In this document: in pieces, positions 1 through 39,278 of the stretch
Position numbering within the stretch: the stretch's first letter is position 1
Layout of the letters: each line of letters starts with the position of its first letter
Notes under the pieces: generated by a model
Seen by the model: the letters and a program-made list of their open reading frames with translations, nothing else
Database searches by the model: none
What the model was told of the DNA's origin: nothing
Program-made: the position numbers and the translations under genes
Source: a virus
Lineage: Duplodnaviria > Heunggongvirae > Uroviricota > Caudoviricetes
Length of the DNA stretch: 39,278 bases
IMG/VR virus record: IMGVR_UViG_2690316285_000009
Strand: one strand, 5' to 3'

Positions 1-50
1 GCGTCACGAGCATCAGTTTTAGCTTCACCGGCGTATAGCGCGGCGATTTT

Positions 51-116
51 TTTGATACCGATTTGCATTTCATTTGATACCGCTGAAAAACGCCGATACG
101 CAACTTATTTGATACT
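51..116. repeat. Array of three TTTGATAC(C/T) motifs (51-59, 73-81, 108-116) at the phage right end; putative transposase end-binding sites
   Basis: Same 9-mer recurs three times within 70 bp and its reverse complement GGTATCAAA/AGTATCAAA recurs three times at the other window end; about 11/20 positions outside the outermost copies also match between the two ends. Confidence 0.6.
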
Positions 117-161
117 AAATCGGCGCTTTTCTTTTGAGTTTTAGAATGAGTTTTTAAGCGT

Positions 162-899
162 TCATTCACTCTCTTTCAAACCAGTTTTAACTGTTTGTGG
201 TTTTGGGTAAGGCTGGACTTTGAATAGCTTTGTGTTAAGGCGTTTTCTGGCTCTCTTGTCCAGAAACCGGATGTAACGAAACTGACGGAATTTATGAACA
301 CTGGCTCTGTCGATATTAGCCCGCAGATGTTCACCTCGCTGTCCTCCTCGTTTGATTGCATTCTTGCAAATCTCGTGATACCACTCGCCATCAAGTTCAT
401 AGAATGTTGTTTCATGACTGCCTACATAATCAAAATTGCTTGCCTGGTACACGACACCAAGACAGCCACAACGCTCATCTGCAAACGACTGAACCCACTG
501 CACCTGCGGATAAAGTTGTCTGATTAGTTTGAGCGCGTAACTGATTGCCCTTGATTCGGAGTTTCTCGGCATACAGTCATGCAGCCATAACCGGTTAAGC
601 TCCATATATTCGCGGTTCTGCGTGCCAGTTACGACGCGTGCACCATTGTTTGGATTAAGGGCATAACCCCATTGCATTACGCCAACCAGCTCCCGTTCTG
701 AAAATATGCCCAGATGAAGGTAGGAATTATTTACGAAACGATGGCTGTAATGTTTATTGACGACGACCAGCCGGGCCAGCCAGCAACTTATTGTCTCAAC
801 CCGTAACTCACGGGAGCCATAACCGACGATATTGTCGTTATAGTGAATAAGTTCAGGCGTGCTGATGATACGGGATGTAACTTGCTTTCTGTTCCCCAC
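162..899 (-). CDS. mom: Mom-like DNA modification protein; start codon uncertain (proposed GTG at 899, the ORF extends upstream to 1094)
   Basis: Terminal position next to com as in phage Mu; 5-prime end overlaps the com 3-prime end; AAGGA sequence 9 nt upstream of an in-frame GTG at 899; size about 245 aa is near the Mu Mom size as I recall it. Confidence 0.7.
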
Positions 900-1053
900 G
901 ACAGGATTTCCTTGTGTATGTGGGGTGCTCTGTGGCGCTCTGAGATGTGATTTGATTGAGGGTTTTACAGCGCGGACATTTAACTTCCAGATAACTGAAG
1001 CTGGCTCGTGCCAGTAGCTTGTTACAATGTCGGCACCGTATGTTTCGATACAT
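853..1053 (-). CDS. com: Com-like zinc-finger translational activator of mom
   Basis: Translation contains [10 protein letters not shown]...VKCPRCK, a C4 zinc-finger pattern matching the Mu Com layout; AGGAGG Shine-Dalgarno (plus coords 1064-1069) about 10 nt upstream of the ATG at 1053; overlaps the mom 5-prime end. Confidence 0.8.
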
Positions 1054-1098
1054 GGCCGCATAACCTCCTGCTTTGTTGTTGATATCTTTATCACTCAA

Positions 1099-1120
1099 TC
1101 GATCGACAAAAACGATCGAT
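1099..1120. promoter_or_regulatory. Two GATC-containing palindromic boxes (TCGATCGA and CGATCGAT) upstream of com; candidate Dam-sensitive regulatory site of the mom operon
   Basis: Sequence caatcgatcgacaaaaacgatcgatt read directly; a third GATC at 1183-1186; lies just upstream of the com RBS. Confidence 0.4.
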
Positions 1121-1309
1121 TTGATTTATTTAATTGATACAACAAATAACACGAAATGTCATTAGCGAAAATTTATGAGTTTGATCACTAATTTTAAACG
1201 GTGCTGTAACGCATAAGTGCTGAATGATTGTACATTTGAATACCGCAAAGCAAACAAATCAACTAATTTATAGAAGTCAATTGGTTAATTGCCAGCGTAA
1301 GAGGCTGCT

Positions 1310-1603
1310 ATGGACAATCATGTAACGACGAGAAATCGAAAAATGATTGAAAATGCGGAAATCTATAATGATTATTTTTCCGATTATTCAGATGCCTGCA
1401 AATACAGTTCGAGTGCGGGAGAGTTCATATGCTTCAACTTTTTTATTAAATCTTATGTTTTTCCTCCACAGCAAGAAGATGGAGGTGTGCCACCTCCTGA
1501 AATCACTTTGCACCGTATAGCCTCCGTCTCAATGATGGAGCAACAGGCTAATGAGCTGTATAGCATTCTGGGAACGATTCTACAAAAGCGTGAATCGGAC
1601 TAA
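1310..1603 (+). CDS. Hypothetical protein (97 aa) in AT-rich cargo DNA, opposite strand to phage genes
   Basis: ORF with AAGAGG Shine-Dalgarno 6 nt upstream of ATG; markedly AT-rich relative to the phage backbone; no recognisable motif. Confidence 0.45.
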   Translation: MDNHVTTRNRKMIENAEIYNDYFSDYSDACKYSSSAGEFICFNFFIKSYVFPPQQEDGGVPPPEITLHRIASVSMMEQQANELYSILGTILQKRESD

Positions 1604-1770
1604 TGATACCGGTTCATTTGCCTGCCCGGATGGGGAAGCAGGATTGACTGCTCCATAAGCAGCTATATTTCTGAATACGAAATACTATCCAGCGATTACA
1701 TATGGCTGGATAGCGGCAAAGATGTTTTCATTAGTGTCAAACCGGCAGAGGACACCACCGGTTTGTATTG

Positions 1771-2025
1771 TTACATCATGGTACTGTCAGTTCCGGGCTG
1801 AGCCGGGTCTGGTTGCTCTGGCTGCGCGTCGGTTTTCGGCTCATTATCAGCATCACTGGCCGCAACTGCTGGCCCAATAAGTTTTGCCAGCACTTCATCA
1901 ACGTAAGTGTCGATTTGTGCCTCAAAATCCTTGCGGACCTGCGCTTTCAGCAACTTATTTACTTCACCGGAATACAGTGCCTGTTTTACCAGGTCTTCAG
2001 TGACGGTGCCTTTAATTTCTGGCAT
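1771..2025 (-). CDS. Hypothetical acidic protein (84 aa) with a low-complexity D/E/P/Q-rich C-terminus
   Basis: Strong AAGGAGG Shine-Dalgarno 7 nt upstream of ATG at 2025; downstream of and co-oriented with the small membrane-protein gene. Confidence 0.55.
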   Translation of the reverse strand: MPEIKGTVTEDLVKQALYSGEVNKLLKAQVRKDFEAQIDTYVDEVLAKLIGPAVAASDADNEPKTDAQPEQPDPAQPGTDSTMM

Positions 2026-2060
2026 GTATATCCTCCTTATGCGGGAATAAAGCCCTGCAA

Positions 2061-2243
2061 TCAGGGCTGGGTCGGGTCTTTTGGGAGCGGAGTTACCTGC
2101 GCTGTTTTACGGAGTTTTTCAGCTGCTGCGTCCTCAATTTTGCGGCGAACATAATTTCTGATGGCCTTATAACCACCACTCACCAGATATAACGCACATA
2201 CTGCCGTGCAGAAATACAATAAAATAAGCTGTAAAAATGTCAT
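2061..2243 (-). CDS. Small membrane protein (about 60 aa, one predicted transmembrane helix followed by a basic/charged tail)
   Basis: GGGAGGG Shine-Dalgarno immediately upstream of internal ATG at 2243 (the ORF track starts at 2255); hydrophobic stretch LQLILLYFCTAVCALYLV. Confidence 0.5.
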   Translation of the reverse strand: MTFLQLILLYFCTAVCALYLVSGGYKAIRNYVRRKIEDAAAEKLRKTAQVTPLPKDPTQP

Positions 2244-2339
2244 TATCCCTCCCAATTATTGACATGGTGTTGACACCGGTAATATCTGTTAGGTAAAAAG
2301 GTGCACTGCATTTTTTGCTTTGGATATAACGATCTTTTT

Positions 2340-2381
2340 GCCGCCGGTTTCTTGTTTTCCCTTACCGGCGGCATTTTTTTA
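2340..2381 (+). terminator. Intrinsic-terminator-like hairpin functional in the plus direction (9-bp GC stem GCCGCCGGT/ACCGGCGGC followed by a 7-T run)
   Basis: Read directly from sequence; on the minus strand the hairpin is followed by an A-run, so it is not a canonical terminator for the esterase gene that ends at 2388. Confidence 0.5.
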
Positions 2382-2387
2382 TCCTGC

Positions 2388-4442
2388 TTACGCGTTATTC
2401 ACTTCCACCACGATACTGTCAATCAGTACCGGGTAAGTCGCATTTTTAGTGATATCGGTCACGCGCAACTTGTCTGCCGTAAACGTGCCGACCGGAGACT
2501 GCGACAGCATGAATGGTGTCCCGTCCTTACCATCAATGACCGGCGTCACCTCAATACTGTTGTTACCGGCAAAACGGAAGCCCAGCGTATGCCATTCGTT
2601 ATTAAATGCGCCGAATGACCCCAGCTTCGTGTTCTGCGCCGTGTTTCCTTTGTGATACATCACGTTAAGGTCTGTGGCATCGCTCTGTACGTAGAACGAT
2701 GCCAGCAGGTTATGACCGGCATTTCCTTCCAGAGTAACCCCTTGCGGCAGGGCAGAAACCGGCCAGTACAGCGCCAGTGCGTACTGATTAGCCGTAAGCG
2801 CGCCATCGAGTTTAAAACGACAACTGACAAGACCACCTTTACCCAGCAGGTCCGCACCATTACCAGCATCATGCTCAAGGTACCAGGGGGCTCTTCCTGT
2901 TTCCTTGGTCAGTTTCATTGCCTTACCCCCGCTGGCTCCGGCATCATCCACGATTTGAGCCTTGCCACCTCCGGCAGCCCAACCCTGTGGTGTCAACCGT
3001 CCTTCAGACTCAGATGCCCGGTAAGCAAATAGCGTACTCATCGTCGTGGTGTCTGCGGGTGGCGTGGACGGTTTTGATGGTGTATCAGGTGACGGCTTCT
3101 CATCCGGTGGTGTCACGGTCTGCCCGCGCATCAGTTCAGCCGTGCGCCCTGCATGGAGCATAATAGCTGAGGCCAGACGGTCTGAAATGACGCCCCTGCG
3201 TGCCCATGAGCTGAAATGGCTGTCACGCTGTGTCGAAACAAAACTGCCCTGGGTTCGGGATGCTGCACCGTAATACCCGACAGCCACAATATCCGGGTCT
3301 TCCGCCGGAGCATTCGTTGGCGTGCTCTGTCCATTCTCATCCGTCAGGAACGGTACAAAGAAAATTTTCTGTGCTTCCTTGCCTTTGTAGCCACCGTATA
3401 CTGCCTCATATTTATCGGTGCCAGCGTTTTTCCAGTAATACGTGGTATCACCGCAAATCCACGGCACCGTGGTGGCATTTCCACTCACGCACTGCGCAGC
3501 AAGCGGAGCCTGGTCAGTTCTGAACTGCTGAACCATGGCCGTGAATAAACTATTATGCTGCTGGCTTCCTGAGGCAAGGTCTGCCTCTCCCTGCATCCAG
3601 ACCACAGCCAGAAGTTTGTTTTTCGGGTTTTTCGCCAGCGCGACTTTGGTGCGGCTTACCAGGTCCTGATACAGAGGTTTACCGGCCCCCCAGCGTGAAG
3701 AATCAGCGGAAGCACCGCTGGCCTCACTGAATGAGCCGTCGGCTCCAGTGGTGAATGCTGACCCGCCACGACAACAGGGCACCAGAAGTATCCCGGCATT
3801 CTGTGGGATATAGGGAAGCAGTTTTTTGGCAATATGCAACCCCTGACCGACAGTCCCGTACTGGCCTTTTGCCAGATCAGCTTTCGGGTGGTTTATCCCG
3901 CTCATATCCTGAACATCATGCAGGCAGTGGTCTGCCGGAATGATGTCGTTGTATGTACACGACGTACCGTTGGGCGTTACCGTACTGCGGCGTGCCAGTT
4001 GCTTAATGCGTGGGTCCGGGCGGTCAAACGAATCCGGTAACGGCAGCCCCTCGCCGTAGGCCATGCCATTTGACTGACCCGCGAGAATGACAACAAAGTA
4101 ATATTCCGGCTCTGAACTGCTGCCATTCGTGCTACCGGAAGGCCCGGCGTTATCCGGTGCATTCCAGTCGGAGGGCGTGAGCGTTCCGGCCACGTCAGAT
4201 GTGATTGGAATGATGCCAGTCACGCCTGAACTGGTGATTTCTGCACTGGGATTACCGGATACCGGCATTACCCATAATGGCTCTTTCGTGCTGAAGCGGA
4301 TCACGCAGTCTGCGAAGGTGATCCCCCCTTTATTACCCGAAGGGCGGAAAGGGCTTTCAATAAATGCCACCGTGCCACCGGCAACCTTGACTGAAAACTC
4401 TCCGGGCATGGCGGAGAGCATTTTCCACTTGGAGTCTGACAT
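2388..4442 (-). CDS. Multi-domain SGNH/SASA-family carbohydrate O-acetylesterase (684 aa): N-terminal domain, esterase core, Pro/Thr-rich linker, C-terminal roughly 200-aa domain of unknown type
   Basis: Motifs in the translation: VVILAGQSNGMAYGEG (GQSN catalytic-serine block), VVWMQGEADLASG (QGE block), RDSHFS (D-x-H block) in the order expected for SGNH/SASA esterases; linker PPDEKPSPDTPSKPSTPPADTTT; no N-terminal signal peptide. Confidence 0.7.
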   Translation of the reverse strand: MSDSKWKMLSAMPGEFSVKVAGGTVAFIESPFRPSGNKGGITFADCVIRFSTKEPLWVMPVSGNPSAEITSSGVTGIIPITSDVAGTLTPSDWNAPDNAGPSGSTNGSSSEPEYYFVVILAGQSNGMAYGEGLPLPDSFDRPDPRIKQLARRSTVTPNGTSCTYNDIIPADHCLHDVQDMSGINHPKADLAKGQYGTVGQGLHIAKKLLPYIPQNAGILLVPCCRGGSAFTTGADGSFSEASGASADSSRWGAGKPLYQDLVSRTKVALAKNPKNKLLAVVWMQGEADLASGSQQHNSLFTAMVQQFRTDQAPLAAQCVSGNATTVPWICGDTTYYWKNAGTDKYEAVYGGYKGKEAQKIFFVPFLTDENGQSTPTNAPAEDPDIVAVGYYGAASRTQGSFVSTQRDSHFSSWARRGVISDRLASAIMLHAGRTAELMRGQTVTPPDEKPSPDTPSKPSTPPADTTTMSTLFAYRASESEGRLTPQGWAAGGGKAQIVDDAGASGGKAMKLTKETGRAPWYLEHDAGNGADLLGKGGLVSCRFKLDGALTANQYALALYWPVSALPQGVTLEGNAGHNLLASFYVQSDATDLNVMYHKGNTAQNTKLGSFGAFNNEWHTLGFRFAGNNSIEVTPVIDGKDGTPFMLSQSPVGTFTADKLRVTDITKNATYPVLIDSIVVEVNNA

Positions 4443-4513
4443 CGTCTTTTCTGCCTGTTTCTGAATTAAACAGAGTCAGAATAGCGACCGCTGAAAAATA
4501 TGTGTTTTGCGGA

Positions 4514-4547
4514 AATTCAAAAAAGCGTCACGGTACTTTTGGTGACG
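4514..4547 (-). terminator. Rho-independent terminator at the 3-prime end of gin
   Basis: Stem CGTCAC/GTGACG with 10-nt loop followed, on the minus strand, by a 6-T run; the gin stop codon lies inside the stem. Confidence 0.6.
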
Positions 4548-5100
4548 GAGCTGGTGAGGCAGGAAAATAACGATAAAGGGTGGAAAGGCCAATATCAAAT
4601 ATCAGTGCGATTTGTTTACGGGACTCGCCATTAGCCAGCAAACGGGCGATTTGCTCCCGCTCTTTCTCTGTCAGTTTCTGAGGTCTGCCGCCATGACGCC
4701 CCTGAGCACGGGCAGCAGCAAGACCCGCGCGTGTACGTTCAATAATGAGTTCCCGCTCCATTTCCGCCAGCGCGCCCATTATATGGAAAAAGAAACGTCC
4801 CATGGGAGTGGATGTATCAATATTGTCCGTAATGCTGCGGAAGTTAACGCCGCGTTGCCGGAGTTCTTCTGTTAAAAGGACAAGGTGCTGCATACTGCGT
4901 CCAAGGCGATCCAGTTTCCAGACCAGCAGGGTATCCCCTGGCCGGAGTCGCTTTAATGCGCGTTTAAGTCCGGGACGCTCCCTTGTCTTACCGCTTATTC
5001 TGTCTTCGAAAAACAGCTCACATCCTGCACATTCCAGCGCATTTCTTTGTAGCGCCGTATTCTGGTCATTTGTTGACACCCTGATATACCCAATCAGCAT
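4528..5100 (-). CDS. gin: Gin-type serine DNA invertase
   Basis: N-terminus MLIGYIRVSTNDQ with the catalytic serine context typical of Hin/Gin/Cin resolvase-invertases; C-terminal helix-turn-helix; sits next to an invertible segment bounded by gix-like sites. Confidence 0.9.
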   Translation of the reverse strand: MLIGYIRVSTNDQNTALQRNALECAGCELFFEDRISGKTRERPGLKRALKRLRPGDTLLVWKLDRLGRSMQHLVLLTEELRQRGVNFRSITDNIDTSTPMGRFFFHIMGALAEMERELIIERTRAGLAAARAQGRHGGRPQKLTEKEREQIARLLANGESRKQIALIFDIGLSTLYRYFPASPAPSPKVP

Positions 5101-5164
5101 ACGATTTCCTTATTATAAAAAGCCGGAATTGTCGCATGAGGAATAAAACAGAGTTAATCCTGGC

Positions 5165-5192
5165 TTTCCTGAAAACCTCGGTTTACGGGAAA
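5165..5192. other. gix-like recombination site (left)
   Basis: TTCCTGAAAACCTCGGTTTACGGGAAAC closely resembles the phage Mu gix sequence as I recall it (AAACCTCGGTTTAC core); located at the outer edge of the left inverted repeat. Confidence 0.75.
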
Positions 5193-5246
5193 CGGTAAAC
5201 AGGGCGGCGAATGCCCTGCCATCGGACGGCACCGCCGTTGCCGCGA
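5178..5246. repeat. Left copy of a 69-bp perfect inverted repeat flanking the invertible segment
   Basis: 5178-5246 is the exact reverse complement of 6427-6495 (checked base by base). Confidence 0.9.
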
Positions 5247-5539
5247 ATAGACTCGCCACCCCAAGAAATATTAATGGGGTTCCCTTTGACGGGACGCAGG
5301 ACATAAACATCACTTCTGGTATAACACAGCAGGATGCGGATTCCCGATATATCCAGGATATCAGGCTGGGAGCAGAGAACAGGCAGGTAATGTACGGTGG
5401 GGCATATTACTCTGCGTACGGTAATGTTATGGCAGGCCTGCAGATTGACAGTAAAGTTGATGCTTCAAACGATTTTATAGCATTCAGACCCCTGCAAAAA
5501 TTAGTCGGAGGTACATGGATTACGGTATCTCAGTTATAA
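5178..5539 (+). other. Silent alternative tail-fibre C-terminal coding segment (Sv-alt), expressed only after inversion
   Basis: Reading through the left inverted repeat on the plus strand continues the tail-fibre constant-part frame (..[37 protein letters not shown]..) to a TAA at 5537-5539; parallels the active variable part (..[26 protein letters not shown]..). Confidence 0.6.
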
Positions 5540-5590
5540 ATAGTCAGTAAATAATATATTTTAAAACAGATTTATTTCCAGGAGGATTTT

Positions 5591-6112
5591 ATGGAACTAA
5601 AAAATATAACCCGTTATTATCCTGAAAATATGCCATATGGTAATAATGTTCAGTATTTCCAGAGTGAAGATGGTAAGGATTTCTACGAATCCCTGCCATT
5701 ATTCACCAAAAAATATAAACTTTGCATAACACCTGACAGCGGCGTTATCTGCTCAATATCACAGGACGCCTCGGCGCTGTATCCTGCGGGGTTTTCTGTG
5801 GTTGAGGTCGATGAACTCCCTGAAGGCACGGATATTTCAGGAAACTGGAAGTTTGATAATGGCATAATCTCCCGTATTCCGGTTAACTACGCAAGAAAAC
5901 TGGAAGCAATGCGCCAGTCATATCTTAATCAGGCATATGAAAAAATTAATGACTGGAGAACGGAGCTACAACTGGGCACCATCAGCGATGAAGACAGAGC
6001 AGCACTTACCCAATGGATGGCATACATCAGTCAGGTGAAGAAAATGGAACTACCCGCCATTAAAACAGAAGCTGAATTTAACGCCATTAAATGGCCTGAG
6101 CAGCCACAGTAA
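5591..6112 (+). CDS. Tail fibre assembly protein (Tfa / Mu U family), currently antisense to late transcription
   Basis: 173-aa product with the typical Tfa layout and C-terminal ..WPE.P..; CAGGAGG Shine-Dalgarno upstream; lies 50 bp downstream of the silent Sv-alt segment. Confidence 0.85.
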   Translation: MELKNITRYYPENMPYGNNVQYFQSEDGKDFYESLPLFTKKYKLCITPDSGVICSISQDASALYPAGFSVVEVDELPEGTDISGNWKFDNGIISRIPVNYARKLEAMRQSYLNQAYEKINDWRTELQLGTISDEDRAALTQWMAYISQVKKMELPAIKTEAEFNAIKWPEQPQ

Positions 6113-6143
6113 TAAAGAAGGCCGGAAGGCCTTCTGAATATCA

Positions 6144-7025
6144 TTATATACTTGCAGCCGTCACCCATGCTCCATTTAACAGATACTGCAACGGCCGGTA
6201 ATACACGCCGCCGACGTTATCTGCCGTATTCTTACCGACATCCTGTACTTTAATTCCGGTAAGAACATTGCCGCCCCCCAGATTCAGATCCCAGCTTTCC
6301 CATGTTCCGGGCATATGTGCGGTCACCGACCCCAGTCTTATGGCGGTTACTGTTCCTGATGAGATAGTGATATCCTGCGTCCCGTCAAAGGAAACACCAT
6401 TAATTGTGTGGGCATTTGCCAGCCTGTTCGCGGCAACGGCGGTGCCGTCCGATGGCAGGGCATTCGCCGCCCTGTTTACCGTTTCCCGTAAACCGACGTT
6501 ATCGATAAAAGCCCCTTTATCCGGAATGTCTGCGCCGTTCTGCTCCCTGCGCAGGTAACGGTTATCACCTTCGCTTTTGCTGTAAACATCCAGATTATTA
6601 CGGGCGGTTCCCTTATTCTCCAGGTCGGCGAGATTCTGATCCTTCGCCAGGGCATTAACGTCAGCGGGACCAAGACTGTTTTTTGTGGCAAGCGTCCCCA
6701 GACCAAGATAACCACGGGCCAGACGCTGGGCCTCCGCACCGGCATCAGCAATTTCTTTCAGGTTATTTTTCCGGGAAAAGGCATTCGCAGCGATAATGGC
6801 TTTAATGGACAGCGTAAGCTGGTTTAACTGCGCCTTATCCGGCTGAATACTGGCTTCAGCCAGAATATTCAGCAGTTCGGCCTGGAGAATATTCAGCCAG
6901 TCCTGACCAATCCAGCTGATACCTTTTTGTCCGTCACCTTCGGTAAACCAGGTGGTGGTATTACTCTGCGCCGGTGCCAGCGCAGGCATATTCGCCACGC
7001 CGGAATTATTATCAACATGAAACAT
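6144..7025 (-). CDS. Tail fibre protein (Mu S-like); constant N-terminal part 6496-7025, currently expressed variable part 6144-6495 inside the invertible segment
   Basis: N-terminal region with GQDWLN..LNQLT pattern typical of Mu/P2-type fibres; the gene crosses the right inverted repeat. Confidence 0.85.
6427..6495. repeat. Right copy of the 69-bp inverted repeat
   Basis: Exact reverse complement of 5178-5246. Confidence 0.9.
6481..6508. other. gix-like recombination site (right)
   Basis: Reverse complement reads TTATCGATAACGTCGGTTTACGGGAAAC, sharing the GTCGGTTTACGGGAAAC core with the left site. Confidence 0.7.
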
Positions 7026-7585
7026 TAAATAGTCTCCTCTTCATGGCTGTTTGCATAAACGTAAATAAACGTCTGCCATGCAGGCTTATAACGGTTCAGA
7101 ATACATTCCAGCGCACCGCCTTCATAAATACGCAGCGGCGTGAGAATATCATCCAGCACATTCATATTCCGGTAGCCGGTTTCACTGTTAATCGTGACAA
7201 TACTGACCCACTGCGAATCCGGTGAGGGCTGAATGTCAATCTGATAACCAAACTCCGCCGCAAACCGGATATAAAATTCACGGTTCAGCGAGGGCTTCAT
7301 CCGGTATTTATTTCCGGCATAACGCTGTCGCTCCGTGAGGGTGGCTCCGGCCATATCACACTCGGGAAGCCCGAGATAACGCTCCCAGTCTTCCAGCAGC
7401 AGGCGCGACGTGTCAGGGAAACGCTCGGCAAGCAGCTGTTTACCCGTCCAGGATACACGCGCTGTCGAATGACTGAGGCCCAGACATAATGATGCCAGTA
7501 CGGATGACGGACGCTTGTCCCATGCCAGCCCGTCAGGCAGTAACTGCAACAGGGCGCGCTGATGCGGGGTCAGGGTTACAGCCAT
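7025..7585 (-). CDS. Tail protein, Mu gp48-like (baseplate/fibre-attachment region)
   Basis: Position between baseplate J-like gene and tail fibre; size 186 aa; start/stop overlap with neighbours. Confidence 0.65.
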
Positions 7586-8658
7586 GTGATTTCTCCTACC
7601 GTCAGCAGCTCACTGTCTCCCGCCTGAACTGACGTCAGCGGACTGCGCACTTCAAAATCCTCCAGATTTTTCACCCCTGCCACCGCCCGCCAGAAAGACG
7701 ACGGCAGAACCAGACCGCCGGGCCGGGATTCGTTATACAACAGGTCGGTCAGCGCCTGTTTTACGGCCGCCTGATTCTCCGGTGTTTTCGGGATGATCCT
7801 GATGCTGAAGGGCACCGGCTTATTGGTCAGTTTAAACACGGTCACCGTCGGCCCCAGAGGCTGTCCGACAGGCTGGCCGGTCGCCGGATCATCATGACTG
7901 CGGATATAATCCGCCACCCGCTGAACATCACCGTCACCGGGGAAAATATCCGGGTTATTATCCTGAACAAACGTTACCCCCACGCAGCCCGCCTGCGGCC
8001 ATTCCGGGCGGCACCATGCCCGCGTCACGCCCGGCACTTCACGCGCCCAGCGTTCAAAATCATACTGCGTGCCGCCGGACGGTGGATTCTGCACCCGGAA
8101 AACCAGACGGGAAAGCAGCTCCGGCACGGTTTCCACATCCGCACCACCGGTGATCCCCGTTCCGGTCACCGTGGCCGTCTGGTTGATCCCCGCCTGCGGT
8201 GTGATAAATGTCAGTTTTGTCCCTGCCGGGGCATTCCCCGCACGACCGGCACTTTCGGCTTCCACACTGACATTCAGCGTACCGGCCTTACCGGTCAGTG
8301 AGGTGGTGATACGGTAAACCACGCCATCACTTCGCTGGAGAAGCACACCTTCCTTGATCCCCGCATCCGTGGTCAGCATCAGCTGAACCGGCCCGTCCCC
8401 CCGAGAGGCAGGCTTACGCATGACGCCCCAGAATGCACAGTGTTTCAGCAGTTCGGCTTCATCGGCTTCGGTCGGGATGATCTGACGCGCAATCCAGGCC
8501 AGATGCTCATGCTCCTGAGCAGATAACCCTGCCTGAGCGTAAGCAATGGCATTCAGGGTGGTTTCATTCACACCCGGCTGCGAGCCGGGCAGGCGCTGGC
8601 TGATATCCTGCTGTGTCTGCGTGATTAACTGTGCCAGCGGTAAAGGCTGATAAGGCAT
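7576..8658 (-). CDS. Baseplate J-like protein (Mu gp47-like)
   Basis: 360-aa product at the conserved position in the baseplate module. Confidence 0.7.
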   Translation of the reverse strand: MPYQPLPLAQLITQTQQDISQRLPGSQPGVNETTLNAIAYAQAGLSAQEHEHLAWIARQIIPTEADEAELLKHCAFWGVMRKPASRGDGPVQLMLTTDAGIKEGVLLQRSDGVVYRITTSLTGKAGTLNVSVEAESAGRAGNAPAGTKLTFITPQAGINQTATVTGTGITGGADVETVPELLSRLVFRVQNPPSGGTQYDFERWAREVPGVTRAWCRPEWPQAGCVGVTFVQDNNPDIFPGDGDVQRVADYIRSHDDPATGQPVGQPLGPTVTVFKLTNKPVPFSIRIIPKTPENQAAVKQALTDLLYNESRPGGLVLPSSFWRAVAGVKNLEDFEVRSPLTSVQAGDSELLTVGEITWL

Positions 8659-9095
8659 TACTCCCCCTTAAGATCAGCATAAAAAATCATGGGCCTCACT
8701 GAACCATCAGGCAGGGTTATGCGCACCGAAAGCGCCAGCCGCGCGTGTCCCACACGTTCTGCATGACAGACCACGGATGACGCCACGCCATCCTGACTGA
8801 GCCAGCCCAGCGCCTCATCCGCGTAAGCACGGGCACGGCTTATCACCGAGGCCAGCGTTTTTTCCCGGCTGAGAAGCCACAGACGGGAGCCAATGGGGCG
8901 CGGGCGAAAACTGTCTCCCCACCATCCCCGGCGGTCGCGCGTACCGTCAGGGATTTCATCCGATGCCAGCGCCCGGCGGTCAGTAAACAGCGAAATCAGA
9001 ACGGCCGTCAGCAGACTGTCATCCGTCAGCAGGTCGGCACCGTTCAGTTGCAGCGAACCGCATCCCTGATCCCACACAATTGCAATATCAGCCAT
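8658..9095 (-). CDS. Baseplate protein, Mu gp46-like (start trimmed to internal ATG at 9095 to remove the overlap with the upstream gene)
   Basis: Gene order; the long ORF overlaps the upstream gene by about 150 nt, while the internal Met (MADIAIVWDQ) gives a typical size of about 145 aa. Confidence 0.6.
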   Translation of the reverse strand: MADIAIVWDQGCGSLQLNGADLLTDDSLLTAVLISLFTDRRALASDEIPDGTRDRRGWWGDSFRPRPIGSRLWLLSREKTLASVISRARAYADEALGWLSQDGVASSVVCHAERVGHARLALSVRITLPDGSVRPMIFYADLKGE

Positions 9096-9702
9096 TCTCC
9101 GGCACTCCTGTCTTACTGCCTTCGCCGTTATCATGATGCACATGGCCGGAATACCGTATCCCTGCAATAACGGCATCCGACATTGTGAACAGTCCCTGAG
9201 ATTTCCCCGTACCCTCAAGCGCGAAATTACCCTTAACATGCAGGTTCTTATCCACCGTCACATTGCCCGTAAAGGTGGCTTCCGGCGTATCCACCCGCAT
9301 CCCCTCGTCGGCGTAAATCTCCAGCATTTTGCATGTCACAATAATGCGGCCATCCTTTGTTAACCGTATCCGGTGCCCCTCATGGTGATACACCCCCGTA
9401 TCTCCGGCTGTGAGTCCGGTCGGGCGGCTGCGCCGGTCTTCCACCACAAGCACCACAGTCTGATCCCGCTGTCCGCCCAGACAGGCAAAAAAGGTTTCCG
9501 CACCCGGCAGGGGAACGCTGATCTGCCCGTACTGCTGGGGACGCTCCACATCATCAAAGGTTTCGCCGTCCATGCCGGTGAGCTGCACATTCTGCATTTT
9601 CAGTTCGTCATGTGTGCCGGTCAGAACGCCCCGGCCAAACAACAGGCGAATACCGCGCGTTACCGGGGCAATCAGGCGGCTGAACACTTCATCATTCATC
9701 AA
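9088..9702 (-). CDS. Baseplate assembly/spike protein (Mu gp45-like, gpV family)
   Basis: 204-aa product at the conserved position between the hub and gp46-like genes. Confidence 0.65.
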   Translation of the reverse strand: MMNDEVFSRLIAPVTRGIRLLFGRGVLTGTHDELKMQNVQLTGMDGETFDDVERPQQYGQISVPLPGAETFFACLGGQRDQTVVLVVEDRRSRPTGLTAGDTGVYHHEGHRIRLTKDGRIIVTCKMLEIYADEGMRVDTPEATFTGNVTVDKNLHVKGNFALEGTGKSQGLFTMSDAVIAGIRYSGHVHHDNGEGSKTGVPENG

Positions 9703-10816
9703 AGCTGATCCCCTGTTTTTTCATCTGCTGGCGAATAAAGGCATCAACATCGTCACCGGAACCACCCCGGCCCTTACTGTCCGGCTCTGCCGGAACGATA
9801 AAGCCGTCACGCGGTGCCAGTACCAGCCGGGTGACTTCCCCGTTATGCTCATCAAGTAAAAACTCCACCTGACAGACCAGCAGTTCAGTCTGTTCTATAC
9901 CGAAACGCAGGGCTGAAACACCGGTCAGCAGATTGACATCCCATAACCGGCCATCATCCCGGAACCAGCCACGCACGGTGGCAGAAAACCGTTCTGAACG
10001 GGCAATCGCACGGCGCATTTCACGCAGGGCACGCTGCCGTGCACCGGTGATGTCTGTCTGTTGATCGGCGAGGATGATTTTCGGCCGGTAGCGGCCGATC
10101 TGCTCATCACTGATGACGCCCACAGGTGCTGCCAGACGGGCGGCGGATTCGCTGTCTCCCCGTTTGCCACCACCGCGCCCGTGTCCCCGGACACGGTATT
10201 CGCTGTATCGTCCTCGCCAGTCCGTGTTGTAATCGGCATCAAGCAGGTTATCTCCCAGCACCAGTCTGTCCGTCTGCTGGCTTCCTGCCTGGGTGAACAC
10301 CAGATCGCCGTCAGCATTACTGGTCACCAGCACCCCGCGATGCCGGGCAGCACGGGTCAGCGCATCCGCCACGGTTTCTGAGTTTTCCAGCGTAAAAGAG
10401 CTGAAGGGGCGTGCAGCCGTGTCGTCGTTAACCTGCCAGCGCACGGCTATCCCGAAGGGCGCACATAAATCTGCGGCAATCTGTGCCAGCGTCCGGTTGC
10501 GCCACTGGCTGCCGGGATGGATGGCGGCACAGTCCACCAGGTCGCCGGTTTTATCCCGACCGCTGATGCTGATCTGATGACGGGTTGCACTGATCCGCTG
10601 ACTGACCTGATCCAGCCAGCCACTGATGACCGTCTGCCCGTTAATTCTGAGCGTCAGGGACTGACCGGTCCGCAGGGCTGAGGGGATGCGCTCACCGGGC
10701 AGCATCAGCCCCAGTTCAAACGACCCGGCCAGATGCTCCAGCGAGCGACGGACGCTGACCGTCAGCCAGCCGGAAAAAATACTGCCGCCGATATACAGTT
10801 CAATCCTGCTGCTCAC
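9692..10816 (-). CDS. Baseplate hub / late control D-like protein (Mu P-like)
   Basis: 374-aa product; position after the N-like gene. Confidence 0.7.
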   Translation of the reverse strand: MSSRIELYIGGSIFSGWLTVSVRRSLEHLAGSFELGLMLPGERIPSALRTGQSLTLRINGQTVISGWLDQVSQRISATRHQISISGRDKTGDLVDCAAIHPGSQWRNRTLAQIAADLCAPFGIAVRWQVNDDTAARPFSSFTLENSETVADALTRAARHRGVLVTSNADGDLVFTQAGSQQTDRLVLGDNLLDADYNTDWRGRYSEYRVRGHGRGGGKRGDSESAARLAAPVGVISDEQIGRYRPKIILADQQTDITGARQRALREMRRAIARSERFSATVRGWFRDDGRLWDVNLLTGVSALRFGIEQTELLVCQVEFLLDEHNGEVTRLVLAPRDGFIVPAEPDSKGRGGSGDDVDAFIRQQMKKQGISFDE

Positions 10817-12158
10817 TGATCACCTCCACGCGGCGGCCACCCGGAACAAAAACCGGATCGGGGATATTGTTTCTGCGGACAAAATACTGCCAGCGGCGGC
10901 TGTTACCGGTGGCACGGTACAGCGTGACCAGTGCCGGTTCGGTGGTTCGCACCATGACCTGAAAAGCACCGGGAAGATGCACGCTCCGCGTGGTTAAATC
11001 TTCTGTCAGCGCAAGCCCTGCATCACGTAATGCAAGGGCGGTGCCGGTATGGCCCTGTGCGGACAGATCCAGCACCTGTTGTTCCATGGCATCGCTCAAA
11101 TCCCGGTTGATACGCTGCACATCAGCAGAACTTTCCAGCCAGGCCAGTCCGCCCGCACGGTCAGTATCCTGAACGTGCGTCGTATTCTGCCGGATGACCT
11201 GATCCAGCAGTTTTCCGACCGTCTGCGCCTGCGACACCAGGGCTGCACTCTGCATGACGCTCCGCAGCAGACGGATATTGTTCTGTGCCGCAGGCGTCAG
11301 ACCAATCAGGCGCTGCGGATCATCCTGTTCGCTGAGGGTGTAACGCAGGGAAGAAAGTGTGCGGTACAGCTGCGGCATGGCCTGCTCTGTCGTGCTGTCA
11401 CGGTTTGTGGTCAGGCTGCCGGACGGCGTTCCGGCTTTTCCGGTCAGCGACAGGGAAGGATCGCCGGGCAGCCCCGCCAGCACGGCAAACATTCCGGCCA
11501 GCGATTCAGCCATGCGACGGGGCGCATTAATCAGGGCGGCGGCATTCCCTTTCAGGGCAGTAAAACTGGCCGTAAAGGCACTGATATCCTGCACAATCCC
11601 CATCCCTGAAACGGCATTCTCCAGCGCATCAATTTTATCGCTGATGGTGTCGGTCATGGCCTGTACATCATGCAGACCGTCTGAAATCACCGTCCAGCCG
11701 TCTGAAAGTGTGTTAAACAGCTGATTCATTGCTGAGCCGCTTTTCTGCTCCAGCGCAGCGGCCGTATCTTCTGCCACCGAAGGGGCGGTATCGTCACTGG
11801 CGGGGATCACGTTGATCGTGAACTCAACCGTTCCCTGCTCGCTGGCGTTATAACGGCTTTCAAAGCTGTTTATCAGCACGTTTAACGTGCCGTAATCCGG
11901 GTGCATCAGTTCACCGGCACCGGGTGCACGCAGCGCATCACGCAGGCGGCTTCGCTGTGTCTGAAGATCGTCTCCGGTCACCAGAACCGTGAATGTGAAC
12001 TCCGGGAGTTTTGGCCCCAGATCATCCGCACCGCCGCTTTCACGCAGTGGGTATTCACGGCGCACAATGTTACGTCCGCCCCGTTCCCGCTGCTCCTGAT
12101 AAACCAGGAACGGTACGCCACGAAAGGAGCCACGCCCCGGCGTGTCAGTAGAGGCCAT
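10800..12158 (-). CDS. DNA circularisation protein N-like (Mu gp43-like)
   Basis: 452-aa product immediately downstream of the tape measure gene. Confidence 0.7.
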   Translation of the reverse strand: MASTDTPGRGSFRGVPFLVYQEQRERGGRNIVRREYPLRESGGADDLGPKLPEFTFTVLVTGDDLQTQRSRLRDALRAPGAGELMHPDYGTLNVLINSFESRYNASEQGTVEFTINVIPASDDTAPSVAEDTAAALEQKSGSAMNQLFNTLSDGWTVISDGLHDVQAMTDTISDKIDALENAVSGMGIVQDISAFTASFTALKGNAAALINAPRRMAESLAGMFAVLAGLPGDPSLSLTGKAGTPSGSLTTNRDSTTEQAMPQLYRTLSSLRYTLSEQDDPQRLIGLTPAAQNNIRLLRSVMQSAALVSQAQTVGKLLDQVIRQNTTHVQDTDRAGGLAWLESSADVQRINRDLSDAMEQQVLDLSAQGHTGTALALRDAGLALTEDLTTRSVHLPGAFQVMVRTTEPALVTLYRATGNSRRWQYFVRRNNIPDPVFVPGGRRVEVISEQQD

Positions 12159-12179
12159 AGTTCCCTCCGTTCCAGACGT

Positions 12180-14288
12180 TCACATCCAGGCCATGCTGTG
12201 CGGTATCATCCACATNNNNNNNNNNNNNNNNNCCACATCAATACTGCGCGCCCGCCAGCCTTCAGGGGCCACAAGCTCCACCCGTGCGGCGGTTTTCGCG
12301 GTGGCCTGTCCGCCGTTTTCGTCACTGCTGCCACGCAGTTTCTGCCAGGCCTGCGTCAGCCAGCCCCCCNNNNNNNNNNNNNNNNNNNNNNNNNNNNNNN
12401 NNNNNNNNNNNNNNNNNNNNNNNNNNNNNNNNNNNNNNNNNNNNNNNNNNNNNNNNNNNNNNNNNNNNNNNNNNNNNNNNNNNNNNNNNNNNNNNNNNNN
12501 NNNNNNNNNNNNNNNNNNNNNNNNNNNNNNNNNNNNNNNNNNNNNNNNNNNNNNNNNNNNNNNNNNNNNNNNNNNNNNNNNNNNNNNNNNNNNNNNNNNN
12601 NNNNNNNNNNNNNNNNNNNNNNNNNNNNNNCCGGCACCACGGAACAGCCCGGCAAAACGCCCCAGCCCCATGCGGTTTCCGGCCGCCGTTAGCAGACCAC
12701 CGGCACGGCTCATCATACGACCGAAGAAGCCCTGTTTACCGGCACTCTCCGCCAGTTGCTCACCGGCAGTCACGACGGTCGTGACACCCCGTCCACGTCC
12801 GGGGCCGCGTTTTTTACGGCCGCGCACGGTTTTGCCGTCACCGCTGACCACCACATCCCCGCCACCTGAGGCCAGGCCACCCGCAGGCCAGTTGGTGACC
12901 AGCACGGGCTGAACGGCAGCCGGATTTACCCCGGTAAGGAAATTCAGGAACCGGCCAGCGCGTCCGGGCTGCGTTCCCGGTACAGTGGTCTGCGGTTTGC
13001 GGAAGGGCGACGTCAGCACGGAGGTCATCGCCATGCCATAGCGTAAGGGGGTTGCGCCGAGACGTAATGCCCCCGTCCCCGCAAACCTGAGCACCTTCAG
13101 CGCACGGGAGGCGAGATACATATACATCAGGTACTTTGCGGCGGTCTGCGCACCCTGACCAATACGATCCAGTGCATCGCCATAACCGGCGTCGCGCAGT
13201 GCCTGAAGCGTTTCCCTGACTTTCTGAATGGCCCGGTAAAAGCCGGTTGCAGCGTCTCTGGCATACTCGAATCCCTGATTCAGGGCTGAGGCCGTCTGTG
13301 TGGCCAGCTTATCCTGTAAGCCGCTTTTCTGTGCCGCATCAGCATAATCCAGAAAGCCTTTCAGGCTCTTTTTCAGGCTGTCAAACGGTCCCTTTGCCAT
13401 CACCTCGCGGGCAAATCCGTCCCAGACATCGCCCATCATGGACGTCATTCCCGTCCAGGAATTCATGGCGTTTTTCTGGGCACCTTTTGCCTGTTCGGCC
13501 ATCACCTGAAATAACAGGCGAATGCTGTCCGGTCCCAGTTTTCCTTTCTCGCCTTTCTCACGGATGATCTTCTGGTTTACACCCAGCTTATCGGCCAGCA
13601 ACTGGTAAACGTTAATCCCGTATCCGGTCAGAATATTGGCGTCCGCTGCCTGGATACTCTGGCGGGCAAACATCTGTTTGAGTTGCAGGGACGCACCCTG
13701 TGCATCTGACAGTGACCAGCCGTGATAGCCGCCCTGATCCTGAAGCATGGTAATAAAGCGACGGGCTTCCCTGTCACTCATACCGAACCCGCGACTGGAG
13801 GCGTATTCCTGCATAACCCCCGCCAGCCCCCAGGTGGTGTCTTTGGCGTTCTGTACCGCCCAGGCTTTCACTGCTTCCGTTTTTGCCGTATCGCCATGAT
13901 TAATGGCGTTGAGACGCAGAATATAGTTCTCCATCTCTGCGGCCGGGCGGATAAAGGCTTTATTAAACCCGTAGACCGCAGCCCCTCCCGCCAGCATCCC
14001 GTAAAGGTTGCTTATCCGCCCGATGGTGCCGGTAATGCTGCCCTGAAGGCGGTCAAAATCTGACGTCACCGTGCGGATACTGCCACGAACACCGGCAAGC
14101 GTTCGCTGCATACGGGAGCCGACAAGTTCTGTCTCCTGACCGGCACGACGTGCTGCATTTCCAAGACCACCCAGCCCCGTCCTGCCGGAACGGGAGAATG
14201 CCCCCAGCTCCTGTGACCACTGGCGGGATTTGGCAGAAATATTGCCGAGTAAATCGACAATCAGGGAGGCTTTCAGGTTTTTTGCCAT
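12180..14288 (-). CDS. Tail tape measure protein (interrupted by N-runs at 12216-12232 and 12370-12630)
   Basis: 702-aa Gly/Ala-rich product with long predicted helical N-terminal part and Gly-rich C-terminus; position between chaperone-like gene and N. Confidence 0.75.
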   Translation of the reverse strand: MAKNLKASLIVDLLGNISAKSRQWSQELGAFSRSGRTGLGGLGNAARRAGQETELVGSRMQRTLAGVRGSIRTVTSDFDRLQGSITGTIGRISNLYGMLAGGAAVYGFNKAFIRPAAEMENYILRLNAINHGDTAKTEAVKAWAVQNAKDTTWGLAGVMQEYASSRGFGMSDREARRFITMLQDQGGYHGWSLSDAQGASLQLKQMFARQSIQAADANILTGYGINVYQLLADKLGVNQKIIREKGEKGKLGPDSIRLLFQVMAEQAKGAQKNAMNSWTGMTSMMGDVWDGFAREVMAKGPFDSLKKSLKGFLDYADAAQKSGLQDKLATQTASALNQGFEYARDAATGFYRAIQKVRETLQALRDAGYGDALDRIGQGAQTAAKYLMYMYLASRALKVLRFAGTGALRLGATPLRYGMAMTSVLTSPFRKPQTTVPGTQPGRAGRFLNFLTGVNPAAVQPVLVTNWPAGGLASGGGDVVVSGDGKTVRGRKKRGPGRGRGVTTVVTAGEQLAESAGKQGFFGRMMSRAGGLLTAAGNRMGLGRFAGLFRGAXXXXXXXXXXXXXXXXXXXXXXXXXXXXXXXXXXXXXXXXXXXXXXXXXXXXXXXXXXXXXXXXXXXXXXXXXXXXXXXXXXXXXXXXGGWLTQAWQKLRGSSDENGGQATAKTAARVELVAPEGWRARSIDVXXXXXXMWMIPHSMAWM

Positions 14289-14415
14289 GGGTTACTGCTT
14301 CGTTCTGAGAATTTTTTCGGTCTGTCGGCAGTGCCGGTAAAGCTGCGATAAGGGGAGGTTAAGCGCCCACTCCGGGCCGCTTTTTGTCACCATCCCCAGC
14401 ACAATTGCGGCTTCT

Positions 14416-14892
14416 TCAATCTGATCCCGGCACTGCATCTGATCGCCCCCGTTCAGCGACCAGCTTTCCGGCCATCGCGGAATCAAGCAGGCTTACTGCC
14501 GCCATCAGTCGGGAGAGATCGCGCTCGCTGAGCTGTCCTATCTGACGCGGAGACAATGGCCCCTCAATCTGGCCGACAGCGGCAATCTGACGGCGCAGCA
14601 GCGCAATGCCGCGCAGTGCCGGTGAGGCCACAAGAACCGGACCGTTTCGGGTTTCCATAAGACGCTCGGCCTCGCTCTCCGCATCAATGCTGTCTTTTGC
14701 CGTCAGTTCGCGGAAGGTGACGCGGTATTCACGGGATTCCCCGAACGGCAGACCGTCGAGCAGATCCACATAGCCGTTCGCCAGTTGTTCAGCCAGCCCG
14801 GCGGTGCGGGGATCGCCGTCTTCAAGTGCATCCCGGAAAGCCTCCATCACGGCCTCGTCAGAAACCGCCGTTTTTTTCTTACGTGTGCTCAT
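14416..14892 (-). CDS. Tail assembly chaperone-like protein (Mu gp41-like)
   Basis: 158-aa acidic product between tube and tape measure genes; a second frame (14292-14486) overlaps its 3-prime end. Confidence 0.55.
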   Translation of the reverse strand: MSTRKKKTAVSDEAVMEAFRDALEDGDPRTAGLAEQLANGYVDLLDGLPFGESREYRVTFRELTAKDSIDAESEAERLMETRNGPVLVASPALRGIALLRRQIAAVGQIEGPLSPRQIGQLSERDLSRLMAAVSLLDSAMAGKLVAERGRSDAVPGSD

Positions 14893-14906
14893 TACATTTT
14901 TCCTGA

Positions 14907-15272
14907 TTACTGGACACGGGTACTGGTGGCGCTGGCGAACTTCGCGGAGATATCACCACCACCGTCAAGCGAGGCCGGTTCACTGCTCCAGGCCTTCGTC
15001 ATCATGTGGACTTCACCGGTATCGGCCACGAACTCAATCGTGACCGCAGTCCAGGTGTTGATTTCATCGGCAGCCGGTGAACCTTCTCCGCCCGCCGGGA
15101 ATTTACAGTCCAGCGTCGCCTCACGGGGTTTCTCGCGATAGCCGTAAACTTTCGCGCCTTTCACCACTTCACGCTCAAAGCCGGACGGGGAGAACGTGGC
15201 TCCCTCAAGGGTGGCGTACTCCTGTCCGTTCACACGGATGGTGGCCGTGCCCTGATGCTGTTTTCCGCTCAT
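14907..15272 (-). CDS. Tail tube protein (Mu M-like)
   Basis: 121-aa product directly downstream of the sheath gene. Confidence 0.75.
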   Translation of the reverse strand: MSGKQHQGTATIRVNGQEYATLEGATFSPSGFEREVVKGAKVYGYREKPREATLDCKFPAGGEGSPAADEINTWTAVTIEFVADTGEVHMMTKAWSSEPASLDGGGDISAKFASATSTRVQ

Positions 15273-15280
15273 GCCTTACC

Positions 15281-16783
15281 TCACAAAATGAAACGGATCT
15301 GCGCGGCCATGAAGCGGAACTGGTTAACCAGATCCGGTGTACACATCACATCCAGACGGTTACGGTCTTTTGTGTTGCGCTCCACGAGCAGATTCTTTTT
15401 AAAGGTGTCCAGATTTTCGACCAGCCCGAGTTCCACCCATTCTTCCCCCAGTGCAATCAGCTGGAGCGTCATAATCTCCGGCGTCACGATATTCTGACCG
15501 GGCCGGACGGGAGTACCGTTATCGGCCAGTTTGTGGCGCGGGAAACGCTGCGTGATAAAGGTGCGCAGGGAATAACGCAGATATGACAGGGTGTAGATGG
15601 TTTCTACATCCAGATAGCTGGGATCGCTTTCGCCGTATGCATTCTGACGGTACATCGTCACCTGACGTTCAATCTGCACCACATCAGCGGCCGCAACGGT
15701 CACCGTGGACATGCCGGTATAAAGCAGGCTGTTTCGCTCTTCCCGCGTCAGACGAGCCGGTGCTTCAGGTGCCATACGGGCAGGCAGCGCCAGTGTCTGT
15801 AATGGTCGGGCCGGATCCGTTGACAGGGAGGGCGCACAGACCGCACAAATGGAGGCCGCCCAGACATAATCCGGCTCTGGTGCTTTAGGAATAGAAGTGC
15901 AGGTAAACAGGAAGTCATTACGGGATTCACCAAAACTGGTTGCCGTACCGAAGGTGCCGGTATGCGCCATCCAGACCATACCGTCCGACATTTTTACCGG
16001 TCCCCAGCGTTTCAGCAGTTCATCCGCCAGAATTTTGAGATTTGCCGCATCCTTATAGGGCATGACGATGTAGTTGTACTGACGATTCCCCATCCCTGAG
16101 ACGCTACGGGTGATATCGGGGTTTGTTGCCTTCTGTGTTGGCGCGACGAGCTCCAGCGTAAGACCGGCCGGTGTAGTTTCACCGTCATAATAGTTCACCC
16201 GTAAATCATGAGCTGAGCATTCACCGATAAAGCGGGCGTTAACCCCCATGCTCCCTTTAAGTCCTTCAGCATTATCACCACTGACTTCAGCTGCGATAGC
16301 AGTGAATGGCGCATCAGTGTCAGCGTTAATGACCTTAGCCAGCTCTTCCACAAGCTCTTTACCTTTTTTCCCCTTACTGACGGGCAGGAGGTAACGGCGA
16401 CCGCCGATGTAAACACTTAACACCCCGTCTGCCAATGCTGTTCCAATGATATTCATCACGCATGCCCTGGACTGACCTGTTCCAGCCCCCTGTGCAATGG
16501 CATATAACTCTGTGTCAGGGTTAATGGCGATAAATTCCTCTACCATCAGTGCAATCATGGAACCTCGCCCCCAGAGTTCTCTTGCTTGTGAAGCTCGGGT
16601 AATACGTACTGGTACATCAAGCTGACCGCGCCCCTGAATGGTGGTGTCTTTCATTGCAGCCTGACCAAACAACAGTACCGCCTGACGCTGTGGTGGAGTG
16701 CCGGTCACGGCCATTGAATTATTGATTTCAATCTGTACCAGCGGAATGCGATTGTTATCGCCGATATAATCAAAGTTAATCAT
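15281..16783 (-). CDS. Contractile tail sheath protein (Mu L-like)
   Basis: 500-aa product upstream of the tube gene; contractile-tail gene order. Confidence 0.8.
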   Translation of the reverse strand: MINFDYIGDNNRIPLVQIEINNSMAVTGTPPQRQAVLLFGQAAMKDTTIQGRGQLDVPVRITRASQARELWGRGSMIALMVEEFIAINPDTELYAIAQGAGTGQSRACVMNIIGTALADGVLSVYIGGRRYLLPVSKGKKGKELVEELAKVINADTDAPFTAIAAEVSGDNAEGLKGSMGVNARFIGECSAHDLRVNYYDGETTPAGLTLELVAPTQKATNPDITRSVSGMGNRQYNYIVMPYKDAANLKILADELLKRWGPVKMSDGMVWMAHTGTFGTATSFGESRNDFLFTCTSIPKAPEPDYVWAASICAVCAPSLSTDPARPLQTLALPARMAPEAPARLTREERNSLLYTGMSTVTVAAADVVQIERQVTMYRQNAYGESDPSYLDVETIYTLSYLRYSLRTFITQRFPRHKLADNGTPVRPGQNIVTPEIMTLQLIALGEEWVELGLVENLDTFKKNLLVERNTKDRNRLDVMCTPDLVNQFRFMAAQIRFIL

Positions 16784-17094
16784 CAGGACGTCCCCTTGTC
16801 TGATGCTGCGGGTTTTTCAGTCGCGGGTTTTTCAGTCGCAGGTTTTTCTGCTGCCGCTCCCGCGGGTTTTCCGGCGGCATCAGTCGTTGCAGACGCTGCT
16901 GCCGGNNNNNNNNNNNNNNNNNNNNCCGGTGCTGCTTCAGCCGCTTTTTCCACCACAATGACGTCCCCGTCATTAAGACGGCGGCACCAGAACGGGGTGA
17001 AGGGTTTTTCCTCTCCCTCCTGCGCCAGCGGTTTCATGGTGTCCGGATCGCGGATCAGGCATCCCGGCGCGGGTTTGATAAAAATGGTTGTCAT
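16783..17094 (-). CDS. Small tail-region protein with C-terminal EKPAT tandem repeats (interrupted by N-run 16906-16925)
   Basis: 15-bp tandem DNA repeat at 16810-16855 encoding ..EKPATEKPATEKPA.. Confidence 0.5.
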   Translation of the reverse strand: MTTIFIKPAPGCLIRDPDTMKPLAQEGEEKPFTPFWCRRLNDGDVIVVEKAAEAAPXXXXXXXPAAASATTDAAGKPAGAAAEKPATEKPATEKPAASDKGTS

Positions 17095-17097
17095 CTG

Positions 17098-17661
17098 TTA
17101 TTCCTCTGACGGTCCGGCTTTTTCACCGGCGGCGGTTGCACCTGGCAGGCTGATGTGCGCCTTAAATTCCGGTGTGCCTTCCGGTTCGGTGAAGGTTTCG
17201 TAATGGCGCAGGAAATCATCCAGCGAGCTGATATCAGTCAGCGGTGCGATCATTTCCTCGCAGGAGAAATAAAGCGCATACATCACCGCGCCACTGTCGG
17301 CCTGCGTTTCGGTGTAACCGTTGACCGCCTTTTCAAAGTAAAGCGGTGAGGTTTTTTCGGTTCTGAAGCCGTCCAGCACGGTAATCAGGCGGGCCACAAT
17401 CTGATAAAGCCCGGGACGGCTGACCTCACGGCCATTGAGCATGTCGCCGATGACGTAGAACACCCAGTGGCTGACCAGACGCCCACGGGTACGGCCTTCA
17501 CCGGCACCCAGCCAGGCAACGTAGATCGCCGGGGCGCTAATCAGCATGGTGCGCAGCACACTGTCGCTCCAGTCGCCGGGATGCGTGTCAACTGACACCA
17601 GTTCATTCCCGAAATACTCACGGATACGGGCGATGTACGCTTGCTCGGTTTCCGTAATCAT
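17098..17661 (-). CDS. Head-tail joining / tail completion protein (Mu gp37-like)
   Basis: 187-aa product; conserved position between the head and sheath genes. Confidence 0.5.
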   Translation of the reverse strand: MITETEQAYIARIREYFGNELVSVDTHPGDWSDSVLRTMLISAPAIYVAWLGAGEGRTRGRLVSHWVFYVIGDMLNGREVSRPGLYQIVARLITVLDGFRTEKTSPLYFEKAVNGYTETQADSGAVMYALYFSCEEMIAPLTDISSLDDFLRHYETFTEPEGTPEFKAHISLPGATAAGEKAGPSEE

Positions 17662-18077
17662 ATAAAGCCCTTCTGGTTGCGCCCGAACACCGCCGCATCA
17701 GACTGCACCTGCGGTAAATCCCCGGATTCAGGGGCCGCACCGTCTGTATCCACGCCGACCGGCACGTTACCGTTCATGACATCTTTCAGCCAGGCCAGCG
17801 CCTCACGGTAACGGTCACGCGCCTGATCGGATGCCCGCTGATCGCACAGGTAATAAAAGGCAATCGTGCAGCAATGCTGAACAAGGACCGCCGGAACCAC
17901 CGCCAGCGGCAGCGTGTAACGGGCAGACAGGTAACTGTCGATAAGGGCAGACGCGTCCGTCAGTGCCCGGTTCAGCTTGCGCGCGTCCGGCTCATCCGAA
18001 CGGGGCACGGCCAGTAATGGCCTGAGCAAATCCTCGCGGTAACGTGCCCGCATATCGGTTTCGGTGGCGTAATTCAT
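17658..18077 (-). CDS. Head-tail connector protein (Mu gp36-like)
   Basis: 139-aa product; start/stop overlap with neighbours. Confidence 0.5.
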   Translation of the reverse strand: MNYATETDMRARYREDLLRPLLAVPRSDEPDARKLNRALTDASALIDSYLSARYTLPLAVVPAVLVQHCCTIAFYYLCDQRASDQARDRYREALAWLKDVMNGNVPVGVDTDGAAPESGDLPQVQSDAAVFGRNQKGFI

Positions 18078-18427
18078 GCGCGAGCCTTTTTCGCCTGTCT
18101 GGCGTTATTGCCGGTCTTTTTCCGGGGAGCATCCTGTCCGGCTTCGGCTAAATCTGCACCGGTCTCTGCATGAACCACACCCGCCACGGCTCCCGCATCA
18201 TCACCAGGCGTCTGTAGTATTCGTACAGTGAGGCATGGCTCCGCTTCCAGTCGGGCAAGCTGCTCCGGGGTGACGTCAACCTGCTGGCGTCCCCGCATGA
18301 ACAGGAACCCCGCACGACGAAACTGCGCACGACTGCAACGCACTTCTGCCAGTACCGTGACAGGACTGTCACCACTGACCTGAAGGCCTGAATCATCTGT
18401 TGCTGCCACAGTGTGATGTTCATTCAT
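18074..18427 (-). CDS. Hypothetical head-region protein (Mu gp35-like)
   Basis: 117-aa product directly downstream of the major head gene. Confidence 0.45.
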   Translation of the reverse strand: MNEHHTVAATDDSGLQVSGDSPVTVLAEVRCSRAQFRRAGFLFMRGRQQVDVTPEQLARLEAEPCLTVRILQTPGDDAGAVAGVVHAETGADLAEAGQDAPRKKTGNNARQAKKARA

Positions 18428-18470
18428 ATTTGCCCTCCGCAGGGGCCGGGCCGTAAGCCCGGCTCACCGT

Positions 18471-19418
18471 TTACAGATAATCCGCGACAACCAGCTCCAG
18501 CTTGCCCTTCATCTCGTTAGAGACGGTGGTGTTACCGTCCGCGAACAGCTCGCGCTCCAGCAGCTGCACCGCCTGTTTTTCCAGCGAGGTGGGGACAACA
18601 ATATGGGTGGGTTTGATGCCGAGTTTGCGGCCACCGTCAGCCTTAAAGTCACGCATGGCTGACCAGCCGTGCCACAGCGCATCCAGCGTCAGCGGTGACT
18701 GCATCATGTAGGCCATCTGCCAGAAGCCGTAGCCCACATTGCGACGGGCGGAAGCACCGAACACAAACTCGTTATCAGTAAACGCACGGCCTTCATCGAC
18801 TTTTGTCTGGGCAACCAGTTCGGCCTTGCGGCGATCCTGATAAATCAGCGGTTTTACCGCGCGGGAGCAGTCAAGCAGATACCAGGCCGGGCCGCTGTAA
18901 TCCGCCTGTGCACCGACAGAGCCGGTTTTTGCCACAAACATATTGCTGACCATCTGTGCATCACCGGAGCCATCCACTTTGGGGTAAACAGGGTGTTCGG
19001 TATCAAAGAAGTTCTGGCCGTCATAGCAGGCCGCATTCAGACCATCACGCAGTGCAGCAAAGACCAGTTCATCCGGTTGTGCCGCCGCAGCGCGCCCCAT
19101 CTCCTGGAACAACGGGGAGTAGATGCCAAGATTGTCGTCTTCAAAGTCATCGCGGCTAATGGCAACGGTGCCTTCAAAGGTTTTGTTCACGATGGCGTAG
19201 CCATAGGCTTTCATCTTCTCGATGACGCGGGAGCCGATCCACTCACGGAACTGCGGGAACTGCCCCAGCCAGCCGTAGGTGTTGGATTTCGACGTGGACG
19301 GTACGGTCATCGCAATTTTCTGGTACTGAGACGGAGCCATGGACATCCCGGCCTGAAAATCAGAACGGTAGCCCGTCATCAGGGCGGTGATCATCGCCGG
19401 TGTGATCGGGGTAGGCAT
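18471..19418 (-). CDS. Major head (capsid) protein, Mu T-like
   Basis: 315-aa product downstream of the I-like protease/scaffold gene; Mu-type head module order. Confidence 0.85.
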   Translation of the reverse strand: MPTPITPAMITALMTGYRSDFQAGMSMAPSQYQKIAMTVPSTSKSNTYGWLGQFPQFREWIGSRVIEKMKAYGYAIVNKTFEGTVAISRDDFEDDNLGIYSPLFQEMGRAAAAQPDELVFAALRDGLNAACYDGQNFFDTEHPVYPKVDGSGDAQMVSNMFVAKTGSVGAQADYSGPAWYLLDCSRAVKPLIYQDRRKAELVAQTKVDEGRAFTDNEFVFGASARRNVGYGFWQMAYMMQSPLTLDALWHGWSAMRDFKADGGRKLGIKPTHIVVPTSLEKQAVQLLERELFADGNTTVSNEMKGKLELVVADYL

Positions 19419-20542
19419 TATTGCATTTCCTCTTTCATTTTCAGGAACTCGGCTTCGGTTTTACCCAGCAGATGGGCGGCGGCGATATCTTCAGCCGACA
19501 GCGCAGCGGTGGCGGTCTTTTTATCCGGCACGGTTACGGTGTCGGTCTGAAGAGTGGTCAGAGCCGCAACCGGCTGGCGGGCGTCAAGCTGTGCAGAAAG
19601 TGCCGCAACACCAATCTGTTGTCCGAGTCCTTCCATGTATCCGCGTTCGCTTTTGAAAATGCGTCCTTCGGACTCGGCCTTATCCAGCAACTGCTCCAGC
19701 GTGGTGCTGCCGTGTTGTGCCGACAACGCGACATATTCGGTACGCAGGGCGTTATACGTCTCAACGGGCACGTATTTCGTCAGATCAATAGTGCCGCCAG
19801 TTGGTGTGCCTTTTGCGGTTTCCAGCTCTGCCGACAGGCTGGCAACCTGCGTTTTCAGGGTGTCGTGCGCATCCGCACGGGTTTTGATCCCGGTAAGGGC
19901 AGACAGCGCCGCCGTGCCCAGTTCCGGTGTAAATTCGTCACCGTCGGCCACGGTCAGACCGAGCGCCGTCAGCAACTGGCGTAATTGCTCATTCATGGAG
20001 GTGTCCTTTAAAGGAGGGTTTAAGGCGTTATAAAGGTCATCCGCCGACAGTGCGGCGACAGGATTCATGCCAGTCAGACCGGGGTCACCGGTAATAGCCA
20101 GCATCCGAAGCTCAACAGGTTCACCGGTGATTTCGTCATAACCAATCACCGGGGAAAACCAGGGAAATTCGTTATTGCGCAGGTGTTCAATGGCCGGAGG
20201 GTTCCAGTCCGGACGCACTTCAAAACCCCGCTCTTCACTGAAGCGGAAGTTTTCCGGTGAGGCCATGACAAAACCGGCAGCCGGTGCCGGATGCCCCTTA
20301 ATCAGGGTCTGGTGGTTGTAGTCAATTTTTACCGGCTGATTGAGCGCCACAACCCGGGATACCATGCGCTCAACGGCCGCATGGTTAATCAGCCAGCCTT
20401 CCGCCGGTTTTTCCGGGCGACCGTCACGGGCCTTTACCCGACCGGCTGGCATGATCTGACACCAGTCACCGTCCCCGTCTGCGGACAGGCTGATGGCATT
20501 CAGAATGGCATAAGCAAGTTTGGGCGTGTTTTTCGTCTTCAT
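19418..20542 (-). CDS. Head maturation protease / scaffold, Mu I-like
   Basis: 374-aa product immediately upstream of the major head gene; preceded by a 180-bp intergenic region consistent with a late promoter. Confidence 0.75.
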   Translation of the reverse strand: MKTKNTPKLAYAILNAISLSADGDGDWCQIMPAGRVKARDGRPEKPAEGWLINHAAVERMVSRVVALNQPVKIDYNHQTLIKGHPAPAAGFVMASPENFRFSEERGFEVRPDWNPPAIEHLRNNEFPWFSPVIGYDEITGEPVELRMLAITGDPGLTGMNPVAALSADDLYNALNPPLKDTSMNEQLRQLLTALGLTVADGDEFTPELGTAALSALTGIKTRADAHDTLKTQVASLSAELETAKGTPTGGTIDLTKYVPVETYNALRTEYVALSAQHGSTTLEQLLDKAESEGRIFKSERGYMEGLGQQIGVAALSAQLDARQPVAALTTLQTDTVTVPDKKTATAALSAEDIAAAHLLGKTEAEFLKMKEEMQ

Positions 20543-20719
20543 TCCGGCAGCATAAGCCGGTGTTTTTCGGGGCCGGTTTTGCGGGACTTCAGAAAGTGCT
20601 GACAGGGGAAAAATGAGAAAGGCGCTTCACGCAGATTTTAAAGCCCGTTAAATACAGGTTAGAAAATCACGACACGCGCCTGAAGAGGGTAAGGTAATGC
20701 GTTTGTATACCTTAAACCA

Positions 20720-21193
20720 TTACGGCGTTTCTGTGGCCTTTTTAAAGCGTTTTCTGATTTCGTCCATGATCTCCTGTTCTGCCACCTGATCAAAGCCCAT
20801 ATACGGACGTGCGCCAATGGCCGCCGGTCCCGGTGGCATACCAGGCAGGCCACCCCACTGATGAATGGCCGCATAAGGTTCATTTGATCCAATCAGCGCC
20901 CAGGTATCGCCATAATCCGTGGTCAGGCGGCGGGCCAGATCGCCGTTCAGTGTCAGGATTTTGCCGGGCGTGTATCCCTTACGGGTACGCCACTTGCGGT
21001 AAGGAGCTGACCAGTCATGCCAGCGTTCGCCGTCCGGCTCTTTTTCCTGTTCAAACGCCATTTCTGACGATGACAGAAGACTCTCCGCCACACTGCGGGC
21101 CAGGTCTTTTCCGCCGCCCACAAACTGAAGCCGGGCAAACACCCGCTGGAGACGCGTAACGTCAACAACGACAGCGGCATCAATGGATGACAT
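20720..21193 (-). CDS. Virion morphogenesis protein, Mu G-like
   Basis: 157-aa product between F-like and I-like genes. Confidence 0.6.
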   Translation of the reverse strand: MSSIDAAVVVDVTRLQRVFARLQFVGGGKDLARSVAESLLSSSEMAFEQEKEPDGERWHDWSAPYRKWRTRKGYTPGKILTLNGDLARRLTTDYGDTWALIGSNEPYAAIHQWGGLPGMPPGPAAIGARPYMGFDQVAEQEIMDEIRKRFKKATETP

Positions 21194-21314
21194 ATTGCCT
21201 CCGCATAAAGGATGAATATAAAATAAACAGGCGGTCAGTGTACGCTTAACTGGTAAAGTCGGTGCCTGCCTCCGGGTGGATCATGTATGCGGGTTCGACC
21301 CCCGCCACTGACCG

Positions 21315-22646
21315 TTAATCAATTTGTCCTTCCAGCACCTCAAGCATTCCGCCCCGGATATCCGATTTCAGCTTATCCATATTGATAACCCGGTAAGCAT
21401 TCACAATCACATCCAGTTTGTCGGGCTGACGTTTCAGACTGTACGGTGCATTAACGGCAATCTGCACACTGCCATCCTTATTTTCCACGATATACATCAG
21501 ATTTTTGTGCCGTTTGTCCCACAGCACCGCTTTTGGCTTTGCCAGCATTGCCGGTAAGCGCCCGAAGTCCTCTGGCATCAGGGCGATGCCGTCATTCTGA
21601 TGTTTCACACTGTCTGCATGGAGCACATTTTTACCGCTCATCGCCAGCAGGCGGGCCGGTGGCGTTCCCGTCCGGCTTTCCACTGCCTGCGCAATGCTTT
21701 CAGTCATAAAGCCCAGCGTGCGGATATCGTTACCACCTCGCCGGGTCTGCATGATGTTTTTTGCCCAGATGCGGAACGCCAGCTGCCGCTCCGGGCTGTT
21801 GTTCATCTCCTGAACCACCATTTCCCGTAACGCCGGGCTTTTCACCTCGATCAGTTTGCGGATCAGCGCCTGGTCTGTGCCGAACGCTGCCGAGCCGGGG
21901 TTATATGACCAGCCCACATCCGGTGTCATGGTTCTGGTGCCATCTGAATATGTGGTCACCGGCATTTCTCTGACTTCTCCGGTCTGTTTATCCACGCCAG
22001 CCTCAACATTGCGGGTGGAGAGATGATCCTCACCGGATGAAACGGATAACCCCATTGCATCCAGACGAGCCTGAGACAATGGCCGCACACGGCAGCGGCA
22101 GTTCCAGCCATTAGGTGGGTAGTGTGTTTTCCAGAACGGATCGTCATAGCGGAATACCAGACCGTTAAGGGCGGAATGCGACGGGCGGGTACGGCTGTCC
22201 ATGACCGCCACATACTGCCAGAACGGATGCGTGTCCGTGTTGTTCATCATCTGCGTGTAACGCCCGGCATTGTAAGCCATACGGGTGTTCACGTTGTAAA
22301 TCAGCGCCAGACGACGGGGACTGCCCAGTTGCACTTCTTCCGCGTTACCGTCGCTGTCCACCACAATCTGCTTTCCCCACCATCCCAGCTTTTGCAGGCG
22401 TGGCGTCAGCGTGCGGATAAATGCTTTCTGTGAAATTCCCTCATCAATGGCCCGCTGCACTTCGGCCTGTAACGTGGTCACCACATCCAGGCGTGCCGCT
22501 TTTGCTGCCGTGAATGAGCGGGCATGAACATCCGCGGCTGTTTCGAACCAGTTCCAGCTGATATGCGCCCCTTTGACACGGAAGTATGCTACCGCCTCTT
22601 TTGAGGGAAGCGTGGCGGCATAACCTAAATCAATCCCCTGTGTCAT
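21315..22646 (-). CDS. Head morphogenesis protein, Mu F-like
   Basis: 443-aa product directly downstream of the portal gene. Confidence 0.8.
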   Translation of the reverse strand: MTQGIDLGYAATLPSKEAVAYFRVKGAHISWNWFETAADVHARSFTAAKAARLDVVTTLQAEVQRAIDEGISQKAFIRTLTPRLQKLGWWGKQIVVDSDGNAEEVQLGSPRRLALIYNVNTRMAYNAGRYTQMMNNTDTHPFWQYVAVMDSRTRPSHSALNGLVFRYDDPFWKTHYPPNGWNCRCRVRPLSQARLDAMGLSVSSGEDHLSTRNVEAGVDKQTGEVREMPVTTYSDGTRTMTPDVGWSYNPGSAAFGTDQALIRKLIEVKSPALREMVVQEMNNSPERQLAFRIWAKNIMQTRRGGNDIRTLGFMTESIAQAVESRTGTPPARLLAMSGKNVLHADSVKHQNDGIALMPEDFGRLPAMLAKPKAVLWDKRHKNLMYIVENKDGSVQIAVNAPYSLKRQPDKLDVIVNAYRVINMDKLKSDIRGGMLEVLEGQID

Positions 22647-24219
22647 CCAGCATCCCCTTCATTTCCGCAGCAAACATGGCATCACTGAGCAGCGTCATCA
22701 GGCGGGAATCATCCATTTCACGATAAAGGGCAGGCAGGTCTGCCAGCGCATCCGCCAGCCCCCGCGTTCTGATGGCATCAATGACCGGCTCCAGTACCGG
22801 GTCGATGGCCTCCTGTAAGCGGCGGGCAGGCACCGCGTCCCCCATATCATCCAGTTCATCACGCGGCGTGCTTTTCGCTTCCGGCAGTCTGGCTGACAGC
22901 GCCGTCTGCTCTGTTTTTTCCTGTTTTTCCGGTGGTGTTTCCCTGTCGGTCTGAGCCGGTTCATTGCCACTCTGACGGACACGGAATATGGCTTCACCGG
23001 GCGTGGGCTGCGGAATACCGGTCTGCTCCCGTATCCAGGGATCAGAAATATCCATCCCCGTACTGAGCTGCATCACCGCACTGGTGATTTTGGTGATATC
23101 ACCTGGTTCTTTGGTCTGGAAGCAGATACGTGGCAGACGGCGGATATCAATAGTGTGCGTGGTGTTCAGGGCGTACAGCGGATACACCAGATCGCGGTTC
23201 AGGGTTGCAGCCAGCTGCCGTAAATCAGAATCCCTGATTTCCCGGCGCACCTCGTTATGCACCTCACCCAGCGAGCGCGCGCCTTTGTCTCCGGCTTCCG
23301 TGGTCAGCGTGCCGCCGAGTATTGCTTTGGAGATGGAACGCTCCCCCCACGAAATCATGGTTTCAAATGGATCGGCCTGACCGTTTGCTGCCGCCTGAAA
23401 TTCCAGCGACATCCCGGCCGGGATGATCCCGCCTGTACGTCGCCCGATATCCATCACCGCCCGCATCAGGGCGCTTTTCTGCTCCGGTGTTGCCCCGGAC
23501 GGGTATTTCCCGACCTTCATCGGCAGTCCGTACACCTCCAGAAATTCGGCCAGATCGCGCACGGAATAGTTTTTGAAAATGAACGGCCAGATAAGCGTCC
23601 TGACAAGCCCCGTTGCGCCACCGTAACCGGTCCGTGAACGTGACTGATGCACTATCCAGCCAAAAGGCTGAAACGCCACCCCGGCATGGCTGCCGTCACG
23701 CAGCCGCAGTTCGCTCAAATCATCCGGGTTAAGGCAGAAATGCCCGCTGTCACGCCAGCGGATGGCGCGGATGATGTGCATTTTACCGAGCATCCCGTGC
23801 TCAATTTCCATGCAGGAATAGCCCTTCAGGATGGCATCCGTGGCGTCAAACAGCATGGCATCAAACCAGTCTGCGGAATGCAGATATTCGTCGAGCATTT
23901 CCGCGTCCTTTTTCTCATTCGCGCTGGCGTTCGGTGGCGGCTCAATACTCCATGGCACCCCCTGAATGGCAAGACGTCGCTTGCCCAGCTCCGCAAAAAG
24001 GTGGGTGTCCTTTTCTTCAATATCAGCGGCCAGATCGGACTGGGCAATCAGATCGCCACGTTCAGCCCCGCGAAGGCACTGCGCCGCCCGGTTCGGGGTG
24101 ATACCCGAAGCCGGATGTTCAATATAACGGCTGGCAATCTGCGGAATATCCAGCGCGGCACTCTGCATCTCCGGGTCAAAGGAGAAAGGTTTTCCGTCAG
24201 TATCAATGATGCGTCCCAC
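22630..24219 (-). CDS. Portal protein (Mu H-like)
   Basis: 529-aa product directly downstream of the large terminase gene. Confidence 0.8.
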   Translation of the reverse strand: MGRIIDTDGKPFSFDPEMQSAALDIPQIASRYIEHPASGITPNRAAQCLRGAERGDLIAQSDLAADIEEKDTHLFAELGKRRLAIQGVPWSIEPPPNASANEKKDAEMLDEYLHSADWFDAMLFDATDAILKGYSCMEIEHGMLGKMHIIRAIRWRDSGHFCLNPDDLSELRLRDGSHAGVAFQPFGWIVHQSRSRTGYGGATGLVRTLIWPFIFKNYSVRDLAEFLEVYGLPMKVGKYPSGATPEQKSALMRAVMDIGRRTGGIIPAGMSLEFQAAANGQADPFETMISWGERSISKAILGGTLTTEAGDKGARSLGEVHNEVRREIRDSDLRQLAATLNRDLVYPLYALNTTHTIDIRRLPRICFQTKEPGDITKITSAVMQLSTGMDISDPWIREQTGIPQPTPGEAIFRVRQSGNEPAQTDRETPPEKQEKTEQTALSARLPEAKSTPRDELDDMGDAVPARRLQEAIDPVLEPVIDAIRTRGLADALADLPALYREMDDSRLMTLLSDAMFAAEMKGMLDDTGD

Positions 24220-25886
24220 TACCAGCCCCCCCGATCAAATTCATGATATGCCTCATCGTCATCACGATAACCGCCCTCCATTGCCCGCGACCGCTCCGGT
24301 AGCGCCTGACAGGCTGATTCATCCAGGATGAAGCCCTCCATGTATGACGCCCGGTTTGCCATACAGAGCGCCACGGCAAAATCACCATGGCGGCGGGCGT
24401 TCGCAGCCGTTGCGTTCTGGTCCTTCGTGCGCCCCTTGTCGATTTGCGGGATACCATTCACTACCTTCACATGGCGCAAATCATCAAGCGTGGTCTGATG
24501 GCGGGCGACGAGGATATTCTGATCTTCAAACTCGGCTTTCAGTTTTGGCATCCACTCGCCGTACCACTTCGGCGACAACATCACGCAGTCGATGATATCC
24601 GGGCCAAAGGCCAGCAGTGCGGCCTCTGCCAGATAGCCGCCGTTACCGGTGGCGTCGAACGCCGCACCGACCAGCGCCGGAACGCGGGTCAGGATGTACA
24701 TCATCACCTGTTCCTGCTGGGCATACGGCAGGTTGCGCAGCTCCACGCGAAACACCTCGCGCTTTGCCAGGGATTCGGTGATTTCCAGCAGCATAAAGCA
24801 GGACAGGTCACCGGTGCGGGCAAAGTCTTCCCCGAAGCTGAAGCGGGAACGGGGATTTAATTTCTCTAAAAGCGGTTTTAAATGTTCTTCACACCAGGTT
24901 AAAACTTCCGATTCACGCAGCCATGCGGCACGGCTGATGAAGTTGTCCGGGGCTTCAAACGTCAGAATCGGGATGTCGCGGATCATCGCCATTTCAATAA
25001 GCGCGTGGGGGATATAGGCACCGCCGGATTTTTTCGGGATACAGCCGTATTCCTCGTCGGCATCCTCACGGGTCGGGGCGTTTTTGTAGAGATCATCACG
25101 CCATTTCTGCTCGCTTTCCGGTGACCATTCCTGATCGGTGACGTAACAGATACGACGGTACAGCCCGTCCGCAATGGCATCATCCAGGGTTATGCGGTGG
25201 ACGCTGTAATCCTTGCGCCCCTCGCGGGCTTCCTGAATGTACTGATTAAACAGATTATCGACGCCGTTATGCGTGGAGATAATACGCACGCGCGCGCCCC
25301 ACATAGTGAGCGCCATTGCCGCCTTGAGAAGCTCATCCAGTGACTCGTGGAACGCGGCTTCATCAATCACCACATCCCCCTGAAGGCCGCGCAGGTTTGA
25401 CGGACGGGAAGACAATGCCTGAATTTTGAATCCACTGTTCGGAAAGCGGATCATGTAGGTCAAAATTTCTTCTTTTTTATCCCGATCCCAGAATGTCTGC
25501 TCATACACATCAGCATCTGCCAGCTGGTTAAAGGCACGGGAGAACAGCGCGCAGGCAGAAATATATTCCAGCGCCATCTCCTGCTTTGATCCCACATAAA
25601 ACACATTGCGGCCACCACGACGCTTCGGTTTTGCAGCAGTAATGACGTTACGCCCGGCTTCCGCCCAGGTAAGACCGGTGCGGCGGGATTTCTCCGCGAT
25701 GCAGACCTGACTTTCATCTGCAAACCAGCGGGCCTGATAATCCAGAAACACCGGCATATCACCGGGCAAATCAAGGCTGTCCGGCACATCCACGCCCAGC
25801 AGGGCTTTTTCACCGGACAGATCAATTTTGCGGGGAGGCGTCATTTGCATCAGTGAAGGCGACGTTTCTCTGGCTTTGTTCATCAT
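24219..25886 (-). CDS. Terminase large subunit (Mu gp28-like)
   Basis: 555-aa product at the start of the head module, upstream of portal. Confidence 0.8.
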   Translation of the reverse strand: MMNKARETSPSLMQMTPPRKIDLSGEKALLGVDVPDSLDLPGDMPVFLDYQARWFADESQVCIAEKSRRTGLTWAEAGRNVITAAKPKRRGGRNVFYVGSKQEMALEYISACALFSRAFNQLADADVYEQTFWDRDKKEEILTYMIRFPNSGFKIQALSSRPSNLRGLQGDVVIDEAAFHESLDELLKAAMALTMWGARVRIISTHNGVDNLFNQYIQEAREGRKDYSVHRITLDDAIADGLYRRICYVTDQEWSPESEQKWRDDLYKNAPTREDADEEYGCIPKKSGGAYIPHALIEMAMIRDIPILTFEAPDNFISRAAWLRESEVLTWCEEHLKPLLEKLNPRSRFSFGEDFARTGDLSCFMLLEITESLAKREVFRVELRNLPYAQQEQVMMYILTRVPALVGAAFDATGNGGYLAEAALLAFGPDIIDCVMLSPKWYGEWMPKLKAEFEDQNILVARHQTTLDDLRHVKVVNGIPQIDKGRTKDQNATAANARRHGDFAVALCMANRASYMEGFILDESACQALPERSRAMEGGYRDDDEAYHEFDRGGW

Positions 25887-26131
25887 GCTTTACCTGTCAG
25901 AATGCTTTTGATTCGGGACTCAAGCTCTTCAGTCATCACGTCCACGCCGCTCAACTCATCAGTGGCAGCCTCTGCCAGCAGCGAATGCAGTTGTTCCAGG
26001 GATATTTCCCCGGCAATGCTGAGTTCAGTCAACTCACGACATACCTTTATGGTTTCAGGAGGTAACTGTGTTGCAAGACTGAATGCTTTCTGATGGGCAC
26101 TGCTCATCAGTGAGCGGTTATCTGTTGCCAT
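25883..26131 (-). CDS. Small protein sharing a C-terminal 30-aa motif with the adjacent gp27-like protein
   Basis: C-terminus ..AATDELSGVDVMTEELESRIKSILTGKA resembles ..ANAVTDELRGVDGMSEQIEFRIRQMLLGKA of the upstream gene; about 27 bp of near-identical DNA at both gene 3-prime ends. Confidence 0.5.
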   Translation of the reverse strand: MATDNRSLMSSAHQKAFSLATQLPPETIKVCRELTELSIAGEISLEQLHSLLAEAATDELSGVDVMTEELESRIKSILTGKA

Positions 26132-26141
26132 GATTCACCTC

Positions 26142-26723
26142 CTACGCCTTACCCAGCAGCATCTGCCTGATACGGAATTCGATCTGCTCGCTCATGCCAT
26201 CCACGCCGCGCAACTCATCGGTGACCGCATTCGCCATCTCTTCAGCAAATGCGGCCCGGATTTCTTTTTCACGCTTAATGCTGCGCTCGGCGGCACTTTC
26301 TGCACGCTGTGCCGACAGGAGGATGTCCTTAATAAGGCGCATATCCACATCGCTGTCGCTGTTCAGGGATTCGGTGGCGGCACGCAGACGGCGGTACATC
26401 AGGGCACGGGACATCTCCAGAATCAGTGCCGTGGTTTCACCGGTCGGCTTATCCCCCAGTTCGGCCATCATGGCTTTTGTCTGCTCGCGTAAATCACGCA
26501 GATTACGGGCAATCAGCTCATTACGGGAGGCTTCCCGGCTGATGGCCGCCGGTGAGAGCTGCTGCTCTTCCGGCAGACCTGCTTCACGGATCAGACGGTT
26601 GATTTCCTCGCGGATCTGGACCTGCGTCAGACGTTTTTCACGCAGCATTTCCAGCAGCGGCTTACGGATGCTGTCGGGGAGCAAATCCACCTTGCGTACA
26701 CGGCCACGCGTCGGCTTATCCAT
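26142..26723 (-). CDS. Mu gp27-like protein (putative small terminase / DNA-binding subunit)
   Basis: 193-aa basic N-terminus and coiled-coil body; position immediately upstream of terminase large subunit. Confidence 0.6.
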   Translation of the reverse strand: MDKPTRGRVRKVDLLPDSIRKPLLEMLREKRLTQVQIREEINRLIREAGLPEEQQLSPAAISREASRNELIARNLRDLREQTKAMMAELGDKPTGETTALILEMSRALMYRRLRAATESLNSDSDVDMRLIKDILLSAQRAESAAERSIKREKEIRAAFAEEMANAVTDELRGVDGMSEQIEFRIRQMLLGKA

Positions 26724-26725
26724 CG

Positions 26726-27016
26726 TTACCCCCTTGCGCGTGGTTTCTTCACACCCGGAACAGTGGCACGACCTTCCGCCACATCCTGACCCCGGCCGGT
26801 CAGTTCAGCGATGAAATAACCGTTAACAAGCGTGCGCTTACGCACCAGTCCCTGCTCAGCAAGCCAGGCAATGTGGGTGTGAACGGTGTCGCGGGACACG
26901 CGGTGGCCGTAATCATCCAGGCAGTCCTGAAGCACGGATTCGCCCAGTTCGCCGTTGTAATCCGCCAGCGACCGCAGAATGACAAGACGCTGATCTTCAG
27001 TAATGAAATCACTCAT
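26726..27016 (-). CDS. Mu gp26-like small protein (winged-helix-like)
   Basis: 96-aa product; conserved position. Confidence 0.45.
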   Translation of the reverse strand: MSDFITEDQRLVILRSLADYNGELGESVLQDCLDDYGHRVSRDTVHTHIAWLAEQGLVRKRTLVNGYFIAELTGRGQDVAEGRATVPGVKKPRARG

Positions 27017-27320
27017 TGTGTTTTTTCCTTACAGCCTGCTCCAGCAGCAGTTCGTTCTGGTGGGAGACGGATTTCAGGGTGGCATTGGTGGCCTTAAGCT
27101 CACCGCGCAGGGTGGTGATTTCGATATTGAGTCTGTTCACCTCCTGCTGCGTGGGCAGGCCGGAAATCCGGCTCTCCACCCGCTCAACCCGGTCGGAGAG
27201 TTTTTCAAAGGCCTCGCGGGGGACAAAGGTTTTGCGCATCAGCGCCATAAAGATCCCCCCGGCCGTGGCTGTTGCCGACAGGATCGGCACGACATAATCT
27301 TTAACGATGCTGACCCACAT
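27009..27320 (-). CDS. Small membrane protein, Mu gp25-like (lysis-associated; holin/releasin-like candidate)
   Basis: One predicted transmembrane helix (YVVPILSATATAGGIFMALM) followed by a coiled coil; sits in the lysis cassette. Confidence 0.5.
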   Translation of the reverse strand: MWVSIVKDYVVPILSATATAGGIFMALMRKTFVPREAFEKLSDRVERVESRISGLPTQQEVNRLNIEITTLRGELKATNATLKSVSHQNELLLEQAVRKKHNE

Positions 27321-27594
27321 GACCGGCCTCCATGATGCTCTGGCAGTTCACACAACGGATGGCATCCGGCACGGCAACCAGACGGGCGGCCGGAATGTCA
27401 CCCCCGCAGTCTGCGCATACACGCCTGCCCGGAGTCTCCTCCACCCGGCACTTACGTGTCAGCCGGTCACAAAGGGCGCGTTCTGTTGCCCGCTCCACGA
27501 CTGCCTGAGCACAATCTGAATCATCCATACCTTTTTCCTTACTTCGTCTTTCCTGCCGGAACAGCAGTCGTTCCGGCCATATCAGTAAATTCAT
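27301..27594 (-). CDS. TraR/DksA-family C4 zinc-finger protein
   Basis: CADCGGDIP...IRCVNCQ four-cysteine motif near the C-terminus. Confidence 0.75.
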   Translation of the reverse strand: MNLLIWPERLLFRQERRSKEKGMDDSDCAQAVVERATERALCDRLTRKCRVEETPGRRVCADCGGDIPAARLVAVPDAIRCVNCQSIMEAGHVGQHR

Positions 27595-27910
27595 GCTGTC
27601 GCTGTGCCTCCAGACGGCGGATGCTGGCCTTGTCCACGTTGCAGTTCTTAATCACCGCCAGCAGTTGCAGGTTGTAAGTGACCGATGCGCCAAACGTGAA
27701 CGGCTGCGGCACAGGAGGAACCAGACAGTCAGCCAGCCATTCAGCGGGGATCGGCACCGGCTTCACCGGCACGTATTTCACAGACGGCCCGCCGCACCCG
27801 GTCAGCCACATCATCAGGCACAGGAACAGAGGCCGCAGGCACCGTTGCCAGCGACCGGCGGACAATGCTCTGCTGTTCCTCGCTGTGCTGCATGTTCTGC
27901 TGTTTTTCAT
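27539..27910 (-). CDS. Rz1-like outer-membrane spanin lipoprotein, alternative frame overlapping the i-spanin gene (start uncertain)
   Basis: Hydrophobic stretch followed by lipobox LTGC, then a proline-rich segment (VKYVPVKPVPIPAEW). Confidence 0.45.
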   Translation of the reverse strand: MKNSRTCSTARNSRALSAGRWQRCLRPLFLCLMMWLTGCGGPSVKYVPVKPVPIPAEWLADCLVPPVPQPFTFGASVTYNLQLLAVIKNCNVDKASIRRLEAQRQHEFTDMAGTTAVPAGKTK

Positions 27911-28262
27911 TCGTGGCCGCCTTACTGATTTGTGAAATGAGTTGCAGGGTGCGTTGCTGGTTTGCCAGCACCAGACGGGCTTCGTCCCGTTCACGCACAA
28001 GCACATGATTATTGTCCTCAAGGCGCTGCGTCTTCTGGTGCATTCCCCATACCACGGCAGCCAGCACGCTCATCACCCCCAGCGCCGCCATACAGCCTCC
28101 GGCAATCAGGGCCGGTAAGGGATTGTTCACCGCAGACACAGCACACCCCGCAGCAGCACAACGGCACACAGCAGCGCAATCATGAGCGGTCGCCAGAAGC
28201 GGTTCAGACTTTCGGCAAATCGTAACGACATAACCATTCATCCGCCGAACGGCGGGCCTCAA
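27741..28262 (-). CDS. Rz-like inner-membrane spanin
   Basis: N-terminal transmembrane segment, long coiled-coil-like body, overlaps the endolysin 3-prime end and contains the Rz1-like frame. Confidence 0.6.
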   Translation of the reverse strand: MRPAVRRMNGYVVTICRKSEPLLATAHDCAAVCRCAAAGCAVSAVNNPLPALIAGGCMAALGVMSVLAAVVWGMHQKTQRLEDNNHVLVRERDEARLVLANQQRTLQLISQISKAATNEKQQNMQHSEEQQSIVRRSLATVPAASVPVPDDVADRVRRAVCEIRAGEAGADPR

Positions 28263-28704
28263 GACCGGGGAGTTTTACCCCCTTTGAATAAATCCAGCGG
28301 ATATACTGCTTACAGGACGCGGGCATCTGCCCGGCATTGATAAGGCGCAGGAGCGTGGAGTTGCGAAAGTTCGTTTCACCGGCCCAGAAAATCCAGGAGG
28401 CCAGCGCCACCGTCTGACCACGGGTAAGCGGCACCTGAACATGACGATCGATAGCCGCAAAGGCCCATTTCATGTCCTTTTCCAGCAGCTCCAGACACTC
28501 TTCATCAGTTTTTGTCATCCCCGGTTTCACATCCGGGCCGGTATGGCCGTAACAGATGGTGGGGGTGCCGGTGGGATCAATGTACGTGGTGTTTTCTTTC
28601 CCTTCCCAGTAGCCGGTGTAGTGCGTGGCAATAGTGAACGTCCCGGCTCCGGCCAGAACAAGGGCAATCAGCTTTTTACGCAGTGGCGCGGGGAGTTTTG
28701 GCAT
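28204..28704 (-). CDS. lys: Endolysin, T4-lysozyme-type (GH24) with N-terminal signal-anchor-release-like segment
   Basis: Lysozyme-like catalytic region (..TICYGHTG..EECLELLEKDM..) preceded by a weakly hydrophobic Gly/Ala-rich N-terminus (LIALVLAGAGTFTIA). Confidence 0.85.
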   Translation of the reverse strand: MPKLPAPLRKKLIALVLAGAGTFTIATHYTGYWEGKENTTYIDPTGTPTICYGHTGPDVKPGMTKTDEECLELLEKDMKWAFAAIDRHVQVPLTRGQTVALASWIFWAGETNFRNSTLLRLINAGQMPASCKQYIRWIYSKGVKLPGLEARRSADEWLCRYDLPKV

Positions 28705-28775
28705 TGTTACGCTGTCTCATGGTGTTCTCTGAGCCAGCGTAACCGTGGGAAAAAGGGGGCAGGATTTGCGGAATA

Positions 28776-29198
28776 TCAGAAAAGCCGGGGCTGCGTGCGC
28801 TCCTGATGCAGGCGACGCTGGTTGCGGATAACGGAGTAAATCTGCGTCTCTGACATCTGGTAATGGCGGCGCAGGGTTTCAATTTTTTCGCCCTGGCTCC
28901 AGCGGGAAAAAATTTCATTATTGCGCAGTTCGGTGAAAAGGGATTCACCGACCGGGAGATAATAACCACGCCCGCCCATGTACCCGGCCTGTGCGGCTGC
29001 AACCTTACGGGCAAGCATTCCCGCCTGAGCAGGTTCAATCCCCTGACGGTGCAGTTCAGCACTGATCACATCAACCAGGTCCCGCAGCGTGCCGGGCCAG
29101 TTCTTTTTCAGCTCATCATCAGGAATATCATCCAGACGGTCAATCAGCGCGTGCAGCTGTTCGCTGTCACCAAACATGCTCATCTGTGTTTCAGCCAT
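28776..29198 (-). CDS. Mor/C-family transcriptional activator (single copy)
   Basis: 140-aa product with C-terminal helix-turn-helix; position between the GemA-like gene and the lysis/late genes, as for Mu mor/C. Confidence 0.8.
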   Translation of the reverse strand: MAETQMSMFGDSEQLHALIDRLDDIPDDELKKNWPGTLRDLVDVISAELHRQGIEPAQAGMLARKVAAAQAGYMGGRGYYLPVGESLFTELRNNEIFSRWSQGEKIETLRRHYQMSETQIYSVIRNQRRLHQERTQPRLF

Positions 29199-29268
29199 AC
29201 CCGCCTCCGGTCATCATTACACAGGGCAAGTTTAAAATAAAAATCCCGCGCTGTGGCGGGATTTGGGG

Positions 29269-29781
29269 TTAAAAGGGGGAGGATTCTTCATACAGCCTGC
29301 AAACGCGCTCATAACTCATCACTGTACGCGCTGACATCCCCAGCACATCCAGCATCTTGCGGCGGTGCCAGCGTTTGAGACGCTCCAGCACATCAGAGGC
29401 CAGCGCGGGGTGTTGTTCCAGCCACTGCCAGTTAGCCACACCTTCGCCGCCGTTCTGAGCGACCGTCTGCGATTTCACCCAGCGGTTAAGGGCTGTTTCC
29501 CCGCCATCAGAGATAAAGCCCTGCCGGTGCATCACCTTCCAGATGGCGCGAATTTTGGCGGTCACCGTACCCGGTTTTAAGGCCCGGTTAACCGGCTTCT
29601 GACGCACTTTAAAACCGCGTTTTTTGAAAACATCCAGCACGCGGGATAACTCATCCGGTGACATATCCCGGCAACTGGGTTTGCCGGTGGCTGCCAGTAG
29701 TACGGATGTGTAGGTCTCATGGTCAAGCTGTAGATCGCGTTTTGCGACATGTATTAAGGTAATCAGGGAAGCGCGATTCAT
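29269..29781 (-). CDS. GemA-like early protein (Mu gp16-like)
   Basis: 170-aa product immediately upstream of the Mor/C-family gene. Confidence 0.55.
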   Translation of the reverse strand: MNRASLITLIHVAKRDLQLDHETYTSVLLAATGKPSCRDMSPDELSRVLDVFKKRGFKVRQKPVNRALKPGTVTAKIRAIWKVMHRQGFISDGGETALNRWVKSQTVAQNGGEGVANWQWLEQHPALASDVLERLKRWHRRKMLDVLGMSARTVMSYERVCRLYEESSPF

Positions 29782-29845
29782 TATCGTGTCTCCGTAACAA
29801 CAGGCGGCATGGCAACGCCGCCCGGATAAAACTAAAGGTATCGAT

Positions 29846-30256
29846 ATGAAAATAGATTACGATGAAGTATTAAGTATTCTCACAACTTTTCAGGATGCTG
29901 AAACACCTTTCCTTACACTACAGGATCTGGGCATGGCTGAGGCAGAAGGAGAGGAAAAGGATAAAAAAGTTTTTCATCTTATGCTTCTCGCTGATAATGG
30001 CTCAATTGTTAATGGTGATATGCAGTCAGAAACACCCAAATATATTGGTTTCTTTTTCCATTCTCTGGGCGTTGGTTTCAGAAACACGCCCATTATGCTT
30101 ACCCAGCAGGGGCATGATTTAGCTAACGCCCTGAGAAAAAAACCAATCCTTGAAAGAATCAAAAAGGAGTTTACAGACGCACCATTTGATCTAATTAAAG
30201 AAGTTACCAAATCAATGTTAACCAGGTTCGTCAAAGAACGTATTGGGATTGACTGA
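29846..30256 (+). CDS. Hypothetical protein (136 aa) in an AT-rich island, inverted relative to the early operon
   Basis: AAAGG Shine-Dalgarno upstream of ATG; strongly AT-rich compared with flanking phage genes; convergent with and overlapping the 3-prime end of the 30218-30526 gene. Confidence 0.5.
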   Translation: MKIDYDEVLSILTTFQDAETPFLTLQDLGMAEAEGEEKDKKVFHLMLLADNGSIVNGDMQSETPKYIGFFFHSLGVGFRNTPIMLTQQGHDLANALRKKPILERIKKEFTDAPFDLIKEVTKSMLTRFVKERIGID

Positions 30257-30526
30257 ACAACTTAATTCAGCCAGTAATCGCAGGGCGGCGACAGCCGCCT
30301 GCTTGTCACTTCTTTTAGCTATTTCCGCAAGAGTATGCACAATCCATAACGGACTTAACGCCACGGCTGAATCCAGAATCATGTCATCCATAATAATTTC
30401 TGGCATATCCCGCTTGTCACATTCTTTATCCATAAAAGAAACGAATTTCTCTGCATCTTCCGGTTTCATGCCTCCGGCGATAAGGATTTTGCGATATTCA
30501 TAAGACGATCTTAATTCAATACTCAT
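30218..30526 (-). CDS. Hypothetical early protein (102 aa)
   Basis: ORF with AGGTGA Shine-Dalgarno upstream; AT-rich. Confidence 0.45.
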   Translation of the reverse strand: MSIELRSSYEYRKILIAGGMKPEDAEKFVSFMDKECDKRDMPEIIMDDMILDSAVALSPLWIVHTLAEIAKRSDKQAAVAALRLLAELSCSVNPNTFFDEPG

Positions 30527-30541
30527 TATTCACCTGCCTGC

Positions 30542-30892
30542 TTAATCTGTTTCCAGTGCTTTGCTACGGGCTATAGCCTCACATTCAAAAAATACCGACT
30601 CCGGCACGCGCTCTTTTAATTCACGAACAAGGAAATCATTAACGCGTTCATGACGTCTTATATTTCTTTCCTTTTCCTCCTGGCGCAATACAGCAAGGCG
30701 GTATTCAACAGCCCGGCGTTGTTTCTGAAAGACAGCCAGTGCTTTTCTGGCAGCATTACGCCATGCATCATCGCCACATGCTGCGTATTCAAGCTGAAAT
30801 TTAATCTCTTCAATAGTTTCTTTGATTTTTGCCAGCAAGCTAAGACAGTCGCTTATTGTCTCCAGCTTTTCATTATCAATATAACTTCTCAC
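30542..30892 (-). CDS. Hypothetical early protein (start proposed at GTG 30892, translationally coupled GTGA overlap with upstream stop)
   Basis: GGGAGG Shine-Dalgarno 7 nt upstream of an in-frame GTG that overlaps the TGA stop of the upstream gene. Confidence 0.45.
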   Translation of the reverse strand: MRSYIDNEKLETISDCLSLLAKIKETIEEIKFQLEYAACGDDAWRNAARKALAVFQKQRRAVEYRLAVLRQEEKERNIRRHERVNDFLVRELKERVPESVFFECEAIARSKALETD

Positions 30893-31218
30893 GCATTCAC
30901 CTCCCGTAATTCCGGTAAAGCCGAAATATGACACCAGTGCGTCACCTGTCCGTCTTCATCTTCAAGGCAGGCTCCGGTTTCTTCATCAACAAAAAAGCCT
31001 TCATACCCCATATGGCCGATGCGCAGCTCCTGACGGTGACCATACTGAACAATCAGCACGACAGCCTCCATATCAGGTGGGAAAGTATCATTCAGTGAAT
31101 GCCAGGGATAACCGCGTAAATCCCCGAAATAAACACCGGTCAGCGTTCCGCCACAGAGCGGCATTCCGGCGGCACACACAAGAGGTTCATCTGATTCAAC
31201 AAATAAGGTCGTTATCAT
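30889..31218 (-). CDS. Hypothetical early protein (109 aa)
   Basis: ORF in the early operon with start/stop overlap to neighbours. Confidence 0.45.
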   Translation of the reverse strand: MITTLFVESDEPLVCAAGMPLCGGTLTGVYFGDLRGYPWHSLNDTFPPDMEAVVLIVQYGHRQELRIGHMGYEGFFVDEETGACLEDEDGQVTHWCHISALPELREVNA

Positions 31219-31766
31219 GGCGTTAACTCCCGTAATACAGCGTCCTCGGCAGTCCGGCGACGGTAATAAACTGCGTGAGCAGAATGTTCAGATATTCCAA
31301 ACTTTTCGCCAATTTCCCGGAATGACAGACGGCGTGGGTAATCGGAATCACGCAGCGCACGTATAAGACGTACATCATCATCAGATATGCGCGTGCCGGG
31401 GCGTAACTCTCCGCACTTTGTTAATCCAGCACCAATCATTCCTGCCCGACATCTGACAGAATCTTTATTACGTCCGAGATATTCTCCCATTTGCTGGCAG
31501 GTCATTGTTCTGGCATTTTTTCGAATAAACTTATCTTCATCAGGTGTAAATCTTGGGTGTTTATATTTCAGTAACTCCGGGTATGAACTGCGCAATACAC
31601 CAGTCCGGTTATATACAGCCCAGACAGTTCTTTTTATTCTGGCAGCAATATCCTTAACCGGGGTGGATGAATAAAGCGCAATCAGCAGCGCATCTTCTTC
31701 AGGTGTCCACGGACGGACATGAGCGGGGGCGCGACCTTTTAGTCCCATGGGTTGTAATTTCATCAT
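31215..31766 (-). CDS. Hypothetical early protein, probably DNA-binding (183 aa)
   Basis: Two segments resembling helix-turn-helix units (..WTPEEDALLIALY.. and ..RLSFREIGEKFGISEHSAHAVYYRR..). Confidence 0.5.
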   Translation of the reverse strand: MMKLQPMGLKGRAPAHVRPWTPEEDALLIALYSSTPVKDIAARIKRTVWAVYNRTGVLRSSYPELLKYKHPRFTPDEDKFIRKNARTMTCQQMGEYLGRNKDSVRCRAGMIGAGLTKCGELRPGTRISDDDVRLIRALRDSDYPRRLSFREIGEKFGISEHSAHAVYYRRRTAEDAVLRELTP

Positions 31767-31769
31767 GCA

Positions 31770-32285
31770 TCACCCCCTGACTCGCTTTTCAGCAGCATAA
31801 AACTCATCAGACAGTATTTCGGTCATTTTCTGTTTTGCGGGTTTTACGCCGCACTGAAGGTAAATCACATCGTCAACGCAGAACCACTTCACAGGGCCAA
31901 ACAGGATTGCCGAGAAATCAATACCCAGCCAGAACAACAGCGCATCGGTTCTGGCATACGTGACGGGCGAATATTCACGCCACAGACTGTTCAGTTCATC
32001 AGAGGCAACACGCAGGGTTTTAGGGATACGTGATGTGCGCGGTGTGCAGCTCCAGCCATTCGACGCAGTCGGTTTTCGCCATAAGTCGCGATGAAAAGGA
32101 TATTTGTCCTCCGTAAAACGCAGTCCCTTAAAGCAAAATCCACTGATACCGGATACAAATACCGACCGGCACGCAACATTCAGCACGGCCTCAAGGCGTT
32201 TTGCCTCATCCTTAACTTTCTGGCAGTCCTGCTGGTATTTTTGCCACGCAGCCAGCGCGGAAGGGTTTGATGTTTTAAAGAACAT
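31770..32285 (-). CDS. Hypothetical early protein (171 aa)
   Basis: ORF in the early operon; ATGA start/stop overlap with the upstream gene. Confidence 0.5.
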   Translation of the reverse strand: MFFKTSNPSALAAWQKYQQDCQKVKDEAKRLEAVLNVACRSVFVSGISGFCFKGLRFTEDKYPFHRDLWRKPTASNGWSCTPRTSRIPKTLRVASDELNSLWREYSPVTYARTDALLFWLGIDFSAILFGPVKWFCVDDVIYLQCGVKPAKQKMTEILSDEFYAAEKRVRG

Positions 32286-32818
32286 TACGCCACCTCCGCA
32301 GATATCCCGGCAGGCGCTGCTGTCCGGTCAACAATCAGGTAGCGCAGAACATGTTCAGTGATATTCCAGCCGCTTAAACCGCAGATAATGACGCCCAGGC
32401 GTATGTCGATATACGCCATCACAAACTGGGGCACGCCTTCTTTCATGGCCTGCTCATCAACTTCAGCCACCACATAAACGGTTTCACAGGTCAGAACGCC
32501 CTGAGCAAATTCCCACGCCATCGACGGAATATCATGCCCCTCAATCCATGGCAGGGATTTTCTGAAGCCGCACCACTGAACATCATCAGCCGCAGATTCC
32601 TGGCTGCATTTGCGACGAACCGGCTGCACCGGGCGGGGGCGCGGAATATCATAAAAACCGTTACATTCCGTCAGCACGCCTGCATCAACCGCATCACGCA
32701 GAAAATAAACCATGGAGGATGGCGGCATATTCATTTTTTCAGCCAGTACACCGCAGGTCAGGCGGCCATAAATACGCAGCCAGTTTTTAACCCCTTCAAG
32801 CACTTTTGCATCAATCAT
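32285..32818 (-). CDS. Hypothetical early protein (177 aa) with winged-helix-like N-terminus
   Basis: ORF in the early operon; preceded by a 145-bp AT-rich non-coding gap. Confidence 0.5.
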   Translation of the reverse strand: MIDAKVLEGVKNWLRIYGRLTCGVLAEKMNMPPSSMVYFLRDAVDAGVLTECNGFYDIPRPRPVQPVRRKCSQESAADDVQWCGFRKSLPWIEGHDIPSMAWEFAQGVLTCETVYVVAEVDEQAMKEGVPQFVMAYIDIRLGVIICGLSGWNITEHVLRYLIVDRTAAPAGISAEVA

Positions 32819-32963
32819 GATTTATTTCCCCACCACATTATTAATGACGATATAAACGTATTTCATATTTCTTAACCCTTATTTTCTGTTTTCAGGCGCA
32901 AGCAGTCCCCTGACGCGAGCGCCATAATTAAAATGAAGTGATATTTAATTGATTAATGCGGTG

Positions 32964-33494
32964 TTATTTATTCAGTCCGGCGTCCTGTTCAAAAGGCTCG
33001 ACATAAAAACTTTCAGCGCCTTTATTCACCTTGATACCGGCAATGCCTTTCACAGCATCCGGCTCCGCCAGGACGGCTTCCTTGTTCACTTCCTCTTTCG
33101 TGCGGATGAAACGCTCAAGCCCCATACGGCGCAGCATTTCAATCACACCTTCCACATCACGGCTGACGCTGCATGATGGCGTTCCCAGCCGCCATGACAC
33201 CGTTCCGGTGGTCAGATTGGCTGTTTTGGTTTTGCCGCCGTTCGTCAGCTCATCACGGTTGGTTTTGCACCAGTCCTGAATCCCTTTAAAAAGCACTTTG
33301 ATTTGCTTTTTAAGATTTTCAATCTGCGGCGTATAACGGGCGGTGATTTCTGCCACTTCGTCATTCATCGCCGTTTCCAGGCGCAGCGCCTCTCGCTGAA
33401 TATCTCCCAGGGTGCGGATATCACGGCTGACTTCTTCCCGGGTCTGCGGTGCCGCCTCGGCTGCGGCCTTTAATTTTGTAACGCGTTTAGCCAT
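32964..33494 (-). CDS. gam: Gam host-nuclease inhibitor (Ku-like DNA-end-binding protein)
   Basis: 176-aa product with the segments RLETAMNDEVAEIT and CKTNRDELTNGGKTKTANLTTGTVSWR that I recognise as matching Mu Gam along its length. Confidence 0.9.
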   Translation of the reverse strand: MAKRVTKLKAAAEAAPQTREEVSRDIRTLGDIQREALRLETAMNDEVAEITARYTPQIENLKKQIKVLFKGIQDWCKTNRDELTNGGKTKTANLTTGTVSWRLGTPSCSVSRDVEGVIEMLRRMGLERFIRTKEEVNKEAVLAEPDAVKGIAGIKVNKGAESFYVEPFEQDAGLNK

Positions 33495-33505
33495 TTTGTT
33501 TTTCC

Positions 33506-33799
33506 TTATTGCAGTGTGCCTGATGCTTTATGCACGCGGTGGCGTTTAATGATGGCATCCGCTCCAAAAGACTGTGCAGATGCCTGAAATTCCGCTGAGA
33601 GAAACTGAATAATTGCAGGACTGTGATACTGGAGAATACTTGCATAAACGTCACAGAGTGACGTCGGCCTGTTATCCGTATCACGTTCTGTTTTCACATC
33701 CACTCCAATCTTTTCATGCACTTCAACACAGTCATTGCCTGCCAACTTTTCGTCATGCGAAACATGATTAAATTCAAAAATAACGCGTACTTTGCTCAT
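33506..33799 (-). CDS. Small early protein, paralog B of a tandem pair (start at internal ATG, MSKVRVIFEF..)
   Basis: N-terminus and the ..FLSAEFQAS.. block parallel the adjacent paralog A. Confidence 0.5.
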   Translation of the reverse strand: MSKVRVIFEFNHVSHDEKLAGNDCVEVHEKIGVDVKTERDTDNRPTSLCDVYASILQYHSPAIIQFLSAEFQASAQSFGADAIIKRHRVHKASGTLQ

Positions 33800-33803
33800 G
33801 GAA

Positions 33804-34076
33804 TTACCCCTGTTGATTAAATTCATTACCGTTAATAACCCCGGAAGCCATGCCTCTGTCTTTCATGAATGCACTGGCTTTCATTGCCACAAACTCTGCG
33901 AAGTTTCTGCTTTCTGCCAGCATAACCACCCCAAAAATCATGGCGGGTCCATTATCTTTCTTCTTTATTCCGGTTGAACGTATATCCAGACTTACCCCTC
34001 TGTGCGTGCTGCCATCAGAGTTTTTGCAGATAACATCTTCCTTGTATTCGAAAATAATGCGTACGACTTTACTCAT
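33804..34076 (-). CDS. Small early protein, paralog A of a tandem pair (MSKVVRIIFEY..)
   Basis: Shares N-terminal MSKV.R.IFE(F/Y) and the ..FVAMKASAF.. block with paralog B. Confidence 0.5.
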   Translation of the reverse strand: MSKVVRIIFEYKEDVICKNSDGSTHRGVSLDIRSTGIKKKDNGPAMIFGVVMLAESRNFAEFVAMKASAFMKDRGMASGVINGNEFNQQG

Positions 34077-34354
34077 CCTCTGGTCCTCGTTCTGTTTGGA
34101 TAACTGACCCGGCGTCTAACCTCACGGCAGAACCGAATCATGGCATTAAAGGCTTCTTCCTCCGTCACCGCTTCCGGTATCCCCGGAACCAGTAACTGCT
34201 CCTGTTCATCACGTCCATGACGCGCCATAACCTCAATCACATGCCGTACCGTGGCAGGCTTTCCGGCAACTATCGGCAATGCACCTTCCGGCAGGACGTA
34301 ACCAAACTCAATAAGACCACTCGACCACGCCCATGCAATGAGATTTTTTTTCAC
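34073..34354 (-). CDS. Hypothetical early protein (93 aa)
   Basis: ORF with start/stop overlaps in the early operon. Confidence 0.45.
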   Translation of the reverse strand: MKKNLIAWAWSSGLIEFGYVLPEGALPIVAGKPATVRHVIEVMARHGRDEQEQLLVPGIPEAVTEEEAFNAMIRFCREVRRRVSYPNRTRTRG

Positions 34355-34355
34355 C

Positions 34356-34622
34356 TCACACCTCCCAGTAAACCGTGCAGCCGCTGATGCGGGTGGCCTT
34401 CACACGGCGGCGCAGGCCGTTGGTCTGTATGGTGATTTCAATTTCACCGGTTCCCTGCACGTTGCCTACCGGCGGCGTGGTTTTCAGTGCAAAACGTTGC
34501 GGATAGCGCTTACTGCGTTCCAGTACCGCACCGGCAAGTTCGGTCAGACGGCGCGCGCTGTTCAGGGAGTCGAATAAATTCATTTTGTTACCGCAGGATT
34601 GCATATTCATATAACACCTCAT
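34356..34622 (-). CDS. Hypothetical early protein (88 aa)
   Basis: ORF in the early operon downstream of B. Confidence 0.45.
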   Translation of the reverse strand: MRCYMNMQSCGNKMNLFDSLNSARRLTELAGAVLERSKRYPQRFALKTTPPVGNVQGTGEIEITIQTNGLRRRVKATRISGCTVYWEV

Positions 34623-34886
34623 TTAGCTGACTTGTTTCGCACCAACAGAACGGCATATTCCGCTGTAAACTTCTGTCGCACCTTCGCGATCAAGTCCGGC
34701 AGATATCACCATTCGTGTGCGGTCATTAAATTCAAAAAGTAAATCGCCACATTCTTTATTTTCGGCCAGTGAAATCACCTTCACGTTATCGAAATTAACC
34801 AGGTAAAAGCGTCCGTAAATATCAGGAATATTAAATNNNNNNNNNNNNNNNNNNNNNNNNNNNNNNNNNNNNNCCGCCATAATCAC
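34623..34886 (-). CDS. Hypothetical early protein (interrupted by N-run 34837-34873)
   Basis: ORF immediately downstream of B; N-terminal part unreadable. Confidence 0.4.
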   Translation of the reverse strand: MIMAXXXXXXXXXXXXXFNIPDIYGRFYLVNFDNVKVISLAENKECGDLLFEFNDRTRMVISAGLDREGATEVYSGICRSVGAKQVS

Positions 34887-35815
34887 ACCTGTGAGAGTAA
34901 TTCAGGGTTGGTATAAACCTCTTTAAAGGCCGCATTAATATGTTTTTCTGTCAGCGCCGCGCCTTCACCGCTGGCGGTGAGCCACGCCTGGTTAAGCGTA
35001 TGTGTCAGAACGCGTAACGCTCCCGGCTTTTCAGCGATAGCCTGCATGACGGCCAGCTCGGCCTCACCACTGATCCCCCACGCCATGGCAATGGCCAGCA
35101 CATCCGCCTTTTTGGCCTTGCGAAGTTGTTTTGTACGGGCAAGACGGCTGAACAGGCGCGATAAATCATCAAAGGCGCGGCGTCCACCTTTAAACAATCC
35201 GCGCGGGTTACCAATAAGCACCATCCCGATCCCCGTGGCGTCCTGAATTGCCCGGAGTTGCTCCAGACCGTCAATACCAAGATGATCCGCCTCATCCACA
35301 ATCACCAGTCCACGCGTTCCCATCAGGCGACGGCGGATGGCGCGGGATAATGCCCCTTTGTTCGCGCGGGTGTAATCAATCCCCAGCGCATCGGCCAGCT
35401 CCAGCAGACACTCCGTGACGCTGGAGTGCGCGGGTGACAGGGTGATCATCCAGGTGTTTGGTTGCTCCTGGCAGTAATTACGGGCAGTGGCCGTTTTACC
35501 CACACCCGGTACGCCCACAATAACGTTAATACAGCCCATCAGGCGAACCGCCTGAAACAGTGCGCGCAGCTCCTGGACTGTCTGAGTTTCCACAAACTGC
35601 GGCGGTTCCGGCAGTGCGCTTTGTTTATTCCAGTTCTCATACCAGGAGCGCAGGGAAGCAGCCACAGCGGCGTTATCGCCTTTATATTTCCCCTTGCGGA
35701 AAGCCGATAATGTGCCGTCGGAAATTCCCGCCTCTCTGGCGATGGCATACTGCGTCAGCACGCCGCCATCAATAAGTTCATCAATGGTCTTGATTACATC
35801 GTTTATATCGGTCAT
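34883..35815 (-). CDS. B: MuB-like AAA+ ATPase transposition target-DNA activator
   Basis: Walker A GVPGVGKT, Walker B-like VIVDEADHL, N-terminal helix-turn-helix; matches Mu B along its length; GAGGT Shine-Dalgarno upstream. Confidence 0.9.
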   Translation of the reverse strand: MTDINDVIKTIDELIDGGVLTQYAIAREAGISDGTLSAFRKGKYKGDNAAVAASLRSWYENWNKQSALPEPPQFVETQTVQELRALFQAVRLMGCINVIVGVPGVGKTATARNYCQEQPNTWMITLSPAHSSVTECLLELADALGIDYTRANKGALSRAIRRRLMGTRGLVIVDEADHLGIDGLEQLRAIQDATGIGMVLIGNPRGLFKGGRRAFDDLSRLFSRLARTKQLRKAKKADVLAIAMAWGISGEAELAVMQAIAEKPGALRVLTHTLNQAWLTASGEGAALTEKHINAAFKEVYTNPELLSQV

Positions 35816-35890
35816 ATTATTACCTCGCGTTTGTGTAGTTCCTTTGTTTAATCAAATAACCTGAGTCGCCGCTCGGGTTATTTTTTTATT

Positions 35891-37981
35891 TCAGGCCAGA
35901 GGGTCATTTTCTTTTAATTTCGCTTCAAGCAGCTGCAATCCCCGCTGGAAATTACGCTCGTATTCTTCATCAGGTTCATCGTCAGCGACCGGTTGCTGAA
36001 CGATCACCGTATTACCCACAGGGCGGTATATATTTTCCAGCCACGGCTCCTGTGGCTTGTGCTCCAGCACGTTGACAATCTCATCCTCGGCATCACGGAT
36101 TTTTTCCTCTGCGCGTTTACGCATGCCTTTAAGGCGCTGCTGCTGTTTGTGGTATTCCGCGCTGACCGGGAAGGCTTCGCGTTTATTGCCGTCCCATACC
36201 GCCTCGCAAATCACGCTGCCATCCAGGCGACGTACGGTAATTCGTTCGGCATCATGAATGTCATAGCTGATAAGCACCTTACGACCATGCTCGTCACGCA
36301 GCTCGGGCGCGTAGTAAATATTATTCAGCCAGCGTATTTCACAGCGTCTTACAGGGCGTTCCACCATCGGCCGGAACATATCCCGCAGCTCAACATCGGA
36401 CAGCCATTCAATTTCCGTGTCCTCTTCCGCCAGGCGTTTTTTTCTGAACTCCGCCGGGCTGTAATGCTTGCCGTTCGGCTTCACCGGTAATTCATCGTGC
36501 GGCCGGTTGTTGTACCACTCAACACCATCACGAATGGCATCAATCAGTTCAGCCCAGGACGGTGAATCACGCATCGCTGACTGCTGCCGGGCGTTCAGCC
36601 GTTTGCCCTGTTGCAGGGCAGTAAATGCCGAGCGTAAATCGCGGTTGGTTTTGCGTAACGTCTCGCGATCTGCACCTTTCCCGAAATAGGTGCGGTATTT
36701 ACGGGCTATGCGCATCGGTAATGTGCGGTTAAGCCGTTCGATAATGCCTCGTCCCTGCGGATTACCGGCAATCCCGGTCGGGTGATTAATCCCCAGTCGC
36801 GGCAGTATCCCCACAACCTCCTTATCCAGGATGTCGGCGGTTTCCCCGGAGCCGTTATCCGAGTAATACAGAAACGGTTTGCCGTGATGGCGAATGCCGT
36901 GCTGTATGGCACCGGCTACGGCGAAAACATTTTCAGCCAGGTCAAGGCTCCAGCCCACCACAAAGCGCGTGCCACCGTCGATAACAAAGGTCACTTCCGG
37001 TGCAAATGGCCGACCGTGAACCGGGTGTGCGCATTTCAGCTTCATGCCGTGACCGTCACCAATCCAGACATAATTCACCGGCATTTTTGACCAGTCGCGG
37101 CGCGTGAATCCCTCAAGCTGGCGGTATTCACTGCCGGTCACCCGGCCTTTTTGTTTCACCACTTCCGGCAGTTTCTTCATTGCGCGGCGAATGGTGTCAT
37201 AAGACGGCATGATATCGAGCATATAAGGCTCATCAGCGTGCCGGTGCTGCCATTCAGCGACAAAATCCTCGTAAGCCTCGGTCATTGGTCGGCCGTTTGA
37301 CTGGCGATACTGCGCCAGAAATTCGGGCAGCCAGTTAATATCTTCGGCTTTTATTTCCTGGCGCTTACCCGGTGCCAGTAAAAGCAGGCGTTCAGCGGCG
37401 TTCTGCGCCTTGTTAAAGGCCGCAATCCAGCGTTTCAGCGTGATTTCACTTAACGCGCGGCTGTTTCCCTTTTTGGCGTTCGCCGTCTCAACCATTGCCA
37501 CAATGCGCTCGTCCAGCTGCGAACGTGCCAGGTTGTCAACGATAAACCGGATAGCCTTCGCACAGCTGAAACCAGGTTGTTGCGCGACTTTCAGAACTTC
37601 GCTGACGATCGCGATTCGTGCATCAGCCACCTGGCGCTGGTTTTCAGTCAGGGCATTAAGGCGTTCGACCATCAGTTGTGGTGATCCGCGATATGCCTCC
37701 ACCGCATCAACCACGGCAGGCGAGCGTCTGGCCTTTGTCACCACTGGAGCCGGTGATTCATCGACTTTTTGAGTCATCAGTTGCAGGGCGTAGCGTTCAC
37801 GTAATGCCTGCTGCGTCACTTCAGGTAAACAGTCGATGCTGTATTCAGTTGCTTTAGAGCCTGAGCGACGACGGGAACAACAGCTTTTCCCTTGTACGTA
37901 ACGTTGTAATGCCTGGCGAATACCTTTTGTTGTAGCAGGCATTCCGGGCGCACCAATCAGTTCTTTTGCAATGACATACAT
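35891..37981 (-). CDS. A: MuA-like DDE transposase
   Basis: 696-aa product with the ..WIGDGHGMKLK.. core region typical of the Mu transposase family; start abuts the ner stop codon. Confidence 0.9.
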   Translation of the reverse strand: MYVIAKELIGAPGMPATTKGIRQALQRYVQGKSCCSRRRSGSKATEYSIDCLPEVTQQALRERYALQLMTQKVDESPAPVVTKARRSPAVVDAVEAYRGSPQLMVERLNALTENQRQVADARIAIVSEVLKVAQQPGFSCAKAIRFIVDNLARSQLDERIVAMVETANAKKGNSRALSEITLKRWIAAFNKAQNAAERLLLLAPGKRQEIKAEDINWLPEFLAQYRQSNGRPMTEAYEDFVAEWQHRHADEPYMLDIMPSYDTIRRAMKKLPEVVKQKGRVTGSEYRQLEGFTRRDWSKMPVNYVWIGDGHGMKLKCAHPVHGRPFAPEVTFVIDGGTRFVVGWSLDLAENVFAVAGAIQHGIRHHGKPFLYYSDNGSGETADILDKEVVGILPRLGINHPTGIAGNPQGRGIIERLNRTLPMRIARKYRTYFGKGADRETLRKTNRDLRSAFTALQQGKRLNARQQSAMRDSPSWAELIDAIRDGVEWYNNRPHDELPVKPNGKHYSPAEFRKKRLAEEDTEIEWLSDVELRDMFRPMVERPVRRCEIRWLNNIYYAPELRDEHGRKVLISYDIHDAERITVRRLDGSVICEAVWDGNKREAFPVSAEYHKQQQRLKGMRKRAEEKIRDAEDEIVNVLEHKPQEPWLENIYRPVGNTVIVQQPVADDEPDEEYERNFQRGLQLLEAKLKENDPLA

Positions 37982-37982
37982 A

Positions 37983-38231
37983 TCATGACGCCTTTCTCAT
38001 ATAGCTCTTAACCTGGTATCGACTGGGCCAGATTTCTTCAGGCGATACCCCAAGAGCATCAGCAATTATTTGCTGATACGGTCGGCAAGGAGTACGTAAT
38101 ACGCTTTTCAGCGAATCCCTGCTGTAACCAGCCTTTAAAGATAAAGAGCGCAGTGATAAGCCAGCCATGTGTAAGCGCGCCTTGATGATTTCAGGCGGCC
38201 AATCGTGATCTGAAACTTCTCTTCTACTCAT
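37983..38231 (-). CDS. ner: Ner-like DNA-binding regulator
   Basis: 82-aa product with LSLRSLS..GYSRDSL..QIIADALGVSPEEIWPSRY, matching the Mu Ner pattern. Confidence 0.85.
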   Translation of the reverse strand: MSRREVSDHDWPPEIIKARLHMAGLSLRSLSLKAGYSRDSLKSVLRTPCRPYQQIIADALGVSPEEIWPSRYQVKSYMRKAS

Positions 38232-38398
38232 ACTTCCTCTATTCTAAAAAGTTACCCGCGCGGATATTCGTGCGGATATCTGTACGGGTAAATAATAGAA
38301 CAAACAAAAGAACCAAATCAAGGTATTTTGTTCTTTTTATTCTTTGCGGTGTTTTTGTTATTAATATCAATAAGATAAATAAAAAGGAACCTGAGAGC
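38232..38398. promoter_or_regulatory. Divergent early/repressor promoter-operator region between ner and c
   Basis: AT-rich 167-bp divergent intergenic region; dyad TTACCCG..CGGGTAA at 38252-38289 enclosing repeated CGGATAT units. Confidence 0.6.
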
Positions 38399-38983
38399 AT
38401 GAACATGAAAAACAGTTCTTTTCTCGACGAAGGAAAAGAACCAGTGATCGAACGGATTTTTCGTCTTGCAGAGCGTTACAAATCGAGAAGTGAGGCGGCT
38501 AGAGCATGGGGAATAAACGTTCAGACATTGCAGAACTACTACAAAAGGAGAAACAATCAGCCGCCACCACAACCAAGAAAGCACCATCTCCAGAACATTG
38601 CAGAAAGAGAACATGTATCTATGGAGTGGCTGGTCAATGGTTATGGTGATGAGCCAAGCATGAAAAAAGAACCAATTGAACAAACAAAAAGAACAAAAAA
38701 ACAAAGAATTGATGATAGTGATTCCATCATCATGAGGGCGTGGGACTCGCTAACTTCATCTGAACAAGAGATTTTGTCCAACTTATTGATCAGAAAAGGG
38801 GCCGAACTACTAACCGTTTTGCTTGATACAGATATTCAAAAACTGCACTCATTGAGCGGAGTCAAAAGAGCACTAGCATTGAGTCTACAAGAGTTACCCG
38901 ATGATACTGTAAGAGAGATTTATGAAGAATGTGAAGCTAAGGTTAATCATTTAAATGTAACCCAGAAAAAGGCTGGTGCGTAA
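38399..38983 (+). CDS. c: Mu-type repressor c (start proposed at ATG 38399; the ORF track extends to 38270)
   Basis: Divergent from ner/A/B; C-terminal part resembles the Mu repressor pattern; AAGGAA Shine-Dalgarno upstream of the ATG at 38399; the longer ORF would begin inside the operator region. Confidence 0.7.
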   Translation: MNMKNSSFLDEGKEPVIERIFRLAERYKSRSEAARAWGINVQTLQNYYKRRNNQPPPQPRKHHLQNIAEREHVSMEWLVNGYGDEPSMKKEPIEQTKRTKKQRIDDSDSIIMRAWDSLTSSEQEILSNLLIRKGAELLTVLLDTDIQKLHSLSGVKRALALSLQELPDDTVREIYEECEAKVNHLNVTQKKAGA

Positions 38984-39071
38984 GGGAGTGGTGCAATTTT
39001 TGTGCTGTAGTACACTCCTTTAAAGACAATCTGGAGAAAAACGTTTTAAGCCTTTTTAAGCGTCAATCCGT

Positions 39072-39227
39072 AGTATCAAAAGTTTTGCCGATTTTAGAAT
39101 AAACGATTAATTATTGCACAATCGGTATCAAATAGACTTTAAGCGCTCATCCAGACATCACCTGTTTTATTTCAGTATCTTACAGGTGATTTCACCTCCT
39201 TTCACTAAAACCCTCGTTGGTATCAAA
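39072..39227. repeat. Array of three GGTATCAAA/AGTATCAAA motifs (39072-39080, 39124-39132, 39219-39227) at the phage left end; putative transposase end-binding sites
   Basis: Reverse complements of the TTTGATAC(C/T) repeats at the other end, with a similar offset from the window edge. Confidence 0.6.
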
Positions 39228-39278
39228 TGATTCACCTGGTTACAGGCGTGTAAGTCGGCTATGCGGCGCATGGCCAGT

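Follow-up and report, generated by a model that had tools for sequence, protein, structure and literature searches.

The com-mom locus and its paired GATC sites

The window, by which we mean the whole 39,278-nt stretch of DNA analysed here, is an Escherichia coli Mu-like transposable prophage presented right end first, with com and mom on its minus strand. It is related to Mu-like prophages found in O157:H7 genomes, and Stx-phage records annotate the element as an inserted Mu-like phage. The prophage end lies near position 34; matches in many E. coli chromosomes start at window positions 24–34 and lie at differing chromosomal sites. Mom renders DNA refractory to many restriction enzymes, and its expression at the wrong time is toxic; how phage Mu controls mom in several layers is a textbook case. 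Translation of mom in Mu is activated by Com. The features at the prophage's right end are as follows.

162–899, minus strand: mom, encoding a 245-aa adenine-modification enzyme (Pfam PF25680, Mom, E = 1.6e-77)
853–1053, minus strand: com, encoding a 66-aa zinc-ribbon protein (Pfam PF10122, Zn_ribbon_Com, E = 7.5e-13; RefSeq annotation of identical prophages)
1064–1069, minus strand: ribosome-binding site of com, AGGAGG
1097–1121, unstranded: perfect 9-7-9 inverted repeat, AATCGATCG-N7-CGATCGATT, whose arms comprise both palindromic boxes
1101–1104, unstranded: GATC-b, counterpart of Mu GATC III, within TCGATCGA and aligned with Mu L001 1691–1694
1114–1117, unstranded: GATC-a, counterpart of Mu GATC II, within CGATCGAT and aligned with Mu L001 1678–1681
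1183–1186, unstranded: third GATC (TGATCA), for which a role in the switch is not supported

The com ATG lies at 1053–1051 on the minus strand, and mom shares ~72% DNA identity with the mom gene of Mu. In Mu, gin adjoins com, whereas in the window gin (4528–5100) is separated from com by ~3.4 kb of cargo comprising a SASA/DUF6645 esterase, DUF1378, DUF826 and a small plus-strand ORF. The window phage encodes a single Mor/C-family late activator (28776–29198), which is 40% identical to Mu C.

Two palindromic boxes upstream of com had been singled out in the original prediction, and both are present: TCGATCGA at 1099–1106, its sole copy in the window, and CGATCGAT at 1113–1120, which has a second copy at 28445. 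The separation of 12 bp given for them, however, matches no measure, as the boxes are 6 bp apart, their starts 14 bp apart and their GATC cores 13 bp apart. Counting the third site, the distances from the GATCs to the downstream com ATG are 51, 64 and 133 nt on the minus strand. It had been overlooked that the two boxes make up one perfect 9-7-9 inverted repeat. A repeat search also missed this structure, the arms of which are themselves palindromic, and we confirmed it directly in the sequence. Inspection by eye found no IHF-type WATCAANNNNTTR sites.

GATC is slightly under-represented in the window (113 observed against ~146 expected). Gaps of 13 bp or less between successive sites account for 4 of the 112 gaps, with ~4 expected, and the closeness of the GATCs within the window was dropped as evidence because such gaps occur at the expected frequency. 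The exact arrangement GATC-N9-GATC is found once, with ~0.3 occurrences expected anywhere in the window; the chance of meeting it within a given 100 bp upstream of com is ~8e-4. The related motif ATCG-N7-CGAT likewise has exactly one occurrence. The main evidence for the pair as a regulatory element is its conservation among sequences, not these within-window statistics.

The predicted OxyR operator and its conservation

The OxyR consensus reportedly established by Toledano and colleagues in 1994 is ATAGnTnnnAnCTAT; in this form, it is matched at 10/10 positions by half-site B of the P22 gtr operator. Read on the minus strand, the GATC pair of the window is G-ATCG-TTTTTGT-CGAT-C, which corresponds to the OxyR consensus with a GATC placed over each end. 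A second half-site is found further upstream, and the predicted operator comprises the following elements.

1102–1116, minus strand: predicted OxyR half-site 2, ATCGTTTTTGTCGAT, matching 7/10 specified positions of the consensus, with a GATC at both ends
1133–1147, minus strand: predicted OxyR half-site 1, ATTTGTTGTATCAAT, matching 7/10 positions, 31 bp upstream of half-site 2 and without a GATC
1102–1147, minus strand: the whole predicted OxyR operator, with two half-sites at the spacing of reduced OxyR, 49–94 nt upstream of the com ATG

We scored both the oxidised (22 bp) and the reduced (~32 bp) spacing registers, and two half-sites were found. The ~32-bp spacing between half-sites has been attributed to reduced OxyR (PMC2909390). 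Positions 1102–1147 are the only site in the window at which both half-sites reach at least 7/10 at a 31-bp offset. In the compact 22-bp register (1138–1102), the site scores 13/20 against the 37-mer consensus, which ties for the best among ~78,000 window positions; Mu scores 13/20 and agn43 14/20 in the same register, and since the OxyR consensus is degenerate, values of 13–14/20 are good only relative to background and to the known Dam-sensitive sites. In the extended register, the half-sites score 7+7 at 31 bp in the window, 7+7 at 31 bp in Mu, 8+8 at 32 bp in agn43 and 10+8 at 32 bp in P22 gtr. An upstream half-site of 6–8/10 at 31 bp (32 bp in one lineage) is present in 14 of 16 com-mom sequences, which represent ~13 distinct sequence families and are not independent of one another. 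Most other half-site offsets average 2–3/10, with lesser peaks of ~4.4 at offsets 18, 22 and 27.

A 56-bp block covering 1095–1150 is present at a minimum of 90% identity in 233 of 5,426 complete E. coli genomes. Among E. coli relatives, the conserved block extends over 1097–1148, and the predicted operator coincides with it. The inverted repeat at 1097–1121 is unchanged in diverged E. coli relatives, and both half-sites are invariant in those that could be aligned, while the flanks on either side diverge. Three polymorphisms were observed among the relatives (1128, 1126 and 1122), all of which fall in the spacer between the half-sites.

Beyond these relatives, all 43 com-bearing viral contigs (L031 to L073) have a single GATC-N9-GATC, which lies just upstream of com. 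The motif also precedes com in Mu, among the E. coli relatives and in loci L012, L013, L023 and L024; many of the compared loci are close relatives, and these counts are not independent. The com-less mom loci have no GATC-N9-GATC at the corresponding position. L011 and L015 carry CTAT, the OxyR consensus itself, in place of the final GATC. This replacement argues that OxyR recognition, and not merely methylation, is conserved. The lineages with a short spacing between operator and gene (L012, L056–L058) keep both the pair and the upstream half-site amid very different surrounding sequence. By these sequence comparisons, no part of mom control is conserved more widely across com-mom operons than the predicted Dam/OxyR operator, whose geometry is fixed: a 13-bp GATC pair and a half-site placed 31 bp upstream.

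The third GATC at 1183 had been counted as part of the same cluster. It is present, but it lies outside the conserved module, in no good OxyR half-site, and is compatible with chance (p ~0.2 for one GATC within ~80 bp). Homology to most relatives stops at 1148–1162, and most of them have unrelated sequence where this GATC is found. It is not homologous to GATC I of Mu, and we dropped it as a component of the switch on account of its position outside the module and the lack of a good half-site.

Comparison with phage Mu and the late-activator site

Region I of the Mu mom operon contains three GATC sites that are bound by OxyR unless fully methylated, as related in later papers (Bolker & Kahmann 1989, Hattman & Sun 1997, via PMC3378877, PMC2909390). 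The facts on Mu used here are drawn from such later open papers and from the Mu GenBank annotation. In the Mu sequence (AF083977, our L001), the GATCs upstream of com lie at 1660, 1678 and 1691, the C dyad TTATgccccaATAA at 1697–1710, the −10 hexamer TAAGAT at 1735–1740 and the com ATG at 1769. The transcription start (+1) corresponds to L001 1747, as derived from the position of the mom reverse primer in PMC3378877. The three GATCs are thus at −87, −69 and −56, upstream of the C site. That site is centred at −43.5, and C binds the dyad just upstream of the mom promoter (PMC2582627).

An ungapped alignment of ~40 bp, with an identical 13-bp spacing, joins the window (...ATCAATTAAATAAATCAAATCGATCGTTTTTGTCGATCGATT) to Mu (...CGATCGAATCAATTAAATCGATCGGTAATACAGATCGATT) and extends from ATCAATTAAAT on the upstream side across GATC II and III. 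From this alignment and the shared spacing, we take the window pair to be the counterpart of Mu GATC II and III. An earlier alignment that placed a 9-bp insertion upstream of GATC II relative to Mu was replaced by this simpler one after the 31-bp half-site register was seen. The likeness extends to the setting, a Mu-type genome whose right end bears the com-mom operon with the operator immediately upstream, and to the operator itself, in which the GATC II–III spacing (13 bp), the half-site offset (31 bp) and the OxyR score (13/20) are the same. The upstream half-site of Mu is ATAGAAAACGACGAT (7/10).

These comparisons support the original prediction that a host repressor reads a Mu-like, Dam-sensitive switch, both through the alignment of the 13-bp pair with Mu GATC II and III and through an OxyR match as good as those of Mu and agn43. 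We consider it probable that the GATC pair is the core of a functional Dam-sensitive OxyR operator of com-mom, homologous to Mu region I.

The two regions also differ. The predicted operator has two GATCs compared with three in Mu, GATC I having been lost (CGATC to CAATT). In Mu and agn43, GATC I reads CGAT-C at the 3′ end of the upstream half-site; in the window this is CAAT-T, with the half-site kept. The window is also without the ~27 bp that in Mu hold the C dyad (TTAT-N6-ATAA), the −35 region and a T-run. As had been suspected, the start codon lies closer than in Mu, the com ATG being 51 nt from GATC III instead of 78 nt. While the Mu operator spans about −99 to −54 and lies upstream of the activator site, that of the window must overlap either the promoter or the transcript start. 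Two architectures can be recognised among com-mom loci: a long one, in which the activator dyad lies between operator and −10 (Mu, D108-like, L013, L023, L059, L061, L076), and a short one, in which the operator abuts the gene (the window prophage family, L012, L056–L058).

These losses raise the possibility that the pair is a non-functional relic of a Mu-type operator, or a chance cluster. Such a reading would fit the missing GATC I and C-site segment, the closeness of the GATCs, which is not significant within the window, and the variation of the downstream −10-like zone among relatives. It would leave unaccounted for the invariance of the half-sites in the aligned E. coli relatives, where both the spacer between them and the flanks have changed, as well as the persistence of the pair and upstream half-site in the very different surroundings of L012 and L056–L058. 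We therefore regard a relic or chance origin as very improbable and favour a functional OxyR operator.

Control by the late activator C had also been proposed, and the sequence gives this no support. Besides the loss of the segment that carries the C site in Mu, the window phage's own late-promoter box has no counterpart upstream of com. This box, derived from the Plys and PI promoters of the window phage only, is G+C-rich and reads TCCGCAAAWCCKGCCCC and then TAyGCT; Plys matches it with 0 mismatches and PI with 1. The best match upstream of com has 8/17 mismatches, the level of random sequence, and no match with four or fewer mismatches was found on the minus strand of 1–5200. The Mu-type dyad TTAT-N6-ATAA is absent between the window operator and com. 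A third late promoter (PP) was not found in the window, where runs of N may hide it. With a box built on two promoters, a very divergent activator site could have escaped the search.

The palindrome itself was considered as a late-activator site and rejected, the motif being unique in the window and different from the Plys/PI box. A broader version of this idea is that the 9-7-9 palindrome is bound by some phage regulator, either the Mor/C-family activator (28776–29198) or another dimer, and that the GATCs within it are incidental. Perfect dyads are typical of sites for protein dimers, Mu C does bind a dyad that lies immediately upstream of the mom promoter (PMC2582627), and an activator only 40% identical to Mu C could differ from it in specificity. 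Against this stand the quite different G+C-rich box that Plys and PI share and that is missing upstream of com, the single occurrence of ATCG-N7-CGAT in the window, and the retention of the same GATC pair by phages with very different activators (Mu, D108-like). A phage-regulator site thus appears highly unlikely compared with an operator for the host protein OxyR.

Promoter placement and the predicted mode of control

With no late-activator site between operator and gene, the predicted operator would overlap the core promoter. Two candidate promoters were identified.

1079–1106, minus strand: candidate promoter A, with −35 TCGATC at 1106–1101 (holding GATC-b), a 16-bp spacer and −10 TATCAA at 1084–1079
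1134–1162, minus strand: candidate promoter B, with ATGACA at 1162–1157, a 17-bp spacer and TATCAA at 1139–1134

Candidate A, for which TAAAGAT at 1090–1084 offers an alternative −10, is weak by position-weight score; yATCAw is kept at its −10 position in four sublineages, and it resembles the Mu and gtr promoters in lying downstream. Candidate B is conserved and scores better than A (7.7 in the window, 5.9 in relatives), with its −35 at the edge of the conserved block. If used, it would put the GATC pair at about +11 to +26, in a manner similar to agn43. In a position-weight scan, the upstream candidate was the best in the window, and downstream −10 hexamers were the best in L044, L057 and L058. 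Good −10 hexamers (TATACT, TATAGT, TAGATT) start 11–13 nt after GATC III in L056–L058 and L012, which indicates that the operator covers the −35 region in these lineages. The predicted operator, which contains the GATC pair, overlaps both A and B, each of which is a weak candidate. Taken together, the sequence features suggest that the operator most likely lies directly over the com-mom promoter; for the promoter-overlapping, activator-independent arrangement in its details, we would put the chances a little short of even.

The 13-bp GATC pair is common to Mu, to GATC-II/III of agn43 (MG1655) and to both pairs of P22 gtr. In agn43 (flu), the core is TATCGATCGTTTATATCGATCGATAAGC, compared with AATCGATCGTTTTTGTCGATCGATTGAG in the window, and the spacing is 13 bp in both. 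The upstream half-site overlaps a −10-like hexamer in both systems, and both have a single operator, which is a repressor site in agn43 (PMC2909390). The agn43 region differs in having three GATCs, a strong upstream promoter (TTGTCC-17-TAGAAT), an operator downstream of +1 and a half-site offset of 32 bp instead of the 31 bp of the window.

The closest parallel to candidate A, the layout of which it mirrors, is the P22 gtr promoter (TCGATC-17-TACACT), where +1 lies 33 nt after GATC4 (PMC2909390). The repressor site OxyR(BC) of gtr combines a GATC-free half-site with one whose two GATCs are spaced 13 bp apart (Broadbent et al. 2010, PMC2909390). It overlaps the TCGATC −35, and Dam methylation abolishes OxyR binding there (PMC2909390). 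The window has the same combination of half-sites, with its promoter-proximal GATC again inside a TCGATC hexamer, and the distance from this GATC to the predicted start would be ~32–33 nt if candidate A is used. The gtr case also shows that two GATCs suffice for methylation to block OxyR. On the other hand, a third half-site (A), itself bearing a GATC pair, gives gtr two alternative OxyR positions and phase variation. No third half-site with a GATC pair is found in the window, where the best candidate has the wrong offset, no pair and no conservation. The half-sites are offset by 32 bp in gtr, as against 31 bp in the window, and the controlled genes are unrelated. Binding of OxyR beside a −35 can also result in activation, as at OxyR(AB) of P22 gtr.

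We propose that an OxyR tetramer would bind ATTTGTTGTATCAAT (1147–1133, GATC-free) together with ATCGTTTTTGTCGAT (1116–1102, with GATCs at both ends). Full methylation of the two GATCs by host Dam would exclude OxyR and allow com-mom transcription; when they are unmethylated or hemimethylated, for instance just after replication, OxyR would bind and block RNA polymerase. Under either promoter placement, OxyR at 1102–1147 would occlude RNA polymerase or halt early elongation, and repression would proceed by direct occlusion instead of by interference with an activator, in contrast to Mu. In a region without an activator site, this OxyR/Dam layer may be the main transcriptional control, with Com-dependent translation of mom presumably retained. 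That OxyR binds, that methylation affects its binding, which way the effect runs and where transcription starts are what we infer from sequence, and the repressive sign is taken by analogy with Mu, agn43 and gtr(BC).

Two further explanations bear on these features. One is that Dam acts on the pair without OxyR, either through an effect of TCGATC methylation on RNA polymerase binding or through SeqA, which could silence com-mom transiently by binding the pair when it is hemimethylated following replication. Two GATCs about one helical turn apart are a SeqA-type target. GATC-b lies inside the candidate −35 TCGATC, and a direct effect of methylation on promoter activity, possibly via GATC4, is described for gtr (PMC2909390). 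What this leaves unexplained is the conserved GATC-free half-site 31 bp upstream, the change of GATC to CTAT in L011 and L015, and the homology to the OxyR-bound region of Mu. As a substitute for OxyR, we find it quite improbable; a direct Dam or SeqA effect could act alongside OxyR.

The other is that the palindrome functions as a hairpin, either as a weak plus-strand intrinsic terminator against antisense transcription or as a stem-loop in the 5′ leader of the com mRNA. A plus-strand terminator scan flags the stem at 1097–1121 followed by TGATTTATTT, the predicted RNA folds reach −11.2 kcal/mol on the plus strand (z −3.6) and −12.6 kcal/mol on the minus strand (z −2.1), and promoter B would place the hairpin at about +5 to +35 of the transcript. 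Neighbouring CGATCG-type palindromes pair automatically, however, and the Mu pair folds similarly. The stem is 9 bp long with just 4 G-C pairs and a 7-nt loop, and there is no plus-strand gene upstream to terminate, only antisense mom and the prophage end. Across lineages, it is the GATCs and the OxyR-consensus positions that are conserved, not the stem length or T tract. This makes a hairpin function a remote prospect. Each of the rival explanations accounts for less of the conservation pattern than an OxyR operator does.

The kind of element is already known from Mu mom, agn43 and gtr, and if it acts as in Mu it would be a routine homologue. What appears to be new, on the strength of the sequence comparisons, is the configuration of two GATCs with no activator site and an operator that likely lies over the promoter. 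A literature search found no paper on the mom control region of Sp18-type prophages. A common E. coli prophage family that has kept the operator and lost the activator site would offer a natural system in which the OxyR/Dam layer is separated from the C layer.

A further and rather unlikely extension is that, once the activator site and GATC I had been lost, what remained was a free-standing epigenetic switch of the agn43/gtr(BC) type on a weak sigma-70 promoter independent of the late activator, which would be ON when methylated and heritably OFF if OxyR keeps the GATCs unmethylated. Whether mom of Mu itself phase-varies has never been determined (PMC2909390). If such a switch exists, lysogen populations would be heterogeneous in whether their own DNA carries the Mom-type adenine modification, and the divergent cargo gene sharing the operator might vary in expression as well. 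The prophage family with the operator block, found in 233 of the 5,426 complete genomes, includes many O157:H7 strains. This raises the question of whether resident prophages of pathogenic E. coli express a DNA-modification enzyme, and perhaps do so heterogeneously.

Cargo and reading frames around the com-mom operon

The mom reading frame remains open for 65 more codons upstream of its annotated start, running across com to position 1094 as a 310-aa ORF (window 162-1094, minus strand). This open frame through com is probably due to chance. The divergently oriented neighbour of com is a variable cargo gene, differing between the window and most of its E. coli relatives, and three further genes are inserted between com and gin of this Mu-type prophage. 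Genes of these three types are characteristically late-region genes of Stx and lambdoid phages.

Genes between com and gin in the window
1343-1603, plus strand, 86-aa ORF divergent from com, no Pfam match
1771-2025, minus strand, DUF826
2061-2243, minus strand, DUF1378
2388-4442, minus strand, NanS-like SASA/DUF6645 esterase

Most E. coli relatives carry an unrelated divergent gene of ~154 aa (L004-L007, ~2031-2495). A -10-like AGTCAT precedes the ATG of this gene by 5 nt, and a -35-like TTGATA falls within half-site 1 of the predicted OxyR operator. Judged from these motifs, the ~154-aa gene could be leaderless and expressed from a candidate momP2-like divergent promoter that shares its operator with com-mom. 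Across the whole window, only one other site (2275-2311) scores 13/20 on the OxyR 37-mer consensus. It is located just upstream of the DUF1378 gene, with a GATC at 2331, and may be a chance match.

Late promoters and the Mor/C-family activator

The late promoters Plys and PI share the box TCCGCAAAWCCKGCCCC, followed ~14 nt on by TAyGCT.

Copies of the late-promoter box in the window
28756-28772, minus strand, Plys copy
20569-20585, minus strand, PI copy
29253-29269, minus strand, weaker copy with four mismatches; the single Mor/C-family activator gene itself lies downstream of it

The position of the weaker copy before the activator gene hints that the activator regulates its own gene or that the middle and late steps are merged into one cascade. 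The third late promoter, PP, was not found in the window and may be masked by the N runs at 12216-12232 and 12370-12630. Together with those at 16906-16925 and 34837-34873, these make up four N runs (335 bases in total), which hide portions of the tape-measure/N region, one tail gene, and the B-gene region.

A tRNA gene upstream of com-less mom

Where Mu-type phages have com and the GATC operator, com-less mom loci, whose Mom proteins are ~66-70% identical, instead carry a tRNA-Gly(UCC) gene ~120-280 bp upstream of mom.

Positions of tRNA-Gly(UCC) genes in com-less mom loci
L093, 633-706, mom start 899
L095, 1010-1084, mom start 1201
L101, 1006-1079, mom start 1201
L104, 918-991, mom start 1201
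L108, 1006-1079, mom start 1201

This arrangement fits the recent RefSeq name for Mom, 'tRNA(Gly)-dependent adenine aminoacyltransferase Mom'. It also suggests that com-less mom phages bring their own substrate tRNA.

Follow-up and report, generated by a model that had tools for sequence, protein, structure and literature searches.

In phage Mu, 94 bp separate the gin stop from the com start, whereas in the prophage studied here the same interval measures about 3.4 kb. What is this DNA, and does it belong to a phage lineage or to a single strain? The window, that is, the whole stretch of 39,278 nucleotides that we analysed, is a 39-kb Mu-like prophage of E. coli and is collinear with Sp18 of O157:H7 Sakai over window positions 34-39244 (whole-prophage blastn). 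Its gene order is of the Mu type, opening with the repressor and transposase genes and passing through the tail genes to gin and com-mom, which places it among the Mu-like (Sp18-type) transposable prophages. Identical prophages occupy different chromosomal sites, with homology beginning at window position 23-34. The features of the island and its borders are as follows.

162-899, minus strand: mom (Pfam Mom).
854..1054, minus strand: com, the left border of the island, overlapping mom (Pfam Zn_ribbon_Com; RefSeq annotation of an identical prophage).
1097..1121, no strand: GATC-containing palindrome AATCGATCG-N7-CGATCGATT, the counterpart of the Dam/OxyR site region that precedes mom in Mu (alignment with Mu and Sp18-type phage).
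1163..1741, no strand: AT-rich variable slot, GC about 38% (whole-prophage blastn against Sp18).
1310..1603, plus strand: convergent orphan ORF of 97 aa (ORF list); 86 aa in RefSeq, from about 1343.
1647..1765, no strand: hairpin cluster between the 97-aa ORF and the DUF826 gene (hairpins 1647-1663, 1684-1714 and 1738-1765).
1771..2025, minus strand: acidic DUF826 protein of 84 aa (Pfam PF05696, E 6e-16; phrog_311).
2061..2243 (ORF to 2255), minus strand: DUF1378 small membrane protein, 60 aa from an ATG at about 2243 or 64 aa from TTG 2255 (Pfam PF07125, E 2e-30).
2270..2382, plus strand: candidate antisense sRNA unit (TTGACA 2270-2275, 18-nt spacer, TAAAAA 2294-2299, variable body, GC-rich hairpin 2339-2373, T7 run 2375-2381).
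2388..4442, minus strand: predicted NanS-p-type sialate O-acetylesterase, 684 aa (matches to PDB 3PT5 and 6YP6; Pfam SASA and DUF6645).
2394-3038, minus strand: C-terminal lectin-like domain of the esterase, aa 469-683 (Pfam DUF6645, E 8e-68; 6YP6 match).
3159-4115, minus strand: SGNH/SASA catalytic domain of the esterase, aa 110-428 (Pfam SASA; 3PT5 match).
4188-4442, minus strand: lineage-specific all-beta N-terminal domain of the esterase, aa 1 to about 85 (AF2 model, pLDDT 76).
4514..4547, minus strand: weak hairpin plus T6 over the gin stop codon (6-bp stem, 10-nt loop, six T).
4528..5100, minus strand: gin, a serine DNA invertase, the right border of the island (Pfam Resolvase and HTH_7).

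The ORF list and the Pfam matches place the four ORFs of the island, and gin, com and mom around them, where the original prediction had put them. Its view that the island is extra DNA relative to Mu holds as well, and extends to the Mu prophage of E. coli W, in which gin and com are adjacent. All elements of the Mu junction (gin, com, mom and the GATC operator) are present in the window with their order kept; however, the GATC region of Mu begins within the 3' end of gin, whereas in the window an extra 3.4 kb parts the gin stop from the palindrome. Mu homology resumes at this palindrome, so that, measured against Mu, the insertion has its left edge here. The palindrome pattern occurs once in the window (0 matches in 100 shuffles), and the com start is only about 43 nt away, compared with about 85 nt in Mu. 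The predicted mixed composition with an AT-rich left part was also confirmed, with GC at 34-37% over positions 1051-1500 versus 51-59% over 2400-4350. No direct or inverted repeats were found flanking the island.

The catalytic part of the esterase (aa 110-428) matches NanS, PDB 3PT5 (E 1e-116), with the GQSN and SH blocks kept in the alignment, and the C-terminal domain matches that of NanS-p, PDB 6YP6 (E 7e-98); the linker of the protein is rich in Ser and Gly. The aromatics Y510, Y515, Y540 and F611, the proposed sugar site of phi24B NanS-p (PMC10462455), are all identical in the aligned window esterase (4/4). From this homology, we infer an SGNH/SASA-family sialate O-acetylesterase; a point against activity is that block IV reads RDSH, compared with the usual RSSH or RASH (PMC10462455). 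The chromosomal NanS (YjhS) of E. coli has a homologous catalytic domain with the same two blocks, but NanS belongs to the nan regulon, works in the periplasm and consists of one domain, whereas the window esterase is phage-borne, adds N- and C-terminal domains and, read by eye, has no obvious N-terminal hydrophobic signal sequence.

Together, the esterase, DUF1378 and DUF826 genes are one conserved nanS-p module, known from Stx lambdoid phages. In the Stx phage POCJ13 the genes run stxA-stxB-esterase-DUF1378-DUF826-holin, an order and orientation matched by the three genes of the window, and the products at equivalent positions are 51% identical for DUF1378 and 34% for DUF826 (16 D/E versus 8 K/R in the window protein). 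The carrier and the site differ: the known nanS-p copies sit in lambdoid phages, in the late region between Q/stx and holin S, whereas the copy in the window sits in a transposable Mu-like myovirus between gin and com-mom. Unlike in the lambdoid copies, no STnc100/PasD-type element was found upstream of the window module. These results dispose of the idea that the four island genes are unrelated to one another, because three of them form the module, while leaving intact the idea that their functions are accessory rather than core Mu functions. That they are unrelated to morphogenesis or lysis has become doubtful, since the lambdoid module lies in the late operon beside the lysis genes and the N-terminal domain of NanS-p is a reported capsid decoration (bioRxiv 10.64898/2026.04.10.717836).

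The spacer between the esterase and DUF1378 genes holds the candidate antisense sRNA unit, with a conserved promoter-like site, whose -10-like hexamer, TAAAAA, lacks the usual final T, and a T-run that stops just short of the esterase stop codon. Its hairpin (2339-2373) folds at -20 kcal/mol (z = -5.2). Across 20 distinct sequences, 87.6% of the stem cells pair, with compensatory changes at two stem positions, compared with 18-63% for slid controls. Conservation of the unit extends to the Sp18 type and to a range of lambdoid contexts; in the lambdoid module, too, the esterase stop is followed by an antisense hairpin and a T-run. This position is that reported for PasA/PasC in lambdoid prophages: PasA lies ~2170 bp from PasD2 with the esterase gene in between, and the distance from STnc100 to the hairpin in POCJ13 agrees with that value. 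The unit is small, adjoins a prophage esterase gene and carries a 3' intrinsic terminator (hairpin plus T-run), as PasA/PasC-type sRNAs do. With the Hfq-dependent prophage sRNAs PasA/PasC of EPEC E2348/69 and the EHEC sRNA Esr41, it shares a 3' GC hairpin with poly-U, a length of ~80 nt and the pairing of a divergent 5' half with a conserved 3' end; to PasA/PasC it is likened by description and not by sequence. The Rfam covariance model of Esr41 gave a nonsignificant score (E 0.68, 22 bits versus a threshold of 102). The unit probably belongs to the PasA/PasC prophage sRNAs or is an analogue of them, and it may be expressed as an sRNA.

Comparison of its parts with two groups of relatives characterizes the esterase, at the sequence level, as a chimera in which the body is of lambdoid type and the first ~100 residues are specific to the Mu lineage and stand in place of DUF1737. 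Against lambdoid DUF1737-type NanS-p (such as 933W L0105 and phi24B gp84/vb_24B_21; PDB 6YP6), the catalytic region is 84-92% identical, the linker up to 100% and the C-terminal region 81-93%; against the Sp18-type positional orthologue, the corresponding values are 69%, 34% and 74%. The relationship is reversed over the N-terminal 100 aa, which are about 16% identical to the DUF1737 forms (unrelated) and 59% identical to the Sp18-type orthologue. DUF1737 (PF08410) had no Pfam match in the window esterase, and the ~85-aa domain found there instead matched no Pfam or PHROG family and is modeled as all-beta (AF2, pLDDT 76), compared with alpha plus beta for DUF1737. This domain was found only in Mu-like prophages. 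Within the lineage it is far more conserved than the enzyme body and is seen with three different bodies, a third catalytic allele being fused to the Sp18-type N terminus. In a more distant Mu-like prophage, gin is followed by two small ORFs and these by an esterase with a 30%-identical N terminus. The enzyme body probably swaps by recombination with lambdoid nanS-p alleles, while the first ~100 residues would stay with the Mu lineage, replacing DUF1737, the NanS-p capsid anchor in phage phi24B.

We then compared the locus across the Sp18 lineage. The layout of Sp18 from ECs_4992 to ECs_4998 is gin-esterase-DUF1378-DUF826-slot-com-mom, identical to that of the window. In all relatives examined, the esterase module occupies this place, following gin, and the order esterase-DUF1378-DUF826-slot-com recurs in every locus reaching that far (34 IMG/VR loci and further assemblies); as exceptions, gin is missing from a few relatives, and a C5 methylase gene takes the place of mom in a few. 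The window allele is present in 25 genomes and the Sp18 allele in 168. The two prophages are collinear throughout and share the N-terminal domain family (59-61% identical); however, the island is only 70-78% identical in DNA, and Sp18 carries another allele of the esterase body (catalytic domain 69%). This divergence resembles that of the tail genes (76-79%). Moreover, gin adjoins this com-mom type in none of 5426 genomes; this com-mom type is present in 226 genomes. The presence of the module in every relative examined, together with 0/226 genomes with gin beside com, indicates that it is lineage backbone and not strain cargo. The notion of cargo outside the backbone therefore largely fails within the Sp18 lineage, although it stands for Mu-like phages overall. 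A recent, strain-specific horizontal insertion into a Mu-like backbone could account for the absence of the island from Mu and the E. coli W Mu prophage, for its mixed GC and for an enzyme body nearly identical to lambdoid alleles. Such an insertion is, however, already contradicted by the occurrence of the module at the same place in all examined lineage members, where two alleles share about 70% identity, and in the more distant Mu-like prophage, as well as by the lack of flanking repeats, and we consider it extremely improbable.

The slot next to com (1163..1741) is the only part of the island without homology to Sp18. Clustering of 22 loci gave at least four versions among relatives (462, 620, 720 and 853-933 bp), whose orphan small ORFs differ from version to version; the Sp18-type slot carries ECs_4996 or a 64-aa zinc-ribbon ORF. 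In the window, it carries the 97-aa ORF, which had no Pfam, PHROG or PADLOC match and has homologues only in E. coli and Shigella, located in this slot in 4/4 contexts examined. With a dN/dS of 0.40 against a 79%-identical variant, it is probably a real gene. The adjoining hairpin cluster (1647..1765) likely contains transcript ends for both directions: its minus-strand fold reaches -41.7 kcal/mol (z = -4.0), and the terminator scan reports 1648-1662 on the plus strand. Hairpin 1738-1765 forms the right edge of the slot and is kept in Sp18 (alignment). Hypervariability, AT richness and a wealth of orphan small ORFs are typical of hotspots of antiphage defense or counterdefense, and the slot adjoins the antirestriction gene mom. 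We nevertheless regard a defense role of the slot or the island as improbable: no Pfam, PHROG or PADLOC function was found for the slot ORFs, and the nanS-p module clearly accounts for the three large conserved genes.

Taken together, these results favor, with a probability of roughly 0.72, the reading that the island resides in the Sp18 lineage as an accessory module made up of a short hypervariable slot and a nanS-p module transplanted from lambdoid phages. The esterase would, as NanS and NanS-p do, strip the O-acetyl groups of Neu5,9Ac2, whether carried by mucin glycans or present as free sialic acid, with its C-terminal jelly-roll domain acting as a carbohydrate-binding module, and E. coli could then use the Neu5Ac released from its O-acetyl groups. 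The esterase/DUF1378 spacer would hold a conserved antisense transcription unit, and the 0.6-kb AT-rich slot beside the com-mom control region would be a place where orphan small genes are swapped, the 97-aa ORF being its occupant here. Because the esterase has no obvious signal sequence (by eye), it would reach its substrate via phage-induced lysis of some lysogens; release by lysis is a proposal already made for lambdoid NanS-p. We infer the timing of expression in the same way, lambdoid nanS-p being up by 1 to 2.4 logs upon induction (PMC10462455).

The original prediction pointed to lysogenic-conversion or accessory cargo that a terminator insulates from gin. On this reading, the island would be transcribed from a promoter of its own while the prophage is repressed, and every lysogen cell would make the esterase. 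The location near the prophage end, beside the nonessential com-mom, is in keeping with this, as are the hairpin and T6 after gin and the low basal expression of lambdoid nanS-p copies in uninduced STEC (PMC10462455). The hairpin at 4514-4547, however, is a weak candidate for an insulating terminator: its centroid folds at -3.9 kcal/mol, the MFE of the 56-nt stretch is -6.9, 62 of 200 shuffles fold equally well or better (z = -0.5), the Sp18-type allele lacks it, and it is absent from the output of the terminator scan. The 85-bp gin-esterase spacer yielded no convincing sigma-70 promoter. In addition, the homologous lambdoid genes are late genes, and an enzyme without an obvious signal sequence (by eye) would stay in the cytoplasm of intact lysogens and miss mucin-bound substrate. 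Lysogenic conversion of this kind thus seems unlikely to us. A slightly better, though still tentative, candidate is that the esterase is a virion component, with the N-terminal beta domain anchoring it to the Mu-like capsid or tail, such that the gene would be structural or auxiliary and the particle would carry a mucin-glycan esterase. DUF1737 of phi24B gp84 is a capsid-decoration domain from which the enzyme body is cleaved off (preprint, bioRxiv 10.64898/2026.04.10.717836), and it is exactly DUF1737 that is replaced in the window esterase, the body remaining interchangeable with lambdoid alleles. The persistence of the N-terminal domain across three bodies, in Mu-like prophages only, points the same way, and the esterase gene ends the tail-gene block in the same direction. 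Conversely, DUF1737-type esterases also occur in P2-like myoviruses, so that the N-terminal type does not simply track the capsid type, and the domain could instead be a carbohydrate-binding or oligomerization module.

The nanS-p/DUF1378/DUF826 module of Shiga toxin-type phages was already known; new here are the N-terminal domain and the fixation of the module in a lineage of Mu-like E. coli prophages. A broader reading, which we put forward as speculative, is that the unrelated lambdoid, P2-like and Mu-like types of temperate phage share an interchangeable mucus-enzyme body, which each lineage fastens to its virion with an N-terminal adaptor of its own: DUF1737 for lambdoid and P2-like phages, the ~85-aa beta domain for Mu-like ones. 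The module would bring along its own PasA/PasC-like Hfq-type sRNA. If this is true, the Mu-like N-terminal domain would be a previously unrecognized virion-anchoring (decoration) domain, and the island would be a portable enzyme-plus-regulator cassette rather than passive cargo.

One complete Mu-like prophage fills the window in reverse orientation, with the phage right end at the left end of the window. In a whole-prophage comparison, positions 34 to ~39244 of the window were collinear with Sp18, a Mu-like prophage of E. coli O157:H7 Sakai. Identical copies are present in other E. coli genomes at differing chromosomal sites, with homology beginning at 23 to 34, which fits transposition-type insertion. 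The host flank at positions 1 to 37 matches the IS110-family element ISEc20 at 97 to 100% over 34 to 37 nt; an IS element, or a site next to one, may therefore be where this prophage copy inserted. The gin-to-mom region carries the following features.

162-899, minus strand: mom (ORF calls, Pfam, RefSeq annotation of an identical prophage)
854-1054, minus strand: com (ORF calls, Pfam, RefSeq annotation of an identical prophage)
1097-1121, no strand: GATC palindrome, homologous to the Mu Dam/OxyR operator
1310-1603, plus strand: 97-aa ORF (ORF call)
1771-2025, minus strand: 84-aa acidic protein (Pfam DUF826)
2061-2243 or 2061-2255, minus strand: membrane protein of 60 or 64 aa (Pfam DUF1378)
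2388-4442, minus strand: 684-aa esterase (Pfam SASA and DUF6645)
4528-5100, minus strand: gin (ORF calls, Pfam)

In phage Mu, 94 bp separate the gin stop from the com start, a gap shared by the prophage Mu of E. coli W; the original prediction of extra DNA between gin and com-mom was therefore confirmed. So was its mixed composition, since windowed GC content was 34 to 37% over 1051-1500 versus 51 to 59% within the esterase gene. Alignment with Mu placed the insertion point after the gin stop and ahead of the GATC operator, and no flanking direct or inverted repeats that would form an insertion signature were found around the island. The distance from the GATC palindrome, which is unique in the window, to the com start downstream of it is ~43 nt, versus ~85 nt in Mu, so the geometry of the mom promoter and C activator must differ from that of Mu.

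We then identified the genes of the island, which had been described as four genes unrelated to transposition, morphogenesis or lysis. Esterase residues 110-428 match chromosomal NanS/YjhS (PDB 3PT5, E value = 1e-116), and for residues 469-683 the match is the C-terminal, lectin-like domain of phage NanS-p (PDB 6YP6, E value = 7e-98). The serine block (GQSN) and the histidine block are both retained; block IV reads RDSH, not RSSH or RASH. In the Shiga toxin (Stx) phage POCJ13 the order is Q, stxA, stxB, esterase, DUF1378, DUF826, holin, lysozyme, and DUF826 and DUF1378 genes have likewise been described between nanS-p and S (PMC10462455). The DUF1378 protein of the window is 51% identical to its POCJ13 counterpart and the DUF826 protein 34%. 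Because order and orientation are the same as in Stx phages, the three co-directional genes of the island constitute the lambdoid nanS-p module rather than an unrelated set, and the island is largely explained by this known module.

Sequence comparison further indicates that the island is an insertion relative to Mu but backbone within its own lineage. Sp18, whose sequence dates from 2001, is arranged in the same way: ECs_4992 (gin), ECs_4993 (esterase), ECs_4994 (DUF1378), ECs_4995 (DUF826), ECs_4996 (other strand), ECs_4997 (com) and ECs_4998 (mom). The com-mom type of the window was present in 226 of 5,426 complete E. coli genomes at ~94% identity or more, with many non-O157 and commensal strains among the carriers. 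A query joining com-mom directly to gin, informative for close relatives only (expected coverage, ~90%), found gin adjacent to this com-mom type in none of the 5,426 genomes. The window allele of the island occurred in 25 genomes and the Sp18 allele in 168. The same gene order recurred in 34 IMG/VR loci and several assemblies, a few without gin and a few with a C5 methylase for mom. Identity between the window and Sp18 varied by region as follows.

com-mom: 94.7%
1163-1741: no homology
DUF826/DUF1378: 78.5%
Esterase and gin: 70%
Tail genes: 76-79%
Head and early genes: 88-95%

These regional identities indicate that the island matches the tail block in age and divergence. Thus, the view of the region as a cargo island stands insofar as the DNA is inserted relative to Mu, but the same gene set belongs to the backbone throughout the Sp18 lineage; DNA absent from the type phage need not be cargo.

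Several relatives depart from this layout. Three loci (GCA_002536225, GCA_012250445 and GCA_017769005) have lost gin, placing the esterase directly after the tail-fibre assembly gene, with the rest of the island unchanged. Mu_JNE082796, a Mu-like phage inside the Stx2c phage LC727881, keeps com and carries a 350-aa C-5 cytosine DNA methyltransferase in place of mom (L003 1748-2800; Pfam DNA_methylase, E value = 2e-42). The same replacement is found in L039 and L045; some Sp18-type prophages have exchanged one DNA-modification gene for another under an unchanged com control region. A distant Mu-like prophage (GCA_037428405.1; L014 7426-7910) has two small ORFs of 58 and 87 aa between gin and the esterase; the larger gave a faint Xre-type HTH match, and the contig ends inside the esterase.

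The sole cargo-like part of the island is an AT-rich slot of 0.6 kb between the hairpin that follows DUF826 and the com control region. It exists in at least four versions (462, 620, 720 and 853 to 933 bp; GC, 38 to 41%), with different orphan ORFs in each, and no slot ORF had a Pfam or PADLOC match. A defence function was rejected, as PADLOC returned nothing for any island or slot protein. Homologues of the 97-aa ORF are confined to E. coli and Shigella and lay in the slot in all four contexts examined. Its dN/dS of 0.40 against a 79%-identical variant suggests that it is probably a real gene.

Next, we looked into the architecture of the esterase. Its homologues fall into two forms, a lambdoid type of ~647 to 650 aa with DUF1737, SASA and DUF6645 and a Mu type of ~680 to 691 aa without DUF1737. 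The window esterase compares with lambdoid forms and with its Sp18-type positional orthologue as follows.

First 100 aa: ~16% (unrelated) versus lambdoid forms; 59% versus the Sp18-type orthologue
Catalytic domain: 84-92% versus lambdoid forms; 69% versus the Sp18-type orthologue
Linker: up to 100% versus lambdoid forms; 34% versus the Sp18-type orthologue
C-terminal domain: 81-93% versus lambdoid forms; 74% versus the Sp18-type orthologue

Proteins that diverge by more than 10% in the body share a nearly invariant Mu-type N terminus, and the Sp18-type N terminus was found fused to at least two differing catalytic alleles. These results indicate free recombination of the body with lambdoid alleles, whereas the ~100 residues at the N terminus remain tied to the Mu lineage. 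The Mu-type N-terminal domain matched neither a Pfam nor a PHROG family, and a word-indexed homologue search returned fragments only. Searched exhaustively with HMMER, 1.8 billion representatives yielded one credible distant relative (30% identical), which sits in another Mu-like prophage, also downstream of gin. GTDB species representatives yielded no homologues, and IMG/VR held the domain only as the two known alleles. The first AF2 model was unusable (pLDDT, 52); the hits of the second (pLDDT, 76) were limited to generic cupin-like ones and weak ones among unnamed phage proteins.

For the NanS-p of phi24B (gp84), a 2026 preprint reports that the DUF1737 domain is a capsid decoration bound to the central hexons and that the body of the enzyme is removed by cleavage (bioRxiv 10.64898/2026.04.10.717836). 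As DUF1737 is precisely the domain replaced in the Mu-like lineage, it is a reasonable hypothesis that the Mu-type domain serves as a lineage-specific virion anchor. A simple rule of this kind is, however, countered by the DUF1737-type esterases that also lie beside the lysis genes of P2-like myoviruses. In P2-like vB_EcoM-569R5 (L008 1-1251) and a P88-like phage (L009 1-1464), a DUF1737-type nanS-p homologue directly follows the lysis cassette, and both database records stop inside it. The Mu-like esterases thus offer a natural domain swap, with the N terminus exchanged cleanly and the body recombining with lambdoid alleles, that bears on the claim that the NanS-p N terminus is a capsid anchor.

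Within the 144 nt that separate the esterase stop from the DUF1378 start lies an antisense unit with three elements.

2270-2275 (TTGACA) and 2294-2299 (TAAAAA), plus strand: promoter-like site with an 18-nt spacer (sequence reading)
2339-2373, plus strand: 10-bp GC hairpin preceded by a variable body (-20 kcal/mol, z = -5.2)
Directly before the esterase stop codon, plus strand: T7 run (sequence reading)

On the minus strand the hairpin is flanked by A runs, so termination is possible for plus-strand transcripts only. The arrangement is common to Sp18, Mu_JNE082796 and diverse lambdoid contexts. Across 20 distinct sequences, stem pairing held in 87.6% of cells, versus 18 to 63% in slid controls, and two stem positions had compensatory changes (G-C to C-G and G-C to A-U). 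In lambdoid prophages, the Hfq-dependent sRNAs PasA/PasC immediately adjoin the esterase gene, with PasD/STnc100 on its other side, ~2170 bp away; the STnc100-to-hairpin distance in POCJ13 agrees with this spacing. In Pas sRNAs the 3' terminator is conserved and the 5' half diverges, and the antisense unit resembles them in these features and in position, a likeness of layout. It is a probable prophage sRNA unit. STnc100 itself (195 bits) lies between stxB and nanS-p in POCJ13 (L004 6171-6384), whereas an Rfam scan found no STnc100-like element upstream of the esterase in the Mu-like island. Esr41 was rejected: this sole Rfam hit for the unit, at 2300-2382, was not significant (E value = 0.68), and Esr41 maps to SpLE1/OI-43, not beside nanS-p. 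At the putative -35, the TTGACA-containing motif is tandemly duplicated in the window (2259-2275, TTGACAtggtgTTGACA), a duplication absent from Sp18-type and POCJ13-type spacers.

The insulating terminator predicted at 4514-4547 exists as a hairpin (6-bp stem, 10-nt loop), but its insulating role is unreliable, since it is no stabler than shuffled sequence (z = -0.5) and is absent both from the terminator-scan output and from the Sp18 allele. Stronger hairpins lie between the convergent 97-aa ORF and DUF826 (1647-1765, z = -4.0). A promoter scan found no esterase promoter in the gin-esterase spacer, and manual candidates were poor. The single match to a Mu C-protein-type site (TTAT-N6-ATAA; 2037-2050) was discarded, as it overlaps the DUF826 ribosome-binding site and 25 of 100 shuffles held at least one match. 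The esterase gene points the same way as the tail genes, gin and com-mom, which makes read-through of late or gin transcripts the simplest source of its transcription.

The NanS/NanS-p family is associated with Neu5,9Ac2 deacetylation, a growth benefit and late expression (PMC10462455). By analogy, we infer that the esterase would deacetylate sialic acids of gut mucus. Reading the sequence by eye revealed no obvious N-terminal hydrophobic signal sequence, so the enzyme would probably be released on lysis of induced cells or carried on virions.

To our knowledge, NanS-p esterases have been discussed almost solely in lambdoid phages, alongside Shiga toxin genes, and full-text searches found no literature linking nanS-p with Mu-like prophages or ECs4993. 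Three features are new: the nanS-p module is hosted by a transposable, Mu-like phage, an undescribed domain stands in for DUF1737, and a probable sRNA unit has been transferred together with the module. A widespread lineage of E. coli Mu-like prophages carries the module as a fixed component, giving it a wider vehicle than lambdoid phages. Mu-like prophages insert almost anywhere, and this gives genes for mucus-sugar utilisation, and probably a prophage sRNA, wider routes of spread.

Follow-up and report, generated by a model that had tools for sequence, protein, structure and literature searches.

Results

Layout of the locus

The window analyzed here, a stretch of 39,278 nucleotides, is a Mu-like E. 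coli prophage in which the genes run in the order gin, NanS-p-like esterase, DUF1378, DUF826, com and mom. The DUF1378 (PF07125) gene occupies positions 2061 to 2243 of the minus strand (ATG at 2243, 60 aa) and the DUF826 (PF05696) gene occupies positions 1771 to 2025 of the same strand (ATG at 2025, 84 aa); both spans come from the open reading frame list and include the stop codon. Each gene is preceded by a Shine-Dalgarno sequence on the minus strand, read directly from the DNA. GGGAGGG (2247-2253) lies 3 nt 5' of the DUF1378 ATG, and AAGGAGG (2032-2038) lies 6 nt 5' of the DUF826 ATG, inside the intergenic gap. An earlier, sequence-only reading of this DNA had given the same frame limits, co-orientation and strong Shine-Dalgarno sequences, and in these it was exact. 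It had also described the genes as tightly coupled, 36 bp apart. They are close neighbors, but the gap from the DUF1378 stop to the DUF826 start is 35 nt, and the term "tightly coupled" fits only in part: the genes do not overlap, they have separate ribosome-binding sites, and the spacing in other loci varies from 19 to 40 nt.

The DUF826 and ORF97 genes converge, and between them, directly 3' of the DUF826 stop, lies an 11-bp hairpin (1739-1766; fold -16.7 kcal/mol, z -3.25). It has no U run on the gene strand, thus its function as a terminator is uncertain. A sigma-70 scan of the 144-bp spacer upstream of DUF1378 found no promoter-like site.

The upstream neighbor of the pair is, as previously claimed, an esterase gene (2388-4442, minus strand). 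It encodes a 684-aa NanS-p-like carbohydrate O-acetylesterase with a SASA/SGNH domain (Pfam SASA, E 9e-13) and a C-terminal DUF6645 domain (E 8e-68), which matches phrog_143; such an esterase is the usual upstream neighbor of the two genes. Its N-terminal ~100 residues are unlike the N-terminus of NanS-p of the Stx phage VT2-Sakai when the translations of the open reading frames are compared, and the Pfam scan gave no match to DUF1737 in it. The phage of the window encodes a SAR-type endolysin, and its lysis genes are located at 27.0-28.7 kb, about 25 kb from the pair. A near-identical RefSeq prophage has an annotated tRNA-OTHER feature, for which ARAGORN gave no counterpart in the window.

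The two proteins

The DUF1378 protein matched PF07125 with 105.6 bits (cut-off 25, E 1.4e-30) over profile positions 1-58 of 59, and phrog_494 with an E-value of 8.6e-32. It has the features of this family, namely the ~59-aa enterobacterial/phage type, the N-terminal hydrophobic helix and the conserved motif. Its only hydrophobic segment, at residues 3-21, reaches a Kyte-Doolittle maximum of 2.27 over 19 residues, and the tail (residues 26-60) contains nine K+R against four D+E. The AlphaFold2 model is a single continuous helix from residue 3 to residue 50. Hydropathy, charge count and model all agree with the description of a ~60-aa single-helix membrane protein with a basic tail. The transmembrane helix covers approximately residues 3-24 and bears the conserved motif LLYFCTxVCxLYLxSGGY(K/R), in which LYFCTxVCxLYLxSGGY is invariant or nearly so across the DUF1378 alignments. 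It is followed by a basic helix to about residue 47 and then by a Pro-rich disordered tail. DUF1378 is a bitopic (single-pass) inner-membrane protein. According to the positive-inside rule, its N terminus would be outside and its basic helix would be cytoplasmic. The NCBIfam scan of this protein returned just two matches, both to MnmH and both far below the cut-offs (17 and 16 bits; cut-offs 361 and 220).

The DUF826 protein matched PF05696 with 58.7 bits (cut-off 25, E 6.4e-16) over profile positions 1-58 of 75, and phrog_311 with an E-value of 4.9e-28; the NCBIfam scan gave no match. Its net charge is -8, and residues 52-84 contain seven D+E, one K and six P. The AlphaFold2 model contains helices at residues 10-17 and 20-50 and a disordered tail from residue 55 (pLDDT < 50), which together with the residue counts fits the 84-aa protein with an acidic C-terminus described before. 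In the family alignment the helical N-domain (residues 1-51) and the C-terminal ...PGTDSTMM are conserved, and the Pro/acidic linker between them is variable. Because DUF826 has no hydrophobic segment, it is presumably cytoplasmic.

Only 70 relatives of DUF826 were found among 1.84 billion representative proteins, and the E. coli-type profile recovered no relative when searched against one genome per species. A long-tailed DUF826 subgroup was absent from the viral contigs searched. The longer DUF826 proteins in the annotation (the 139-aa "orf43" of VT2-Sakai and the N-extended entries P0141, P0178 and P0196) turned out to be out-of-frame read-ins over the 3' end of DUF1378, and the open reading frame list of the window contains no matching upstream extension. 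The Pantoea-type DUF826 proteins carry an N-terminal extension of ~20 residues (MWIxxWL...), which might be a built-in membrane-binding segment; the internal ATG also has a Shine-Dalgarno sequence.

Coding status and family membership

Both open reading frames are bona fide protein-coding genes that belong to two catalogued Pfam families. In E. coli Mu-like prophages that are 99.9% identical to this one, RefSeq labels the same proteins DUF826 and DUF1378. Selection on both genes is purifying, with dN/dS values of 0.14-0.32 for DUF1378 and 0.11-0.39 for DUF826, and the frames remain intact at 38-70% amino-acid identity, across synonymous divergence that is saturated. Start, length and Shine-Dalgarno sequence are kept over more than 20 alleles of each gene. 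The genes are present in at least 495 of the 5,426 complete E. coli genomes (at least 9%). The Pfam scores, the dN/dS values over saturating divergence and the recurrence in more than 100 independent loci place the two genes far beyond chance. Some frameshifted or fused copies do occur (L161, L233 and the annotated orf43 of VT2-Sakai), as expected if the frames were chance or decaying ones without function; against the scores, the selection, the conserved gene starts and the frequency in E. coli, we consider the probability of this reading negligible.

According to the sequence-only reading, the sequence does not name the function. This holds for function but not for family. The homology comparisons with Pfam, PHROG, NCBIfam, PADLOC and PDB named a function for neither protein. 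In the Pfam scan, matches other than those to their own DUFs were below the cut-off for both. The DUF1378 and DUF826 profiles had no significant match among PDB sequences, and Foldseek retrieved no PDB structure similar to the DUF826 model (0 hits). At the nucleotide level, a megablast search of phage genomes with this region returned nothing; the relatives described below were recovered by protein-level searches.

An antisense sRNA candidate between esterase and DUF1378

The spacer between the esterase and DUF1378 genes contains, on the opposite strand, a candidate PasA/PasC-like sRNA gene (2270-2382, plus strand). Its putative promoter consists of a -35 box TTGACA (2270-2275), an 18-nt spacer and TAAAAA (2294-2299). 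The predicted RNA has a body of ~75 nt and ends in a terminator hairpin formed by GCCGCCGG (2340-2347) and CCGGCGGC (2365-2372), followed by a run of seven T (2374-2380). Its predicted folding energy is -25.6 kcal/mol (z -4.9). Of 28 distinct spacers, 27 have kept promoter, hairpin and T run, and the hairpin is maintained with GC, CG, AU or GU at its outer pair. The 57-nt spacer of L081/L083 lacks the sRNA and these loci have kept the pair.

PasA/PasC (EcOnc51/52) of EPEC/EHEC prophages are similar to the candidate in that they lie directly downstream of the esterase gene in antisense orientation, measure ~75-85 nt, begin with a 5' AAAAxGTxCACTGC motif and end in an intrinsic terminator. Their overall sequence similarity to the candidate is weak and falls short of clear homology, and the same is true of Esr41. 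The Esr41 model (RF02676), whose gathering score is 102, gave 22.2 bits for the window and 30.9 bits for VT2-Sakai, and no Rfam family passed its gathering threshold in the window. PasA/PasC sRNAs also exist without DUF1378, and they have been described as trans-acting and Hfq-dependent (PMC8550237). The candidate is a neighbor of the pair, outside its coding sequence, and a possible regulator of it.

Distribution of the pair

The membrane protein and its acidic partner recur together elsewhere, as expected from the earlier pairing of the two genes. The order esterase-DUF1378-DUF826 was found in 82 of 82 viral and reference loci, on both Mu-like and lambdoid backbones, and in metagenomes DUF826 adjoins DUF1378 in 68 of 77 evaluable loci. 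Overall, the genes are adjacent in about 150 of the 159 evaluable loci, which were seeded on DUF1378. The phage collection has 309 records with DUF1378 and 308 (306+2) with DUF826; the esterase is present in 347. A distant Mu/P2-like lineage (L151-153, L164) has the reversed order, DUF826 then DUF1378, still adjacent and without the esterase. The divergences of the two genes correlate with r = 0.54.

Either gene can occur alone. Intact DUF1378 without DUF826 was found in L162/163, L166/168/170 and L191, and in other (Pantoea-type) phages about 64 of the 67 loci have a DUF826 relative on its own. In the E2348/69 prophage PP2 and in phage 86, the esterase is followed by the holin with no pair between them. 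The backbones that carry the pair or one of its members are lambdoid, Mu-like, P2-like and, in Pantoea phages, P22/lambda-like. Variable presence at one site and occurrence on unrelated backbones are the pattern of a "moron".

The neighbors of the genes differ among these phages. In E. coli, the pair is almost always directly behind a NanS-p-type O-acetylesterase gene. In all lambdoid loci it is directly upstream of an S21-type pinholin, and within the lambdoids the divergence of DUF826 tracks that of the holin (r = 0.62). In a P2-like phage, esterase and DUF1378 come directly after Rz/Rz1. The commonest arrangement places the Pantoea-type DUF826 relatives between the Rz spanin gene, directly upstream, and terS, the gene for the small terminase subunit; of 67 loci, 29 have the spanin gene as the immediate upstream neighbor and 26-28 have a terS-type gene as the immediate downstream one.

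Discussion

Temperate enterobacterial phages carry DUF1378 and DUF826 as a small accessory module, located at "moron" positions by lysis cassettes or after tail-fibre genes. The module is dispensable, because esterase and holin co-occur without it, and a DUF1378-DUF826 complex is not obligatory, because either gene can occur alone. Both families had been catalogued before. Our finding adds comparative context to them and does not introduce a new kind of system. Taken as a whole, the explanation that we favor (a catalogued coding pair, an accessory module, anchored in the membrane, with a role late in the phage cycle) is plausible without being probable. The late-stage role is its most tentative step, and several other roles have to be weighed against it.

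The resemblance to small toxin/immunity modules that had been pointed out for this pair was not supported by comparison, and we regard a toxin/immunity system as unlikely. Neither protein has a significant match to a toxin, antitoxin or defence family in PADLOC, NCBIfam or Pfam; the single PADLOC hit is a weak one of DUF826 to PbeC (E 0.0076, 12.9 bits), and DUF1378 had none. An unneutralized toxin should not persist without its partner, and the intact DUF1378 genes in loci without DUF826 therefore argue against a toxin that needs DUF826; the DUF826 relatives that stand alone do not fit the reading either. A variant of this idea has DUF1378 as a small membrane-damaging toxin that is neutralized by DUF826 or, in type I style, by the upstream antisense sRNA. 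Its size and hydrophobicity do fit type I toxins, the acidic partner contrasts with the basic tail of the membrane protein, and the divergent sRNA gene, which has a promoter and a terminator of its own, adjoins the DUF1378 start in 27 of 28 spacer types. The type I toxin-antitoxin loci tisB/istR-1 and zorO/orzO have the same plan, a gene for a hydrophobic protein of up to 60 aa with a ~75-nt divergent sRNA gene just upstream that has its own promoter and terminator. However, a co-oriented partner gene such as the one behind DUF1378 is untypical of such loci, the PasA/PasC family is found without DUF1378 and has trans targets, and the short L081/L083 spacer has the pair without the sRNA. Moreover, the strongly conserved transmembrane motif suggests specific interactions instead of generic membrane damage. 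Together with the solitary DUF1378 genes and the lack of a match to known toxin-antitoxin or defence families, these points make the membrane-damaging toxin very improbable. A prophage-expressed fitness or exclusion module, made in the lysogen to block the DNA of superinfecting phages or to protect or alter the host envelope, would suit the membrane location, the dispensability of the pair and its sites in five phage backbones, which are classic ones for accessory genes. Many accessory genes behind tail-fibre or lysis genes have such roles. In the Mu-like phages the pair follows gin and the tail-fibre genes, among genes for acyltransferase, GT25 glycosyltransferase, dam or mom. On the other hand, the weak PbeC match is the only PADLOC hit, and the spacer 5' of DUF1378, in which no promoter-like site was found, is filled by the antisense sRNA gene. 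In lambdoid phages the pair belongs to the Q-dependent late operon, with stx or the esterase before it and S behind it, and this position favors expression in the lytic phase. We consider such a fitness or exclusion module unlikely.

The usual company of the esterase raises another alternative, that DUF1378 and DUF826 are accessory factors which localize, release or regulate the NanS-p-type esterase, or serve glycan O-acetylation enzymes generally. The esterase has no obvious N-terminal signal peptide, it directly precedes the pair in every evaluable E. coli-type locus, and the trio has moved as a unit among lambdoid, Mu-like and P2-like backbones. About 89% of the phage records that carry the esterase also have DUF1378, and in the esterase-free lineage acyltransferase-3 and GT25 genes are among the neighbors. 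The association can nevertheless be broken from both sides. Esterases without the pair are found in the E2348/69 prophages PP2 and PP5 and in phage 86, whereas L151-153 and L164 have the pair without any esterase and the 67 Pantoea-type DUF826 loci also lack it. Mosaic breakpoints separate the esterase from DUF1378 in L080, where the esterase is 91% and DUF1378 64% identical to those of the window, and also in L069. The correlation between the divergences of esterase and DUF826 is merely 0.21. A role as accessory to the esterase is, in our view, distinctly unlikely.

For the late role that we favor, we propose tentatively that the pair may modulate the late or lysis stage of phages using SAR-type endolysins, as a non-essential factor; our confidence in this step is low. 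The pair is probably transcribed by read-through from the esterase, because there is no gene-strand terminator between esterase and pair and the conserved antisense sRNA gene fills the spacer. The helical domain of DUF826 would dock on the basic helix of DUF1378, and this docking would hold the acidic tail of DUF826 on the cytoplasmic side of the inner membrane. Small dispensable accessories of lysis timing, membrane-anchored or cytoplasmic and encoded in or beside lysis cassettes, are known: the T4 antiholins RI and RIII and the Mu gp25 "releasin". Compared by description, not by homology, the present pair is similar in that it adjoins pinholin or spanin genes in three phage backbones with SAR-type endolysins. 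It differs from them in having no detectable sequence or fold similarity to holin or antiholin families; neither Pfam nor PHROG matched a holin family. The holin-type location just upstream of S is suggestive in the lambdoid relatives. In the window itself the pair is ~25 kb from the lysis genes, so that the link to lysis comes from other phage types only. The correlation between DUF826 and holin may simply reflect linkage. Likewise, a place beside a lysis cassette or after tail fibres may reflect insertion sites and not function, because both are places where accessory genes in general have hot spots.

A more specific form of the lysis-stage proposal seems decidedly improbable to us. In this form, DUF1378-DUF826 would be a previously unrecognized two-protein regulator at the cytoplasmic face that tunes the lysis timing of pinholin/SAR-endolysin phages, and the PasA/PasC-like sRNA would keep the module and the lambdoid lysis genes silent in the lysogen. 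If true, the pair would set when Shiga toxin and NanS-p are released.

Some 300 sequenced Stx phages and relatives have the pair, which in them directly separates the toxin/esterase genes from the lysis genes; the module is portable, sometimes reversed and dispensable. In the literature the Stx-phage pair is mentioned in passing only, as being of unknown function (PMC10462455). In the Stx phages (933W, VT2-Sakai/Sp5 and others), both families likewise follow a homologous SASA esterase in the order of the window, at a similar spacing (40 nt vs. 35 nt in the window) and with the same antisense hairpin and T-run element in the esterase-DUF1378 spacer. They differ in the N-terminal domain of the esterase and in the setting, since their pair sits between nanS-p and the S pinholin whereas that of the window sits in a Mu-like prophage between gin and com-mom. 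The amino-acid identity between the window and VT2-Sakai is ~50% for DUF1378 and ~38-41% for DUF826.

The DUF1378 and DUF826 genes

The interval 1771-2243 coincides with two minus-strand ORFs, bearing out the co-oriented pair proposed in the sequence-only reading. The first ORF (2061-2243) encodes a 60-aa protein, MTFLQLILLYFCTAVCALYLVSGGYKAIRNYVRRKIEDAAAEKLRKTAQVTPLPKDPTQP, of Pfam family PF07125/DUF1378 (105.6 bits, E 1.4e-30). After a gap of 35 nt, the second (1771-2025) encodes an 84-aa protein with the C-terminal end ...EPKTDAQPEQPDPAQPGTDSTMM, of family PF05696/DUF826 (58.7 bits, E 6.4e-16). PHROG matches were found for both. The strong Shine-Dalgarno sites of that reading are also present: GGGAGGG (2247-2253, minus) lies 3 nt and AAGGAGG (2032-2038, minus) 6 nt upstream of the respective ATG. 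Both families are already known and catalogued, and are so annotated in RefSeq; the pair has received a passing mention in one paper (PMC10462455).

The earlier description of a single-helix membrane protein with a basic tail and an acidic partner agrees with the predicted properties. DUF1378 has a single strongly hydrophobic segment (residues 3-21, Kyte-Doolittle 2.27), with no charges ahead of it and 9 K+R vs. 4 D+E behind it, and AlphaFold2 models residues 3-50 as one helix and the tail as disordered. The positive-inside rule predicts an N-out/C-in topology. DUF826 lacks hydrophobic segments and carries a net charge of -8; in its AlphaFold2 model a short helix (10-17) precedes a long helix predicted with confidence (20-50), and the tail is disordered.

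Both are real genes. Start, length and frame are preserved among homologues with 38-76% amino-acid identity. Synonymous sites are near or at saturation, and pairwise dN/dS is 0.14-0.32 in DUF1378 and 0.11-0.40 in DUF826. In DUF1378, the conserved motif LLYFCTxVCxLYLxSGGY(K/R) leads into a basic helix. DUF826 consists of a 51-residue N-domain, an acidic, Pro/Gly/Ala-rich linker of highly variable length (whole protein 79-127 aa) and a short hydrophobic C-terminal end (e.g. ..MM, ..MML or ..LP).

Distribution and gene order

Both families are narrow. Word-indexed searches matched solely Escherichia and Shigella proteins, and just 70 DUF826 relatives turned up when 1.84 billion representative proteins were searched exhaustively with an HMM. 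The pair is detectable by DNA in 495 of 5,426 complete E. coli genomes. The 851-bp region matches chromosomal prophages of 14 complete E. coli genomes at 99.9% identity, and RefSeq names the products there "DUF826 domain-containing protein" and "DUF1378 family protein". In a phage genome collection, DUF1378 occurs in 309 records, DUF826 in 306 of Stx type and 2 of Mu type, and the esterase in 347, nearly all of them Stx-converting phages.

The window prophage is Mu-like, with the order tail/baseplate, tail fibre/assembly, gin invertase (4528-5100), esterase, DUF1378, DUF826, ORF97, com and mom. The 684-aa esterase ORF (2388-4442, minus) carries a SASA/SGNH carbohydrate esterase domain and a DUF6645 C-terminal domain, which together indicate a NanS-p-like enzyme. 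Its catalytic and C-terminal domains are homologous to those of NanS-p from the Stx phage VT2-Sakai; its N-terminal ~100 residues are unlike the VT2-Sakai N-terminus (MAFKHYDVV...).

A search for co-occurrence found the pair adjacent in two sets of loci. The first comprised 80 viral contigs, seeded with DUF1378 and annotated by tblastn. The order esterase-DUF1378-DUF826 was found throughout, and the 2 exceptions are contigs that end before the esterase position. This trio occupies two backbones, one Mu-like (gin-esterase-DUF1378-DUF826-[ORF97]-com-mom) and one lambdoid ([stx]-esterase-DUF1378-DUF826-S21-type pinholin-endolysin). In VT2-Sakai, DUF1378 is at 24755-24934 (stop codon included) and DUF826 at 24975-25220, directly ahead of S; the annotated 139-aa "orf43" was rejected as an out-of-frame merger of the two.

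Mosaic loci show recombination within the trio. Identity of L080 to the window is 91% in the esterase, 64% in DUF1378 and 53% in DUF826; in L081, DUF826 is identical to the copy in L003, with DUF1378 at 56%. The hybrid L069 (IMGVR_UViG_2617270951_000022, 96-5136) has gin and a Mu-type esterase, both 99% identical to the window copies, then DUF1378 and DUF826 of lambdoid type, an S21-type holin and an endolysin, which suggests that a Mu-like and a lambdoid prophage recombined inside the trio.

The second set contained 80 metagenome loci seeded with divergent DUF1378, and DUF826 adjoins DUF1378 in 68 of the 77 evaluable ones. The order is reversed and the esterase absent in L151-153, L159/160 and L164, where tail fibre, assembly protein, DUF826 and DUF1378 are followed by dam or acyltransferase. 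L151-L153 and L164 (e.g. L152 5941-6398) are Mu/P2-like; in these the pair immediately follows the tail-fibre assembly gene, and dam, acyltransferase-3 and GT25 are nearby. DUF1378 occurs without DUF826 in the other 9 loci: it is intact in L162/163, L166/168/170 (esterase-DUF1378-holin) and the P2-like L191 (holin, SAR-type endolysin, Rz/Rz1, esterase, DUF1378, tail completion genes), and frameshifted in L161 and L233. The esterase is followed directly by the holin, with the pair absent, in EPEC E2348/69 PP2 and Stx2 phage 86.

Distant DUF826 relatives were found in Pantoea, Erwinia and related phages. Their commonest site lies between an Rz spanin gene (immediately upstream in 29 of 67 loci) and a small terminase gene (a gene of this type immediately downstream in 26-28 of 67); in Mu-like elements they follow tail-fibre genes. 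Of the 67 loci, only 3 also contain DUF1378 and none the esterase. In these ORFs (L086-L150, e.g. L088 5950-6177), ~20 residues are added at the N-terminus, with W..WL/F as a recurring pattern (MWIKDWLFS..., MKITHWLKSLI...); this extension is only putatively translated, as the internal ATG likewise has a Shine-Dalgarno sequence.

An antisense sRNA-like gene in the spacer

A consensus scan found no promoter-like site in the 144-bp esterase-DUF1378 spacer. The opposite strand carries an sRNA-like gene (2270-2382, plus), which lies antisense in the interval bounded by the stop of the esterase (2388) and the start of DUF1378 (2243). Its promoter comprises TTGACA (2270-2275), an 18-nt spacer and TAAAAA (2294-2299), and its terminator a 10-bp GC-rich hairpin (core GCCGCCGG 2340-2347 / CCGGCGGC 2365-2372) followed by T7; the body is ~75 nt. 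Of 28 distinct spacers (80 loci), 27 have the promoter, hairpin and T run despite wide divergence in sequence, and the outermost hairpin pair varies (GC, CG, AU, GU). Rfam gave weak Esr41 matches only, 22 bits in the window and 31 bits at the equivalent place in VT2-Sakai, against a gathering score of 102.

The EPEC prophage sRNAs PasA (85 nt) and PasC (79 nt) (PMC8550237 table S6; bioRxiv 10.64898/2026.05.13.724894) resemble the window gene in position, orientation and size. They (EcOnc51/52) map downstream of esterase genes (L084/L085), in exactly the same position and orientation. On the gene strand, the sequence 3' of the hairpin is A-rich, not U-rich; thus read-through from the esterase into DUF1378-DUF826 is likely. 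The resulting mRNA would have full complementarity to the sRNA-like transcript.

Possible function of the pair

Adjacency in either order and near one-to-one record counts establish the pair as a real module. Divergence of DUF1378 correlates with that of DUF826 (r = 0.54), and the two correlate with the esterase at 0.35 and 0.21, respectively. The pair is not obligate, and is bound neither to the esterase nor to one phage type. The sequence-only reading had likened it to a toxin/immunity module. This is disfavored, since intact copies of each gene persist where the other is missing. Neither matched a defence, TA, holin or structural family.

The sites of the pair are always accessory-gene sites, adjacent to the lysis cassette in three backbones and after tail-fibre genes in two. 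In lambdoids, DUF826 divergence tracks that of the holin (r = 0.62) more closely than that of DUF1378 (r = 0.27), which could be co-adaptation or mere linkage. R21-like/SAR-type endolysins are common in phages with the pair, including the window phage (28204-28704, minus); since such endolysins are common, this is weak evidence. We tentatively propose, with low confidence, a dispensable membrane-anchored accessory complex active late in infection around lysis, in which DUF1378 would be the membrane anchor and DUF826 the cytoplasmic arm bearing the acidic disordered tail. The main rivals are a prophage-expressed exclusion or fitness function and an esterase-linked role; the esterase precedes the pair in both main backbones and is absent from the reversed lineage. 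No novel type of system emerges from the pair. The comparative picture of a portable, sometimes reversed, dispensable module near lysis genes, with a conserved antisense sRNA adjacent, may aid future characterization.

Other genes of the prophage

In the window lysis region (27009-28704, minus), the N-terminus of the endolysin is SAR-like and rich in Gly/Ala. The region also includes an i-spanin in which a lipobox ORF is embedded (27539-28262), a TraR/DksA-type zinc-finger ORF and, at 27009-27320, a 103-aa ORF whose product has a transmembrane segment at its N-terminus. ARAGORN found no tRNA genes in the entire window; RefSeq annotates a "tRNA-OTHER" in the near-identical prophage L001 (39536-39615, window ~21135-21214). 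The orphan ORF97 (1310-1603, plus, 97 aa), convergent with DUF826, gave no hits in Pfam, PHROG, NCBIfam or PADLOC; many Mu-like relatives have it at the equivalent site with 80-100% identity, and others, e.g. L003 and L016, lack it. At the prophage right end, com (853-1098, minus; zinc ribbon, 81 aa) overlaps the start of the Mom-family gene mom (162-~870, minus). In L003 (7237-8289), a Mu-like phage within an Stx2c phage (LC727881), com is followed by what looks like a cytosine-C5 DNA methyltransferase gene in place of mom.

Follow-up and report, generated by a model that had tools for sequence, protein, structure and literature searches.

A NanS-p-type sialate O-acetylesterase with a replaced N-terminal domain in a Mu-like prophage

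We describe a prophage gene whose 684-aa product, judged from its sequence, belongs to the NanS-p family of sialate O-acetylesterases. The protein family is already known, and the novelty is in the architecture, namely a Mu-like setting together with a replaced N-terminal domain. DUF1737 of the canonical NanS-p is replaced here by an unrelated all-beta domain of 93 aa, and the esterase forms with the two small genes that follow it a three-gene cassette (esterase-DUF1378-DUF826), common to lambdoid Stx phages, that is inserted between gin and com/mom. The best explanation is very probably that the gene encodes a functional prophage esterase of the NanS-p group, with a specificity that we infer from its homologues. 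The window, that is, the whole stretch of 39,278 nucleotides that was analysed, holds the following features in this region:

162..1098, minus strand: com (853-1098) and mom (162-869), the latter from Pfam Mom (E = 1.6e-77) and PGAP on a near-identical record
1771..2025, minus strand: DUF826 small acidic protein, second gene after the esterase (Pfam E = 6.4e-16)
2061..2255, minus strand: small DUF1378 protein containing a single long hydrophobic segment, first of the two genes that follow the esterase (Pfam E = 1.8e-30)
2388..4442, minus strand: NanS-p-type sialate O-acetylesterase, complete CDS, stop codon 2388-2390 (ORF list, PHROG and PDB matches)
2391..3038, minus strand: lectin-like jelly-roll domain (DUF6645), residues 469-684, putative carbohydrate-binding module (Pfam, 6YP6 identity)
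3039..3152, minus strand: linker 2, residues 431-468, Pro/Thr/Ser-rich (composition)
3153..4103, minus strand: SGNH/SASA (NanS-like) esterase domain, residues 114-430 (Pfam SASA, NanS identity)
4104..4163, minus strand: linker 1, residues 94-113, Ser/Gly/Asn/Pro-rich and variable (alignments)
4164..4442, minus strand: N-terminal domain, residues 1-93, predicted all-beta cupin-like small barrel (AF2 model, Pfam and PHROG searches)
4528..5100, minus strand: gin-type serine DNA invertase, lying directly upstream of the esterase gene (Pfam Resolvase and HTH_7)
5171..6503, no strand: G-type invertible tail-fibre segment, with inverted repeats at 5171-5319 and 6355-6503
5591-6112: tail-fibre assembly protein within the invertible segment (Pfam)

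The ORF of the esterase was confirmed, with 684 aa and an ATG start. The protein matches PHROG 143 (E = 2.6e-295) and the PDB sequences 3PT5 (E = 1.2e-116) and 6YP6 (E = 7.3e-98). An identical protein is found in NCBI as WP_052987389.1 'YjhS [Shigella sonnei]'; NCBI records already name the protein 'sialate O-acetylesterase' or 'YjhS', and the PGAP label for the gene is only 'DUF6645 domain-containing protein'. The assignment to the NanS-p family follows from the identity to NanS and to the NanS-p C-terminal domain, and from DUF1378 and DUF826 as the next genes. In agreement with the first-pass annotation, which had seen no signal peptide, a Kyte-Doolittle scan revealed no hydrophobic h-region near the N-terminus, consistent with the lack of a Sec signal. 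A full-length AlphaFold2 model, built on a 28-sequence alignment, had a mean pLDDT of 45 and was set aside as unusable, so the sequence matches to 3PT5 and 6YP6 were preferred as evidence for the fold. The domain layout proposed by the first-pass annotation was essentially right; what it missed is that the N-terminal domain, the unusual part of the protein, is not DUF1737.

The proposal of a SGNH/SASA-type O-acetylesterase agrees with the profile search, where Pfam SASA spans residues 117-311 (E = 8.8e-13). Residues 112-428 share 57% identity over 318 aa with E. coli NanS (PDB 3PT5), a structurally and enzymatically characterised 9-O-acetyl-N-acetylneuraminate esterase. The suggested kinship to prophage sialate esterases of EHEC also holds, as the catalytic domain is 70% identical to that of 933W NanS-p (z1466/L0105) and up to 93% to those of other DUF1737-type alleles. 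As expected of a NanS-p protein, the central SASA/SGNH domain contains GQSN (residues 122-125, including the putative nucleophile Ser124, codon 4071-4073), RGGS (residues 225-228), QGE (residues 284-286) and an R-D-S-H block in which DSH occupies residues 407-409 (His409, codon 3216-3218). The positions of these blocks correspond to GQSNA / RGGSAF / MQGEFD / R-x-SHFS of 3PT5 (PMC10792757). The chromosomal NanS (YjhS) of E. coli thus has the same atypical blocks, whereas it is a single-domain protein of the chromosomal nan regulon and the protein described here is phage-borne with added N- and C-terminal domains.

The GQSN, QGE and D-x-H blocks that had been read from the translation are all present in that order, but the D-x-H reading is coincidental, since the family motif is R-x-S-H. 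In an alignment of four architectures, Mu-type and lambdoid, S124, G227, Q284-G285-E286, R406, S408 and H409 are invariant and the conserved block is R406-x-S408-H409. At D407, by contrast, 933W NanS-p and the O157 Mu-type copy have Ala, and NanS has Ser. The canonical SGNH block V, D-x-x-H, is absent, with Arg406 standing three residues before His409. NanS carries the same R-x-S-H, and a main-chain oxygen reportedly stands in for the acid (PMC10792757); the Ser-His-Asp geometry by which the first-pass annotation would have judged the fold is therefore not a suitable yardstick for this family. The missing catalytic Asp is a family trait and not a defect. The target had also been called unknown, which no longer fits: NanS-p proteins are active esterases on Neu5,9Ac2 and mucin that support growth (PMC8065619, PMC8319020), and the identities to NanS and to prophage NanS-p make O-acetylated sialic acid (Neu5,9Ac2, mucin sialoglycans) the default target. 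The specificity could nevertheless differ, because identity is only 57% to NanS and about 70% to the 933W catalytic domain.

The Pro/Thr-rich linker and the carbohydrate-binding-type C-terminal domain of about 200 aa that had been anticipated were both recovered. Pro, Thr and Ser make up 57% of residues 436-470, and the C-terminal domain has 216 aa, with Pfam DUF6645 spanning residues 533-650 (E = 7.8e-68). With PDB 6YP6, the lectin-like C-terminal domain of phage NanS-p, residues 469-683 share 69% identity. In phi24B, Y510, Y515, Y540 and F611 have been proposed as an aromatic binding site (PMC10462455), and by alignment these residues are kept here as Y554, Y559, Y584 and F654, so the jelly-roll retains the aromatic residues found in NanS-p.

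The esterase departs from lambdoid NanS-p at its N-terminus. An N-terminal domain of about 110 aa had been noted; such a domain exists, although it consists of a folded part of about 80-93 aa followed by the 20-aa linker. No Pfam match was found for it even at E <= 10, PF08410 (DUF1737) included, and a PHROG search gave nothing significant, with a single marginal match (phrog_27997, E = 0.021). The hhalign comparison with DUF1737 yielded a probability of 0.5%. In the precomputed Pfam list, PF08410 is absent for matches P0008-P0029 and present for the full-length DUF1737-type matches from P0030 onward. The fold of DUF1737 is one helix and three strands (bioRxiv 10.64898/2026.04.10.717836), whereas the AF2 model of the domain (pLDDT 74.8, pTM 0.66) places strands over residues 7-79, with pLDDT below 50 from residue 82 on. 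The predicted barrel resembles small cupin-like folds, including dimerisation and ring-forming ones such as the Mif2p and CENP-C cupins and TRAP. Against the O157-type copy, pN of this domain is 0.23 and pS, which is saturated, is 0.78.

The surroundings of the cassette are those of a transposable Mu-like prophage, as had been proposed together with the proximity to a tail-fibre inversion system. By Pfam, the window contains genes for MuA, MuB, the Mu portal, Mu F, gpI, gpT (18471-19418) and the sheath (15281-16783), covering transposition, head and sheath functions, in addition to the G segment, gin and com/mom. The inverted-repeat arms of the G-type segment include 86 nt with 94% complementarity and 50 nt with 82%. 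In the annotation of phage Mu the gene order is gin-com-mom, and the right ends of Mu, SfMu and D108 share with this prophage the order S/U, invertible G segment, gin, com, mom. Mom is also similar, about 76-78% identical to that of the three phages (78% to Mu Mom). However, these phages lack the esterase cassette, and the gap from gin to com is 3.4 kb here versus about 95 bp in Mu. Lambdoid NanS-p (933W; phi24B vb_24B_21/gp84) has the same SASA/NanS-like domain, Pro/Thr linker and DUF6645 C-terminal domain, the same lack of a signal peptide and DUF1378 and DUF826 next. It differs in its N-terminal DUF1737 and in location, the lambdoid gene following Q/stx and preceding the lysis genes (holin S) and the present one between gin and com/mom of a myovirus prophage. 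In Stx phages DUF1378 and DUF826 are found between nanS-p and S (PMC10462455). We found the DUF1378 gene also directly after nanS-p in 933W and Stx2_95, and DUF826 downstream of the esterase in L002 and in 29 of the 34 Mu-type loci from IMG/VR. P2-like prophages (Peduoviridae; vB_EcoM-569R5, P88-like) are likewise non-lambdoid and contractile-tailed, with a NanS-type esterase as an accessory gene of the late region. There the gene is placed after the lysis genes and the N-terminus of the protein, by eye and by the record annotation, looks like a diverged DUF1737 (...AELTQKVNEHLAKGWHLQG...) and not like the Mu-type beta-domain.

Homologues of the N-terminal domain were sought by exhaustive HMMER over 1.84 billion representatives and by single-sequence and profile word-indexed searches, and in none of these was a stand-alone copy or a fusion to another enzyme found; scans of species-representative genomes also found nothing. 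A weak match, P0007 (E = 7e-4), was discarded as spurious-looking and of low complexity. The domain was found only in front of NanS-type esterases, and all 36 loci examined that carry it have a Mu-like context. Wider matches, all of them esterase fragments, come from E. coli/Shigella and Salmonella, with a single one labelled Serratia, and the Salmonella type, whose N-terminal domain has 30% identity, is likewise in a Mu-like context. Among Mu-type clusters the N-terminal domain is 97-100% conserved, and the bodies of the same proteins are 80-99% identical. Bodies of DUF1737-type proteins are 79-93% (catalytic) and 81-95% (C-terminal) identical to those of this protein, and some of them match linker 2 at up to 100% identity. 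These identities indicate an N-terminal module that is tied to the phage lineage, on an esterase body that is freely exchanged by recombination with lambdoid nanS-p alleles. Strain M3, which holds a DUF1737-type protein, was considered as a counter-example and dismissed: its Mu-like prophage carries a Mu-type esterase of 689 aa, and the DUF1737-type copy must therefore be elsewhere in the genome.

In the mechanism that we propose, the SGNH/SASA domain would strip O-acetyl groups from 9-O-acetylated, and probably also 7/8-O-acetylated, sialic acids, free or bound to mucin glycans. Ser124 would act as the nucleophile and His409 as the base; the GQSN, RGGS and QGE blocks would build the oxyanion hole as in NanS, with no canonical Asp. 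The lectin-like jelly-roll domain may bring the enzyme to glycans. As the esterase has no secretion signal, release by lysis is proposed: on induction of the prophage and lysis of the cell, the enzyme would meet its substrate either virion-bound or free, or both. Deacetylation would then yield Neu5Ac, usable by the Nan pathway of the host.

The role of the barrel can be read in two ways. In phi24B, a 2026 preprint presents DUF1737 of NanS-p as a capsid-anchoring module: gp84 is a virion protein that is proteolytically processed, and its N-terminal domain binds the centre of the capsid hexon as a hexamer (bioRxiv 10.64898/2026.04.10.717836). By analogy, we infer that the barrel is a candidate module for attachment to Mu-like particles or for oligomerisation, and it may, rather tentatively, be an undescribed virion-attachment module that displays the esterase on Mu-like myovirus particles, similar to DUF1737 in function and unrelated in structure. 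The other reading, to which we give a little less than an even chance, is that the domain anchors nothing and instead adds a glycan-binding or oligomerisation function to a purely soluble enzyme, a 'public good' released by lysis, its restriction to Mu-like phages reflecting common descent. The likeness to small dimerising and ring-forming barrels is compatible with such a soluble enzyme, as are the facts that known carriers are all related enterobacterial Mu-like prophages and that the domain, unlike DUF1737, never occurs alone or on other enzymes. Nor is there obvious co-variation with the capsid, since two prophage lineages that share only 62% identity in their N-terminal domains are 90% identical in the major head protein gpT; sheath (71%) and gpI (74%) are the outliers in divergence, in a comparison of two lineages that carries no statistical power. 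On the other hand, an N-terminus that stays fixed through exchanges of the body with lambdoid alleles would be expected if it must fit something in the Mu-like phage, and the domain sits in the exact position of the DUF1737 anchor, an arrangement kept in the divergent Salmonella lineage.

We consider it improbable that the target is O-acetyl on O-antigen or capsule instead of host sialic acid, the enzyme being a virion-associated, receptor-modifying deacetylase that aids adsorption. This has been raised for NanS-p in a review (PMC8065619) and would suit a phage-borne gene that adjoins tail-fibre and invertase genes and encodes a lectin-like domain, as well as the virion location of gp84. However, phage Mu lacks the gene, NanS acts on 9-O-acetyl-Neu5Ac and NanS-p homologues on Neu5,9Ac2 and mucin sialoglycans, and the body is common to prophages whose tails, and presumably receptors, differ, as would not be expected of a receptor-specific role. 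That a defective prophage carries the gene as an inactive relic or passenger seems very unlikely. Some relatives have lost gin or carry a frameshifted com, and promoter and terminator scans gave no expression signal, with counts not above those of shuffled sequence. Against this, the ORF is intact with all catalytic blocks conserved, the window holds a complete Mu-like set of transposition, head and tail genes, and the 90%-identity cluster holding this protein has 599 members. Purifying selection is strong, omega being about 0.1 (catalytic domain 0.09, C-terminal domain 0.12).

The preferred reading thus remains a working sialate O-acetylesterase, and the gene can confidently be annotated as NanS-p-type. 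For gut E. coli and Shigella, this means that the use of O-acetylated host sialic acid is spread also by transposable Mu-like prophages, beyond the lambdoid Stx-type phages, and the common esterase body apparently provides a bridge for recombination between the two prophage groups. Apparent junctions of Mu-like with lambdoid sequence are present in L007 and L012. With its N-terminus fixed and specific to the lineage and its enzyme body open to recombination, the protein constitutes a clean natural case of adaptor swapping. If the barrel is indeed an anchor, enzyme-decorated capsids would extend from phi24B to another phage family, and the domain would provide a handle for finding its partner on Mu-like virions. 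In that case, temperate enterobacterial phages of unrelated morphotypes would have been armed independently with the same mucus-modifying enzyme, with the adaptor domain alone being swapped.

The esterase gene is present as first described, an ORF in a Mu-like backbone beside a tail-fibre inversion system, in the following arrangement:

left end of the window, com and mom
1771-2025, DUF826 gene, downstream of the esterase
2061-2255, DUF1378 gene, downstream of the esterase
2388..4442, minus strand, esterase ORF, ATG start, 684 aa
4528-5100, gin-type invertase
5171-5319 and 6355-6503, inverted repeats bounding the invertible tail-fibre segment

Elsewhere in the window we found further Mu-like genes (MuA, MuB, Mu portal, Mu F, gpI and the major head protein gpT), together with a contractile sheath and a tape measure. 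The exact protein is deposited as WP_052987389.1, 'YjhS [Shigella sonnei]', and E. coli carries loci near-identical to this one. The motifs and the Pro/Thr-rich linker named in the first-pass annotation are all in place (GQSN at residues 122-125, QGE at 284-286, DSH at 407-409; P+T+S of 57% around residues 436-470), and the profile search that it called for matched a SASA domain at residues 117-311 (Pfam, E = 8.8e-13) and DUF6645 at 533-650 (E = 7.8e-68). A Kyte-Doolittle scan showed no hydrophobic h-region near the N-terminus, in line with the signal peptide reported as absent and consistent with an enzyme that would lack a Sec signal. At the contig edge, the Mu-like right end abuts an IS copy, since window bases 1-34 are 97-100% identical to the IS110-family element ISEc20 and prophage matches in E. 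coli genomes start at positions 23-34.

In phage Mu, gin is followed by com and mom after about 95 bp, whereas the gin-com gap of the window is 3.4 kb and contains the esterase, DUF1378, DUF826 and one opposite-strand ORF (1310-1603, plus strand). This ORF of 97 aa, between DUF826 and com, is part of the insertion relative to Mu and has no Pfam or PHROG match; E. coli relatives have the PGAP conserved hypothetical protein WP_000571916.1 at its place. The window com ORF is intact (81 aa, TTG start), and com is frameshifted by annotation in E. coli JE86-ST05 (L001 3822-4021, window about 853-1052). Several relatives miss gin by deletion (e.g., strain M3, loci L011-L014). In an O157-type Mu-like phage that is itself integrated in an Stx2c phage (L002 9420-10472), com is followed, instead of mom, by a 350-aa ORF with a motif that by eye resembles C5-cytosine methyltransferases (…GGTPCQAFS…), while mom is kept at 96-98% identity in other O157-type loci; the Mu right end apparently allows exchange of its DNA-modification gene.

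At the level of sequence, the PDB search settles the family of the esterase. NanS-p 6YP6, the lectin-like jelly-roll C-terminal domain of the phage phi24B esterase, matched residues 469-683 with E = 7.3e-98 (69% identity over 216 aa), and NanS (3PT5) matched residues 112-428 with E = 1.2e-116 (57% identity over 318 aa, BLASTP). The proposed binding-site aromatics of phi24B (Y510, Y515, Y540, F611) are kept as Y554, Y559, Y584 and F654, and PHROG 143 covers all of the protein beyond its first 70 residues (E = 2.6e-295). In Stx phages, DUF1378 and DUF826 also sit between nanS-p and the holin gene (PMC10462455). The PDB, Pfam and PHROG matches and these neighbours identify the esterase, by homology, as a member of the NanS-p group. 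Naming varies, being 'sialate O-acetylesterase' in some NCBI records and 'DUF6645 domain-containing protein' in PGAP/RefSeq. Neu5,9Ac2 esterase activity is established for NanS-p of EDL933 and O104:H4, which also de-O-acetylate mucin sialoglycans and enable the lysogen to grow on Neu5,9Ac2 (PMC8065619; PMC8319020). In this sense, the first reading as an SGNH/SASA O-acetylesterase stands, but not its 'unknown target': relatives are characterised Neu5,9Ac2/mucin sialoglycan esterases and, in a family already studied experimentally, the likely substrate is known.

The canonical block V of SGNH enzymes is D-x-x-H. In the esterase, Arg406 stands three residues before His409, and D407, two before it, gives way to Ala in NanS-p of 933W and in the Mu-type copy of O157, and to Ser in NanS. 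The D-x-H originally expected as third block is not conserved; R-x-S-H is the family block and 'D-x-H' is coincidental. The blocks of NanS (3PT5) are GQSNA, RGGSAF, MQGEFD and R-x-SHFS, a main-chain oxygen replacing the catalytic acid (PMC10792757), and their residues are all kept in the esterase (S124, G227, Q284-G285-E286, R406, S408, H409). Ser-His-Asp geometry is thus unsuited for judging the assignment, and a missing triad could not speak against it, because NanS has a main-chain oxygen for the acid and R-x-S-H.

Canonical NanS-p opens with DUF1737 (PF08410), residues 3-53 in 933W (PMC10462455). According to a 2026 preprint, phi24B NanS-p is processed and constitutes a capsid-decorating enzyme, whose DUF1737, of one helix and three strands, assembles into hexamers that plug the central hexon on every face of the T=9 capsid (bioRxiv 10.64898/2026.04.10.717836). 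DUF1737 is absent from the esterase, which has instead a predicted all-beta domain: the AlphaFold2 model of residues 1-93 shows six strands over 7-79 (pLDDT 74.8, pTM 0.66). A full-length prediction was set aside (pLDDT 45). Residues 1-113 had no Pfam match even at E <= 10 and a sole, marginal PHROG match (E = 0.021), and a relationship of the N-terminal domain with DUF1737 received a profile-profile probability of 0.5%. The region is genuinely coding, because comparison with a 62%-identical copy gave a pN of 0.23 against a saturated pS of 0.78.

Searched exhaustively with HMMER, 1.84 billion representative proteins yielded for the N-terminal domain only fragments of the esterase itself, one diverged homologue and one weak match (P0007, E = 7e-4), which we judged spurious; nothing new came from word-indexed searches, by single sequence and by profile, of 5.8 billion proteins. 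There are three sequence types: that of the window, found in E. coli and Shigella; one of 62% identity in the O157-associated Mu-like phage, e.g., the copy integrated in an Stx2c phage (LC727881); and one of 30% identity from Salmonella enterica, whose cluster includes one fragment labelled Serratia marcescens. The domain is always followed by a linker and a NanS-type esterase, and was never found alone or fused to another enzyme in these protein searches. Its context was Mu-like in all 36 loci examined (36/36), with genes for baseplate gp47/gp48, S/U fibres, gin (lost in some), the esterase, DUF1378, DUF826, com and mom. It occurs in 32 of 5,426 complete E. coli genomes, at three places at most and always in the chromosome. 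Some of these genomes (H100, H108, H112) have the esterase with this domain (Mu-type) at 2-3 chromosomal places, which would fit multiple Mu-like prophages or recombinant copies. All members of the Salmonella-type cluster (P0006, 8/8) are partial proteins, the one inspected (L005, 10001-10461) stopping at a contig end, and partial copies are also many in E. coli; short-read assemblies probably break at the esterase body as a repeat present in multiple copies. P2-like phages likewise have a NanS-type esterase, placed after the lysis genes, its N-terminus being a diverged DUF1737 by eye and record annotation; two such E. coli records (Peduoviridae; L041 1-1464, L043 1-1251) are both cut within the esterase gene.

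Per-domain identities show a constant head attached to a mosaic body. Mu-type proteins agree at 97-100% over the N-terminal 93 aa but at only 80-99% over the catalytic and C-terminal domains. DUF1737-type proteins of other prophages match the body of the window esterase equally well, at 79-93% (catalytic domain), 81-95% (C-terminal domain) and as much as 100% (second linker). Therefore, the body recombines between phage types, the N-terminus staying with the Mu-like backbone. In two IMG/VR contigs, L007 (754-5139) and L012 (3545-7746), a 933W-like lambdoid lysis/late region takes the place of the Mu right end after gin and an intact Mu-type esterase (DUF1378 85-88%, holin S 97-99% and endolysin R 92-95% identity); L012 has the Mu right end (DUF826-com-mom) again, inverted, at about 11490-12691. 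These junctions are either true recombinants via the shared body (nanS paralogues of different prophages) or assembly chimeras at this repeat.

A virion anchor is suggested because the N-terminal domain stands where canonical NanS-p has the DUF1737 anchor, remains confined to a single phage lineage though the body exchanges freely, and keeps this arrangement down to 30% identity; we consider it a tentative, rather doubtful reading. A soluble enzyme, whose N-terminal domain would serve oligomerisation or glycan binding, has nearly an even chance. Against an anchor, gpT retains 90% identity between lineages whose N-terminal domains have diverged to 62%, with no obvious co-variation, and the association with the Mu-like backbone could reflect shared ancestry of the carrier prophages. 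Virion proteins that diverge between the two lineages are the sheath (15281-16783; 71%) and the protease/scaffold gpI (19418-20542; 74%). The repressor (38270-38983; 42%), the esterase cassette and the fibre genes are also outliers, most proteins being 85-99% identical between the window prophage and the O157-type phage.

Homology indicates the catalytic mechanism and substrate: with Ser124 and His409, the enzyme would cleave O-acetyl groups from sialic acids, and its lectin-like C-terminal domain would direct it to glycans. Lacking a signal peptide, it should be set free when the prophage is induced and the cell lyses. In the literature searched, we found no paper that combines 'NanS-p' and 'Mu-like'. 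What is new here is an N-terminal domain not described before, which replaces DUF1737, and the location in a Mu-like element; this domain may match a component of the Mu-like phage, in the simplest case a site of attachment on the virion.

Follow-up and report, generated by a model that had tools for sequence, protein, structure and literature searches.

A Gin-invertible tail-fibre segment with a single tail-fibre-assembly gene in a Mu-like E. coli prophage, and the probable sharing of its Tfa by two fibre tips

The 39,278-nt stretch of DNA analysed here (the window) carries a 1.3-kb segment that is bounded by two Mu-type gix sites and a perfect inverted repeat, adjoins gin, and holds two alternative tail-fibre C-termini with one tail-fibre-assembly gene (tfa). 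Comparison with related genomes indicates that this Gin/gix switch is active in a Mu-like E. coli prophage and that both fibre forms are functional, and we give a probability of roughly 60% to the reading that a single generalist Tfa serves either fibre form, its gene being transcribed separately from the late operon. Gin recombines the gix sites in the fibre gene and thereby joins the constant part to one of two receptor-binding tips; in the mechanism that we propose from these comparisons, the single Tfa, encoded between the tips, would fold both of them. In the flipped orientation tfa would be co-transcribed behind the fibre gene; in the present orientation, where tfa and the fibre gene converge, it would be expressed from a putative upstream promoter of its own, and the hairpin at 6116-6135 would separate the two convergent transcripts. 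The features on which this rests are the following.

4528-5100, minus strand: gin, serine DNA invertase, 190 aa (Pfam domains and alignment with Mu Gin)
5166-5191: left gix crossover site, TTCCTGAAAACC-TC-GGTTTACGGGAA, centre 5178-5179 (sequence reading and comparison with the Mu G-segment boundaries)
5178-5247: left arm of the 70-bp perfect inverted repeat, with a degenerate extension to about 5319
5180-5539, plus strand: Sv', silent alternative C-terminus, tip type C, stop codon 5537-5539
5540-5590, plus strand: Sv'-tfa spacer, AT-rich, 51 nt, with an AGGAGG ribosome-binding site; presumed site of a tfa promoter
5591-6112, plus strand: tfa, tail-fibre assembly gene, 173 aa (Caudo_TAP, PF02413)
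6116-6135, minus strand: GC-rich hairpin in the gap where tfa and Sv converge; on the minus strand it resembles a terminator and is followed by TTATTACTGT
6144-6494, minus strand: Sv, presently encoded variable C-terminus, tip type A (ORF list and tip homology)
6144-7025, minus strand: fibre ORF in the present orientation, 293 aa, crossing the right gix site
6427-6496: right arm of the 70-bp perfect inverted repeat
6483-6508: right gix crossover site, TTCCCGTAAACC-GA-CGTTATCGATAA, centre 6495-6496 (sequence reading and comparison with Mu)
6497-7025, minus strand: Sc, constant N-terminal part of the fibre, adjoining a Mu gp48-like gene (7025-7585)

The two gix sites are 26 bp long and lie in inverted orientation with inverted central dinucleotides (TC versus GA), and their inner halves are identical while the outer halves differ. 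Both are nearly identical to the two annotated boundaries of the Mu G segment, including the inner GGTTTACrGGAAACGGTAAACAGGGC, in agreement with an earlier note on this DNA which had proposed that Mu-like gix sites bound a minimal Gin-invertible segment of 1.3 kb. The perfect inverted repeat described there was also found, but its longest perfect stretch is 70 bp and not 69 bp; with a repeat-finding tool the arms were 5171-5256 and 6418-6503 (86 nt, 94% complementary), with an extension at 5270-5319 and 6355-6404 that is 82% complementary. The product of gin has the Resolvase (PF00239, E 2e-51) and HTH_7 (PF02796, E 5e-15) domains. Its alignment with Mu Gin covers the full length, the N-terminal RVSTNDQ motif included, and the identity is about three-quarters as judged by eye. 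At the nucleotide level gin can be aligned with Mu gin over its first 260 nt, and a block around AAACGCGC-TTAAAGCG within this 5' stretch, where a Fis-dependent enhancer would be expected, is well conserved. The late region is of the Mu type, with Pfam matches to Phage_Mu_Gp48, Mor and Mom and a C homologue of 40% identity, the Mor/C-family protein of the window being encoded at 28776-29198, and the RefSeq annotation of near-identical relatives lists baseplate J/gp47, GP46 and V genes. The element thus appears to be a complete Mu-like E. coli prophage whose tail operon ends with the fibre gene.

Crossover takes place within the fibre ORF and joins one constant N-terminus of 176 aa in frame to alternative C-termini of 113 or 116 aa. 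For the constant part, fibre residues 1-198 match residues 1-191 of Mu S (E 1e-45). The positions and strands of the ORFs agree with the earlier reading that the present fibre uses the variable part ending at 6144 and that tfa is antisense to late transcription. That reading also predicted that inversion would make the fibre read through into the silent C-terminus, to 5539, and be followed by tfa, and inversion in silico does give an in-frame fibre of 296 aa ending at 5539; an ORF of 891 nt, the size of this predicted alternative, is annotated in the flipped strain NCCP 13983. Sv is homologous to the tips of Mu S' (8JU3), SfMu, P1, P2 and POP15, the P1 tip being 52% identical to the type-A tip, and Sv' is homologous to the Mu S tip (PDB 5YVQ_A, E 2e-6). 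The two tips, A and C, are 35% identical to each other and both belong to the Mu S/P2 H tip class, with homologues in Mu S/S', P2 H, P1 S and SfMu. All five tip types found in the prophage family (A to E) are under purifying selection, with pN/pS of 0.16-0.27, and so is tfa.

The product of tfa matches Caudo_TAP with an E of 5e-19 (69 bits, cut-off 22) and is homologous to Mu U (PDB 5yvq_B, E 4e-16). It was the single tfa-like sequence found by tblastn in the 39-kb window, where no second tfa was detected, and in the inspected 8.7-kb stretches of near-identical complete genomes, which are free of N, one tfa is annotated; the earlier claim that the segment holds a single tfa is upheld by both. 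A second tfa hidden in the N runs of the window (12216-12232, 12370-12630, 16906-16925 and 34837-34873) was considered and rejected, as the runs are far from the segment and the longest, at 261 nt, is shorter than a tfa of 520 nt. Only after the flip does tfa stand co-oriented directly 3' of the fibre gene, with the 51-nt spacer between them; at present the two genes are convergent, with 31 nt, hairpin included, between the stop of Sv and that of tfa. The spacer is 51-121 nt across the one-tfa prophage family compared to about 2-21 nt in fixed fibre-tfa pairs. Diverged relatives also have a hairpin at the equivalent place, its stem differing in sequence.

When near-identical prophages in complete E. 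coli genomes were examined, 20 records had the present orientation and 6 the flipped one, counting matches over at least 80% of the present or the in-silico-flipped query, and among viral contigs showing gin 16 were convergent versus 4, counts that come from assemblies of related and hence non-independent strains in two collections that may overlap. Strains DLI.5a, TOE17 and AST46 have one copy in each orientation apiece, and both orientations were also found in a diverged O157-type relative. The 8,701-nt loci of FORC_029 and NCCP 13983 show 0 differences once the equivalent of 5178-6496 is flipped. Because these two loci differ only by an exact flip at gix, the switch is judged to be active, and since a polymorphism internal to the repeat travels with the segment between them, the exchange can be placed within the gix site. 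The earlier note had named the finding of only one orientation as grounds for giving up the idea of a switch; the 20 and 6 records and the flip between FORC_029 and NCCP 13983 establish that both exist.

The one-tfa layout was present in every relative inspected and in 31 of 31 Mu-like viral contigs, and it is conserved in relatives in which tfa is only about 61% identical. The combinations of tips in the family (tfa-distal/tfa-proximal) are A/C, A/E, B/D and B/E, and the N-terminal half of Tfa is highly conserved throughout. Ten loci share one common deletion by which gin and Sv' were lost and the convergent state was locked. At these loci the tip is A or B, and tfa is present as 8 different alleles, all intact, with dN/dS of 0.10-0.23; the diversity of tfa in this locked lineage may reflect import by recombination instead of accumulation after locking.

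Among the closest known arrangements is the G segment of Mu with its Gin (also in D108 and SfMu), which likewise follows a gp48-like baseplate gene and has gin on its downstream side with respect to late transcription; the gix sites and inner repeat sequence are almost alike, and Mu S/S' and U/U' are homologous to the tips and Tfa of the window. However, the segment is 1.3 kb here compared to 3 kb in Mu, the variable part of the fibre is 113-116 aa compared to about 320-335 aa, there is one tfa compared to two, the Sv'-tfa spacer is 51 nt compared to 2 nt, and the perfect repeat is 70 bp. Also unlike in Mu, an esterase/DUF6645 gene and two small DUF genes lie between gin and com/mom. As had been pointed out before, this differs from the symmetric S-U/S'-U' arrangement, because a tfa behind each fibre end is absent both in the window and in the 31 contigs. 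In the P1 C segment with Cin and the e14 P segment with Pin, as here, a serine invertase flips alternative fibre C-termini, but those segments have one tfa per fibre end (a P1-type record gave two tfa matches) and the P1 repeats are about 0.6 kb. The P2-like Fels-2 and SEN8 also have an invertase beside alternative gpH-type tips and a gpG-type Tfa, whereas in Fels-2 each tip has a tfa of its own, the two genes being convergent. Min of p15B is a Gin-family invertase that shuffles fibre C-termini using several crossover sites and many cassettes. Erwinia phage ENT90 was considered as a further one-tfa example and discarded, its invertase being matched but its tfa genes being two and in an odd order. 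To our knowledge every described Gin-type fibre switch pairs each fibre end with its own chaperone, and searches of the literature brought up no account of an invertible segment with a single tfa. Programmed variation of host range is classically illustrated by Gin-type fibre switches, and the present segment is a minimal form that occurs naturally and is widespread, with tips of ~115 aa and one chaperone. It offers a clean system for Tfa chaperone specificity and for asking whether a chaperone can be common to two tips, which matters for engineering the host range of phages and tailocins by tip swapping, and it shows that a gene may lie inside an invertible segment even though its expression has to cope with either orientation.

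How can one tfa serve both forms? The earlier note concluded that one fibre form apparently has no chaperone. On an explanation of this kind the tfa-antisense orientation would make a fibre without one, and the segment would be either an on/off switch or a half-crippled relic of a symmetric Mu-type segment. Particles in that state would be fibre-less or poorly infective, and a relic would be one from which one tfa was lost. This agrees with the fact that a tfa promoter is not detectable in the present orientation, and the observation that tips of the same class directly precede a co-oriented tfa elsewhere can be counted on its side. Nevertheless, the tfa-distal tips A and B, with pN/pS of 0.16-0.18, are at least as constrained as the other tips, the tfa-antisense orientation is the commoner one, the layout is conserved where tfa is only about 61% identical, and a gin-deleted locked lineage persists with several tip and tfa alleles, all of them intact. 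We therefore consider a fibre without chaperone unlikely and the earlier conclusion probably wrong: the tfa-distal tip class directly precedes tfa elsewhere and is under purifying selection, and it is this tip that is used in the commoner orientation and in the gin-deleted lineages with an intact tfa. The same four observations, on tip class, selection, orientation and locked lineages, make a shared Tfa more likely.

A shared Tfa would need tfa to be expressed when it is convergent with the fibre gene, and the earlier suggestion of a tfa promoter at 5540-5590 was not borne out by consensus scans. Such scans of the region upstream of tfa gave no sigma-70-type promoter on the tfa strand, either in the window or in an O157-type relative, and one match spanning the junction left by the deletion in a gin-less locus was rejected as being at chance level. 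A late-promoter motif, TYCCGCAAA-N22/23-TAnnCT, was derived from three intergenic sites in the window; the match to it at 5492 upstream of tfa has 2 mismatches and was discarded, since the window has 47 equally loose matches and the relatives have none upstream of tfa. The three classes of tfa upstream region have no obvious element in common. On the other hand, a stretch of about 60 nt ahead of tfa hardly varies across 15 class-2 relatives, which belong to a different spacer class from that of the window, whereas the fourfold-degenerate sites of their tfa differ by 28%. A small ORF is probably not the cause of this conservation, as the variable positions have no third-codon bias in a reading of the consensus, and in the gin-deleted loci the Sv' remnant next to the conserved region has gained indels. 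We counted the majority orientation, the locked loci, the constraint upstream of class-2 tfa genes, the long spacer and the kept hairpin for expression of tfa in the convergent state, and the negative promoter scans, the absent late motif, the lack of a common upstream element and the tip specificity of Tfa against the model.

Regarding tip specificity, Tfa is usually described as specific for its tip by way of its N-terminal domain. The annotated tfa directly follows the fibre gene in POP15, PBES02, SfMu, Mu, Fels-2 and 186; in phage 19-1-2 and Rac-SA53 the next ORF directly follows the fibre gene and is not labelled tfa, and by tblastn that of Rac-SA53 is a Tfa homologue of 49% identity. The closest relatives of the window Tfa outside the one-tfa family (49-62% identity) are in Rac-SA53-like and P2-like fixed pairs, whose partner tips share 66-73% identity with type B or 34-43% with type D. 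Unlike the segment studied here, all but two of the contigs with these pairs have just one tip and no invertase match, and tfa is at most about 21 nt away from the tip on the same strand. Of 50 fixed pairs from viral contigs and Rac-SA53, 48 have a B-like or D-like tip about 9-21 nt ahead of the tfa match, and B-like tips directly precede a close homologue of the window Tfa in 15 pairs (14 viral contigs and Rac-SA53). Outside the family, the clade of the window Tfa is therefore paired with both tip classes. The B tips of the one-tfa family are on the tfa-distal side, yet they are 66-73% identical to tips that directly precede a Tfa of the same clade. Compared to the window Tfa, the N-terminal half of Tfa in the fixed pairs is 64-69% identical when the partner is B-like and 59-70% identical when it is D-like. 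The counterpart of this half in Mu Tfa is the domain that binds the fibre (PMC9608196, citing North 2019). We counted these pairings, together with the tip combinations of the family and its conserved Tfa N-terminal half, for a generalist Tfa.

These pairs bear on another explanation, that a fibre with tip A or B does not use the tfa of its own phage and either folds unaided or borrows Tfa from other E. coli prophages. With tfa antisense in the A/B state and no promoter found, this is worth weighing; moreover, some Tfa proteins are interchangeable (lambda Tfa can be used for T4 gp38) and E. coli genomes usually have several tfa genes. It is nonetheless hard to reconcile with the 15 fixed pairs or with a tfa that stays intact under purifying selection in a locked lineage where it has no co-oriented fibre to serve, and dependence on a helper prophage would be fragile for a mobile phage, so we hold this explanation to be improbable as well. 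It is highly improbable that Tfa is supplied within one cell by those few genome copies that happen to flip in the course of replicative transposition. An active Gin is available and Mu-type phages amplify to many copies, but such a supply is impossible in the gin-deleted lineage, which still keeps tfa, inversion of the Mu G segment is slow, and mixed copies would give mixed fibre trimers. Least probable of all, by analogy with e14 and PinQ, is that inversion mainly benefits the host through a chimeric fibre that blocks adsorption of another phage. There is a precedent, in that inversion of the e14 P segment by PinQ gives StfE2, which blocks adsorption of T2 (PMC12529663), but the fibre gene studied here is the last of the tail operon in what seems to be a complete Mu-like prophage, and has no sign of expression in the lysogen.

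A bolder statement of the matter, which we regard as doubtful, is that either the chaperone is uncoupled from the fibre operon, an orientation-independent promoter providing it for two tips here and for five across the family, or the commoner fibre form has no phage-encoded Tfa. If the first were true, the specificity of Tfa for tips in the Mu S/P2 H class would be much looser than has been assumed. Mu Tfa remains part of the virion and helps to recognise the receptor (PMC9608196); thus, if the commoner form were without Tfa, inversion would toggle not only the tip but also the presence of a Tfa subunit.

The one-tfa family is diverged and modular and was found in E. coli and in viral contigs. 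Two scans of species-representative genomes gave no Tfa relatives, and the phage collection had no cultured phage with DNA near enough for megablast; only two records of Stx phages in it have a relative, present as an inserted Mu-like element in a region that is unannotated there. The family is common in E. coli, Shiga-toxin-producing strains included.

The prophage is Mu-like and lies in reverse in the window. Its tail-fibre gene comes next after the gp48-like gene, and residues 1-198 of the fibre align with the constant region of Mu S (E 1e-45). In the RefSeq annotation of near-identical relatives the baseplate J/gp47, GP46 and V genes stand just past gp48. The gin product can be aligned from end to end with Mu Gin and, judged by eye, is identical to it at about three-quarters of positions.

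Features of the prophage and of its invertible segment
162-1094, Mom (com/mom, left end of the window)
5100-4528, gin, downstream of the fibre gene, resolvase and HTH_7 domains
5166-5191, left gix-type site, 26 bp, central dinucleotide TC
6483-6508, right gix-type site, 26 bp, central dinucleotide GA
7025-6144, minus strand, tail-fibre gene, 293 aa
7025-7585, Mu gp48-like gene
28776-29198, Mor/C-family activator gene

The central dinucleotides of the two gix sites are mutually inverted, and from the site centres inward complementarity is perfect for 70 bp (5178-5247 and 6427-6496), past which the repeat falls to 82% by about 5319 and 6355; it continues in this decaying form since the two arms code for the same repeat of the fibre. 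Nearly identical sites and inner repeat stand at the two annotated boundaries of the Mu G segment. When the segment was flipped in silico, the constant part of the fibre was in frame with a second C-terminus (stop at 5539, 296-aa protein) and the fibre-assembly gene tfa (5591-6112), the product of which is clearly homologous to Caudo_TAP / Mu U, came to lie downstream of the fibre gene in the same direction. A second tfa was not found in the 39 kb of the window, and the four runs of N are distant from the segment and too short to hide one. In the present orientation 31 nt containing a GC-rich hairpin separate the fibre stop from the tfa stop, and diverged relatives keep a hairpin at this position with a different stem sequence. 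The earlier note had described these sites, two in-frame C-termini and a single tfa, and since the gix sites, the in-frame flip and the lone tfa were all confirmed, its structural description is right in every detail. By every testable criterion the segment is, as read from its sequence, a Gin/gix fibre switch of the Mu G type.

That only one orientation would ever be seen, which the earlier note named as fatal to its reading, is contradicted by complete E. coli genomes, in which both orientations occur. The present, convergent orientation, with tfa antisense to the late operon, is the commoner: near-identical prophages gave 20 records at at least 80% coverage of the 2.7-kb query and the in-silico-flipped query matched 6, counts that rest on related, non-independent assemblies, each giving the majority state of its culture, and among viral contigs showing gin the numbers were 16 and 4, although the two collections may overlap. 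DLI.5a, TOE17 and AST46 each carry two copies, one per orientation. Between the 8,701-nt loci of FORC_029 and NCCP 13983 there are 819 differing positions in the deposited sequences and 0 after the equivalent of 5178-6496 is reverse-complemented, and the two strains look like one clone sequenced in both switch states; the two genome records differ in length by 1 base. One single-base polymorphism within the repeat travels with the segment on inversion, which places the exchange within the gix site. An O157-type diverged prophage remnant beside dusA also occurs in both orientations (L005 and L016); it is truncated within the GP46 gene by an integrase-bearing element and its gin is intact, and therefore inversion goes on in a defective prophage. 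The switch works in nature.

Exactly one tfa was present in every relative inspected, from 99% identical DNA to a tfa of about 61% identity, tail-to-tail with one fibre tip and head-to-tail with the other, and likewise in 31 of 31 Mu-like viral contigs recovered with Tfa. The tfa-distal tips are of type A or B and the tfa-proximal tips, upstream of tfa, of type C, D or E, the window having A and C; pairs of the kinds A/C, A/E, B/D and B/E occur, and the C-terminal motif YYRPxQ...W is common to all tips. On these comparisons the single tfa is a conserved design of a modular family. The relatives come from E. coli and from viral contigs; none was found when species-representative genomes were scanned with Tfa. 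A megablast search of the phage collection brought up no near-identical cultured phage, and the collection's only relatives at the DNA level are inserts inside two Stx prophages. All five tip types are under purifying selection (pN/pS 0.16-0.27), the tfa-distal types being the most constrained, and neither fibre form looks like a relic.

One deletion junction, GGACAGGCCAAT|ACGATAACCGC, is common to ten loci (L003, L018, L019, L031, L035-L040), whose sources are mouse, human and viral contigs. The deletion, equivalent to about 4590-5480 of the window, took out gin, from its 3' end on, and nearly all of the silent alternative tip, and it fixes the convergent arrangement of tfa and fibre gene. 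Tip A or B is found at these locked loci, with eight different intact tfa alleles (dN/dS 0.10-0.23). The leftover piece of the silent tip has gained indels. The reading of the convergent form as the off state of an on/off switch, or as a relic, is weakened by this lineage together with the selection data and the orientation bias, and a supply of Tfa from flipped sister copies cannot apply in the locked loci, where gin is deleted. In 15 relatives, both locked and gin-bearing ones, hardly any variation is seen in about 60 nt upstream of tfa, against 28% difference at fourfold-degenerate sites of tfa, a comparison made within one class of upstream region to which the spacer of the window does not belong. 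The family has a spacer of 51-121 nt before tfa, as against 2-21 nt in ordinary pairs. In relatives such as L008, L006, L007 and L003, the conserved non-coding stretch of about 95 nt upstream of tfa contains two short inverted repeats (CTGAAAATA-TGCG-TTATTTCAG and TTGCCTGTATATGGCrA), and TATCAT is invariant about 25 nt before its ATG; the region before tfa in the window is shorter and different.

The earlier note had suggested looking for a promoter just upstream of tfa, but consensus scans of the tfa strand came out empty there in the window, as they did in an O157-type relative; the only match, in a gin-less locus, is no better than expected by chance. Nothing obvious is common to the three classes of upstream region. 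The window has exactly three copies (minus-strand starts 28771, 20584 and 4512), against 0.06 in shuffles, of the motif TYCCGCAAA-N22/23-TAnnCT, which is similar to the CCCGCA boxes of Mu Plys and PI, but the motif was derived from these same three sites. All are intergenic on the late strand: one follows the Mor/C-family gene, one precedes the 19418-20542 gene and one separates gin from the esterase gene. They stand ahead of lysis, head and esterase genes and are candidate late promoters. No credible copy stands before tfa. The comparative data suggest that tfa is expressed when antisense to the late operon, but as the scans were empty its promoter is inferred from these data and was not observed.

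The two tips of the window share 35% identity, and each has homology to the receptor-binding tips of Mu S and S' (PDB 5YVQ, 8JU3), P2 H, P1 S and SfMu. In POP15, PBES02, SfMu, Mu, Fels-2 and 186 a co-oriented gene annotated as tfa directly follows the fibre gene; the ORF after the fibre gene has no such label in phage 19-1-2 or Rac-SA53, and that of Rac-SA53 is a Tfa homologue (49% identical, tblastn). In 50 fixed pairs (viral contigs and Rac-SA53), about 9-21 nt separate the tip stop from the start of the tfa match; 15 of the pairs have a B-like partner tip (66-73% identity to type B) and 34 a D-like one (34-43%). Thus the "orphan" tips A and B are of a kind accompanied elsewhere by a close relative of the window's Tfa. 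That the tfa-distal fibre form is independent of a chaperone, or borrows one, is a reading weakened by these B-like tips paired with the window's Tfa clade and by the fact that the locked lineage has kept tfa. Mu Tfa binds the fibre tip through its N-terminal domain and remains on the virion (North et al. 2019, as cited in PMC9608196). The N-terminal half of Tfa is highly conserved in the family regardless of tip types, and the most diverged alleles (about 61% identity) vary mainly in the C-terminal half. In the fixed pairs it is 64-69% identical to that of the window with B-like partners and 59-70% with D-like ones, and since these ranges overlap it is not sorted by tip class. This evidence, indirect but consistent, points to Tfa as a generalist chaperone serving both tips.

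Where the canonical Mu G type has two tfa genes, the segment has one; it also departs from that type in its very short variable parts, its long tfa spacer and the additional genes that lie between gin and mom. Full-text searches of a library with few subscription journals turned up no account of an invertible segment with one tfa, and older P1, p15B and e14 work may hold relevant detail. A role in host defence, by analogy with e14/PinQ (PMC12529663), is unlikely for a fibre gene that comes last in the tail operon, in a prophage that appears complete. All functional statements on the segment are drawn from sequence. The segment is of use as a minimal system in which to study how specific chaperones are and how a gene can be expressed in either orientation, but it is no new principle. 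Erwinia phage ENT90 (NC_019932; L100/L101) has a fibre gene, a convergent tfa and a second tfa on the fibre strand, beyond which an opposite-strand fibre C-terminal fragment adjoins a short invertase ORF; this unusual order may reflect several crossover sites or the assembly state.

Between gin and com/mom, 2388-4442 (minus strand) encodes a 684-aa protein with a sialate O-acetylesterase-type SASA domain and a C-terminal DUF6645, which has its own late-promoter-like site and may be a surface-glycan modifier or a second receptor-binding protein; DUF1378 (2061-2255) and DUF826 (1771-2025) genes come after it. The N runs (12216-12232, 12370-12630, 16906-16925 and 34837-34873) total 335 bases, and the two at about 12.2-12.6 kb lie inside a 702-aa ORF (12180-14288) which, by size and position, is probably the tape-measure gene.

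Follow-up and report, generated by a model that had tools for sequence, protein, structure and literature searches.

What is a single gene doing on the opposite strand of the early region of a Mu-like prophage, and does the AT-rich DNA in which it lies form an island with it? The stretch of DNA analysed here (the window, 39,278 nucleotides) is a near-complete Mu-like E. coli prophage whose early genes occupy the minus strand. Just before gemA, a gene for a 136-aa protein runs against early transcription and overlaps the 3' end of a converging 102-aa early gene (Table 1). A preliminary description had grouped this gene with the 102-aa gene and a third one into an AT-rich island of about 1.1 kb, marked off from gemA by a GC hairpin, and had proposed an independently regulated moron of the kind that serves in anti-defence, exclusion or toxin-antidote pairs. 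Its geometry proved to be right: the inverted gene and the hairpin are present where it had placed them, and the overlap, given as about 39 bp, has exactly that length.

Table 1. Features of the inverted-gene locus and landmarks of the surrounding prophage (window coordinates).
Feature	Coordinates	Strand	Remarks
Lysozyme	28204-28704	-	
mor	28776-29198	-	
Intrinsic-terminator-like hairpin, gemA-mor gap	29241-29264	-	9-bp stem, T-rich tail; strong
gemA (gp16 family, 170 aa)	29269-29781	-	Pfam GemA E 2.8e-28
Block exchanged between related prophages	~29725-30280 (approximate)		Alignment with two O157-type prophages
GC hairpin GGCGGC-N8-GCCGCC (pre-gemA hairpin)	29803-29822	-	Early strand continues with TGTTGTTAC, then GGAG, the ribosome-binding site of gemA
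Inverted gene, 136 aa, acidic DUF2513/phrog_585 protein	29846-30256	+	Predicted winged-helix core and three C-terminal helices
A7 run in inverted gene	30136-30142	+	Truncated 115-aa allele, ending before the overlap, when one A is lost
Tail-to-tail overlap, inverted gene and 102-aa gene	30218-30256	both	39 bp
102-aa early gene (phrog_1988)	30218-30526	-	phrog_1988 E 1e-38
GC hairpin GGCGGC-GACA-GCCGCC (3' hairpin)	30283-30300	+	27 nt past the inverted-gene stop
116-aa early gene (phrog_6158)	30542-30892	-	phrog_6158 E 6e-54, residues 15-130 of the 130-aa reading
gam	32964-33494	-	
B	34883-35815	-	
A	35891-37981	-	
Repressor-side gene	38270-38983	+	GC 38.5%

The base composition agrees with the description in part. 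Between 29782 and 30950 the GC content is 42.3% against 53.1% for the whole window, which places this stretch among the lowest 1.3% of equal-length windows, though the repressor region is at least as AT-rich, and so is the right end. Gene by gene, the values are 38.7% for the inverted gene, 42.4% for the 102-aa gene, 43.3% for the 116-aa gene and 55.2% for gemA. The inverted gene is the most AT-rich of its region and deviates from the window, though both neighbouring core genes are low as well (42-43%), and its value resembles that of the other plus-strand gene, on the repressor side.

A comparison with two O157-type prophages ruled out a three-gene island of 1.1 kb, as the swap is limited to the block given in Table 1. 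In place of the inverted gene, these prophages carry two genes in forward orientation, of 98 aa and 65 aa. Divergence starts near 29720 and the first ~20 codons of gemA lie inside the swapped block, as do the last ~22 codons of the 102-aa gene; the 102-aa protein is 93% identical to the 110-aa protein of the O157-type prophages over residues 1-76 and divergent beyond. The 102-aa and 116-aa genes show 92-94% nucleotide identity across ~230 related prophages. Hence, only the inverted gene is variable, and its two supposed companions, of the phrog_1988 and phrog_6158 families, are conserved early genes. Nor does the hairpin act as an island border, since it is found in Mu, SfMu and other phages whatever the cargo and is retained in the deletion variant L058. 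The third gene, read previously as 130 aa from 30934, most likely starts at GTG 30892 and encodes 116 aa. This start is preferred because of its GGGAGGTG ribosome-binding site, the GTGA overlap with the upstream stop, the phrog_6158 coverage and the RefSeq call, which in an identical prophage is a 351-nt gene.

The inverted gene itself shows the marks of selection for its product. Its dN/dS between lineages is 0.09-0.15, a Shine-Dalgarno sequence precedes its start codon in every lineage, its family comprises 251 cluster representatives at E ≤ 1e-3, and the exact 136-aa protein is found on at least 1000 contigs. An identical protein is named DUF2513 in RefSeq. The match to Pfam PF10711 (DUF2513) covers model positions 1-96 of 100 and scores below the gathering threshold (23.6 vs 29.6 bits, E 6.6e-5), and that to phrog_585 spans positions 1-126 of 128 (E 7e-18). 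PF10711 is matched by 91 of 119 full-length homologues (best 9e-15), and a 50%-identical homologue bears a precomputed match to it. Judged by this full-length homology to accepted members, and despite the sub-threshold score, the protein is a divergent member of DUF2513/PHROG 585.

The structure prediction for the 136-aa product, which the preliminary description had called for, gave a confident AlphaFold2 model (pLDDT 97) with a MarR/PadR-like winged helix-turn-helix core; it supersedes an earlier, poor model built from 4 sequences (pLDDT 62). Searches with the protein added little to this. There is no Pfam MarR or PadR match for it or its 119 relatives, a PDB sequence search returned nothing, and both Foldseek against the PDB (E of at least 0.014, TM ~0.4) and a BFVD search produced weak winged-helix matches. 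In sequence-level membership, and in a TM of ~0.4, the protein thus stands apart from MarR, PadR and TubR winged-helix proteins. It also differs from them in its acidity (the median pI of the family is 5.3) and in a recognition helix that lacks basic or polar contact residues; Asp/Glu or hydrophobic residues predominate at the exposed positions of helix 3. One basic residue alone is near-invariant in the family; it sits at position 84 and is Arg in 96% of the members but Met in the window's allele. Such acidity, and a recognition helix free of basic residues, make DNA binding by the protein doubtful.

The gene is rare among closely related prophages. About 6-7 complete E. coli genomes contain it, against 232 that contain the same prophage backbone, and the SE11/Mu-type backbone carries it in 5 of 81 cases; taken over these two backbones, about 3-6% of E. 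coli prophages have it. Strains JE86-ST05, TOE17 and JKHS016 are examples of E. coli with this prophage, and SE11 carries the sister allele. In L058 a clean deletion of ~375 nt has removed the inverted gene and left the 102-aa gene and the pre-gemA hairpin intact. Truncation also occurs. Strain AF39 has a one-base gap at the A7 run, L015 has a frameshift at the same place, and 115-aa members are found on 125 + 12 + 9 contigs. The natural deletion and the frameshift allele show that the gene is dispensable.

The position of the gene, in turn, is conserved across Mu-like phages. At least eight other Mu-like lineages (loci L005, L007, L018-L029, L033, L046-L048 and L077-L085) have a DUF2513 homologue (32-54% identity) in the same place and orientation, and in every lineage examined the inverted gene has a phrog_1988 homologue beside it. 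Unrelated inverted genes lie at the same slot in Mu, SfMu, Yersinia Mu-like phages, L057, L080 and L093. The cargo in SfMu (SfMu_16), in Mu and in some others belongs to the phrog_8747/32893 family. The Mu gene is an unannotated 88-aa ORF on the complementary strand (~7899-8162 of AF083977; phrog_8747, related to phrog_32893), and the Mu reference record annotates a forward 55-aa ORF, Mu_54, in the slot instead; a search of the text of the SfMu paper for the inverted gene gave no match. Both genes are inverted just before gemA, from which a spacer of ~70 nt containing the same GC hairpin separates them, and overlap the converging preceding early gene, as in the window. However, their proteins are shorter (79-115 aa) and unrelated to DUF2513 (hhalign probability 0.3%). 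From these gene orders we conclude that the Mu-type early region has, at its far end, a conserved inverted-gene slot with swappable, unrelated cargos. It is bounded by the phrog_1988 gene, whose 3' end is overlapped, and by the early-direction terminator-like hairpin just before the gemA ribosome-binding site. The preliminary description had set its reading against an arrangement common to all related phages and transcribed only as antisense noise. The arrangement is indeed conserved in many relatives, but not in all of them, and the ORF is no noise. So deep a conservation of position could also reflect a contribution to the Mu life cycle instead of an accessory one.

The hairpins on both sides of the inverted gene were compared across the same lineages. 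Folding of the 69-nt spacer gives z values that are modest when taken alone, -1.75 for the plus strand and -2.1 for the minus strand. The pre-gemA hairpin is kept with an altered stem sequence in Mu, SfMu, L005, L046, L057, L077 and L080, and it is missing from the 30-nt spacers of L007, L018 and L024. In relatives it has the form of a canonical intrinsic terminator of the early direction, as called by a terminator scan in L057 (7-bp stem followed by TTTTTT), and the semi-early promoter annotated in Mu encloses it. It is a terminator-like or attenuator-like element before gemA, read in the early direction. Together with the hairpin in the gemA-mor gap it brackets gemA, and L057 has an equivalent site after gemA. 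Read on the plus strand, 29803-29822 would fold into a stem-loop within the inverted gene's 5' leader. The 3' hairpin lies in the part of the 102-aa gene that codes for the conserved DKxAAVAAL motif, and it is maintained by complementary third-position changes in all lineages. In L005 and L028 it has the canonical form, with the tail TTTTTAT, whereas its tail is T-poor in the window; Mu and SfMu, in which its host gene does not adjoin the inverted gene, have a weaker version of 5 bp, and O157-type phages possess the hairpin although they have no inverted gene. We regard it as a candidate terminator of the inverted gene. An Rfam search returned only a chance sub-threshold snoRNA match.

The search for a promoter of the inverted gene turned out to be less rewarding. 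In the 650 nt upstream, consensus and position-weight scans for sigma-70 sites found none above background (best score 6.0 vs a mean of 5.9), and a scan of 260 nt gave the same result, so the independent regulation proposed earlier finds no such site in its favor. A weak candidate with a conserved position, TAGATC-18-TAAnnT, lies in gemA codons 8-17, and the same codons occur in Mu, which has no DUF2513 gene. The rare Leu codons CTA/TTA at gemA codons 9 and 17 were considered as a mark of a promoter and dropped, as Mu has identical codons. A strong site within the inverted gene (TTGAGC-18-TAAGAT near 30005) was likewise rejected as a promoter of gemA because it is found in the window only and is not conserved.

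How far, then, does the gene fit the moron concept? Morons were described in lambdoid phages (the Hendrix/Juhala concept), with lambda bor and lom and HK97 gp15 as examples. The inverted gene resembles them as an extra gene in some close relatives, with deviant composition, candidate bounding signals of its own and presumed expression from the prophage. It differs in having no identifiable promoter, in sharing 39 bp with a core gene, and in its slot, which is conserved with alternative cargos across deep divergence within the Mu family. The moron-type cassette of the preliminary description therefore stands as far as patchiness, AT-richness, opposite orientation, the Shine-Dalgarno sequence, the terminator-like downstream hairpin, purifying selection and clean loss are concerned, but a promoter of its own was not found above background.

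The explanation that we prefer, at about even confidence, is that the inverted gene is a real, dispensable accessory gene in a conserved slot, which encodes a prophage-expressed winged-helix factor and is opposed by early transcription. It would be transcribed from a weak or activator-dependent promoter within the 5' end of gemA. The plus-strand transcript would carry the pre-gemA hairpin as its leader stem-loop and would end at the 3' hairpin within the 102-aa gene. As the gene faces the early operon, its expression would be limited to the time when the early promoter is quiet, that is, to the lysogen. Upon induction, converging early transcription and antisense RNA would turn it off. The product most likely acts in trans, as a winged-helix factor that binds a nucleic acid or a protein partner, and would provide a prophage accessory function rather than a core step of the Mu life cycle.

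Alternatively, the product could be an effector in superinfection exclusion, defence or anti-defence that binds a protein or nucleic-acid target, a proposal that we consider unlikely as it stands although several observations speak for it. The gene is patchy, AT-rich, on the opposite strand and dispensable, and it sits in a hot-swapped slot with alternative unrelated cargos. Outside the Mu-like phages, members of the DUF2513 family are carried as lone cargo genes by phages, P4-like islands, phage-plasmids and small plasmids, and the family is acidic, like many inhibitor proteins. Overlapping opposite-strand genes in the early region of the Pseudomonas transposable phage Fc02, another Mu-type phage, are tied to accessory functions, and their role in exclusion was demonstrated by experiment (PMC9936078). 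However, the Fc02 genes adjoin the repressor/ner region and not gemA, and their proteins are unrelated. The 136-aa protein has no match in PADLOC or NCBIfam, BFVD holds no similar characterised viral structure, and a literature search yielded DUF2513 only once, in passing, in a marker-gene study. Furthermore, the inverted gene and gemA diverge at about equal rates (46% and 45% between the window and L024) and therefore give no sign of an arms race.

Slightly less probable again is that the protein is a local regulator, which would bind near the spacer and gate Mor, and hence middle and late transcription, with gemA-mor as the counterpart of the Mu 'gem' or semi-early unit. In every Mu-like lineage the inverted gene stands head-to-head with the unit that ends in mor, 30-131 nt apart, and this is true even of L033, where gemA lies elsewhere. 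MarR/PadR-like regulators are often divergent from their targets. The Mu record (AF083977) annotates the semi-early promoter in exactly this spacer, before gemA, and the Mu gem operon is reportedly expressed in lysogens (references cited in PMC3820752). The Mu annotation marks the same pre-gemA junction as a transcriptional boundary, but the Mu promoter concerns gemA-mor transcription in the early direction and not the inverted gene. Inverted repeats are present in the spacer of each lineage, yet none is specific to DUF2513, and its lineages have no cis element in common. The pre-gemA hairpin was rejected as a DUF2513 operator, since it co-occurs with unrelated cargo and survives deletion of the gene; it is also missing from three DUF2513 lineages, as noted above. 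The acidic recognition helix and the Met at the near-invariant Arg84 argue against such a regulator as well. Mu and most related prophages lack the protein altogether, and elsewhere the family is found in operons without a divergent partner.

More doubtful still is the possibility that the slot and the pre-gemA terminator hairpin together are a conserved regulatory device, in which converging transcription, and perhaps the product, would gate early read-through into gemA-mor.

A toxin-antidote or antisense pair, in which the 136-aa and 102-aa genes are coupled by their complementary 3' ends, is very improbable. The overlap is conserved and always involves a phrog_1988-family gene: it measures 39 bp in L005, L007, L021, L022, L024, L028 and L029, 38 bp in L046-L048, 30 bp in L018-L020 and 18 bp in L033. 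In addition, one distant family member lies downstream of a ParE toxin on an Aeromonas plasmid. However, Mu, L058 and about 97% of related E. coli prophages have a member of the 102-aa family but lack the inverted gene, the frameshifted 115-aa allele is common, and the two genes, being on opposite strands, are differently controlled. Neither protein has a toxin-antitoxin or defence HMM match, apart from a chance-level PADLOC hit (E 0.068) for the 102-aa protein. The PADLOC and NCBIfam searches and the distribution of the 102-aa gene thus give no pointer to the toxin-antidote, defence and anti-defence functions suggested at the outset. Finally, a chance antisense open frame in the early-operon spacer, as the lack of a recognisable promoter and the Pfam score under the family cutoff might suggest, is scarcely credible for a gene with a dN/dS of about 0.1, a large family, a confident fold, a conserved Shine-Dalgarno sequence and so many exact copies.

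In summary, the dispensable accessory gene that we favor is tidy but fairly ordinary, and its immediate value is modest because RefSeq already annotates DUF2513 and morons of temperate phages are familiar. The comparison does clarify the layout of a junction in the early region of Mu whose annotation has been poor. Within the Mu family, Mu itself included, an inverted gene is repeatedly found immediately ahead of gemA, although the Mu record shows a forward ORF there; its slot accommodates at least two unrelated cargo families and is flanked by conserved hairpins, one of them terminator-like for early transcription, which bears on the insulation of gemA-mor from early-operon transcription. DUF2513, which is widespread on mobile elements, gains a defined natural context and natural knock-outs in the form of the deletion and frameshift alleles. 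If the slot and its hairpin did act as a gating device, the switch from lysogeny to lytic growth would have a further safety layer that has not been described before, and the swappable cargos (DUF2513 and phrog_8747/32893) would supply alternative regulatory or conflict specificities.

The window represents a nearly complete Mu-like prophage from E. coli/Shigella, and complete E. coli genomes hold identical or near-identical prophages. Transposase A, B, gam, gemA and mor are encoded on the minus strand and the repressor-side gene on the plus strand, so that early transcription uses the minus strand, as the preliminary description had assumed. The stretch preceding gemA (29782-30950) is indeed AT-rich, with 42.3% GC against 53.1% for the window, which places it in the lowest 1.3% of equal-sized windows. 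Its highest AT content is that of the inverted gene (38.7% GC), a value similar to that of the repressor-side gene (38.5%). The inverted 136-aa ORF and the 102-aa early gene overlap by exactly 39 bp, and the reported GC hairpin next to gemA (GGCGGC-N8-GCCGCC) is present. The third gene (phrog_6158) had been listed as a 130-aa ORF, 30542-30934, starting with the GTG at 30934. Its true start is most likely the GTG at 30892, giving a 116-aa product, because this codon has a GGGAGGTG ribosome-binding site and is coupled by a GTGA overlap to the stop codon of the upstream gene, the RefSeq gene is 351 nt long, and the PHROG match spans only residues 15-130 of the 130-aa reading. At the right end, a 684-aa protein with SASA carbohydrate-esterase and DUF6645 domains, encoded between the Gin-type invertase and mom, is likely the product of another accessory gene; the adjoining AT-rich stretch (1100-2300) has only plus-strand ORFs, which have no Pfam match.

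Coordinates and strands of the prophage features in the window
Feature	Position	Strand
mom	162-1094	minus
684-aa SASA/DUF6645 gene	2388-4442	minus
Gin-type invertase	4528-5100	minus
Tail and head genes		minus
Lysozyme	28204-28704	minus
mor	28776-29198	minus
Terminator-like hairpin	29241-29264	minus
gemA	29269-29781	minus
gemA-junction hairpin	29803-29822	
Inverted gene (136 aa)	29846-30256	plus
102-aa gene (phrog_1988)	30218-30526	minus
Hairpin in the 102-aa gene	30283-30300	
gam	32964-33494	minus
B	34883-35815	minus
Transposase A	35891-37981	minus
Repressor-side gene	38270-38983	plus

The inverted ORF is a real gene. Its product matches phrog_585 over the full length (E 7e-18) and the Pfam family DUF2513 with 23.6 bits, which is under the family cutoff of 29.6. 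Among 1.84 billion cluster representatives, a profile search picked out 251 relatives at E<=1e-3, mostly 125-150 aa long, and 91 of 119 full-length relatives match DUF2513. The dN/dS ratio between lineages is 0.09-0.15, a Shine-Dalgarno sequence lies 6-8 nt ahead of the start codon in every lineage, and the exact 136-aa protein is found in at least 1000 contigs under the name 'DUF2513 domain-containing protein'. The gene is also dispensable. A near-identical phage contig, L058, is a natural knock-out: a clean deletion of ~375 nt (2290-2545, corresponding to 29826-30203 of the window) takes out the ribosome-binding site and ~119 codons, but spares the gemA-junction hairpin, the ribosome-binding site of gemA and the 102-aa reading frame. 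Separately, the loss of one A from an A7 run inside the gene (30136-30142) yields a 115-aa product that ends before the 39-bp overlap. This allele, seen in strain AF39, locus L015 and more than 140 contigs of the protein collection, is either a real slippage-prone inactivation or a recurrent homopolymer sequencing error.

The three genes before gemA had been described as one AT-rich island. A comparison of relatives shows instead that only ~29725-30280 is exchanged and that the 102-aa and 116-aa genes are conserved. The prophage backbone occurs in 232 of 5426 complete E. coli genomes, whereas the full 2.1-kb query was matched in only 6 and the inverted gene itself is found in 6-7. The common O157-type prophages keep the 102-aa and 116-aa genes at 92-94% nucleotide identity and have two small forward genes (98 and 65 aa) in the gap between the 102-aa gene and gemA. 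By alignment, the exchanged block runs from the ~20 first codons of gemA through the spacer and the inverted gene into the ~22 last codons of the 102-aa gene. The SE11-type backbone, which is close to Mu, shows the same polymorphism, with the DUF2513 gene in 5 of 81 genomes. One E. coli genome has a lone, unannotated 85-nt fragment (NZ_CP145714.1, 242482-242566) that matches 29790-29874; it covers the hairpin and the inverted gene's first codons and is possibly what is left of a degraded prophage.

In other Mu-like phages, homologues with 45-54% identity occupy the same site, head-to-head with gemA at 30-66 nt and tail-to-tail with a phrog_1988-family gene, with an overlap of mostly 39 bp (30 bp in one group). 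In the 32%-identical allele of true Mu-type prophages, the spacer measures 63 nt and the overlap 38 bp. The DUF2513 gene of a Kluyvera/Enterobacter-type phage lies after gemA, not before it; there it still meets a distant phrog_1988-like gene tail-to-tail, with an overlap of 18 bp, and still faces the unit ending in mor. When the 600 nt before gemA were grouped by sequence in a sample of 76 viral contigs anchored on gemA, they fell into 34 clusters; DUF2513 was present at 12 loci and inverted in 12/12. By these comparisons, the arrangement is old and recurrent in Mu-like phages.

The gemA-junction hairpin had been taken to separate the island from gemA. It is kept, with a changed stem sequence, in Mu, SfMu and the comparison loci L005, L046, L057, L077 and L080. 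Since it is conserved whatever the cargo and survives the L058 deletion, it is an element of the gemA junction and not a part of the cassette. For early transcription, the order is hairpin, T run and ribosome-binding site of gemA. The T tail is degraded to TGTTGTTAC in the window, the L057 equivalent scans as a terminator (7-bp stem and TTTTTT), and the Mu counterpart lies within the annotated semi-early promoter. The 70 nt that separate gemA from mor contain a strong intrinsic-terminator-like hairpin (9-bp stem and T run). Hence, gemA is bracketed, and by implication from the latter site, mor depends in this lineage on read-through or a promoter of its own. L057 has an equivalent of this site; in Mu, unlike in the window, gemA and mor overlap.

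In the 102-aa protein, a conserved motif, DKxAAVAAL, encodes another GC hairpin, which lies downstream of the inverted gene. The pairing of this hairpin is kept in every lineage via complementary third-position changes, a pattern that points to selection for DNA or RNA structure within the coding region. The Ala-rich motif (or AAAIAA) encodes a perfect GC hairpin in L003, L005, L007, L018, L024, L028, L033 and L046 as in the window, and TTTTTAT follows in L005 and L028. The hairpin is weaker in Mu and SfMu, where the phrog_1988 gene does not adjoin the inverted gene, and is present in O157-type phages too. It is a plausible candidate terminator for the inverted gene.

AlphaFold2 with four sequences only gave a poor model; with a 119-sequence alignment (pLDDT 97) it predicts a winged helix and, after it, three helices. 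The gene encodes an acidic winged-helix protein: the median pI of the family is 5.3, and 79% of its members are below 6. His44, Gly68, Arg84 and Gly89 are near-invariant, and His90 and Asp91 are also well conserved. Residue 84 is Arg in 96% of the family and, except for the L077 group, in all other Mu-associated copies examined, but Met in the E. coli/Shigella allele (PIMLT for PIRLT). DNA binding is possible on this model, but far from assured because the family is acidic, the exposed face of the recognition helix is hydrophobic or rich in Asp/Glu, and residue 84 is Met.

Upstream of the inverted gene, no sigma-70-like promoter scored above background, and the spacer showed no cis element confined to DUF2513 lineages. 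A weak promoter candidate inside gemA is conserved in position and rests on codons that Mu also has. We propose that a weak or activator-dependent promoter within gemA would drive independent transcription of the gene, that the gene would be on as long as the early promoter is quiet and be shut off by converging early transcription, and that its protein may act in trans as a binding factor.

The inverted gene is a moron-type accessory gene of an already known DUF family, and this part of the earlier reading stands. The protein is possibly a local regulator of gemA-mor, a reading that ranks below that of an independently transcribed, trans-acting factor: the head-to-head placement with the mor unit is consistent with it, but the recognition helix is acidic, no shared operator was found, and many relatives lack the inverted gene. 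A conflict function (exclusion, defence or anti-defence) also ranks lower; it would fit the patchy distribution, but no positive evidence for it was found. PADLOC and NCBIfam searches gave no match, an Rfam search only a chance match, and a literature search nothing on DUF2513 function. The 102-aa gene usually occurs alone, which makes it an unlikely partner of the inverted gene in a toxin-antidote pair. Outside Mu-like phages, DUF2513 is a single-gene cargo, found between the lysis and terminase genes of a lambdoid Klebsiella phage, in integrase-bearing islands, on ~48-kb E. coli plasmids carrying phage genes, at the end of an ABC-transporter operon and on a small Aeromonas plasmid, where it follows a ParE toxin. 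On the Aeromonas veronii plasmid pAV1812-1 (L041, 2534-3405), a TraY-like gene is followed by a RelE/ParE toxin gene whose 3' end overlaps a distant DUF2513 member, and the three may form a unit.

The same junction accepts other genes. RefSeq places an inverted 88-aa gene immediately ahead of gemA in the Mu-type prophage of strain FDAARGOS_1059, and the same ORF, 95% identical, is present on the complementary strand of phage Mu (L032, AF083977, ~7899-8162), with counterparts in L042 (2141-2407) and SfMu (L045, 1201-1467, annotated as SfMu_16). The ORF has a full-length phrog_8747 match, and its family is unrelated to DUF2513; phrog_32893 genes, related to the 88-aa family, fill the slot, again inverted, in other contigs. 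The Mu reference record has a forward 55-aa ORF, Mu_54, at this site, for which no family match was found, whereas a putative ORF on the complementary strand appears there in an older Mu record; the reference annotation may be revisable here. In summary, conserved hairpins bound a conserved inverted slot that takes several alternative cargos, and the inverted gene of the window is one of them. The pre-gemA inverted gene is therefore a feature of the Mu family, with DUF2513 as one cargo, and the junction regularly carries such a gene, in Mu itself included.

Follow-up and report, generated by a model that had tools for sequence, protein, structure and literature searches.

The closest known counterpart of the genes reported here is gene E6 of phage Mu (Mup07, orf63; NP_050611.1, NC_000929 4784..5047), recently shown, under the name gnarl2, to remodel O-antigen in an apparently non-enzymatic way (Silas et al., Nat Commun 2025, PMC12373910; preprint 10.1101/2023.04.06.535777). 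We reached this identity by a full-text search for the Mu locus tag Mup07, and the coordinates given for gnarl2 are those of the Mu gene aligned here; in the literature on the Mu semi-essential region we found nothing on E6. When gnarl2 is expressed in the wild E. coli strains ECOR1 and ECOR22, O-antigen bands are shifted downwards and T5 infection rises 10^5–10^6-fold, and disruption of O-antigen genes by transposon has the same effect (PMC12373910). The gnarl2 effect is strain-specific, AP-MS gave no clear target, and Gnarl3, a protein unrelated to gnarl2, binds GalU (PMC12373910). The authors propose non-enzymatic interference with O-antigen biosynthesis, from which the phage would gain superinfection exclusion or avoid re-adsorption to debris (PMC12373910).

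The window analysed here, the whole 39,278-nucleotide stretch of IMG/VR record IMGVR_UViG_2690316285_000009, contains on its minus strand the early genes of a Mu-like prophage of the Sp18 type from E. coli, arranged as an operon. All genes and ribosome-binding sites of the window given below lie on that strand. The order is transposase A (35891–37981), B (34883–35815), a small ORF downstream of B (34623–34886), a Kil-like gene (34356–34622, phrog_2679), a 93-aa gene (34073–34354, phrog_1518), the two genes under study, gam (32964–33494), which encodes a Mu Gam-like DNA-end-binding protein (PF07352, E 5.5e-42), and a Gp11-like gene. The pair consists of a 90-aa gene, hereafter P90 (33804–34076; phrog_4107, E 1.7e-54), and a 97-aa gene immediately upstream of gam, hereafter P97 (33506–33799; phrog_2230, E 1.8e-38), each an open reading frame and a RefSeq CDS. 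The initial annotation, which had singled them out as tandem small early genes next to gam, was right on this point.

The two genes are tightly packed. The P90 start codon overlaps the stop codon of the 93-aa gene in an ATGA (34073–34076), behind a ribosome-binding site, GAGGA, read from the sequence at 34084–34088; P90 ends with TAA at 33804–33806, P97 starts 4 nt past that stop, and a P97 ribosome-binding site, AGGGG (33807–33811), can be read inside the last P90 codons. RefSeq has exactly two genes here. A longer P97 reading frame, starting at 33826, is unlikely, since the RefSeq gene is 294 nt long and AGGGG stands 7 nt before the ATG of MSKV. Promoter- and terminator-like sites between 32800 and 34700 show no excess over shuffled sequence, and an Rfam scan of the P90/P97 region gave no match, so both genes are apparently read within the early transcript. 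The region is matched at 100% identity in E. coli chromosomes; of 5426 complete genomes of that species, 226 carry it, with Sp18 of O157:H7 Sakai among the carriers. Together with the ribosome-binding sites, the ATGA coupling, the RefSeq annotation and dN/dS values of 0.25–0.7, this spread shows that P90 and P97 are real early genes, coupled in translation and apparently transcribed together. In some genomes the region is present in up to four copies, the chromosome harbouring more than one Mu-like prophage, and a plasmid record also has a copy.

Several features of the surrounding genes deserve mention. The window contains four N-runs (12216–12232, 12370–12630, 16906–16925 and 34837–34873), the last of which breaks the small ORF downstream of B, leaving its product not fully readable; an intact 73-aa version in locus L001 (5223–5444) belongs to phrog_3375. 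The 93-aa gene carries the motif AWASGLIEFG, gave no Pfam, NCBIfam or PADLOC match, and precedes the gp7-like gene (gp7 being the Mu E6 product) in several relatives, being absent or replaced in L036; the label ‘host nuclease inhibitor’ attached to its family, phrog_1518, may have been transferred from the neighbouring gam. Downstream of gam, at 31215–31766 on the minus strand, lies a gene for a SANT/Myb-like HTH protein (phrog_323), a relative of Mu gp9. As gp9 lies upstream of gam in Mu, the order of the early region is rearranged relative to that phage.

Similarity between P90 and P97 is plain at one end and faint elsewhere. The first 11 codons of P90 (MSKVVRIIFEY, 34044–34076) and the first 10 of P97 (MSKVRVIFEF, 33770–33799) are identical at 8 of the 10 positions that align once a single residue is gapped, which bears out the common N-terminus noted in the initial annotation; at the DNA level, a local alignment of the first 31 nt of P90 and 28 nt of P97 has 25 of 28 positions identical and a 3-nt gap. 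These segments correspond to the conserved N-terminal β-strand (consensus MAKVIFEF in the wider family described below), which in P97 is also the 5′ boundary of a variable cassette. BLASTP aligns the two proteins over 76 aa at 22% identity (21.6 bits, E 6e-4), and their full-length Smith–Waterman score is equalled by 1 of 5000 shuffles. Without the first 10–11 residues, the score is equalled by 216 of 5000 (p~0.04), and direct similarity past the N-terminus is marginal. The second conserved block that had been claimed exists in weak form (GVSLDI against IGVDVK, and DNGP against DNRP). Between the two narrow families, whose profiles are shallow, hhalign reports a probability of 85% (E 6e-6) for an alignment of 42 columns at the N-terminus; among 5.8 billion proteins, the homologues of each gene form a narrow set, nearly all of it from E. 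coli, with identities of 57% or more for P90 and 72% or more for P97. The PHROG profile of either gene does not match the other gene. Taken pairwise, the result comes close to the absence of similarity beyond the first residues that was to speak against the duplication, a picture that the family profiles overturn. As the direct signal past the N-terminus is marginal, whole-length homology is secured through the wider family only.

A repeat scan of the P90/P97 region found, beyond chance, one repeat only: an exact 12-nt direct repeat (TGATTAAATTCA on the plus strand) at 33765–33776 and 33814–33825, a length reached in 42 of 3000 shuffles. It encodes EFN both in the P90 C-terminus (NEFNQQG) and at P97 residues 9–11, and is possibly a remnant of the joint that made the pair.

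The wider family emerged from the small ORFs upstream of gam in 160 Gam-anchored Mu-like loci from IMG/VR and GTDB species genomes. Proteins of 80–100 aa starting with MAKVI(I/F)E occur there in Edwardsiella, Kluyvera, Dickeya, an enterobacterium and an IMG/VR contig, and Mu carries the same kind of gene in gp7/E6, which starts MAKVIIEIKN. By plain BLASTP, the Edwardsiella protein matches P97 (E 6e-5), the Kluyvera protein (3e-4) and P90 (2e-3), and a profile of the MAKVI(I/F)E-type sequences recovered relatives of every seed. The family is small: a HMMER scan of 1.84 billion representatives returned only 33 proteins at E<=0.001, 32 of them 49–100 aa long. The remaining one, P0114 (710 aa, E 1.5e-16), is cysteine-rich with 13 short repeats and was discarded as a low-complexity false positive. 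An alignment of 36 sequences is coherent, with an N-terminal strand, a variable hairpin, a helix start of the form ‘GP.D..A.I....P.II’ and a glycine after the helix. When both the P90 and the P97 group are left out of the family profile, P90 still obtains 23.3 bits and P97 56.9 bits, and 0 of 2000 shuffles reach either score (best 10.8 for P90 and 11.7 for P97). Part of P90's 23-bit score stems from the N-terminal strand; stripped of its N-terminus, P90 is still related to P0119 and P0127 at z 7.5–7.6.

Profile–profile comparison by hhalign links the groups stepwise: P97 to P97-like proteins (99.2%) and to the D108-gp7 group (97.5%, E 8e-12), the D108-gp7 group to the Mu gp7 group (94.0%), and Mu gp7 to the group gX (97.1%). 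P90 is linked to the P97-like group at 87.5% over 69 of its 90 columns and to P97 at 83.9%, so that its chain to Gnarl2 is one step longer than that of P97, at 84–88% probability. Mu gp7 itself matches the PHROG of P97, phrog_2230, at E 0.009. Direct comparison adds nothing to these links: neither P90 nor P97 matches Mu gp7 by BLASTP, and against the Mu gp7 group hhalign gives an insignificant 0.4% for P97 and 3.6% for P90. The link to Mu gp7 (Gnarl2) is therefore transitive, through profile steps, and identity to it is below 20%. The operon position between B/kil and gam is common to Mu gp7, D108 gp7, the loci L083, L084, L095, L098, L163 and L166, and P90/P97, which at 90 and 97 aa compare with Gnarl proteins of 40–90 aa. 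Neither P90 nor P97 matches an entry of Pfam, NCBIfam or PADLOC, a Pfam scan of the 36 family members gave only scattered single matches at E>0.01, and a PDB sequence profile search returned nothing below E 0.067.

On these sequence comparisons, membership of P97 in the Gnarl2/Mu-gp7 family can be regarded as secure, and that of P90, an unusually divergent and basic member (pI 9.25, in a family otherwise mostly acidic or neutral), as probable; phrog_10252, phrog_2230, phrog_4107 and the D108 gene would then form one family. Most members end in histidine (..KH, ..TH, ..IH or ..CH; for example L002:4784-5047 and L169:1533-1802), and P90 (..QQG) and P97 (..TLQ) do not.

AlphaFold2 predicts one topology for both proteins, a long β-hairpin followed by a helix of about 30 residues, although the input alignments overlap and the two models are not independent. 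In P97 (pLDDT 80), the strands span residues 4–18 and 25–39 and the helix 48–77; in P90 (pLDDT 82.9), the strands span residues 6–18 and 24–35 and the helix 44–73. Nothing below E 0.07 came from Foldseek when both models were compared with the PDB and the P97 model with BFVD, and the top matches (pore-toxin hairpins and sheet-plus-helix platforms) are generic and not interpretable. Each protein is predicted to be small and soluble, with a long N-terminal β-hairpin packed against a single helix of about 30 residues and a disordered tail, and with no enzymatic features. Membership in one family and one predicted fold support the paralogy proposed in the initial annotation.

Between related prophages, the pair changes far more than its surroundings. 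With gam 93–100% identical, P90 alleles are about 80% identical and the two P97 allele types, P97 and P97b, 57%. At the nucleotide level, identity is 96–100% in kil, the 93-aa gene and gam, 72–86% in parts of P90, and 48–78% exactly from the conserved 5′ end of P97 to the start of gam; it falls from 86–98% to about 50% just downstream of P97 codons 1–10, and gam (32964–33494) forms the 3′ boundary of the variable cassette in the identity profile. All combinations of P90 and P97 alleles are seen, which makes obligate co-evolution of the two unlikely. The P97 type occurs in 206 complete E. coli genomes and the P97b type in 32. Strain names rule out a simple link between allele and O-serogroup, the P97 type being present in O157, O26, O103, O111 and O145 strains and P97b also in an O157:H7 strain. 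Variation is concentrated in the hairpin tip, the second strand, and the distal helix and tail, in contrast to a conserved first strand and proximal helix.

Estimates of dN/dS are 0.25–0.35 for P90 and 0.26–0.74 for P97 (from tens of substitutions for divergent alleles), compared with 0.01–0.16 for gam, 0.06–0.18 for kil and 0.09–0.19 for the 93-aa gene, the non-synonymous rate of the pair being about three times that of its neighbours. These rates indicate that P90 and P97 are under purifying but relaxed selection (dN/dS about 0.3 as opposed to about 0.1). Positive selection at the level of the gene was rejected, as dN/dS is below 1 throughout. Because dS between P97 and P97b is about 1, whereas it is 0.1–0.2 in gam, the large differences are those of old alleles moved by recombination, as opposed to positive selection acting in place. 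The diversification seen in the initial annotation therefore holds in so far as non-synonymous change is faster here, whereas the dN/dS range of 0.25–0.7 and the recombined nature of the biggest differences count against a stronger version. The identity profiles mark the P90/P97 locus as a recombination hot spot, at which alleles are exchanged as cassettes between related prophages. Some E. coli strains carry damaged versions (P0030, P0052, P0061, P0063 and P0039), so the genes are dispensable in lysogens; P0030 is a deletion fusion of P90 residues 1–49 to P97 residues 79–97, joined at a common FG, and others are frameshifted.

The distribution of the family bears on how the pair arose. In the Gam-anchored sample, two family members are present in 38 of 40 E. 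coli-type loci; among the 117 other loci, 6 have one member and none has two (E<=0.01). L163, L164, L166 and L167 have a single gp7-like copy at the same site. The closest outside relatives of both P90 and P97 (P0119, P0123, P0127 and P0132) are single genes between kil and gam or, in one lineage, between kil and a DUF3164 gene; a phrog_1518-like 90-aa gene precedes P0127 and P0132, and not P0119 and P0123. P97 is closer to these single-copy genes (z 13–17 to P0127, P0132, P0123 and P0119) than to P90 (z 6), so the copies of the tandem pair are not each other's closest relatives; P90 is about equidistant from P97 and from P0119/P0127. Such distances suit an old duplication in which P90 diverged at an accelerated pace, and equally an insertion. 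Candidate second tandem pairs in L054 and L092 did not hold up against the family profile (6.9 bits for L054a, about 0 bits for L092a and L092b). Since the common nearest relatives of P90 and P97 are single-copy, the second copy appears to have arisen in the E. coli lineage, and the comparison identifies P90 as an extra copy specific to that lineage.

The simplest account of these sequences is that P90 was gained by tandem duplication and that this upstream copy then diverged fast: the ancestral state would have been one gp7-like gene just upstream of gam, and the Sp18-type lineage of E. coli prophages would have added P90 to it. The old tandem duplication proposed in the initial annotation agrees with the single-copy outgroups and is a probable origin. 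Since the locus swaps alleles as cassettes, P90 may instead be a divergent allele of the family that recombination between Mu-like phages, illegitimate or guided by short homology, placed beside the copy already there. The sharp cassette boundaries at the conserved 5′ end and at gam, the dS contrast between P97b and gam, the free re-assortment of P90 and P97 alleles, the distance of P90 from P97, as great as that from single-copy genes of other genera, and the E. coli-type locus L013, in which a P97b-type gene stands alone straight after the upstream gene, all fit such an insertion. We nevertheless consider it a tentative and rather unlikely reading, as searches of 5.8 billion proteins and of 1.84 billion representatives returned P90-type genes from the two-copy E. 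coli lineage only, and the nearest outgroup relatives of P90 (P0119 and P0127) are those of P97. A yet more sceptical reading would deny homology altogether, attributing the N-terminal motif to demands of translation initiation or coupling and the rest to chance likeness. MSK and MAK starts are common among expressed genes, 4% of shuffles equal the pairwise score without the first 10–11 residues, and the PHROG profile of one gene misses the other. Against this stand the z of 7.5–7.6 that P90 retains without its N-terminus, the 69 of 90 columns aligned by hhalign between P90 and the P97-like group, the leave-out profile score of P90 at more than twice the shuffle maximum, the same order and lengths of predicted secondary structure in both proteins, and the same genomic position, and we regard mere coincidence as very improbable.

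Of the functions that can be considered for P90 and P97, alteration of O-antigen in the manner of Gnarl2 is the most likely by analogy, because the family's single functional observation is the effect of Mu E6 on O-antigen and T5. After induction or infection, each protein would bind a host factor of O-antigen or LPS biosynthesis and the O-antigen would change, leading to superinfection exclusion or preventing re-adsorption to debris. The host takeover or counter-defence role suggested at the outset gains real support from the founding member, gnarl2, which alters O-antigen and sensitises wild E. coli to T5, and would have to carry over to P90 and P97 across an identity below 20%. At that distance, bridged by transitive links, function often changes, and one or both proteins, while homologous to the Mu gp7 family, may have another host target, unconnected with O-antigen, such as a defence protein inside the cell or a factor of cell division or DNA metabolism. 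P90 is basic in a mostly acidic or neutral family, the variable hairpin tip and distal helix are plausible binding surfaces, the alleles do not track O-serogroup, and neighbouring genes such as gam and kil act on cytoplasmic targets. The sole experiment on any family member points the other way, and synteny and fold are conserved across the family; a different target is possible, in our judgement, but the less probable outcome. The explanation that we favour, to which as a whole we give about even odds, is that P90 and P97 are real paralogues in the Gnarl2 family with a putative function in O-antigen alteration and a presumed origin by duplication.

A bolder extension of this explanation, which we put forward as speculative and improbable, is that the family acts as a specificity cassette open to exchange. 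Its scaffold would consist of the conserved N-terminal strand and proximal helix, possibly also a dimer interface through which P90 and P97 form homo- or heterodimers, and recognition of variable host proteins of O-antigen or LPS biosynthesis would fall to the hypervariable hairpin tip and distal helix. If so, a prophage with two diverged copies could remodel the surface of more host strains, and the allele series of Mu, D108, P90, P97 and P97b would offer a direct handle on the target of Gnarl2. Under the favoured explanation itself, three PHROGs are united with a gene whose phenotype is known, and two very different copies are carried by a lineage that is common in Shiga-toxin-producing E. 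coli (Sp18 of O157 Sakai and its relatives). This provides a natural panel of variants for finding the target of Gnarl2 and the determinants of its specificity, and suggests that pathogenic E. coli may owe part of their surface-antigen make-up and of their sensitivity to phages to Mu-like prophages. Should the function differ from that of Gnarl2, P90 and P97 would simply add to the uncharacterised early genes.

Compared with known systems, P90 and P97 most resemble Mu gp7/Gnarl2 (phrog_10252), likewise a small early accessory protein (87 aa) encoded in the interval from B/kil to gam, with the N-terminal strand motif MAKVIIEI and the same hairpin–loop–helix alignment pattern; P97 is linked to it by profile–profile steps of at least 94%. 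As opposed to the pair described here, Mu gp7 is a single copy that does not adjoin gam, with gp8 and gp9 intervening, and it has no direct pairwise similarity to either protein; the O-antigen/T5 phenotype is that of the Mu protein only (PMC12373910). The bridge between Mu gp7 and P97 is formed by D108 gp7 (ACV50266.1) and its relatives P0118, P0124 and P0117. Similar to P97, D108 gp7 is an allele replacement at an otherwise conserved locus: the gene-7 products of Mu and D108 are less than 50% identical according to the SfMu paper (PMC4406740), and tblastn finds no similarity between them. Unlike P90 and P97, D108 gp7 is single-copy, acidic and ends in histidine. The closest relatives outside E. 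coli are P0119, P0123, P0127, P0132 and the Edwardsiella protein L084/P0122 (z 7–17), which share the order kil, phrog_1518-like gene, gp7-like gene and gam where the 90-aa gene is present, and differ in having one copy only; in L164/L165 (3303–3941), a DUF3164 protein occupies the slot of gam after the gp7-like gene. Gnarl1, Gnarl3 and Iap of phage D3, which blocks O-antigen polymerase, are also small non-enzymatic phage proteins that change O-antigen (PMC12373910); they come from unrelated phages, and the likeness is an analogy of mechanism only. Beside these systems, P90 and P97 are best described as new and highly diverged members of the Gnarl2 family, forming a lineage-specific pair rather than a new kind of system.
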